IMG/VR virus record: IMGVR_UViG_3300032328_000531
Coordinates: 1 to 28,755 of that record
Length of the DNA stretch: 28,755 nt
Reading direction: 5' to 3' (one strand)
DNA from: a virus
Lineage: Duplodnaviria > Caudoviricetes
Part shown: piece after piece, positions 1-28,755 of the stretch
Layout: the number at the start of each line of letters is the position of its first letter
How positions within the stretch are numbered: position 1 is the stretch's first letter
Made by a program: the position numbers and the translations under genes
Notes under the pieces: generated by a model
The model's database searches: none
Told to the model about the DNA's origin: nothing
Seen by the model: the letters and a program-made list of their open reading frames with translations, nothing else

Positions 1-360
1 GCTGTGGTTATTCCCTACAACGTAAATTTTTTACCAACAACTACAGACAATTATCAAGTAGGTTTATTTAAAAATGGAACTCTTACAGGAGCTTCTTATT
101 CTGCCGTGACTTCTGATGCTAACGTTGAATTTGATATAGCTGCAACTGCTATAACAGGGGGTACTTTAGTATATGCTGAATTTTTAACATCTAGGTCTGG
201 AAGGTCTGCTTTATCGGGTGCTAACGCTTCTTTTAACTTTGATTTACAACTAGGGTCGTCTTTAGCTGGGACAAGCGATGTATACACCCTTGCAGTTAGA
301 ACTATTACTGGAACTGGCGGGGGTATTGGCGCCCTTTCTTTCTTTGATTTAACCCAATAA
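1..360 (+). CDS. 3' part of a probable virion structural protein (5' truncated by window edge)
   Basis: Frame is open from base 1 to TAA at 358-360. The sequence is beta-rich in T/G/S/A and lies at the head of the structural block. Confidence 0.65.
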   Translation, partial: AVVIPYNVNFLPTTTDNYQVGLFKNGTLTGASYSAVTSDANVEFDIAATAITGGTLVYAEFLTSRSGRSALSGANASFNFDLQLGSSLAGTSDVYTLAVRTITGTGGGIGALSFFDLTQ

Positions 361-362
361 CA

Positions 363-371
363 TGATAAAAT
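363..371 (+). promoter_or_regulatory. Putative extended -10 promoter (TGATAAAAT)
   Basis: TG-n-TAAAAT lies in the 39-nt gap before the ATG at 400, and an AAAGGA RBS follows at about 388-393. Confidence 0.45.
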
Positions 372-399
372 CGGACAAAAACCTAGTAAAGGATAGCGT

Positions 400-1497
400 A
401 TGAGCGGCGGCGGCGGTAATGGCGGTCTTTTTAGCGACCCACTACAAACAGCAGTAATTATTGGCGCTTCTATTGCAGCGCCTTACGCTGCGCCTGCGCT
501 TTTTGGTGCTGGTGCTGGACTCGGTACAATCGCTTTAACTGGCGCTGGTATTGGCGGTCTTGGATCTGCTTTGATAGGTCGCGACCCTATGATGGGCGCT
601 TTAGGTGGCGGTCTTGGTGGTTTAGGAGCCGGTGCGGCTGGTGTCGGTGCTAGCGCAGCGCCTAGTACTCTTGCGGCTAGTACTGCTGCACCATCTATTA
701 CTGGTGCAGGGGCAACTTTAGCCCCTACGGTTGTTCCGGGAGCTATTGGTAATACTGCGGCTGCTTCTGGATTTGCGGGAGCTGGTACGCTTGGCGGTGC
801 GGGTGCGTTTGGTACTGGCACAGCAGCGGGCACTGGAGTAGGTTTAGCCGCTCCTTCTACTTTTGGTGTAGCTCCTGTAGCTGCGTCAAATGTTGGTTTT
901 TTAGGGGCTTCAGGAGCTGGTGGTGCAGGCGCAGCTGGATCAGGCGGTATCTTAGGTAGTATGGGTGTAACCCCCAAAATGGCTGGATATGGTGCAGGTG
1001 CACTTGGTTTAATGTCTATGGCTGGTAAAGAACGTAAACAATACGGGCAGCCAACTACCGATGAAGTTGTATATAGAGGCGGTCCATTAAGTAAGTTTAC
1101 ATATGACCCCAACACTTACCAAGCAGATGTAGTAAAACCCCCTACTCCACCATATCAAGCAACGTATGCGGCTGGTGGCGGTTTAATGGGTTTACGTAGT
1201 TTTGCTAAAGGCGGTAGCGGGCATTTAGGCGGTTATTCTGATGGCGCTAGAGTTTTAAAAGGCCCTGGTGATGGCATGAGCGATTCAATCCCAGCCACTA
1301 TTGAAGGCAAACAACCCGCACGTTTAGCGGATTCTGAGTTTGTAGTACCAGCAGATGTAGTAAGTCATTTAGGTAATGGTTCTAGTGACGCCGGTGCTAA
1401 AAAGCTGTATACAATGATGGATAGAGTTAGAAAGGCGCGTACTGGCAAAGTTAAACAAGCTAGTCGCATAAACCCTAATAAATATCTACCCGCATGA
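400..1497 (+). CDS. Gly/Ala-rich virion (ejection-like) protein with C-terminal GPGDGxSDSIPA...EFVV domain
   Basis: Hydrophobic Gly-zipper N-half. The C-terminal GPGDGMSDSIPATIEGKQPARLADSEFVVPADVV resembles the motif seen in phage tape-measure/ejection proteins. RBS upstream, ATGA coupling downstream. Confidence 0.7.
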   Translation: MSGGGGNGGLFSDPLQTAVIIGASIAAPYAAPALFGAGAGLGTIALTGAGIGGLGSALIGRDPMMGALGGGLGGLGAGAAGVGASAAPSTLAASTAAPSITGAGATLAPTVVPGAIGNTAAASGFAGAGTLGGAGAFGTGTAAGTGVGLAAPSTFGVAPVAASNVGFLGASGAGGAGAAGSGGILGSMGVTPKMAGYGAGALGLMSMAGKERKQYGQPTTDEVVYRGGPLSKFTYDPNTYQADVVKPPTPPYQATYAAGGGLMGLRSFAKGGSGHLGGYSDGARVLKGPGDGMSDSIPATIEGKQPARLADSEFVVPADVVSHLGNGSSDAGAKKLYTMMDRVRKARTGKVKQASRINPNKYLPA

Positions 1498-1907
1498 CAT
1501 TAAAAATAACGGATATTAACCCTAATTATGTATCGCAAGTTTGGCCTCTGGTTGAAGGATTTATTGATTCCGCACAACAATACTGCGGTGACGATTACAC
1601 GTTGGATCAGATTAAAGTCTATGTAACTTCGGGGCAGTGGGTTTTATTAGCAGCAGTAGATGAAGAAGGAAAGTTTCACGGCGCAGCAACAGTTAGTTTT
1701 ATTAATTACCCAAATGCACGAGTAGCGTTTGTAACATTTATAGGGGGCAAATTGATTTCAAGTAAAGAAACATTTGGACAATTTAAAGCCATTTTAAAAG
1801 TGTACGGCGCTACTAAAATACAAGGTGCGGCAAGGGAGTCAATTGCCCGTTTGTGGAGTCGATATGGGTTTGAAGAGCGGTACAGAATTGTAGAGACGAA
1901 TATATGA
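1494..1907 (+). CDS. GNAT-fold (acyltransferase-like) protein, positional analogue of P22 gp14 / T7 gp13
   Basis: 137 aa with an alpha/beta pattern ending in ARLWSRYGFE (GNAT motif B-like YxxxGF). Coupled by ATGA overlaps on both sides and lies directly before the ejection genes. Confidence 0.6.
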   Translation: MTLKITDINPNYVSQVWPLVEGFIDSAQQYCGDDYTLDQIKVYVTSGQWVLLAAVDEEGKFHGAATVSFINYPNARVAFVTFIGGKLISSKETFGQFKAILKVYGATKIQGAARESIARLWSRYGFEERYRIVETNI

Positions 1908-2932
1908 AAACAACTTATTCTAGACGCGAGTTATACGCCGCTGGAGAATTTTTAGGCGATTCTGCTACACGCAGAAAAGCTAACGGTGGATACATTCTTG
2001 GTGGTGGCGGTGGTGGATCGCCTCCTCCCCCTCCTGCGCAGCCTACGCAAACCACAGTACAAAACACAAACATCCCTGAATACGCACGTCCCTATGTTGA
2101 GACAATGCTTGGGGCAACCCAGCAACAACTGTTTAATACTGCACCAGGACCAGATGGCACAACTCAAATTACTGGCATTAAACCGTATGAGCCTTACAGT
2201 ACAAAAGCAGCTGATTACATAGCAGGTTTTAGCCCGCTACAAACTCAGGCACAACAAGGAGCAGGTAATTTAGCAGTACCCGGCGCAATGGCTGCCGCAG
2301 GTATGGGTTCGTTAGGGGCTGGTGCAAATTACCAAACTATGGCAACCGACCCAAGAGCTACTGCTGCGTACATGTCTCCATACATGCAAAATGCAGTAGA
2401 TGTTCAAAAAACAGAAGCTTTACGTGACGCACAAATGCGTAATGTTGGGGCAAATCTTGGATCCGCTCGTCAAGGAACCTATGGCGGTGCTAGACAAGTA
2501 CTAGCCGAACAAGAGCGCAATCGTAATCTTCAATCACAGTTAGCTAACATTCAGGCTACTGGCACACAAAACGCATTCCAAGCGGCTCAACAAGCACAAC
2601 AATATGGGGCTGGATTAGGTTTACAAGGTTACGGACAAGCCGCCAATATAGCGGGACAACAGCTTCAAGCTGAACAAGGTATTTTAGGTTTACAGAGTCA
2701 GTTCGGAGCACAACAACAGCAGCAACAGCAAAACATTATTAATCAAGCTATTCAAAATTATGCTGTAGCGCAGCAATATCCACAGCAACAACTCGCATTT
2801 ATGAATGCTCAATTACGTGGATTGCCACTTCAATCTACTTCGGTTCAACAATACCAAGCGCCACCTAGTCAGTTATCTCAAGTTACAGGCTTGGGTCTTG
2901 CCGGTCTTGGTGCATATAAAGCTTTCAGCTAG
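1904..2932 (+). CDS. Putative DNA pilot/ejection protein (P22 gp7-like role)
   Basis: Q/A/G-rich helical protein. It has an N-terminal leader followed by GGGGGGSPPPPP and TTVQNTNIPEYARPY, and a C-terminal GLGLAGLGAY hydrophobic tail. Position after the GNAT gene fits. Confidence 0.7.
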   Translation: MKTTYSRRELYAAGEFLGDSATRRKANGGYILGGGGGGSPPPPPAQPTQTTVQNTNIPEYARPYVETMLGATQQQLFNTAPGPDGTTQITGIKPYEPYSTKAADYIAGFSPLQTQAQQGAGNLAVPGAMAAAGMGSLGAGANYQTMATDPRATAAYMSPYMQNAVDVQKTEALRDAQMRNVGANLGSARQGTYGGARQVLAEQERNRNLQSQLANIQATGTQNAFQAAQQAQQYGAGLGLQGYGQAANIAGQQLQAEQGILGLQSQFGAQQQQQQQNIINQAIQNYAVAQQYPQQQLAFMNAQLRGLPLQSTSVQQYQAPPSQLSQVTGLGLAGLGAYKAFS

Positions 2933-2940
2933 GAGAATAA

Positions 2941-4875
2941 ATGAATACCCCAAGCATGGAGCAACTCTATAAAGATGCGCTTAACCCCCAGCTATATCCT
3001 AACGACAGACTTTTAGCAGTAATGCAGGGTCGAGATAGCTCGATTCCTATGGCAGTAGCTATGGCTGCAAAGCAGCAGCGTGATAAATTAATGGTTGCTA
3101 GCCAAGGCGCAGAAGCGCAACAGCAAATGCAACAGCCTACTGTACGAGACCAAATGGTTGCGCAAGCTGCCCCACCTCCAATGGAAGAATCAGGTGTAGC
3201 CGCATTGCCGGTAGAAAATATGCAGACTCTAGCTGAAGGCGGTATTGCTAGTGTCGATCATTTTGATGTTAGTGATGATGAAATGCAAAACTATGCTGGC
3301 GGGGGTATGGTTGCGTTTAATATTGGTGGTTTGTCTAGTTATAACACTGATGAAGATAGCAACACCGACGAAGATGACGATGACGATGACAAAATGTTTA
3401 GTCAGATTATTAAGACTGGCGGGTTAGGTGGTTTTGCTGCCGGCGCAGATATGTTGCGTCAGAAAATTGGTGCAATGGTGCCTAAGTCTTATGAAACTGC
3501 TTTAGCAGAAGCTAAGCAAAGTAAAAGCGCACCCCCAGCCCCAGCTACAGGTGGAGCTTATAGAGATATTGCTTTAAGAGCAGCCCAAGAAAAGGGCGCT
3601 ACTCCGTGGCTAGTTGAGCATGTGATGAAGAAAGAAACTGGCGGACATAAAGATCCTGCTCGTGCAGTCTCGCCCAAAGGCGCTACAGGTGTTATGCAAT
3701 TAATGCCCGGCACTGCAAGAGAAATGGGTGTTAGCGATATTACAGATCCACAACAGAATATTTACGGCGGTGTTGGGTATTTGGCTAGACTTGAGAAGAA
3801 GTATGGCGATCCTAAACTAGCTGCAATTGCATACAACTGGGGTCCGGGCAATACCGACAAGTGGCTCAAGCGTGGTGCTGACTATAGCAAGTTGCCAAAA
3901 GAAACTCGTAACTACGTTAAAAACTTAGCCGAAGGCGGCATTATTAATTTTGTTAATAGAGGAAGCGTTCCTGCTCCTATGGACGATGAAGGGTACTATT
4001 ACCCTCCAACAGAAACACCTGAATCCGAGTTTGGACGAGATTGGCAGTTAGCGCAAACACGTCGTAGAAACAAACTAATTGAAATACAAAAACGTATTGC
4101 GGAACCGATAAAGAAAGTTACGCAGTACTTTGGCAAGTCTACGCCTGAAGAATATGATCTTTTATCACAGCAACCTAATGTAGGTAAACCAGCTACAACA
4201 GCAGCTGCTCCGGCTGCGGCTGCTCCAGCACCTTTGGCATTTGACCCCAACTACAATTTACAAAAAGATCCTAACTATACCGCCGCCGGTGATTATAGAT
4301 CGGCTATTGATAAGTATTTTAGTCCGGCATCAGCGGCTAACCCAGCGCAAGATCGCTTAAATGACTACTTCCTTAACTTAGCTAAGCAACAAAAAGAAGC
4401 GCAAGGACTTGGTTTGTTGGGTACTGGATTACGTATTGCTGGTGGAACTTCTCCATACGGTATGGCAAACATTGGTCAAGGTGGCGCCGCAGGTATTCAA
4501 GATTATCTAGCTTCACGCAGAGGTTTAGGTACTTTAGAAGCCCAAGGAATGAGTGCGCAGGCTGCATTAGATAGAAACCGTATGTTGTCTGAAGCTTATG
4601 GGCGTGAGCCAGACCAAGTTAGAGCGCTTAGAGCAATTAGTGCCGACCCTAAATTAAGAGAAATGTACCTTAAATCTGAAGCAAAAGACAAGATTTCACG
4701 TACTGACGCCGTTAAAGAGTTTAACGATATTGTTGAGAAAAACCCAACATATAGAAGGCAATTAGACGCATTAGGCATTAAAGACCCAAATGCGTACTAT
4801 CAATACCTATTAACCGGTATTCCACCTTTAGCAGTTTCTAGTACAATACCCCAAGGCGCAAAAACAAGACAGTAG
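2941..4875 (+). CDS. Internal virion/ejection protein with soluble lytic transglycosylase (SLT) domain
   Basis: SLT motifs KKETGG (catalytic Glu), GATGVMQLMPGTA and AYNWGPGN at about 3600-3920. AGGAGA RBS at 2931-2936. Confidence 0.88.
   Translation: MNTPSMEQLYKDALNPQLYPNDRLLAVMQGRDSSIPMAVAMAAKQQRDKLMVASQGAEAQQQMQQPTVRDQMVAQAAPPPMEESGVAALPVENMQTLAEGGIASVDHFDVSDDEMQNYAGGGMVAFNIGGLSSYNTDEDSNTDEDDDDDDKMFSQIIKTGGLGGFAAGADMLRQKIGAMVPKSYETALAEAKQSKSAPPAPATGGAYRDIALRAAQEKGATPWLVEHVMKKETGGHKDPARAVSPKGATGVMQLMPGTAREMGVSDITDPQQNIYGGVGYLARLEKKYGDPKLAAIAYNWGPGNTDKWLKRGADYSKLPKETRNYVKNLAEGGIINFVNRGSVPAPMDDEGYYYPPTETPESEFGRDWQLAQTRRRNKLIEIQKRIAEPIKKVTQYFGKSTPEEYDLLSQQPNVGKPATTAAAPAAAAPAPLAFDPNYNLQKDPNYTAAGDYRSAIDKYFSPASAANPAQDRLNDYFLNLAKQQKEAQGLGLLGTGLRIAGGTSPYGMANIGQGGAAGIQDYLASRRGLGTLEAQGMSAQAALDRNRMLSEAYGREPDQVRALRAISADPKLREMYLKSEAKDKISRTDAVKEFNDIVEKNPTYRRQLDALGIKDPNAYYQYLLTGIPPLAVSSTIPQGAKTRQ
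3343..3378 (+). repeat. Imperfect 18-bp tandem duplication encoding NTDEDS/NTDEDD, leading into a poly-Asp tract
   Basis: aacactgatgaagatagc followed by aacaccgacgaagatgac. Confidence 0.6.
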
Positions 4876-4909
4876 CAACGCCAGCTACCCACAATTTGAT
4901 TAGAGTGAT

Positions 4910-7900
4910 ATGGCTTATTTACGCTTACCTGACGATTCCTATTTTCAAATACCTGAAGGGTCTTCGCCAGAACAGGCATATAAGCTAGCTTTAGATAAGT
5001 ATCCTGACGCATTTAAACCAAAAGCGCCAAAAGATACAGGGTTTACTGGTGCTGCTAAATCAAGTTTTGAACAACTTAAAGCAGACTTTGAGCGTCTTAA
5101 GGGTAAAACCGGCGTAAAAGATGTTGAAGAAGCCGAAAAAGCAGCCCAACAATACGAAGAAAAATCTAAAGACATATACCAACCAACTGAAAAAGGTTGG
5201 GGGGAAGCCCCGCTTTTAAAATTTAGAGAACTACTAGGCGGAAGCGTGCCTTATATGGCGGCTCCTATCGCCGTTGGTGGTGCGGCAGCACTTGGCGGTG
5301 CCCCTGTTGCGGTTGGTACGGGTTTAGCTGGACTGGCTTCATTAGGTCAATTTACAGGCTCAAATATTAGCCGTCAAGTTGGTACAGGCAAACAACTTAA
5401 AGATACTGATTTGCTTGCGGCTGGTGCAGCTGCGGTTCCACAAGCCGCTTTAGATATTATTTCGCTTCGCATGGTTCCCGGTATTGGCAAAATTTTTGGT
5501 GCCGCCGGTAAAGAAATTACGCCTGAAATGGCTAAGAAGGTTGCTGAACAAGGTATATTAAAAACCACAGGCGCCTACGCAATACAAAGCGGTAAAGTCG
5601 CAGGTATAGAAGGCACTACCGAAGCTGCACAACAACTTTTAGAACGTCTCCAAGCTGGACTAAATATCACCGATCCACAGGCTAGAGATGAGTATTTTGA
5701 TAGTTTTATTGGCGGCGTAGCATTAGGCGGCACATTAGCCATCCCCGGTACTGCAATTAGAAGAAGCCAGATTAAAGCAAAAGGGCAAGAGTTCAAACGT
5801 ATTGAACAAGAAAAGCTAGCCGCAGAACAAGCGGCTGCCGAAGCAGAACAAAAGCGTCTAGCGGAAGAAGAAGCCTTTAGAAAAACACAGGCGGAAACAG
5901 GACAATTATTTGGAGAGATGCCGCCAGAAGCTAGTGCTTTACCCGGCGCGCCAAGTACATTAACTGTAGCAGAACGCGAAGCTGCCGCAGCTACGCAACA
6001 ACAAGACCAATTAAGTAAACGTGCGCAGTTACTAAAGCAAGCAGACACATTTGATGTACAGCGAGCCGCAATTGAGAAACAGCGAGATGCCGCTGCGGAA
6101 GCTGGCAACTACAAGAAGTTTAGAGAATTAGATACTCAAGCTAAAGCATTAGACCAATCGCTTACTGAAATACAGACGCAGTTAAAAGAATTGCCGCAAG
6201 AACTAACTCCTGAAATGGAGATGGCAAAACTACGTGGTGAGCAAAAGAAACTAATTAAACAGTTACAAGGATTAACTGGTCCGTCTTATGATGCCAAAAA
6301 GGCAGATGCAATTACTGCTAGGTTAGATGAACTTGAAGCTCAGATTAGTGAAGTATCCCCTGCTGCGTCACAGATGGATTTGTTTGATGAAGCGCAGATT
6401 GGCGCTGAGCAACGTGCTGCGGTGCAACAACAGAAAGAACAACGTGCCCAAGAGCAAGAAGATTTTTTTGCTCAAACTAAGGGACGTGAAGTACTTGACG
6501 AAGATTTAATGAAGCAGTACCAAGAAGGTCTGCAAGATTTAGAAGATGCCTACGCTGCCGGTGCTAGTGAACGCATCATTAATCAAATTATTGAAAAAAT
6601 TAACGGTTTAAAACTAAGTGCAGAACAGTCTGAAGAAAAAGTTGCAAAAACAGAACGTTTAAAACGGGCTATTGAAGAACAAAAAATTCTTTATAACGAA
6701 TCCAAAACAGATGAAGAGAAAGCTACGGCGCTTGCAAATATTGGCGCATTAGAAAAACGGTTAGCAACCGCAACAGTAGAAACATCTGAAACTCCAGAAA
6801 CAGTAAAAGCTAGAGCAACTACGCAACAACGCACTGCCCATGATAGTCTTTTTGATATTGTAGATGCGGCACGAAATAATGAAGAAATAAGCCCTAATGC
6901 AGCTAATATTATTACAAGTAGTTATGCAAGCGGGGTTGTTGATGAGCTTAATGCAGTAAGACAAACGGCTAATCAAGAACAACTTACAGATTCTGAAGCG
7001 CTGCAAGTAGGAATTCAGCTTAAAAAAATTATAGATAGGGCGATAGCTAACAAAGATCCGTCTATTCTGTTTAAAGAAAATGAAGCTACGCCTACTATTT
7101 TTGAAAATCGTGTTTCCGCCATTAAGGATAAATACCTTCAAGGCAAACAACTAAAAACACAAGTAACTAAACCTTTCTTTGATGCTAAGCAACGTGATAC
7201 TGCGCAAATGTTACGTGATGCTTTGGGCGGTAAAGAGCGTGATGCGGTAGATGCTGCCCAGAAAAAAGTAGATGCAGCTCAAGCTAAAGTAAACGACGTA
7301 AAAGAACAGGCTAAAAAACGTAAAGAAAAAGGTCTTGTTTTAGCCCCGTATTATTTAAATGAAGCAAACGCTAATTTAAGAGACGCTAAAAAAGAATTAA
7401 AAGATGCTAAGGATGCGCTTGCCGCATTTGAGCCAGACCAAAAACGTATTGCTGAACTTAAAAACGCTGTAGGCGCAGATAAAGTTAAAGATATAGAAAC
7501 TGAGCTTAAGAAAGCTAAACAAGAAGAAATTGATATGGAGCGTTATGCTCCGTCAGGAATTAGCCCTGACCAAAAACAATTGTTTGGAGAAAAAGAATTA
7601 GAACCGGTGGCTACGGTACGGGCTACGCCAGCAAACTTTATGAAGTTTGTAAACATCCAAAAACAAAAATTTGAAACAGCTAAAAAAATAGCAGAAGATG
7701 CTATTAAAAAACCAATGCAAAAAGTAAAAATTTTGTTTGGTGAAAAGTATGCCGCTGAATTTAAAGAATTAGAAAATGTTCGTCTTCAAATTGAAAACGA
7801 AAATAAAAAACTTGCACCTGAACTTTATACTCCAAGTGAAGCAGATACTAAACGTTATTCTAAAGCGTTTATTACTGCACGTATCGAAAAAGCAAAAAAT

Positions 7901-10900
7901 ATTCGTGAAAAACATTTTGCAAATATAAAAAATTTAGAAGACAGACAGAAAGAAATATTAGAAAAACTTCGGGGTACCGAAATTACTGAGCCTGTTGAAA
8001 CGCTTGCTTCTAAAGTTGCAGCGCAAAGACAATTTGTATTTGAAGTTATAAAAGCTGACGAACTTGCAGGCAATTTAAGAGAAAATGCTACTCAACTTTG
8101 GCAAGCACGAGGAAAAATTGTAAAAGCTATAAAAGAAGCAAAAGCAGATAAACTACCTAAAAAAGTAGCGCAATACACAGAAGCATTAAAAAAACTTGAT
8201 GCGCAAGCTCCTCAAATTAAAGAAGCTATTGATTCTTTACACGCAAGAGCAAACGAACTGTTAAATGCTAATTTAAAAGCAGAAAAAGCAATACTAAAAG
8301 GGCTTGAGAAAAAACTTGCAGATTCTCAAAAAGGAACGCCTGCATCTATAAAATATAAGCAAGAAGCAGAAAAAGCAAGAGCAGACATAGCAAAACTAGA
8401 AGGCAACCAAGAGAAAAACTTAGAGCGTCAAGCTAAACAAAAGCGTGAGTTAGAAGAAAAACAAGCTGCTGCGTTAAAAGCATTGCCAACCACACGCCAA
8501 GAAATTGTTGAAACTACCGCGGTGTTACCGGGTGGAAAAGAAGCAATTAAACAAAAACGTATTATTAAACGTGAAGCGCCAAAAACTGCCGAAGAAAAAA
8601 ACCTTGAAGTAGTGGCTAAAGCTAAAGAAGGTGCCGCAGAACGTGTTGCGGATAAAAAAGCTATTGTCGAACGTTTAGAAAAAGGGTTAAGTGGTGATTT
8701 AGCTACTGCCAAATCAAACATCACTTTCTTTGAAAAACGTTTACAAACCATTGAAGCACAAAGTACAAAAGACCAAAAAACTCTTGCAACATTAAATACG
8801 GCTTTAAATAATGCCAAAACAGAAACTGGCAAACAACATTGGCAAGAGCAAATAAATGCTGTAAATAAAAGTGTTGAAGCTAAACAACTTGGCAAAACCA
8901 TAGATTCTTTAAAAAGCGCAATTAAAACTTTAAAAGAAAAAGGCGTTTCTATTGAACGCGGTATGACTACTATTGCAGCGCAACCGCCTAGAGCAGAACG
9001 TAAAAAACCCTTAAAGGTAAAAAAAGTTAATGTAACTAAACAAGGTGAAGAAGCTGTTTTATATGTTAAAAAACAAACAATAGACTATGAACAAGAAGCG
9101 CGTGATGCTGGCGTAAGTTTTGATGACTATCAATTTGTTCAACAGGGTTTAGCGTTTGGCTTTAAGCCAAGAGCGGATGGAGAAGTTGGCGCTGGAGTTA
9201 CTCGGGCTGATGTGGATAAAGTATTAAAAGACACAAACATTCCAAAAGGTTTAGACGTCATTGTTTTAGATACATTACCTGACACACTAAAAAACCTTAT
9301 AGAAGCACAGGGCGTAAAATCTAATTTAACTAAAGCCGGCGTAATGGCTAACGGAAAAGTCTTTATTGTTGTTGATAGGCATAAAGATATTAAAGACGTT
9401 AAGAAGAGCGTAGCCCATGAATTAATTGGGCATATTGGCGTTGAAGGGCTGCTGGGCGAAAAAGGCATGGCGGATTTGGTTAAGAAAGTATCCGACCAAA
9501 AAGGTGGGGTATGGGATTTAGCCAAGAAGTTAGGCGTATTAGAAGATGCAGAAGCCGCTTTCTTAGCGGCTGCAAAGGCAGGAAAAAATAGAGAAGAGTC
9601 TTTAGCGGCGGCGGTCAAAGAAATGATTGCGCATACTGAAGAGGCTCGCTTTGATAAAAACCTACTACAAACAGCCAAAGCGTTTATTGAGGCTTTAGTA
9701 GGTTTAGTTCGTTCTGCTTTAAGAAAAGTGAAGCTAGATCTAGATATATCTACAGGCGATATATACAAGTTATTGAAAGATGCTCGTAGAGACTTTAATG
9801 CCGTTGCCCCCGGCGCTTATGTAAACAAAGACGGCGACATTCTATTTCGTAATAAAGCAGACTTTAATGATAAGTTTGAGGGGTTATCAGGCGATATTGA
9901 TAAGATTGTTGCTAAGCAAAAGGATTGGTCAGACACAGTAAAAGCTGCATCTAATGGTCTGTTGTTCCGTACTAAGTATATTGACCGGTTTGCGCCACTT
10001 GAAGCCATTGCTACAAAAATTAAAGACTCCTTACAGGCTACGCAGTTGATGTATTTCTTGCGTATGCACGACCAACGTTTGAATTGGACAGCTGAAATTG
10101 CTTCTAACGGTCCGCTTAATATTGTGGACAAGAAGCGTGCTGACGGCAGAGTAGAAAAAATTATTGAAAGTAAAGAGGGTGTTAGCCTCAAGAAGATTGC
10201 GGAAGTATTGGGTAATGCCGATGTAGGCAACCCTGAAGCTACTAACAGATTGTTTACTTTCTATTTAGCCGCTATGCGTGCTAAGCGTGTTGGTCTAGAA
10301 AAACTTAACTTTGGTAAAGACGTTACGCCTGAGTTGTTAGCTAAAGTTATGAAACAAGTTGACGCTAGTCCTGCCACTAAGAACGCTTTTGAACAGGCTA
10401 GAGAGTTATACAACGACTATAACGATGGCTTAATTAACTTTGCCGTTAAGACTGGCGCCATATCTAAAGACCTTGGACAGCAGTTATTAAAGACTCGAGA
10501 CTACGTGCCGTTCTATCGTGCTGACCCGAATGGCGATATTAACTTAGAGATTGGCGGTGCGCCGGTTATTAGAATTGGTAGTTTGAAAGATCAGCCCTAT
10601 CTACATGAGTTAGTTGGCGGCGATACGGCTATTATGGACTTCTTTACTAGTGCGTTACAGAACACCAATCTGTTAACGGACATGGCTTTGCGCAACCTAG
10701 CAACTCGCAACGTGGCGTTTAGCTTAAATGAATTAGGTTTACTAAAACCAATATCTGACAAAATTAAAACAGGTATCCGTAAAGGGCAAGGCGCTGCTAC
10801 ACCGCAGACTATTCGCTTTAAGATTGATGGGGAAGACCACAACGCCATAGTAGATACCGATACCGCAGGTGTGCCAGCTGAGTTGTTGGTTAAGGGTATG

Positions 10901-12433
10901 GAAGGTGTTAAGACATCTATGCCTGACCTAGTACGTATGATGGGCGCACCGGCTTCGTTGTTAAGGAAGTTTATTACCCGCAATCCAGCATATGCTTTAC
11001 GTCAGGTTGTGCGAGATTCTTTAGCCGCTACGATGACTAGCGGATCCAATGCAGCGCCATTGTTGGGCGCTTTTAAAGAATTAGGTTCGATGGTGCGTGG
11101 TAAAAATGAAGGCGAGTTTTTGTTGCAGAAACGTGGTATTTTGGGTGGGCAAGTAATGACCGGCAGTTCTGAAGACATGCGTCAAATTATGCTTCAGATT
11201 TCTAGTGGTAAACCCGGATGGAATATGGCGTTAGCTAAGTTAGATCAGCTAGCCATAAAAGGCGATGCGGCAACTCGTGTAACTATGTACAACAGTTTTA
11301 TCCGTCAAGGTTTGTCGGAGATGGAAGCCACGCTAGCAACGCTAGAGTCTATGAACTTTAGTAAACGTGGTATATCCCCAAGCGTATTCTTAGCAAATCA
11401 GCTTATCCCATTCTTTAATGCACAGGTACAAGGTCTTGACGTCATGTATAGGGCGTTTACAGGCAAGATGCCATTTAGCGAAAAGTTAAAGATTAAAGAG
11501 AAATTAATTAAACGTGGTTTGATGATGGCAGGGTTTACCCTAGCCTACGCTGCATTAATGCAGGATGACGAGGCATATCAAAATGCCAACGAGGATGAGA
11601 AGTACGCTAACTGGTTTGTCAGAATACCCGGGATGGAAGAACCTTTCAAAGTGCCTATCCCATTTGAATTAGGTTTGATCTTTAAGGCAATACCTGAAGC
11701 TATTCTAAACACCGCTTTTGGCGATGCTCAGCTAAAAGACACAGGTAAAGCAATTGGTAATATGGTTTGGCAGTCCGTGCCTGGAAGCTATCCTGCGGCT
11801 ATTAAACCGCTTATCGAGGTTTACATGAACAAGTCGTTCTTTACAGGGCGCCCAATCGAATCCGAAAGACTTCAGCAGTTTGAAGCAAGTGAACGCTATA
11901 ACGACCGCACAACAGAAGTTGCCAAGTTGTTAGGCAAAGCCACAGGCGTAGTTGGTTTGTCGCCAGTTAAGTTGGAGTATTTGCTACGTGGTTACACAGG
12001 TGCGTTGCCATTAGGCGTGGTTTCGTTATCTAATCCTGTATTACGTAGCGGAGAAGCCGGAGAAATGCCTACAACAAGACCAAGTGAGTTGCCTTTGGTT
12101 GGCACCTTGTTCCAGCCTAAAGATGCGTCAGGCTTAATTAACAAAGCCTATAACGAGGTTGATGAGGTTGTTAAGAAGAAAGAAACCTACAATAAGATGA
12201 TTGAAGAAGGTCGTCAGGAAGAAGCAGATCAGTTTTATGATGCCAACGCTGACATCATTGGTATGGCTTCTTTAGCGGGTAGTTTCCGTCAACGCATGGG
12301 TGTTTTAACTAAACAAGAGCGTGAGATACGTGCTGACAATACCCTATCTGGTGCTGAGAAACGTGCAGAGTTAGAGAAGATTAAACAAGATAAGATTGAT
12401 TTGGCTAAAGACTTAATGCAGTCTCGTAAATAA
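4910..12433 (+). CDS. Giant internal virion / polyvalent protein (hydrophobic N-region, long coiled coil, zincin-like HExxxH motif, LPD38-like C-terminal domain)
   Basis: 2507-aa ORF. Gly/Ala hydrophobic helices at aa ~110-290 and E/K/A/Q-rich coiled coil at aa ~300-1400. AHELIGHIG at 9413-9439. C-terminal NWFVRIPG..FKVPIPFELGLIF...PLIEVYMNKSFFTGRPI resembles LPD38. Confidence 0.8.
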   Translation: MAYLRLPDDSYFQIPEGSSPEQAYKLALDKYPDAFKPKAPKDTGFTGAAKSSFEQLKADFERLKGKTGVKDVEEAEKAAQQYEEKSKDIYQPTEKGWGEAPLLKFRELLGGSVPYMAAPIAVGGAAALGGAPVAVGTGLAGLASLGQFTGSNISRQVGTGKQLKDTDLLAAGAAAVPQAALDIISLRMVPGIGKIFGAAGKEITPEMAKKVAEQGILKTTGAYAIQSGKVAGIEGTTEAAQQLLERLQAGLNITDPQARDEYFDSFIGGVALGGTLAIPGTAIRRSQIKAKGQEFKRIEQEKLAAEQAAAEAEQKRLAEEEAFRKTQAETGQLFGEMPPEASALPGAPSTLTVAEREAAAATQQQDQLSKRAQLLKQADTFDVQRAAIEKQRDAAAEAGNYKKFRELDTQAKALDQSLTEIQTQLKELPQELTPEMEMAKLRGEQKKLIKQLQGLTGPSYDAKKADAITARLDELEAQISEVSPAASQMDLFDEAQIGAEQRAAVQQQKEQRAQEQEDFFAQTKGREVLDEDLMKQYQEGLQDLEDAYAAGASERIINQIIEKINGLKLSAEQSEEKVAKTERLKRAIEEQKILYNESKTDEEKATALANIGALEKRLATATVETSETPETVKARATTQQRTAHDSLFDIVDAARNNEEISPNAANIITSSYASGVVDELNAVRQTANQEQLTDSEALQVGIQLKKIIDRAIANKDPSILFKENEATPTIFENRVSAIKDKYLQGKQLKTQVTKPFFDAKQRDTAQMLRDALGGKERDAVDAAQKKVDAAQAKVNDVKEQAKKRKEKGLVLAPYYLNEANANLRDAKKELKDAKDALAAFEPDQKRIAELKNAVGADKVKDIETELKKAKQEEIDMERYAPSGISPDQKQLFGEKELEPVATVRATPANFMKFVNIQKQKFETAKKIAEDAIKKPMQKVKILFGEKYAAEFKELENVRLQIENENKKLAPELYTPSEADTKRYSKAFITARIEKAKNIREKHFANIKNLEDRQKEILEKLRGTEITEPVETLASKVAAQRQFVFEVIKADELAGNLRENATQLWQARGKIVKAIKEAKADKLPKKVAQYTEALKKLDAQAPQIKEAIDSLHARANELLNANLKAEKAILKGLEKKLADSQKGTPASIKYKQEAEKARADIAKLEGNQEKNLERQAKQKRELEEKQAAALKALPTTRQEIVETTAVLPGGKEAIKQKRIIKREAPKTAEEKNLEVVAKAKEGAAERVADKKAIVERLEKGLSGDLATAKSNITFFEKRLQTIEAQSTKDQKTLATLNTALNNAKTETGKQHWQEQINAVNKSVEAKQLGKTIDSLKSAIKTLKEKGVSIERGMTTIAAQPPRAERKKPLKVKKVNVTKQGEEAVLYVKKQTIDYEQEARDAGVSFDDYQFVQQGLAFGFKPRADGEVGAGVTRADVDKVLKDTNIPKGLDVIVLDTLPDTLKNLIEAQGVKSNLTKAGVMANGKVFIVVDRHKDIKDVKKSVAHELIGHIGVEGLLGEKGMADLVKKVSDQKGGVWDLAKKLGVLEDAEAAFLAAAKAGKNREESLAAAVKEMIAHTEEARFDKNLLQTAKAFIEALVGLVRSALRKVKLDLDISTGDIYKLLKDARRDFNAVAPGAYVNKDGDILFRNKADFNDKFEGLSGDIDKIVAKQKDWSDTVKAASNGLLFRTKYIDRFAPLEAIATKIKDSLQATQLMYFLRMHDQRLNWTAEIASNGPLNIVDKKRADGRVEKIIESKEGVSLKKIAEVLGNADVGNPEATNRLFTFYLAAMRAKRVGLEKLNFGKDVTPELLAKVMKQVDASPATKNAFEQARELYNDYNDGLINFAVKTGAISKDLGQQLLKTRDYVPFYRADPNGDINLEIGGAPVIRIGSLKDQPYLHELVGGDTAIMDFFTSALQNTNLLTDMALRNLATRNVAFSLNELGLLKPISDKIKTGIRKGQGAATPQTIRFKIDGEDHNAIVDTDTAGVPAELLVKGMEGVKTSMPDLVRMMGAPASLLRKFITRNPAYALRQVVRDSLAATMTSGSNAAPLLGAFKELGSMVRGKNEGEFLLQKRGILGGQVMTGSSEDMRQIMLQISSGKPGWNMALAKLDQLAIKGDAATRVTMYNSFIRQGLSEMEATLATLESMNFSKRGISPSVFLANQLIPFFNAQVQGLDVMYRAFTGKMPFSEKLKIKEKLIKRGLMMAGFTLAYAALMQDDEAYQNANEDEKYANWFVRIPGMEEPFKVPIPFELGLIFKAIPEAILNTAFGDAQLKDTGKAIGNMVWQSVPGSYPAAIKPLIEVYMNKSFFTGRPIESERLQQFEASERYNDRTTEVAKLLGKATGVVGLSPVKLEYLLRGYTGALPLGVVSLSNPVLRSGEAGEMPTTRPSELPLVGTLFQPKDASGLINKAYNEVDEVVKKKETYNKMIEEGRQEEADQFYDANADIIGMASLAGSFRQRMGVLTKQEREIRADNTLSGAEKRAELEKIKQDKIDLAKDLMQSRK

Positions 12434-12604
12434 AACGCCAAGCTTTCCTTGCGCAATAACGAACTGCGCTTTGGCTTTTACCTTGTGATAGACGGCGGCT
12501 TTCAGTCCTGCTTCTCGGGTTTCTTTTAAGTTTAGGCTAGGCACAAAAAAAGTTCCCTTGGGAGGAAGAGTCTCCCAAGGATAATAAACCTTAACTTTCT
12601 TCAT
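12413..12604 (-). CDS. Small hypothetical phage protein
   Basis: 63 aa (YPWETL...FFVPSL). Overlaps the end of the primase gene and is the last gene of the - strand block. Confidence 0.7.
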   Translation of the reverse strand: MKKVKVYYPWETLPPKGTFFVPSLNLKETREAGLKAAVYHKVKAKAQFVIAQGKLGVLFTRLH

Positions 12605-15467
12605 CTTTAGCGTCGGCTCGACGGCTAATTTTCATTACGTTAACTCGCATAGCTGGACCCCGAGTTTTGTACAAGATGTTCTTCTTTTCTAGATACTCAA
12701 TCTTATAGTCTTTCAAGGCTTCCATTTGTTTCTTAAAGTTAGAGTAACCAAAACTCATGGATACACAATGCGATCTAAGTTGCGCCTCTTCTATGTAGTA
12801 GTCAATCCAGCCGGGGGTTATATCGTGGTCAACCCTTCCGGCAACTTCTGACCTAGTTAGCGACTGATCTACCACACCACCACTACCAAGCATGGCTTCA
12901 AGATTGCCGTTAACGACTTTCACAATAACAAACTTGCCGTAGTTCTCTCGTGTGTAAGCGTTTAGGATGTCTTCAGCAGAACGACGAGCGCCAAATATAA
13001 TTACCCTAGCCCTCTGAACCATTCCACGCAGGACTTCAATAACAGGCTTAACTGGTATATCAATAACATTGGAATACTTAGAACCAAGAAGAATGACAGT
13101 AGAAATAATACAAGCGTTACCCGCAGACCAAAATCGCTCGTCATCGGTGGATTCAAGTTCTTTCTTAAGCATCGTATGCGTTTTCTTGTAAACATCAATT
13201 GCTACCTCCCTATTTTGGACTAACCAACGTATGTATCTATCGCCTGCTATGCCGTAATTCTCTTTCAACTTATCAAGGATAGCGGACTCTTCTTCACTCC
13301 ATTCCAATTTAACTGTGGGGCATTCCTCTAAAATACGCAACATTTCCGCTTGAGAAGCGTGCTTACGCATACCGCCCAAGAAGTCAAAGACGTGTGTGTT
13401 AGAGGACAAAAGCGCAATAGATTTCCAATTCAGTACGTTAAGGCGTTCTTTGTTGGCGTTGGCTTCCATACGCTCTTTGCCTTTACCTTGAGACTGATCT
13501 AGCAAGAAGATAGGCAACCACTCGAAGTCGCCTCGGTTCTTGGCGGTAATCTCATCGGTTATTAGGGGCAGACTACCTAGCATACCTTGGCGCTGTTGCA
13601 AAGCAACTGCTGATGTCGCCTGACCTACCCTGTATTTCTCAGGCTTGCCGAAGAAACTTTCTGCAATAGATAAGGCAAGTGATTTACCCGCACCCGAAGT
13701 ATCTGAACCCAAGTGGTATGTCATACCGCTAAATCCTGAGAACTCCATTAGCAACGATGCAGGACCTGCCAGACTTATGGTAAGTAGATTCCAAATGTCT
13801 CGTCTGACAAACAGGTTAATAACTTCCCGCCATTCTTCAATGCTGCCTGCTGGTTTGGTGTGCTGATTGACGTTTTCAAGTCCGGGGGTGGGGACAAACA
13901 CTCTTTTGCCGTTGGGCTGGTATATACAACTGTTATATACAAAAGCGTTGTCGTCTTGCCATCCGCAATTATTGGGAACTTTAATAGCCCTTTTGTTGGC
14001 GCTAGCCTGCTCTACGCAACCACGCACATACTCAAACAAGTTCTTGTCGTTGCCTGATCCGAATGTAGCAATGATGTTTTGGCTAGCCAAGGCTTTAACA
14101 GTCTCGTCTTTACTAACCACCGCCTTTTGGGGGAAGATAACATCGACTGCACCTTCGGGGCGAAAAGCTACCATGTGAACGCTATGCTCGCCGTTTCTAT
14201 TCAGGATGTCTACGGCAAACAAATCGTATGGCAATAGCATAACTTGTTTGCGTGCCTTTTTACCATCGTCGTCTTCTAACAACTTATCCATATAGACGCC
14301 ACCATTAGCACCATAACTAAAGCCCTTGGGTGGAACCGGTTTGGTAACTGTTGGCTTTTCTTCTTGGACATCTACAATCTCAGTTTCTTCCGGCTTAGTT
14401 TGTATCCGATCGATTACAACTTCTTTTTCGGTGTTGTCAGTCTTTAATTCTTTACCCCACACTAGCGGGTTTGTAATCTTGCCAAAGTGTGGGCAACTTG
14501 TGCAGATGCCGGGGTTCACTTCATCTAGCTTTAGGCAGGGGCTTGGACCTTTTGTACTGTTCCACTTAGCATTTATTCGGGCTTCATCATAGGGGTGCAT
14601 AGCACCAAGACGCATCGCAGCTTCGTGTCCGTCATCGCAACGTTTAGCCCATGAAACTATATTGAAGAACAAAGGCTCCATGCCGTCTTTGCTTGCGTTG
14701 TTTTTGTAATGCTCAAGCTGTCCGCATTGTTTTGTTTCTTCGATTTTGCTAAAAAACGTAGACGAGTTTTCTATTAATTTGACACTGGTCGTTCCTGTTT
14801 CTTTAGGACGCTTGCCGGGTATCAAAAGGGCGGTTTCTTCATAGCTTGTGGTTAGCCTGTCTTTAAGAATGGCGTTGATCTTATCAAGATCAAATACCCC
14901 ACCTACTACTTTAATCTTAACTGGACGTGGTTTCTCTTCTTTATAGTTGTTAGTATCAGGAACCCGTAAAACCCTCGCAGAGTCGCCGGTCACATTAAAG
15001 TCAATCTTGAAGCCTTCTTGCTTGCAAAGACGCTTTAAGTTCTCTGCAACAGGTTTCCAAACCTCTATATCAACTTCTTCTGTAAGCGCCCAATACACAT
15101 GTAAACCACCCCCACTAGATAGGATGTAAGGGGTTCCGAGGTCGTCTAACGAAGTGTTGGACAAAAAAGTATCCAGCGCCGCCGCAGCTTCGTTCTTAGT
15201 AGCATAATCCTTTCCTTCGCCACAATCAATATCTAAAAATAAGGACTTGATTTTAAGGGCATTATCCGCCACCCTCTTGCCTTTTTCCTTAAATGTTGCT
15301 AGGGCGTAGAAAGCATTGTGGTTGTTATTGCTAAATTGTATTGCTTTACTATACAAGTCCTCAATCGTGTCAACGAAGACATGTTCTTTTTTTGCTGTAC
15401 TAAGCTCACAGGCACAATAAAAACCTGAAGAGGGTAGTACAGTCGCTAGGAATTCCTGCGACTTCAT
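12591..15467 (-). CDS. DNA primase-helicase: N-terminal AEP (RepB'-like) primase, Cys-rich linker, DUF927/Cch-like helicase
   Basis: AEP motifs LFLDID, SSGGGLHVYW and ARVLRVP. Cys cluster PCLKL..CTSCPH, Walker A-like SGAGKS and Walker B-like ITDE. GGAG RBS upstream. Confidence 0.88.
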   Translation of the reverse strand: MKSQEFLATVLPSSGFYCACELSTAKKEHVFVDTIEDLYSKAIQFSNNNHNAFYALATFKEKGKRVADNALKIKSLFLDIDCGEGKDYATKNEAAAALDTFLSNTSLDDLGTPYILSSGGGLHVYWALTEEVDIEVWKPVAENLKRLCKQEGFKIDFNVTGDSARVLRVPDTNNYKEEKPRPVKIKVVGGVFDLDKINAILKDRLTTSYEETALLIPGKRPKETGTTSVKLIENSSTFFSKIEETKQCGQLEHYKNNASKDGMEPLFFNIVSWAKRCDDGHEAAMRLGAMHPYDEARINAKWNSTKGPSPCLKLDEVNPGICTSCPHFGKITNPLVWGKELKTDNTEKEVVIDRIQTKPEETEIVDVQEEKPTVTKPVPPKGFSYGANGGVYMDKLLEDDDGKKARKQVMLLPYDLFAVDILNRNGEHSVHMVAFRPEGAVDVIFPQKAVVSKDETVKALASQNIIATFGSGNDKNLFEYVRGCVEQASANKRAIKVPNNCGWQDDNAFVYNSCIYQPNGKRVFVPTPGLENVNQHTKPAGSIEEWREVINLFVRRDIWNLLTISLAGPASLLMEFSGFSGMTYHLGSDTSGAGKSLALSIAESFFGKPEKYRVGQATSAVALQQRQGMLGSLPLITDEITAKNRGDFEWLPIFLLDQSQGKGKERMEANANKERLNVLNWKSIALLSSNTHVFDFLGGMRKHASQAEMLRILEECPTVKLEWSEEESAILDKLKENYGIAGDRYIRWLVQNREVAIDVYKKTHTMLKKELESTDDERFWSAGNACIISTVILLGSKYSNVIDIPVKPVIEVLRGMVQRARVIIFGARRSAEDILNAYTRENYGKFVIVKVVNGNLEAMLGSGGVVDQSLTRSEVAGRVDHDITPGWIDYYIEEAQLRSHCVSMSFGYSNFKKQMEALKDYKIEYLEKKNILYKTRGPAMRVNVMKISRRADAKDEES

Positions 15468-15482
15468 TTAACTCTCCAAGTT

Positions 15483-15644
15483 TTAATAAGTTTTTAAACG
15501 TTGTTGCAATCTTGCCAATACTTCTTGCTGAAAACTTATCGGCATGGTTCCTGCGTTATTTAAGTGACGTTCTGCAAAATCAGCTAACTCTCGGTCAGTC
15601 AAAATCCTAGGATTCATTTGAGTGTCTATTTTATTTTCAAGCAT
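15483..15644 (-). CDS. Small hypothetical protein (start probably 15644 or 15617 rather than 15674)
   Basis: Fills the gap between the HTH and primase genes. A GAGG precedes the ATG at 15644. Confidence 0.6.
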   Translation of the reverse strand: MLENKIDTQMNPRILTDRELADFAERHLNNAGTMPISFQQEVLARLQQRLKTY

Positions 15645-15892
15645 TTTCTCATCGCCTCTTCTGCGGTATTGCATGTTTGTAGTATGTCAAGCAGTTGCTT
15701 AACTCGTTCTCTGTATGCGGGTGATACTTCAGCGCCACCAAACCAGTTATAAATCGACTGACGAGTTGCGCCTGTAAAGTTTGCTATATGTATTACCGGA
15801 TAGTCTAAATGGACTGCCCATCTCCCTAATTGATTGCCAAGCGTCTTTGGCGCTTTAGCGGTTGTTAATTTTATTTTGTCTGAATAAGGCAT
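15626..15892 (-). CDS. Helix-turn-helix DNA-binding protein (Cro/XRE-like)
   Basis: VIHIANFTGATRQSIYNWFGG is a typical HTH recognition segment. Confidence 0.8.
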   Translation of the reverse strand: MPYSDKIKLTTAKAPKTLGNQLGRWAVHLDYPVIHIANFTGATRQSIYNWFGGAEVSPAYRERVKQLLDILQTCNTAEEAMRKCLKIK

Positions 15893-15910
15893 TATGTTCT
15901 CGTTAAATAA

Positions 15911-15974
15911 GGGGGGTACTCATGGTTATAAGCGGGTAAGCCTACATGCCAGCGCTCGGCGCACCACTTTCCCC
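15911..15974 (-). ncRNA. Putative structured RNA element (three-way junction closed by a stem with a loop-E/sarcin-ricin motif)
   Basis: - strand reads GGG-GAA-A-GUGGU-[GCGC CGA GCGC]-UGGCA-[UGUAGGC UUACCC GCUUAUA]-ACCAU-G-AGUA-CCC. Nearly the whole intergenic region pairs. Confidence 0.55.
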
Positions 15975-15981
15975 AAAACTA

Positions 15982-16854
15982 TTACTCGTCGTCAGTTTCC
16001 CACTCGCCAATTACTTCGGCTAGCTTACCGGTTTTCTTAGCCGGTACTGCGTTGGGTTTAACTGCGGGTTTGCGTTTTTCAGGCTCGTCAACTTCCTCTT
16101 CAGCTTGCGCCTTGGGTGCGGCTAGTGCAGGCTTAGAGTCGCTCTTGGAAACGCTCATGGTGATAGCGTTCTTAGCTTCAGGAGTTTTCCCTTTCTTACT
16201 ACAGACTTCGTACTCGTCGTCAGTCAACCAACGCACAGGTTGGAAGAATAACTTGGGTACTGCCGCTTTAGTATCGAAGCGTAAACGAGTTACCAAAGTC
16301 TCAGGATTAATATTCTGAGCCGCTAAATAGCGTGCATACGCTTGTAATGGGCGCTTGTCGCCGTCTTCCTTACCAAAGATAGATGTTGCGGCTAGGGTTA
16401 ACTGCATTACGTCGCCTTCCATATCGTTAGCCAAAACAACTGCTAAACGCTGACTAAAACGGCATGCACGAGAATCACCTTGACCTGAACCCTTGGCATT
16501 TTGTGGGCAAGTAGCGCACGCATCAGCTTGAGGTTCTTCAATACTTGCATCAGGTTTATCGCCATCCGCAGACCAACAAGTAGGTGCAGAAGTTGCGCCT
16601 TCCTCATAAGTGCCGGCATAGAATGTACGACTAATTTTTGGTGCGGCTTGCACAATAACTACGTCAAGATGACGATCCTCAATAGCGGCTACTTCTTTAC
16701 CGCCGGCGATCAAACGGAATACACCGCCTTTCGTTGAGATGCGTTTTGTTGATGTGCCCACTCCACCGGCAAGGCTCTTAGCTAATGATGATAACTCTGC
16801 ACTTTTAGCAAAGGCTGGCAGTTTTGTGGGGTTAAATGTAGTGAGTTCTGTCAT
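15982..16854 (-). CDS. Putative single-stranded DNA-binding protein with Cys4 cluster
   Basis: Located in the replication block. Beta-rich core, C..CATC..C cluster, low-complexity linker and acidic/aromatic tail EWETDDE. AAGGA RBS. Confidence 0.6.
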   Translation of the reverse strand: MTELTTFNPTKLPAFAKSAELSSLAKSLAGGVGTSTKRISTKGGVFRLIAGGKEVAAIEDRHLDVVIVQAAPKISRTFYAGTYEEGATSAPTCWSADGDKPDASIEEPQADACATCPQNAKGSGQGDSRACRFSQRLAVVLANDMEGDVMQLTLAATSIFGKEDGDKRPLQAYARYLAAQNINPETLVTRLRFDTKAAVPKLFFQPVRWLTDDEYEVCSKKGKTPEAKNAITMSVSKSDSKPALAAPKAQAEEEVDEPEKRKPAVKPNAVPAKKTGKLAEVIGEWETDDE

Positions 16855-16867
16855 GTTAATTCCTTAT

Positions 16868-17104
16868 TTAGTTTGTGTTTAAATAGCGTGTTTTATATTC
16901 TGCGATGCCATCACGTAAGGCTTCCGCCATCTTATCTTCCGCCAAACCTAAAGACATAGCGTAATAACATACTATATTAAAACTGTTGGTTAACGCTTCT
17001 TCCATAGCAAAGCCTTCATTCTCATAAATTCTAGTTACGCTTTTTAAAACCCGGTTATGCTTTTCTTGCTCGGGATGTGCGGTAATTCGTTTTGCTTCTT
17101 GCAT
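16868..17104 (-). CDS. Hypothetical protein
   Basis: 78-aa ORF with AAGGA RBS that fills the gap between neighbouring genes. Confidence 0.7.
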   Translation of the reverse strand: MQEAKRITAHPEQEKHNRVLKSVTRIYENEGFAMEEALTNSFNIVCYYAMSLGLAEDKMAEALRDGIAEYKTRYLNTN

Positions 17105-17115
17105 TTTTCTTTTCC

Positions 17116-17514
17116 TTAAGTTGTAGGTTTTGTAACGGTTACGGTGTTTTCAGATAAAGAAGATAACCCCGCCGGAACCTTTCCGGGATTCTCTTCCAAA
17201 AATAAAGCCATGTTCTTCTGCGCAATACGATGCTCAAACAAATCTAGGGCGTCATTCTCAATAACAAAAGTCTTAAATGAATCCCAATCATCTGTGTAGT
17301 ATCTTGTCTTAGTAGATAGGGAAATATTGCCCCCTGCCGTCTTAACAGAATTAATTCCAAGTTGACGCATCTGATCTTTCATAGCGTTCTTGATTTCGCT
17401 TTTCTGCTCTTCAAGCTTATCTAACTGCTTCTGTATTTCTTGCGCTTTGAGGTATATCTTTCGATACACCCTTGCTAAAGTTTCTAGCGGTACTACTTCG
17501 TTTTCTTCTGACAT
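17116..17514 (-). CDS. Conserved-type phage protein, coiled-coil N-terminus (Mu Gam/Gp157-like architecture)
   Basis: N-terminal coiled coil, then SVKTAGGNISL, DWDSFKTFV and VPAGL. Strong AAAGGAG RBS. Confidence 0.6.
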   Translation of the reverse strand: MSEENEVVPLETLARVYRKIYLKAQEIQKQLDKLEEQKSEIKNAMKDQMRQLGINSVKTAGGNISLSTKTRYYTDDWDSFKTFVIENDALDLFEHRIAQKNMALFLEENPGKVPAGLSSLSENTVTVTKPTT

Positions 17515-17535
17515 CTGTTTCTCCTTTCAACGTCT

Positions 17536-17551
17536 TGTCAAAGACTTTACA
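17536..17551. promoter_or_regulatory. Putative operator, pseudo-palindrome TGTCAA-AGAC-TTTACA
   Basis: Intergenic, between a TATAGT -10-like hexamer (17569-17564, - strand) and the RBS. 12/16 identical to the site at 28606-28621. Confidence 0.5.
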
Positions 17552-17570
17552 ACAACAGCGACGACTATAC

Positions 17571-17586
17571 AACCCTAACTAGGGTT
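17571..17586. promoter_or_regulatory. Inverted repeat AACCCTA-ac-TAGGGTT upstream of a -10-like hexamer
   Basis: Perfect 7-bp arms with a 2-nt spacer (too short for an RNA hairpin loop), in intergenic DNA. Confidence 0.45.
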
Positions 17587-17591
17587 TTTAC

Positions 17592-19151
17592 TTACTGATT
17601 AACTTCTTCTTTATACAGGCTTAGTAATATATCGTGTCCTTGCACTCGTTTCTCGAGTTGCGCAAACATCTTCTTTTCTATATCACTACCCTGTAAGTGT
17701 ATCACCGTTACGTTTGTACTGGTTTGCCCAATCCGGTCTGCTCTAGCAATACACTGCAAATACGTTTCAACCGACATCACAGGTCCATAAAAGATTACTA
17801 TATCTGCCGCAGTTAATGTTACACCATGACTTGCGGCTTGCGGTTGAATTACTAGTATACGCGGATCAGGTAAAGTTTGGAAGCGCTTGAATATGTCGGT
17901 TCTTTTACCAACAGAAACATCACCATGTATGACTTCCGAGGCAATATTATTCTTGAGTAAATGAGTATGGATTGTATCTATACTGTGACGGAAGGGCGCA
18001 AAGACTATAACTTTACGGCTAGTTTCCTCAAGTACTTCCAGTAGTACATTAAGGCGAGGGGCGCAGTCAAACTCAACTACTTCCTGCCCATCAGAATAAG
18101 CCGCACCTGCCGATATTTGTAGTAACTTGCTGACTTCAGCCGCCGCATTGACCGCCGTAATAGTCTCACCAGCCGCCTGCATAACCATCTTTTCCTTAAG
18201 CAACCGGTAGTACTTCTGTTGTTGGGGCGTTAAGGGTATTTCTCGGGTCTCTGTGAGGACTGGAGGCAAGTCGGTACACTCCTCCTTAGTAAACCTAATG
18301 GCAGGCTGTAATGCGTCAAAAACAGCCTCAGCCGCCCCCTTTTTTGGCACCCATTTGAACTGGGTTAGCCGTTGCATGGTTTTATCCCTCCATGCGGTTA
18401 GAAAACGTGGAACTCCGGCGGGATTAACTAGCCTAGCCAAGCCGTAGGCATCAACAGGGGACTGCGAAGCGGGGGTTCCGGTCATCATCCATAGTTGTGT
18501 ATTTGGTTGCAGAATCTTATTAAGGGATTTCCACCGCTTAGTGCTTGGGTTTTTGTATGCGTTAGCCTCGTCCACAATTACTAGGTCAAACTTGCCGTTA
18601 GCAATTACTTCGTCAGCAATAAGATTTAACCCATCATAGTTGACGATTACGAACTCATAAGAACCTTGCACCATTTCGATACGGCGGGTTGCTTGAGAAT
18701 GGTGGGCTACGATAGCTGATCGGTGAATAATGCTTTTGCCAATACTGTTCATCCAAGCGTCGTGCATGATGGATAGGGGGCATAGAATTAAACAACGCTG
18801 TACCTGTTTGATATTCATCAAGTAATCAACCGCCCATAACGCACTAAAAGTTTTACCTGTGCCGGGGTCGTTAAATACAAATGCTCTGCGGTTTAGCGTT
18901 AGGAATTCTGCGGTATCGATTTGATGCGCAAAAGGTTTGTGCATCCCTGGAAACGCATACTTGGCTCTGATTGGTGATGGTACGTCTTTCACACCTAGGT
19001 TGCGAAGCACACGCACTTCATCTAAACCCCACCGCACCGCTACTTTGTGAACATCTCCGTAGCTTTCTACGATAGTGCTTTTGGGAATTACTGTGTACTT
19101 ATCAGGATTGCGTGTCTTAAATACTAAGGCTTTGTTTTCAATTATTTCCAT
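17592..19151 (-). CDS. SNF2-family (SF2) DNA helicase
   Basis: Motifs NDPGTGKT, IVDEAN, MMTGTP, HGVTLT and QCIARADRIGQ. Confidence 0.93.
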   Translation of the reverse strand: MEIIENKALVFKTRNPDKYTVIPKSTIVESYGDVHKVAVRWGLDEVRVLRNLGVKDVPSPIRAKYAFPGMHKPFAHQIDTAEFLTLNRRAFVFNDPGTGKTFSALWAVDYLMNIKQVQRCLILCPLSIMHDAWMNSIGKSIIHRSAIVAHHSQATRRIEMVQGSYEFVIVNYDGLNLIADEVIANGKFDLVIVDEANAYKNPSTKRWKSLNKILQPNTQLWMMTGTPASQSPVDAYGLARLVNPAGVPRFLTAWRDKTMQRLTQFKWVPKKGAAEAVFDALQPAIRFTKEECTDLPPVLTETREIPLTPQQQKYYRLLKEKMVMQAAGETITAVNAAAEVSKLLQISAGAAYSDGQEVVEFDCAPRLNVLLEVLEETSRKVIVFAPFRHSIDTIHTHLLKNNIASEVIHGDVSVGKRTDIFKRFQTLPDPRILVIQPQAASHGVTLTAADIVIFYGPVMSVETYLQCIARADRIGQTSTNVTVIHLQGSDIEKKMFAQLEKRVQGHDILLSLYKEEVNQ

Positions 19152-19422
19152 GATCGCTCGTGATTAGTCTATACATTGTGTCTTGTCTATCCATTAGGTA
19201 CAGATGCTCAACGAGTTCTTTGTTAAGCAAGCGCAGTAGTTGCATGTTCCAATAGGGGTCTTTTTTTATCTCGTCGCCGGACACCCAATCTTCGCCCCAA
19301 CGCACAGTCCACAAGTCCACCACCATAGGTAGTGGCACAGTAAAAGCTTCTATGTCTCTTGCGGAGTCGTTAAATACATTTGCAAAGTCTTCAAACGTTT
19401 GCTTGAGTAATTGATTAACCAT
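19138..19422 (-). CDS. Hypothetical protein
   Basis: 94 aa with ACGAAAGGA RBS. Overlaps the helicase start. Confidence 0.7.
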   Translation of the reverse strand: MVNQLLKQTFEDFANVFNDSARDIEAFTVPLPMVVDLWTVRWGEDWVSGDEIKKDPYWNMQLLRLLNKELVEHLYLMDRQDTMYRLITSDHGNN

Positions 19423-19449
19423 TTTTTCCTTTCGTTATCAGTATTATTT

Positions 19450-19683
19450 TTATTTGTCTGACATGTTTGCTTTTGGTGATCGCAATCGTAAGTTGCCGGT
19501 GGTAGATTTACCCCCTGCCCGTAAAGGTTTAACATGGTCTATGTGTTTGCCTTTGCGGTCGATACCTTTTTTATCGTACTTGCGTCTTGCTCGTTGGCGC
19601 TCTAGCTGATCCTCGGTTTCACCCGATTTCTTTTGCAGTAAGTATGCGTGTTTGAAGTCACGCTTGCCATTTTTCTGTGTCAT
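19450..19683 (-). CDS. Small HNH endonuclease-like protein
   Basis: HIDHVKPLRAGG...NLRLRSPKAN is a beta-beta-alpha-Me motif. AGGA RBS. Confidence 0.8.
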   Translation of the reverse strand: MTQKNGKRDFKHAYLLQKKSGETEDQLERQRARRKYDKKGIDRKGKHIDHVKPLRAGGKSTTGNLRLRSPKANMSDK

Positions 19684-19691
19684 AGTAGTTC

Positions 19692-20354
19692 CTAATGTTT
19701 AGGGTTAAATTCACAAGCCTTTACTTGGCACCATCCGCACAGAGGGGTCTGTGATGGATTCCATACGCCGTTAGCATGGCTTGCTTCAAGTTTAGCCACA
19801 CGCTCACGATATAACTGCCAATGAAAATCTTTCTCGTCAATTGTCATTTTATGCTTAACCATCGTGTTTTTGACCACAAAGAGTAAGGATGAATTGACTT
19901 GACGGATATGGGGGAAGTGAGCAAACACCATCAAAGACATGAGGATTAACTGATCTCGGTCAGGGTACTTGTCGTTGCCTGTTTTGTAATCAACTATCCA
20001 AGCCTTTAGCCCATCATCATCTATGATAATCAGGTCGGCAATACCCCTACACCATACATCAGGGTCATCAAATGCACAAGGGGTCAGGTCGATCTTTACA
20101 CCCATCTGGTACTCAGGTAATTTTCTACCCTTGATTTGGGCTAGCCTATCCACAACAGGGCGCATGTACTCATACTCGGGGGGTATGGGGGTGCCATCTT
20201 TAATATAAAGTTCAGCCGCTTCATGCACTTGCTTGCCGTAGCGAGTATGTTCGGTTTCTTGGAAAGGGTAGTTCTTAAGGACTTTAACCTCGTGGAACCG
20301 CCTAGCACATCCCTCGTAGTCTTTAAGCCCTGAGTGCGACCATTTAATTGTCAC
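19692..20354 (-). CDS. PD-(D/E)XK exonuclease (Cas4/RecB-like)
   Basis: WSHS..YEGC, GKQVH, RGIADL, IVDYKTG and C-terminal CGWC..C. GTGA overlap with the polymerase stop. Confidence 0.9.
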   Translation of the reverse strand: MTIKWSHSGLKDYEGCARRFHEVKVLKNYPFQETEHTRYGKQVHEAAELYIKDGTPIPPEYEYMRPVVDRLAQIKGRKLPEYQMGVKIDLTPCAFDDPDVWCRGIADLIIIDDDGLKAWIVDYKTGNDKYPDRDQLILMSLMVFAHFPHIRQVNSSLLFVVKNTMVKHKMTIDEKDFHWQLYRERVAKLEASHANGVWNPSQTPLCGWCQVKACEFNPKH

Positions 20355-22282
20355 TTAGCATCTCCGTATCGTTTAGCACTACTTGCTTCCGCATCAAGCG
20401 GTATACCTTTCATGTACTCCGGATCCATGACCATCTGCGCCAAAACCCACTTTTCAGCTTCTTCAGCGTCATCTTCGGGTACTAGCGCAACAACTTCATC
20501 ATGGACTGTCAACACGCAGGGGTACTTTTCTTGTATCCGTAGCATGCCATCAGTCATTACACAACGAGCCACAGCCTGAACAATGTTTTCTGTTAGCTTA
20601 CCGCCATACAGCTTCTTACTGTCAGACCCATAAACCCATTGGGCGTTTTCTAATCTTAAATCAGGGTAGCGTAAAGCCAACCCACTAGGAAGAATTATAC
20701 GCTCTTTTTCAAATGTTAGACACTTGTGTTGATATGGTTTACCCTCAGATAAACTGTGCTTTATCAACGAATTACACAGGTTCCAAAAGCCTACAACAGG
20801 GTAAGCTGCTTCACGATACTTATTAATAATTTCTTTAGCAGCTAGTGCGTGTATTAAAAGTTCTTTCGTAGTGCAGGTATGCGGTATCTTGCCAAGCAGT
20901 TCTAAATTCTTCTCCCAAGCAAGGAAGTCCGCCACAGTCTGCTCAGTTACACCAAGTTGTTTAGCAAAGTCTTTTGTGTAGAGGGTGGGGGGTGCGCCTA
21001 GGAAACCTGTAAGTAGTTGTGCAGAGAAAGAAGCCCAACCCATGCCGTAGCCACAACCAAGTAGTGCTGACTTAGCTGACTGTCTTAGGTCAGAATGCGA
21101 GGTTTTTGTAAGCCCCGGGATATTGAACATCTGCGCACCAAAAGACGCATACGCATCTTGCCCCGAAGTAAAGATTTCGAGGAGGTTTTCATAGTCTGCC
21201 AAGTATGCCAACACTCTCGGCTCGATTTGAGCCAAGTCACAGACCACAAGGGTTTTGCCTTTCGGCGCTTTAATAGCTTGGCGTAAGAAAGATCCCCTTT
21301 TGAGGTTTTGTAAATTAAGCCCCGAGCCTTTTGACGCAGACCAACGACCTGTGTGGGCGCCGTAGTAGTTAAGCGGGACAGGTAGCGTACCTCGTTCTGA
21401 TATGTCGAGAAATCTTTGCGCTCTCGTGCGTTCCAACGTTGATTTGACTTTGAGTCTAGCCTCACATATAAGCGCAATATCCTCGTTGTCACTGTTAAGC
21501 AACGCTTGGAATAACGCATCGTTCTTAGCGAAAGCATAAGCTTCTTTACCAGTCGTCTTGCTGATTTTCCTTGGCGGCACGACGCCGAGTCGTTCAAGAA
21601 CTTTAGCAAATTGATCGTTGCTAGCAAGCGCCGACTCCTCAATCCCAATTTTCTCCAAGAGGGATTCCCTTTTGTGCCTTTCGATTTCAATTGCGTCAAC
21701 TAATATCTCCTTATCTAATTCCAACACCGGATTTATAAACATCTTAAGTGTCATGTCGATTAGCTTTAACTCGTTTTTGGGGTAGCCCTTAACCAAGCGT
21801 TTGAATACTTCCTCGCAAAGAAACACATCGTGTAAGCAATACTCTGCCAACTCTTTCTCCATCTCGAAAGTAATCTCAGCCAAGCCGTTGGTGCTATGCA
21901 CCGCCTGTCCTTTGGGCGGTAGCCCGAACGCTTCTGCTAAAGTCGCTAGGCTATTACCTACTTCTACACCACGCAAAGCCCTAGCCATTGATAGGCTATC
22001 TAGTATGAACTTAGGGCGCACGCCGTATACCCAAGCAAGTATCGACACATCAAACTGAGCATTGTGGGCTAAGACATTGGTGTTCTCCCAATCTATTGAA
22101 CTTACCCATGCAGGAATGTCATCGTGCGTAACCCATTCTTTTTTATCTTCGCCGAACCATTTCCACCCTAGCCCAAATGCTTTGAACTTAGGGCTTCTAA
22201 TATACTCTTCGGTAGTTAGTTTGCCTAGCGTATATTCCTTGCTGTCCCAACGTGTTTCAAAATCTAACACTAATGTTTTCAT
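20351..22282 (-). CDS. polA: Family A DNA polymerase with 3'-5' exonuclease domain
   Basis: Exo motifs LDFET, HNAQFD and YCLHD. Pol motifs DLAQIEPR (A), RQSAKSALLGCGYG (B) and TVHDE (C). ATG at 22282 is coupled (TAATG) to the upstream stop. Confidence 0.96.
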   Translation of the reverse strand: MKTLVLDFETRWDSKEYTLGKLTTEEYIRSPKFKAFGLGWKWFGEDKKEWVTHDDIPAWVSSIDWENTNVLAHNAQFDVSILAWVYGVRPKFILDSLSMARALRGVEVGNSLATLAEAFGLPPKGQAVHSTNGLAEITFEMEKELAEYCLHDVFLCEEVFKRLVKGYPKNELKLIDMTLKMFINPVLELDKEILVDAIEIERHKRESLLEKIGIEESALASNDQFAKVLERLGVVPPRKISKTTGKEAYAFAKNDALFQALLNSDNEDIALICEARLKVKSTLERTRAQRFLDISERGTLPVPLNYYGAHTGRWSASKGSGLNLQNLKRGSFLRQAIKAPKGKTLVVCDLAQIEPRVLAYLADYENLLEIFTSGQDAYASFGAQMFNIPGLTKTSHSDLRQSAKSALLGCGYGMGWASFSAQLLTGFLGAPPTLYTKDFAKQLGVTEQTVADFLAWEKNLELLGKIPHTCTTKELLIHALAAKEIINKYREAAYPVVGFWNLCNSLIKHSLSEGKPYQHKCLTFEKERIILPSGLALRYPDLRLENAQWVYGSDSKKLYGGKLTENIVQAVARCVMTDGMLRIQEKYPCVLTVHDEVVALVPEDDAEEAEKWVLAQMVMDPEYMKGIPLDAEASSAKRYGDAK

Positions 22283-22503
22283 TAACAACGCCCATCTAGA
22301 TCAATTTCTTTAGACTTCTTTTTCTTTTTAGCTGGTTTAATTTCAGCCATCTGTTCTTCCGTAGCGTATTTACCTATCGCATTTTCAAGCATGGCAACCA
22401 TACCCCATTGAATCAAGGTTTGCATACCTAACTTATCAAAAGTAATTTTTGCATCGGCAGAGCCGTCTTCGTGTTCTTTAGTAATCTTAATTTCTATTTT
22501 CAT
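22282..22503 (-). CDS. Hypothetical protein
   Basis: 73 aa (KEHEDGSAD), coupled on both sides. Confidence 0.75.
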   Translation of the reverse strand: MKIEIKITKEHEDGSADAKITFDKLGMQTLIQWGMVAMLENAIGKYATEEQMAEIKPAKKKKKSKEIDLDGRC

Positions 22504-22670
22504 TTTCTTTCCTCATCGTATTTAGTAATCCATTGCAACGCAAGCGTTAGTGTATTAAATGTCGGGGATTTTATCTGCCCATTTTCCCAATAATAACTAG
22601 GTGTGTCAGACACATGCCAAGTATCCCCAACCCACTTGGCAGTCCTTTCATGGATTGTTTGTAAGTTCAT
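22500..22670 (-). CDS. Small hypothetical protein not in the ORF track (56 aa, MNLQTIHERTAKWVGDTW...YDEERK)
   Basis: Translated by hand. ATG lies 2 nt after the previous stop, and TGA overlaps the next ATG (ATGA), exactly filling the gap. Confidence 0.7.
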   Translation of the reverse strand: MNLQTIHERTAKWVGDTWHVSDTPSYYWENGQIKSPTFNTLTLALQWITKYDEERK

Positions 22671-22672
22671 TT

Positions 22673-22909
22673 CTAGTTTATTGTCCTGTTTTCAAGTTGG
22701 TTTAAAACTCGTTGCCCAATCTCGGATGCCGTTTCGGTTAACAAAAGAGGCACTTCCATCTCGTCAATGTTTAGCCCCAATACTTTTACTGTGTTGGTTT
22801 CGCTATTGGCAAACACAACTACGATAGACACATTTGCGTCGCCCTCTGCTTCAGAAATAGAATCTTTTATCTTATCAATCGCTAGGTCTTGCGTCATTAA
22901 TGTTTCCAT
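22673..22909 (-). CDS. Hypothetical protein
   Basis: 78-aa ORF in the operon, overlapping the VRR-NUC end. Confidence 0.7.
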   Translation of the reverse strand: METLMTQDLAIDKIKDSISEAEGDANVSIVVVFANSETNTVKVLGLNIDEMEVPLLLTETASEIGQRVLNQLENRTIN

Positions 22910-23201
22910 AATTACTTTCTATAAGGTTAAGTACTTCTTCTACATCGTTCAAATTATCTTCGTTTACTACAAGCGTGGTGCCACCCACATCTCTTATCTT
23001 TTGCATCTCTAGTTCTTGTAGAGCCGTTGGCTTATTACTGCCTGCCTTGCACTCAATCCCAATGAAATGTCCTTTGCAACAGCATACAATATCAGGAATA
23101 CCGCTACGCCCAAAGCCCCCCATTACAGGGTAAAAGTAATACACACCCCGTTTTTTAAGCAGCGTCACTACTTTCTTCTTTACCTTTGCTTCCGGTGTCA
23201 T
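22875..23201 (-). CDS. VRR-NUC domain nuclease (Holliday junction resolvase-like)
   Basis: MTPEAKVK...GIPDIV...FIGIECKA...PTALQ is the typical VRR-NUC signature. Confidence 0.9.
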   Translation of the reverse strand: MTPEAKVKKKVVTLLKKRGVYYFYPVMGGFGRSGIPDIVCCCKGHFIGIECKAGSNKPTALQELEMQKIRDVGGTTLVVNEDNLNDVEEVLNLIESNYGNINDARPSD

Positions 23202-23367
23202 CTTCGTCTGCCTTTTCTATGGTTAGTTCACTTGCAGGTATTTCATAGGTAGTTATCCTAAACCCACACACGCATATCTTTCTACGGCGAGTCCAAAACT
23301 CTGACTGACTTGCTTGCCTAGTTTGCGTGGTCATTAATTTTTCACTGCACTCGGGGCAAAATCTCAT
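23155..23367 (-). CDS. NrdR N-terminal-like zinc-ribbon protein
   Basis: MRFCPEC...TRRRKICVCGFRITTYE. Strong AAGGAGG RBS before the ATG at 23367. No ATP cone. Confidence 0.8.
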   Translation of the reverse strand: MRFCPECSEKLMTTQTRQASQSEFWTRRRKICVCGFRITTYEIPASELTIEKADEDDTGSKGKEESSDAA

Positions 23368-23503
23368 TCGACTCCTCCTTAAATACACGCTGAACCAACC
23401 ATGCAAGCCGTTCAAACTTGGCAATGTCTTTGCGTATCTCGTTCATACCAAAGCCGGCTTTCTCAGACAATACAATTACATCTTCTCTACTTAGTTCGTC
23501 CAT
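23342..23503 (-). CDS. Small hypothetical protein not in the ORF track (53 aa, MDELSREDVIVLSEKAGF...)
   Basis: Translated by hand. Fills the gap and overlaps both neighbours. Confidence 0.6.
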   Translation of the reverse strand: MDELSREDVIVLSEKAGFGMNEIRKDIAKFERLAWLVQRVFKEESNEILPRVQ

Positions 23504-23724
23504 AAGTCAATCCAAACAAAAAGTCCATAAACAATACTGCCAAACATAAGAAGTGCAAGAGCCACTCCCCCGATAATAACAAACAAATTTTTAGTTCTAT
23601 CCCAATCAGTTTCACAACGCCACATGCCAGTCGCATAGTCTGCGTCTTTAACCGCCTCACTATAATTTCTTGGGAGTGGGCTTATATTTTTACGAAGTAT
23701 TTTTTCAGCTTCTAGGTAGTTCAA
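23491..23724 (-). CDS. Small membrane protein
   Basis: C-terminal hydrophobic segment LFVIIGGVALALLMFGSIVYGLFVW. ATGA coupling. Confidence 0.7.
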   Translation of the reverse strand: MNYLEAEKILRKNISPLPRNYSEAVKDADYATGMWRCETDWDRTKNLFVIIGGVALALLMFGSIVYGLFVWIDLWTN

Positions 23725-23885
23725 AATGGTGCCTCCTCAAATTCAATTAAGTCAACTGTTTCTTTAGGTTTACGAACACACTTAAATGTCCAACCCTCTC
23801 TAGCCTGTGCAATTTGCCTAGCCTCTTCTTGCCTGCCGACAACTCGCATCAGTTCACCTTCTTCATCATACACCATGTAGCTCAC
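23721..23885 (-). CDS. Hypothetical protein (likely GTG start 23885)
   Basis: AAGGGAG RBS precedes the GTG. Ends in EEAPF with an ATGA overlap. Confidence 0.65.
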   Translation of the reverse strand: MSYMVYDEEGELMRVVGRQEEARQIAQAREGWTFKCVRKPKETVDLIEFEEAPF

Positions 23886-24012
23886 GCCGTTTCTCCCTTT
23901 GTTGTTGCATGACGAAATAAAATCTACCAAACAAAACAACGGCATAGAGCAACCACCACACTACATCAGCCTCGCCCTCGTAGAGTATGTAGGCTACAAG
24001 AATCTCAATCAT
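23866..24012 (-). CDS. Small hydrophobic protein not in the ORF track (48 aa, MIEILVAYILYEGEADVVWWLLYAVVLFGRFYF...)
   Basis: Translated by hand. ATGA overlap with the DUF3310 stop, AAAGGAG RBS, hydrophobic segments and a basic tail. Confidence 0.65.
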   Translation of the reverse strand: MIEILVAYILYEGEADVVWWLLYAVVLFGRFYFVMQQQREKRRELHGV

Positions 24013-24353
24013 TTCTTTCTCCTTTCAATCTCTCGCTTGATATACCAAATGGCTTTCTCTAGGTCTTGAATGCTCTCGCCCTTGAGGTCAGCCCTCCATA
24101 TGTATTTGATTGCGTTGCCCAAACAAAACCCCATGTGTTCGGTGATTTGAATACAGTCGATTCCGCTTGGGTGTGCGGTGTAGTGCTTGGGTCTATTCAC
24201 AGGGTCGTTTAGGGTTTGTTTCATCTTAATCATATCCCCCAAAGTCCTTGGCAATACAGTATCGTCGCTGTATTGCACCCACCCTGCAAATGGAATAGGC
24301 TCAACGCTTGCCCCACTATCTACGATGTGCGGAGGTGCTTTCTGCTCAGTCAT
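24009..24353 (-). CDS. DUF3310 protein (T7 gp1.7 nucleotide kinase-like family)
   Basis: DPVNRPKHY...GFCLGNAIKYIWRA..K...DLEKAIWY signature. Confidence 0.9.
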   Translation of the reverse strand: MTEQKAPPHIVDSGASVEPIPFAGWVQYSDDTVLPRTLGDMIKMKQTLNDPVNRPKHYTAHPSGIDCIQITEHMGFCLGNAIKYIWRADLKGESIQDLEKAIWYIKREIERRKK

Positions 24354-24652
24354 TTCTTAGCCCCTTTCTTTTTCTCCTCGGCTTCATTAAGTTGTTTGCG
24401 AATATAGAGAACATCTGTACTTAACGCATCTAGTAGATTACTCTGTTCTCTAACTATGTCATGCACCCCCCATATCGCACCGCTTTCATCGTTTGAGTCG
24501 CTATCAAGACCGACCGCTACCACACCGCAGATACTTCTAGCGGTTTCTAGTTTGTAACTTATCTCGTCTATGTCACACGATAACTGCCACAACTTCTCCG
24601 AGAGTGTGTTTTCGCTTTCGGTTAATAAATCTACAATACTTTTCTTAGACAT
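24350..24652 (-). CDS. Hypothetical helical/coiled-coil protein
   Basis: 100 aa with AAGGAG RBS, coupled to neighbours. Confidence 0.7.
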   Translation of the reverse strand: MSKKSIVDLLTESENTLSEKLWQLSCDIDEISYKLETARSICGVVAVGLDSDSNDESGAIWGVHDIVREQSNLLDALSTDVLYIRKQLNEAEEKKKGAKK

Positions 24653-24878
24653 TTACAATCTCCTTTTTTTCATATAAACGACTGCTCTGTCTTGCTAGGC
24701 AGTCACCACACTTCCACCGCTTAACTCGTTTGTTCGCCGTTGCCACAAATTTACCTGTTCCAATAGGCTTCATGTTCTGACACGACGAACAAAACTTCTT
24801 TCCTAATATCCTATCTTGGGCGGCATGCACCGCCTCATAGGTTTCCATCAACTCACGCTTTTTACTTGGCACTTTCAT
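24645..24878 (-). CDS. Small zinc-finger protein
   Basis: FCSSC...WKCGDC pairs. Confidence 0.7.
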   Translation of the reverse strand: MKVPSKKRELMETYEAVHAAQDRILGKKFCSSCQNMKPIGTGKFVATANKRVKRWKCGDCLARQSSRLYEKKEIVNV

Positions 24879-25104
24879 CCCTTGCTAAAGTCTTAAACAA
24901 ATACTCTTTCCTAGGTGATGCACCCATGCGTTTTAACTCCCCTTCCAAATACAACTTATGTTTACCATGTGTTCGCATAGGACCAACATACACACCGCTT
25001 TGGGTATAGTGTGGCAGATAAAGAAACCCGAATAGCGTATAACATTTATACAGTTCTTTCTCTGCCGATGGTTCTTGTTTACTGCCTTCTAAAAATAAAT
25101 TCAC
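24862..25104 (-). CDS. Hypothetical protein
   Basis: 80 aa with AGGAG RBS and GTGA coupling. Confidence 0.65.
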   Translation of the reverse strand: MNLFLEGSKQEPSAEKELYKCYTLFGFLYLPHYTQSGVYVGPMRTHGKHKLYLEGELKRMGASPRKEYLFKTLARDESAK

Positions 25105-25283
25105 TTTTTCTCTCCTATTTGCTTAAGTAACTTTTTGGCTTTCGCCTCGTGTTTGCTCTCCAATGCGTCAAGCACATTGTCAAACAGAACTTCTCTTGAC
25201 ACTGGTCGCCCATGCCTATATCTTCTGCGATGGACTTCTTCCATGACAGTTCCATTCCGCACTACGATTGGGTTGTTTAACAT
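25101..25283 (-). CDS. Hypothetical protein
   Basis: 60 aa with an AAGGGGG RBS-like sequence upstream. Confidence 0.65.
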   Translation of the reverse strand: MLNNPIVVRNGTVMEEVHRRRYRHGRPVSREVLFDNVLDALESKHEAKAKKLLKQIGEKK

Positions 25284-25292
25284 ACACCCCCC

Positions 25293-26165
25293 TTAAAAGT
25301 TAAACTTGCTGAGGATTGCATCAACTTCTTTCTTGACCTCGGTGCGTGTAGGAATATCCTTACGCAGATCATCAACCGCAATACCGCTAATCGCATTCTT
25401 CAACGCTACCCTAGCCTGTTCCAACTCTGCGTCTTGTGTAATGTTGAGATCCTTGGCTAGTGCGCATAACTCGTGGGCAGTATCTAGTAGTGAGTTATGG
25501 AACATGCGAGTCTTGAGTTCACCGCCTACTGTATCAACTGACAAGCGATCTGACATACGAGCAAGGTGATCTTTCAATCGTGTCTTAATATCAGACATAG
25601 CATGCTCGATGCGTTCATCAGCCAACTTCTGTAACTTACTTTGTAACTCTTGTTGAGCCTCGTTGCCTACATCAATGCGGAAGTCACCCGAGGTTGGGAC
25701 AGGCATGTAGTTAACTCTGAACTCAAAGCGATGCTTGATGTCGTCTGCGGTGGGATACTCGGTGCGGTTAAACATATCACCAAGAGCCATCGCCTGTGCA
25801 GTAATAAGAGTTGGGTAAGCCGTTACGAAATCATCTACTAACTGATTGAACTTATCCTCATACTCCTGCATGCGTTGATTGAACTCCATGAACTTGGCAG
25901 TCGTCAGCAAACGCAAACCTGAGTCAGACCAAGGCAGAGTTACATCATAGAGATAAGTGCGGATAGTGCCTACATGCTGATTGATTACCTCCAACTCATT
26001 ACGCCCAGCGAGCAGATGTTTGTTAACACGAGCCGCACCTTTGTTCTGTGCTTTCTTGGTGCTAACAACTTCTTCCGTAGTGGATTTGTCCAACTTGCGT
26101 GCAGTCCATTGGCGAACATTGACCTCAACCAACATAGCACATGTATCAATATTAAAGCGTGTCAT
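25293..26165 (-). CDS. DUF3150-like helical protein
   Basis: WTARKLD...TLPWSDSGLRLL...FVTAYP...EYPT...RFEF pattern. Size and position downstream of AAA and VWA genes fit. ACGAAAGGA RBS. Confidence 0.6.
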   Translation of the reverse strand: MTRFNIDTCAMLVEVNVRQWTARKLDKSTTEEVVSTKKAQNKGAARVNKHLLAGRNELEVINQHVGTIRTYLYDVTLPWSDSGLRLLTTAKFMEFNQRMQEYEDKFNQLVDDFVTAYPTLITAQAMALGDMFNRTEYPTADDIKHRFEFRVNYMPVPTSGDFRIDVGNEAQQELQSKLQKLADERIEHAMSDIKTRLKDHLARMSDRLSVDTVGGELKTRMFHNSLLDTAHELCALAKDLNITQDAELEQARVALKNAISGIAVDDLRKDIPTRTEVKKEVDAILSKFNF

Positions 26166-26185
26166 AGTATTTCCTTTCGTTTGTA

Positions 26186-27394
26186 TTAAGAATAAATGCG
26201 AACAGTCTTACCTTTGCTTGCCACGAAGTGGTCGTTATCTACTACACCGAACAAGGTAGGGAACTCGGGTAGTTTGTAATCGCTTTCTATGTAGCCATCT
26301 GTCAGGTAGAGAACACCACGAGGCTTCAACTTGTTGTCCTCGATATACTCTGCTACACAACTGACTCGTGTGCCACCGCCACCGGCGGGTTTGAGAAGTC
26401 TAGCAATACCCTGATACTCGTGTTGCTTGAACACTTGATCGCCGACAACGCTACCCTCCCACCACAGGACACGAACAGATTGTGGTAACACATTCTCACA
26501 GATACGAGCAATCTCGCCGAACACGACAGGATACAGATGACCCATAGAACCCGAAGTATCGCAGGCAACAATCAACTCCCCTGTGCTTTCGCTGAAGTGG
26601 CTAGGCATGATGATACCGAGAGGCAGTAAGCGTTTGTTGGGCGGTGCGAATCTAGAGAAGTCATCACCCTCACACAGGGCAGTAGCCCACTCACGCAGAT
26701 GCTCACGCCAATTCGTGTCACGCTTCTTGGTGAGTCTGTCGATTGGATTACCTAGACTACCTGTGCCACGATTCTGCAAGCGTCTTTGTAATACCTTGCC
26801 TTGGTGTAGTGCCTCTGTGATTTCCTTCTCAGTCTTGGCAGATACCTCGTTGCCTAGTTTGCCGATCACATGCTGATCCATTGGCTTACCATTACCACCC
26901 TTGCCCTCACCCTCGCCTTGCTCATAGTCCTTACCGCCGTTCTCCCTGAGCAGATGTTGCAACACCTCAACGAATGACCAACCAAAGAACTTAGGGTCAA
27001 GCAAAGGTGGCACAGATGTTGGGTGTTCAACGAACTCATGCTTTGGATCTGTTTCCTCGATAGTGCCGTTGACTACATAATCCATAGCCACATTGCACAG
27101 GCGAGGATACTTCTTACACAGATCAGCATAGGTAGAGCAATGATGTAAGGCTTTGTGTAACGACTCATGCAATACCAAGAACCTCAACTGCTTGCGACTC
27201 ATAGGCTCGATGAACGAGGGGGCATACCACACATCACGACCATTGGTGCCTGCGGTTTCACAGGACTCGTCAATCTTGACATCACCGACATACACAACAC
27301 CCGACAACCCCGCAAACTTGGGGTCATTGGATATATCGACATGACACGAAATGATACGATCGTTTAACGACATCTTATTCCATACGCTACTCAT
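26186..27394 (-). CDS. Metallopeptidase (HExxH) - VWA-like protein (DUF2201 type)
   Basis: TAGTNG...LHESLH...NVAMDYVVN in the N-domain. MIDAS DTSGS, GGGGT and LTDG in the C-domain. Confidence 0.9.
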   Translation of the reverse strand: MSSVWNKMSLNDRIISCHVDISNDPKFAGLSGVVYVGDVKIDESCETAGTNGRDVWYAPSFIEPMSRKQLRFLVLHESLHKALHHCSTYADLCKKYPRLCNVAMDYVVNGTIEETDPKHEFVEHPTSVPPLLDPKFFGWSFVEVLQHLLRENGGKDYEQGEGEGKGGNGKPMDQHVIGKLGNEVSAKTEKEITEALHQGKVLQRRLQNRGTGSLGNPIDRLTKKRDTNWREHLREWATALCEGDDFSRFAPPNKRLLPLGIIMPSHFSESTGELIVACDTSGSMGHLYPVVFGEIARICENVLPQSVRVLWWEGSVVGDQVFKQHEYQGIARLLKPAGGGGTRVSCVAEYIEDNKLKPRGVLYLTDGYIESDYKLPEFPTLFGVVDNDHFVASKGKTVRIYS

Positions 27395-27404
27395 AGTGTT
27401 CTCC

Positions 27405-28526
27405 TTATTTGCCTGTGAAGTAAATCTTGTTATCTTGCAACATGCTTTGGAACTCAGTAACAGTCACGAAGTTAGTGACACGACTAGACTGCGCTAAGTT
27501 ATTACAGAACATCGACTGCATCTCCTTACGCATACGCTTGACATAGATACATACCGACTCGGCTTGCTCTCGTGTATTGGTTTGTGTAATACATTTGAGA
27601 ACTGTAATGATCTGTGCAACAGGATTGCTAGGCACAGGGCATTTGCTTGGGTCAGATACTATGCGATTGTATGGCTCGGTCTGCTCACCGAACTTGATGA
27701 AAGCATGAAGTGACTCGGCACTTGACGCACCGATTGTGCCTGTGAGTGATGCCATAAGAGAGTCGTTGTCCATGTGGTCTTTCTCATACACAATGTCAGA
27801 TGCGGCATGCAGACTGCGAGGAGTTACATAAGATGTTTGCGCAATCGCAGGGTTGAAGATGTGGGTGTTGTGACCTTCTTGATTCTGACCATGATACTTA
27901 CCGCCATTTTGGTAGTCCAAGAAACTGTCGAACAACTGCTCTTCTAACTCATCAGTCCATGCGATAACCTCGGGGGCAATACCCTTGTCGAGTGCCCACT
28001 CACGCCATTCCTTTTGGGTTGGCTTACGCATTTTGACGAACACCAAACGATTACGCAGATGAGCCTGAATGTTATCGCCCAATCCCTCGACACCTAGGTT
28101 AGTAGCACAGAACACCACGCTGTTCTCAGGTAACTCGTAGTTACCAACACGACGCTCGTAAACGATTGGTGCAAGAACATCTTTGATGAACTGCTTGGCT
28201 TTGGCAATCTCATCGAGGAATATCAGGGCGGGTCTACTGCCATTGACACCTCGTTGGTTGTCACGATTAACACCGAACCTCTCGTTAGGTAACTCACGAG
28301 ATACACCCATCTCCCGATCAATGTCGGGCATCCACACCGAGCCGTCAGATAACTGCGTGCAATCAATAGGCTTGACATGAATGTGGTTGGCAAAGTGTGG
28401 GTCATTGGCTAGTGCATAGAACAAACCGGTCTTACCGATACCATTCTCGCCCTCAACAATGATGGTGCGCTTGTGACCGATTGCCTTGACGAGTTGTGAA
28501 ACTTGCTTGAATGAAAGCATTGACAT
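27405..28526 (-). CDS. MoxR-like AAA+ ATPase
   Basis: Walker A GENGIGKT, Walker B IFLDE, sensor I ATN, Arg finger LRNR and sensor II TPRS. Confidence 0.9.
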   Translation of the reverse strand: MSMLSFKQVSQLVKAIGHKRTIIVEGENGIGKTGLFYALANDPHFANHIHVKPIDCTQLSDGSVWMPDIDREMGVSRELPNERFGVNRDNQRGVNGSRPALIFLDEIAKAKQFIKDVLAPIVYERRVGNYELPENSVVFCATNLGVEGLGDNIQAHLRNRLVFVKMRKPTQKEWREWALDKGIAPEVIAWTDELEEQLFDSFLDYQNGGKYHGQNQEGHNTHIFNPAIAQTSYVTPRSLHAASDIVYEKDHMDNDSLMASLTGTIGASSAESLHAFIKFGEQTEPYNRIVSDPSKCPVPSNPVAQIITVLKCITQTNTREQAESVCIYVKRMRKEMQSMFCNNLAQSSRVTNFVTVTEFQSMLQDNKIYFTGK

Positions 28527-28605
28527 AATTAATACCTTTCGTTAGTTGGTACTACATTTAGTAGAGTGATACTACATATTGTTGTTTTACTTAATGATAC
28601 TGCCA

Positions 28606-28621
28606 AGTCAAATACTAGACA
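28606..28621. promoter_or_regulatory. Putative operator/-35 overlap (- strand TGTCTAGTATTTGACT)
   Basis: Pseudo-palindrome matching the 17536-17551 site at 12/16. Contains TTGACT, with TAAAAC 16 nt downstream, ahead of the AAA operon. Confidence 0.45.
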
Positions 28622-28646
28622 CCTCCTTTCGTATTGGGATAAACCC

Positions 28647-28754
28647 TTAGTAATAAAACTTGCGTGGAATGGTGGGTTGAAACTGCCCCCATGCCGTTCT
28701 CTCTGTGCCTGTCTTGATGCCTACCATATCAAGCACCTTGTTTGTTAACGACTT
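28647..28754 (-). CDS. 3' end of an upstream gene (…KSLTNKVLDMVGIKTGTERTAWGQFQPTIPRKFYY*), truncated by window edge
   Basis: Open frame from the window end to TAA at 28649-28647, on the same strand as the early block. Confidence 0.5.
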   Translation of the reverse strand, partial: KSLTNKVLDMVGIKTGTERTAWGQFQPTIPRKFYY

Positions 28755-28755
28755 A

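What the first reader, a model, noticed from the sequence alone, without database searches (positions are those of the whole stretch)
15905..15980. Compact structured element with a loop-E/sarcin-ricin motif and three-way junction between SSB and HTH-primase genes
Seen on the - (sense) strand: GGG/CCC stem, then an internal loop GAA opposite AGUA, an A.G pair, and a GUGGU/ACCAU stem. This opens into a junction with hairpin GCGC-CGA-GCGC, linker UGGCA and hairpin UGUAGGC-UUACCC-GCUUAUA, and is followed by UUAUUU. It starts a few nt after the SSB stop and ends 18 nt before the HTH ATG, which has only a weak RBS. G-U pairs favour this strand as RNA. Known: AGUA/GAA is the bulged-G loop-E/sarcin-ricin module, usually a protein-binding or tertiary-contact site. 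Inference: an unannotated cis-regulatory RNA (attenuator, processing site or protein-sensing switch) that sets the SSB-to-primase expression ratio, or a small ncRNA. An ssDNA priming signal for the AEP primase is an alternative.
Basis: partly seen in the sequence, partly recalled or inferred. Interest (0 to 1): 0.75.

Follow-up and report, generated by a model that had tools for sequence, protein, structure and literature searches.

The report
Phage RNA carrier with swappable cargo
Many unrelated phages carry, often right behind a likely single-stranded-DNA-binding gene, a conserved base-paired stalk with a tRNA-like end that holds an interchangeable insert; it is likely an RNA that the host cuts out to act on its own, possibly as a decoy, and this window holds a weakened copy with its own private insert.

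Summary
The sequence is as described, but the three-way junction is not the conserved part. It folds no better than shuffles (z 0.02), and its interior occurs only in near-identical phages. The conserved part is the stalk: outer stem, GAA/AGUA loop-E module, inner stem, then ACC. The stalk recurs in hundreds of unrelated phages and some Burkholderiales genomes. Outer pairs covary (108, 105, 107, 103 of 110, unselected). It encloses very diverse interiors (222 sequences, 154 clusters) that are exchanged between close relatives. 152 of 276 copies directly follow an SSB or SSB-like gene (nine protein clusters); downstream genes vary. Some copies form gene-free tandem arrays or sit beside tRNAs. 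At the SSB–HTH slot, long forms end in RCC (47/53), bare hairpins never (0/32). Best reading (0.5): an RNase P-released small RNA whose cargo acts in trans. Main rival: an mRNA processing or stability element. No cis target, rRNA mimicry or terminator was found, and cleavage is untested. No Rfam match; not found in ten literature searches. The scan noted this family before on other DNA (e1-9822358). The window copy is degenerate (3-bp stem, CCC end).

The parts
15982..16854 (-). Upstream gene, 290 aa, likely SSB (acidic tail, four invariant Cys, weak OB-fold likeness); stop 7 nt before the element
   Evidence: phrog_27714 unknown function; low-confidence model, pLDDT 52, whose VIA list is dominated by OB-fold ssDNA binders (T4 gp32 Z 4.6, BRCA2 Z 5.1; top row Z 6.3 is a phiC31 integrase-RDF fusion); Foldseek no hit at E<=0.001. 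SSB label is inference.
15972..15974 (-). Outer stem, 5' arm (GGG); G15974 is the predicted RNase P +1 base, U at -1
   Evidence: only 3 bp here, usually 4-6 in the family
15968..15971 (-). Loop-E 5' strand, GAAA
   Evidence: GAA and AGUA co-occur in 37 long forms, both absent in 13, discordant in 3
15963..15967 (-). Inner stem, 5' arm (GUGGU)
   Evidence: first two inner pairs kept in 111 and 110 of 117
15927..15962 (-). Private cargo: hairpin 15962-15952, 5-nt linker, hairpin 15946-15927 (the three-way junction)
   Evidence: found only in near-identical phages
15922..15926 (-). Inner stem, 3' arm (ACCAU)
15917..15921 (-). Loop-E 3' strand, GAGUA (makes a 4x5 internal loop)
   Evidence: 5x4 loop is the standard S/R motif (PMC8450098 passages)
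15914..15916 (-). Outer stem, 3' arm (CCC)
15911..15913 (-). 3' tail CCC where the family has ACC/GCC (degenerate tRNA-like end)
   Evidence: versus 91 ACC and 4 GCC of 117
15626..15892 (-). Downstream gene, 88 aa, likely HTH; ATG 21 nt after the stem
   Evidence: no Pfam or PHROG hit; ESM look-alike clusters carry HTH_23 (24%) and HTH_3 (28%)
12591..15467 (-). Primase/helicase-like gene with DUF927, further downstream

Best explanation
The element is one copy of a widespread phage stalk (covarying outer stem, GAA/AGUA loop-E module, inner stem, 3' RCC) that encloses an exchangeable cargo, and it is likely a small-RNA gene that host RNase P would cut out of the early mRNA so that the cargo could act in trans, probably as a decoy or sponge for a host factor. 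Shown by the sequences: the covarying stalk, the sense-strand placement about 6 nt after a stop codon, the RCC end on long forms only, diverse cargo swapped among close relatives, gene-free tandem arrays and tRNA neighbours. Inferred: transcription inside the replication operon; 5' cleavage by RNase P before the first G and 3' trimming to RCC, as for 4.5S, C4 and CI RNAs; loop E as a rigid or protein-bound neck; placement behind SSB to obtain a high copy number; cargo swapping by recombination in the conserved arms. The cargo's partner is unknown. The window copy has a weakened stalk and may be processed poorly.
For: Covariation with no outer-stem selection: pairs 1-4 kept in 108, 105, 107 and 103 of 110, with C-G, U-G, U-A, G-C and A-U types. 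G-run and C-run lengths track (45 long/long, 67 short/short, 5 discordant). RCC right after the stem: 95 of 117 and 72 of 110. At the SSB-HTH slot it is on 47 of 53 long forms, with or without loop E, and 0 of 32 bare hairpins (p 1e-17). +1 is G in 66 of 72; N-2 is never G in 95, so the leader avoids pairing with RCC, an anti-determinant (PMC10731613 passages). Hairpin-like RNAs without a T loop are RNase P substrates: 4.5S, M3, P4 CI, P1/P7 C4 (PMC5499578 passages). Gene-free tandem units occur in L200 (three), L169, L228, L248 and L192. tRNA neighbours: Bordetella phage IFTN6, L1041, and a loop-E-less inner stalk in Alcaligenes phage CASP1. Cargo: 222 interiors in 154 clusters. One SSB clade with 99% support holds four slot contents, and cargo C needs at least 7 changes on starred branches (quick tree). 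The cargo-C block is nearly invariant across SSBs 66-89% identical to the window's. Cargo is depleted of GGAG and AGGA (19 vs 35.7+-5.5; 19 vs 31.8+-4.8).
Against: No processed RNA was seen. The only metatranscriptome contig (X1, 151 nt, 15871-16021) bridges both predicted cut sites, so it is precursor or DNA. The stem is 4-6 bp before a non-canonical loop, shorter than an acceptor stem. 38 of 110 variants lack RCC by my rule. The window copy has 3 bp and CCC, and its slipped register is favoured in silico. In the SSB-HTH set 32 of 91 spacers have only a bare hairpin, so the cargo is dispensable. No target was found: no complement near the element, no aggregate rRNA likeness, only 1 clear tRNA-derived cargo among 194, no anti-Shine-Dalgarno enrichment. 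In IFTN6, L559 and L1041 the outer stem is replaced by other flanking sequence.
Confidence: 0.5

Rival explanations
1. A cis mRNA punctuation element: the stalk is a processing or 3'-protecting site that uncouples the abundant SSB message from the downstream replication genes, and the interior is tolerated or only tunes stability.
For: 152 of 276 copies directly follow an SSB or SSB-like gene, and 50 of the other 124 have one within the upstream DNA held. Bare G/C hairpins replace it at the same slot in 32 of 91 spacers. RNase P cleaves mRNAs, including T4 gene 32 (PMC11143913 passage) and hisCD (PMC10731613 passage).
Against: It does not explain near-invariant cargo families shared by distant phages, gene-free tandem arrays or tRNA-cluster copies. 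A 5' cut would strip the SSB message of its 3' stem (inference). It is not exclusive of the best reading.
Confidence: 0.25
2. A cis translational switch or attenuator for the downstream gene, read by SSB, the HTH protein or a ligand.
For: Median 18 nt from stem to ATG. Predicted unpaired probability of the ribosome-binding window falls from 0.72 to 0.57 with the element (n=214).
Against: 85 downstream protein clusters among 220. The 3' strand pairs no better with its own ribosome-binding site than with permuted ones (-1.79 vs -1.95+-0.05). T-rich tail in only 41 of 276. Upstream proteins are non-homologous. In the window the site stays open (0.72).
Confidence: 0.07
3. A recombination joint like T4-type PeSL cassettes, or neutral filler, with the RNA fold secondary.
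For: Small genes insert next to it and slot contents are swapped.
Against: One copy in each of 4 of 5 near-complete genomes; the fifth has a loop-E-less form. No promoter or terminator on the sense strand. Compensatory changes break arm identity while keeping pairs.
Confidence: 0.07
4. The loop-E stalk is a sarcin-ricin-loop decoy for ribosome-targeting defence toxins or elongation factors.
For: Exact 4x5 GAA/AGUA module that is kept or lost as a unit.
Against: The side that bears the GNRA tetraloop in the ribosomal loop (recalled) is here the open 5'/3' end. 13 of 53 long forms lack loop E yet keep the end. It does not explain the cargo.
Confidence: 0.05
5. An ssDNA hairpin priming signal or origin element for the primase.
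For: Lies in the replication module, near SSB and primase genes.
Against: G-U at the first inner pair in 40 of 117 and U-G in 19 of 110. The sense strand folds better in 242 of 276. The DNA fold of the window copy is weak (-8.1, z 0.29). The bulged-G module is RNA-specific (established knowledge). Copies occur in tRNA clusters.
Confidence: 0.04

Closest known systems
P1/P7 C4 antisense RNA (Rfam RF01695) and P4 CI RNA
   Same: Phage small RNA with a paired stalk and apical loops, embedded in an operon and matured by RNase P without a T loop (PMC10731613, PMC5499578 passages). The window's stalk plus two hairpins has the same outline (C4/CI shape recalled).
   Different: No RF01695 match to any element (a separate C4 lies 2 kb from the element in IFTN6). 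No complementary target near the element. Loop-E neck, SSB linkage and over 150 cargo clusters.
Phage anti-sRNAs AgvB/AsxR of EHEC prophages (PMC4104026)
   Same: Conserved scaffold plus variable targeting part at a conserved genomic slot, acting in trans on host RNAs (passages).
   Different: Those are 51-60-nt primary transcripts with a variable 5' end and conserved 3' part that bind Hfq. Here the variable part is internal and structured, closed by a stalk with an RCC end, and there is no promoter or U-tail.
4.5S (SRP) RNA and phi80 M3 RNA as hairpin RNase P substrates
   Same: Rod-like end with G at +1 and RCC or CCC 3' end (PMC5499578 passages).
   Different: No RF00169 match. The SRP RNAs of three possible hosts share no scaffold.
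Sarcin-ricin / loop-E (bulged-G) module
   Same: 4x5 internal loop GAAA/GAGUA between two helices (PMC8450098 passages).
   Different: A module, not a family. Here it sits next to the open end, not under a tetraloop.
PeSL cassettes of T4-type phages (PMC2839356, abstract seen)
   Same: Intergenic stem-loops at which modules are exchanged.
   Different: PeSLs are many per genome and contain a promoter and a terminator. This element is single-copy, has neither, and its own interior is what is swapped.
Rfam Burkholderiales-2 (RF02917) and STAXI motifs
   Same: Burkholderiales-2 lies in a carrier phage, and its consensus holds two short words that recur among the cargos. STAXI is SSB-associated (PMC2864571 passage).
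   Different: 17 loci chosen mostly for those cargo words give no match to it at E<=2. STAXI is a tandem pseudoknot and did not match.

Membership tests
Sarcin-ricin/loop-E module | 5x4 asymmetric internal loop with AGUA opposite GAA between Watson-Crick helices | tested here: met
   flanking pairs covary; the halves co-occur 37/13/3
Sarcin-ricin/loop-E module | Bulged-G base triple actually formed | not testable with these tools
   needs probing or a structure; the slipped register competes in the window copy
Non-tRNA RNase P substrate | Helix starting with G(+1) and followed by 3' RCC | tested here: met
   family: 95/117, 72/110 with G+1 in 66/72, 47/53 vs 0/32
Non-tRNA RNase P substrate | Same end in the window's own copy | tested here: not met
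   3-bp stem, CCC instead of RCC; the two C's are kept
Non-tRNA RNase P substrate | Cleavage at -1/+1 in vitro or mapped ends in vivo | not testable with these tools
   only assembled contigs were available
C4 / CI antisense RNA | Match to RF01695 | tested here: not met
C4 / CI antisense RNA | Loops complementary to targets in the same transcript | tested here: not met
Hfq-bound phage anti-sRNA | Own promoter and U-tailed terminator | tested here: not met
Hfq-bound phage anti-sRNA | Variable part mimics the target of a host sRNA | not tested
   host and its sRNAs unknown
PeSL cassette | Many copies per genome with promoter and terminator | tested here: not met
Intrinsic terminator | U-tract after the stem | tested here: not met
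   41 of 276; none called at this site
tRNA / tRNA mimic | Cloverleaf cargo | tested here: inconclusive
   L220 scores 27.7 bits against tRNA (cut-off 29), z 6.7; 8 of 194 cargos beat all shuffles in sense vs 5 in antisense; the window cargo is not tRNA-like

The most novel reading that the evidence does not exclude
A phage 'RNA moron' system. A universal, host-processed carrier stalk is parked behind the highly expressed SSB gene and delivers a swappable library of more than 150 small RNA effectors (decoys for defence nucleases, sRNA sponges, tRNA look-alikes). It would be an RNA-level counter-defence and host-takeover repertoire comparable to anti-CRISPR or moron gene slots.
Probability: 0.3. 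Interest if true: 0.9.

Novelty: new variant of a known kind. Interest (0 to 1): 0.7.

Why it matters
Phage accessory functions are catalogued almost only as proteins. A constant, covarying RNA carrier with a large exchangeable cargo set, linked to several unrelated SSB families, would expose a hidden layer of phage RNA effectors and a natural scaffold for expressing short RNAs in Betaproteobacteria. It is testable now: RNase P assays need only synthetic RNA, and cultured carriers exist (Cupriavidus genomes, phage vB_BaM-IFTN6). If it is only a processing or stability element, it is still an undescribed, very widespread solution for setting SSB levels.

Tried and rejected
Rfam: window and member loci gave no family on the element, apart from the sub-threshold tRNA hit on L220. 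rRNA mimicry, suggested by recalled likenesses: 163 cargos against Cupriavidus 16S/23S gave 21 10-mers vs 18.8+-3.7 in shuffles, and antisense 20 vs 14.5+-3.0 (equal to the shuffle maximum); rejected as a general rule. General tRNA mimicry was not supported (30 tRNAs from 30 of 49 loci). Cis antisense targets were not found; a small excess of direct 8-10-mer repeats is not controlled for GC. Anti-Shine-Dalgarno cargo was not enriched. Relatives of the window cargo: three scans found none beyond near-identical phages (one search covered 25 of 64 parts). Expression: four runs held as contigs only, with small shares; no ends or strand; nothing covered the type-C cargo. (95% paired) is partly circular because members were pre-filtered for pairing, so I rely. 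The RCC count 235/276 is likewise partly selected and is not used. The outer-stem register was slipped by one base and is corrected. The first row had wrong coordinates and is ignored. The loose metagenome scan was mostly chance (26 of 116 with a paired outer stem), as was the genome scan (27 of 101 passed the inner-pair filter, about ten with a clear scaffold). The second CM hit in G007 lies in what appears to be coding sequence and lacks the inner stem. Distant cultured relatives Rollin and Xp15 were fetched but their spacers were not examined. Plasmid BLAST gave nothing usable.

Full report
Observation. A 3-bp outer stem is followed by a GAAA/GAGUA internal loop, a 5-bp inner stem and two hairpins. 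It starts 7 nt after the stop of a 290-aa gene and ends 21 nt before the ATG of an 88-aa gene. Alone it folds no better than shuffles (z 0.02), and Rfam has no match. The window is an uncultured phage with PolA, SNF2 helicase, exonuclease and a DUF927 primase-like gene, distantly related to Rollin, Xp15 and KPP25 (about 30-34% identity in the upstream protein). The upstream protein is probably an SSB and the downstream one probably an HTH protein; both labels are inference from weak evidence.

What is conserved. 160 loci found with the two flanking proteins gave 91 unique spacers, the window included. 32 hold a bare G/C hairpin, 53 a long form, and 6 could not be classed because other genes intervene. 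Among the long forms GAA and AGUA are both present in 37, both absent in 13 and discordant in 3. The interiors differ completely. One SSB clade with 99% support holds a bare hairpin and three different cargos, and one cargo needs at least 7 changes on strongly supported branches (quick tree, the careful one did not finish). The window's own interior was found only in near-identical contigs. So the three-way junction is cargo, and the stalk is the family trait.

Breadth. A stalk pattern hit 121 viral loci in 5 of 64 parts of the collection (about 1800 estimated, chance matches included); only 22 of 122 matches had the HTH gene near. In 117 unique matches, positions not fixed by the pattern behave as a structure. 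G- and C-run lengths track (45, 67, 5 discordant), the first two inner pairs hold in 111 and 110, and ACC follows the C-run in 91 (GCC in 4). A scan that forbade C after AGUA and left the 5' side free (about 560 estimated) gave 110 unique variants. Their outer pairs 1-4 hold in 108, 105, 107 and 103, with five pair types. This is the unselected covariation evidence; one search agrees but is partly circular. A model built from 57 members, without the window or its near-identical relatives, finds the window element as the top hit in the window. It finds one copy in each of 4 of 5 near-complete genomes. Bacterial carriers include four Cupriavidus loci, Bordetella and Marinibactrum, but only 3 of 401 genomes of the family, so it is not a core host gene. 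Cultured phage vB_BaM-IFTN6 has the inner scaffold with loop E, and CASP1 has an inner scaffold without it.

Context. Of 276 unique elements, 244 follow a same-strand ORF, at a median of 6 nt. 152 directly follow a member of nine protein clusters that I read as SSB or SSB-like, and 50 of the other 124 have such a gene in the upstream DNA held. Caveats: the largest cluster (50) is the window's own family and is inflated by how I searched. Four clusters (57 elements) carry an SSB label by library: PF00436, PF10991, DUF669/phrog_6015 and phrog_18154/7364. The other five are unlabelled, or in one case labelled nucleotidyltransferase, and are SSB-like by acidic tail, fold or position only. Downstream genes fall in 85 clusters. 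Five loci hold gene-free tandem units, each ending in ACC (13 of 218 flagged, 5 loci judged real by eye). Copies lie within about 130 nt of tRNA genes in IFTN6, CASP1 and L1041, but only 1 of 411 metagenomic loci had a tRNA.

Cargo. 222 interiors form 154 clusters (a few are chance matches). Several families recur under different outer stems and neighbours, and one 29-nt block is nearly invariant. One cargo is a decayed tRNA. Tests for rRNA mimicry, general tRNA mimicry, cis antisense targets and anti-Shine-Dalgarno words were negative. Cargos avoid GGAG and AGGA.

Mechanism. The discriminating sign is the 3' end: RCC on 47 of 53 long forms, with or without loop E, and on 0 of 32 bare hairpins at the same slot. 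RNase P pairs with RCC, prefers G at +1 and is hindered when the leader pairs with RCC (PMC10731613, passages). It matures hairpin-like RNAs without a T loop, among them 4.5S, M3, P4 CI and P1/P7 C4 (PMC5499578, passages). I therefore infer that long forms are released as stable small RNAs whose cargo acts in trans (0.5), and that the slot behind SSB supplies a high copy number. None of this was observed: the one metatranscriptome contig spans both predicted cut sites. The main rival is a cis processing or stability element (0.25); RNase P does cut mRNAs, including T4 gene 32 (PMC11143913, passage). A translational switch, a recombination joint, a sarcin-ricin decoy and an ssDNA priming site fit worse. 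The window copy is among the weakest members (3 bp, CCC end, slipped register favoured in silico), though near-identical contigs share these features.

Novelty. No Rfam family covers it. Ten literature searches returned no description; most subscription papers are outside that library. I saw passages of PMC10690425, PMC5737381, PMC2864571, PMC4104026, PMC8450098 and PMC3632133, and the abstract of PMC2839356. Six supplementary files of PMC10690425 had no hit for four scaffold words, but three files were not searched, possibly those with the alignments, and the supplement of PMC5737381 could not be read. A stalk model could sit in either. This scan noted the same family on another genome (e1-9822358). 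New here are the cargo exchange, the RCC contrast, the link to several SSB families, the tandem arrays and the cultured carriers. Verdict: a real, widespread, apparently undescribed family; a new variant of RNase P-type phage small RNAs; function untested; interest 0.7.

Noticed in passing
L021, L024, L027, L034, L040, L094, L099, L103-L108, L111, L114, L132, L141, L157 (spacer behind the SSB); cluster of L472/L181: A small Cys-rich ORF (about 45-70 aa, hydrophobic N-terminus, paired Cys) is often inserted between the SSB gene and the element; 20 elements follow it directly; no Pfam or PHROG hit.
   Followed up: no
L220:1212-1279: The cargo is a decayed tRNA-like cloverleaf (27.7 bits; z 6.7 against host tRNAs).
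   Followed up: partly
L264, L189, L224, L569, L575, L604, L605 cargos: A cargo family with a 5-bp stem and a 7-nt loop resembling a CAU anticodon loop; the stem covaries. A decoy for anticodon nucleases is a guess.
   Followed up: partly
L003, L004, L036, L097, L125, L127, L131 cargos (type C): A near-invariant 29-nt block whose hairpin loop could pair with a downstream 4-mer to form an H-type pseudoknot (by eye).
   Followed up: partly
L015, L034, L035, L040, L041, L044, L103, L157: A long form without loop E but with the RCC end and its own conserved interior occupies the same slot.
   Followed up: partly
L817:3170-3243 (OM293955.1): An unannotated tRNA gene in Bordetella phage vB_BaM-IFTN6 just downstream of the element; Burkholderiales-2 and C4 RNAs lie within about 2 kb.
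   Followed up: partly
L819:2200-3084 (OR960973.1): An 880-nt ORF-free region in Alcaligenes phage CASP1 before tRNA-Met and tRNA-Arg that seems to hold several structured RNA modules, some with words seen in cargos.
   Followed up: no
L161, L270, L074, L1039, L1040 (downstream of the element or tRNA): Further conserved-looking non-coding structured units follow directly; no Rfam match in those scanned.
   Followed up: no
L196 cluster (32 downstream proteins): A recurrent 100-120-aa protein (phrog_1123, unknown function) is the commonest downstream neighbour outside the window's phage group.
   Followed up: no
window 17514-17592, 22503-22673, 28526-28755: Other minus-strand spacers with hairpins; the last looks like a promoter-bearing leader. 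Not studied.
   Followed up: no
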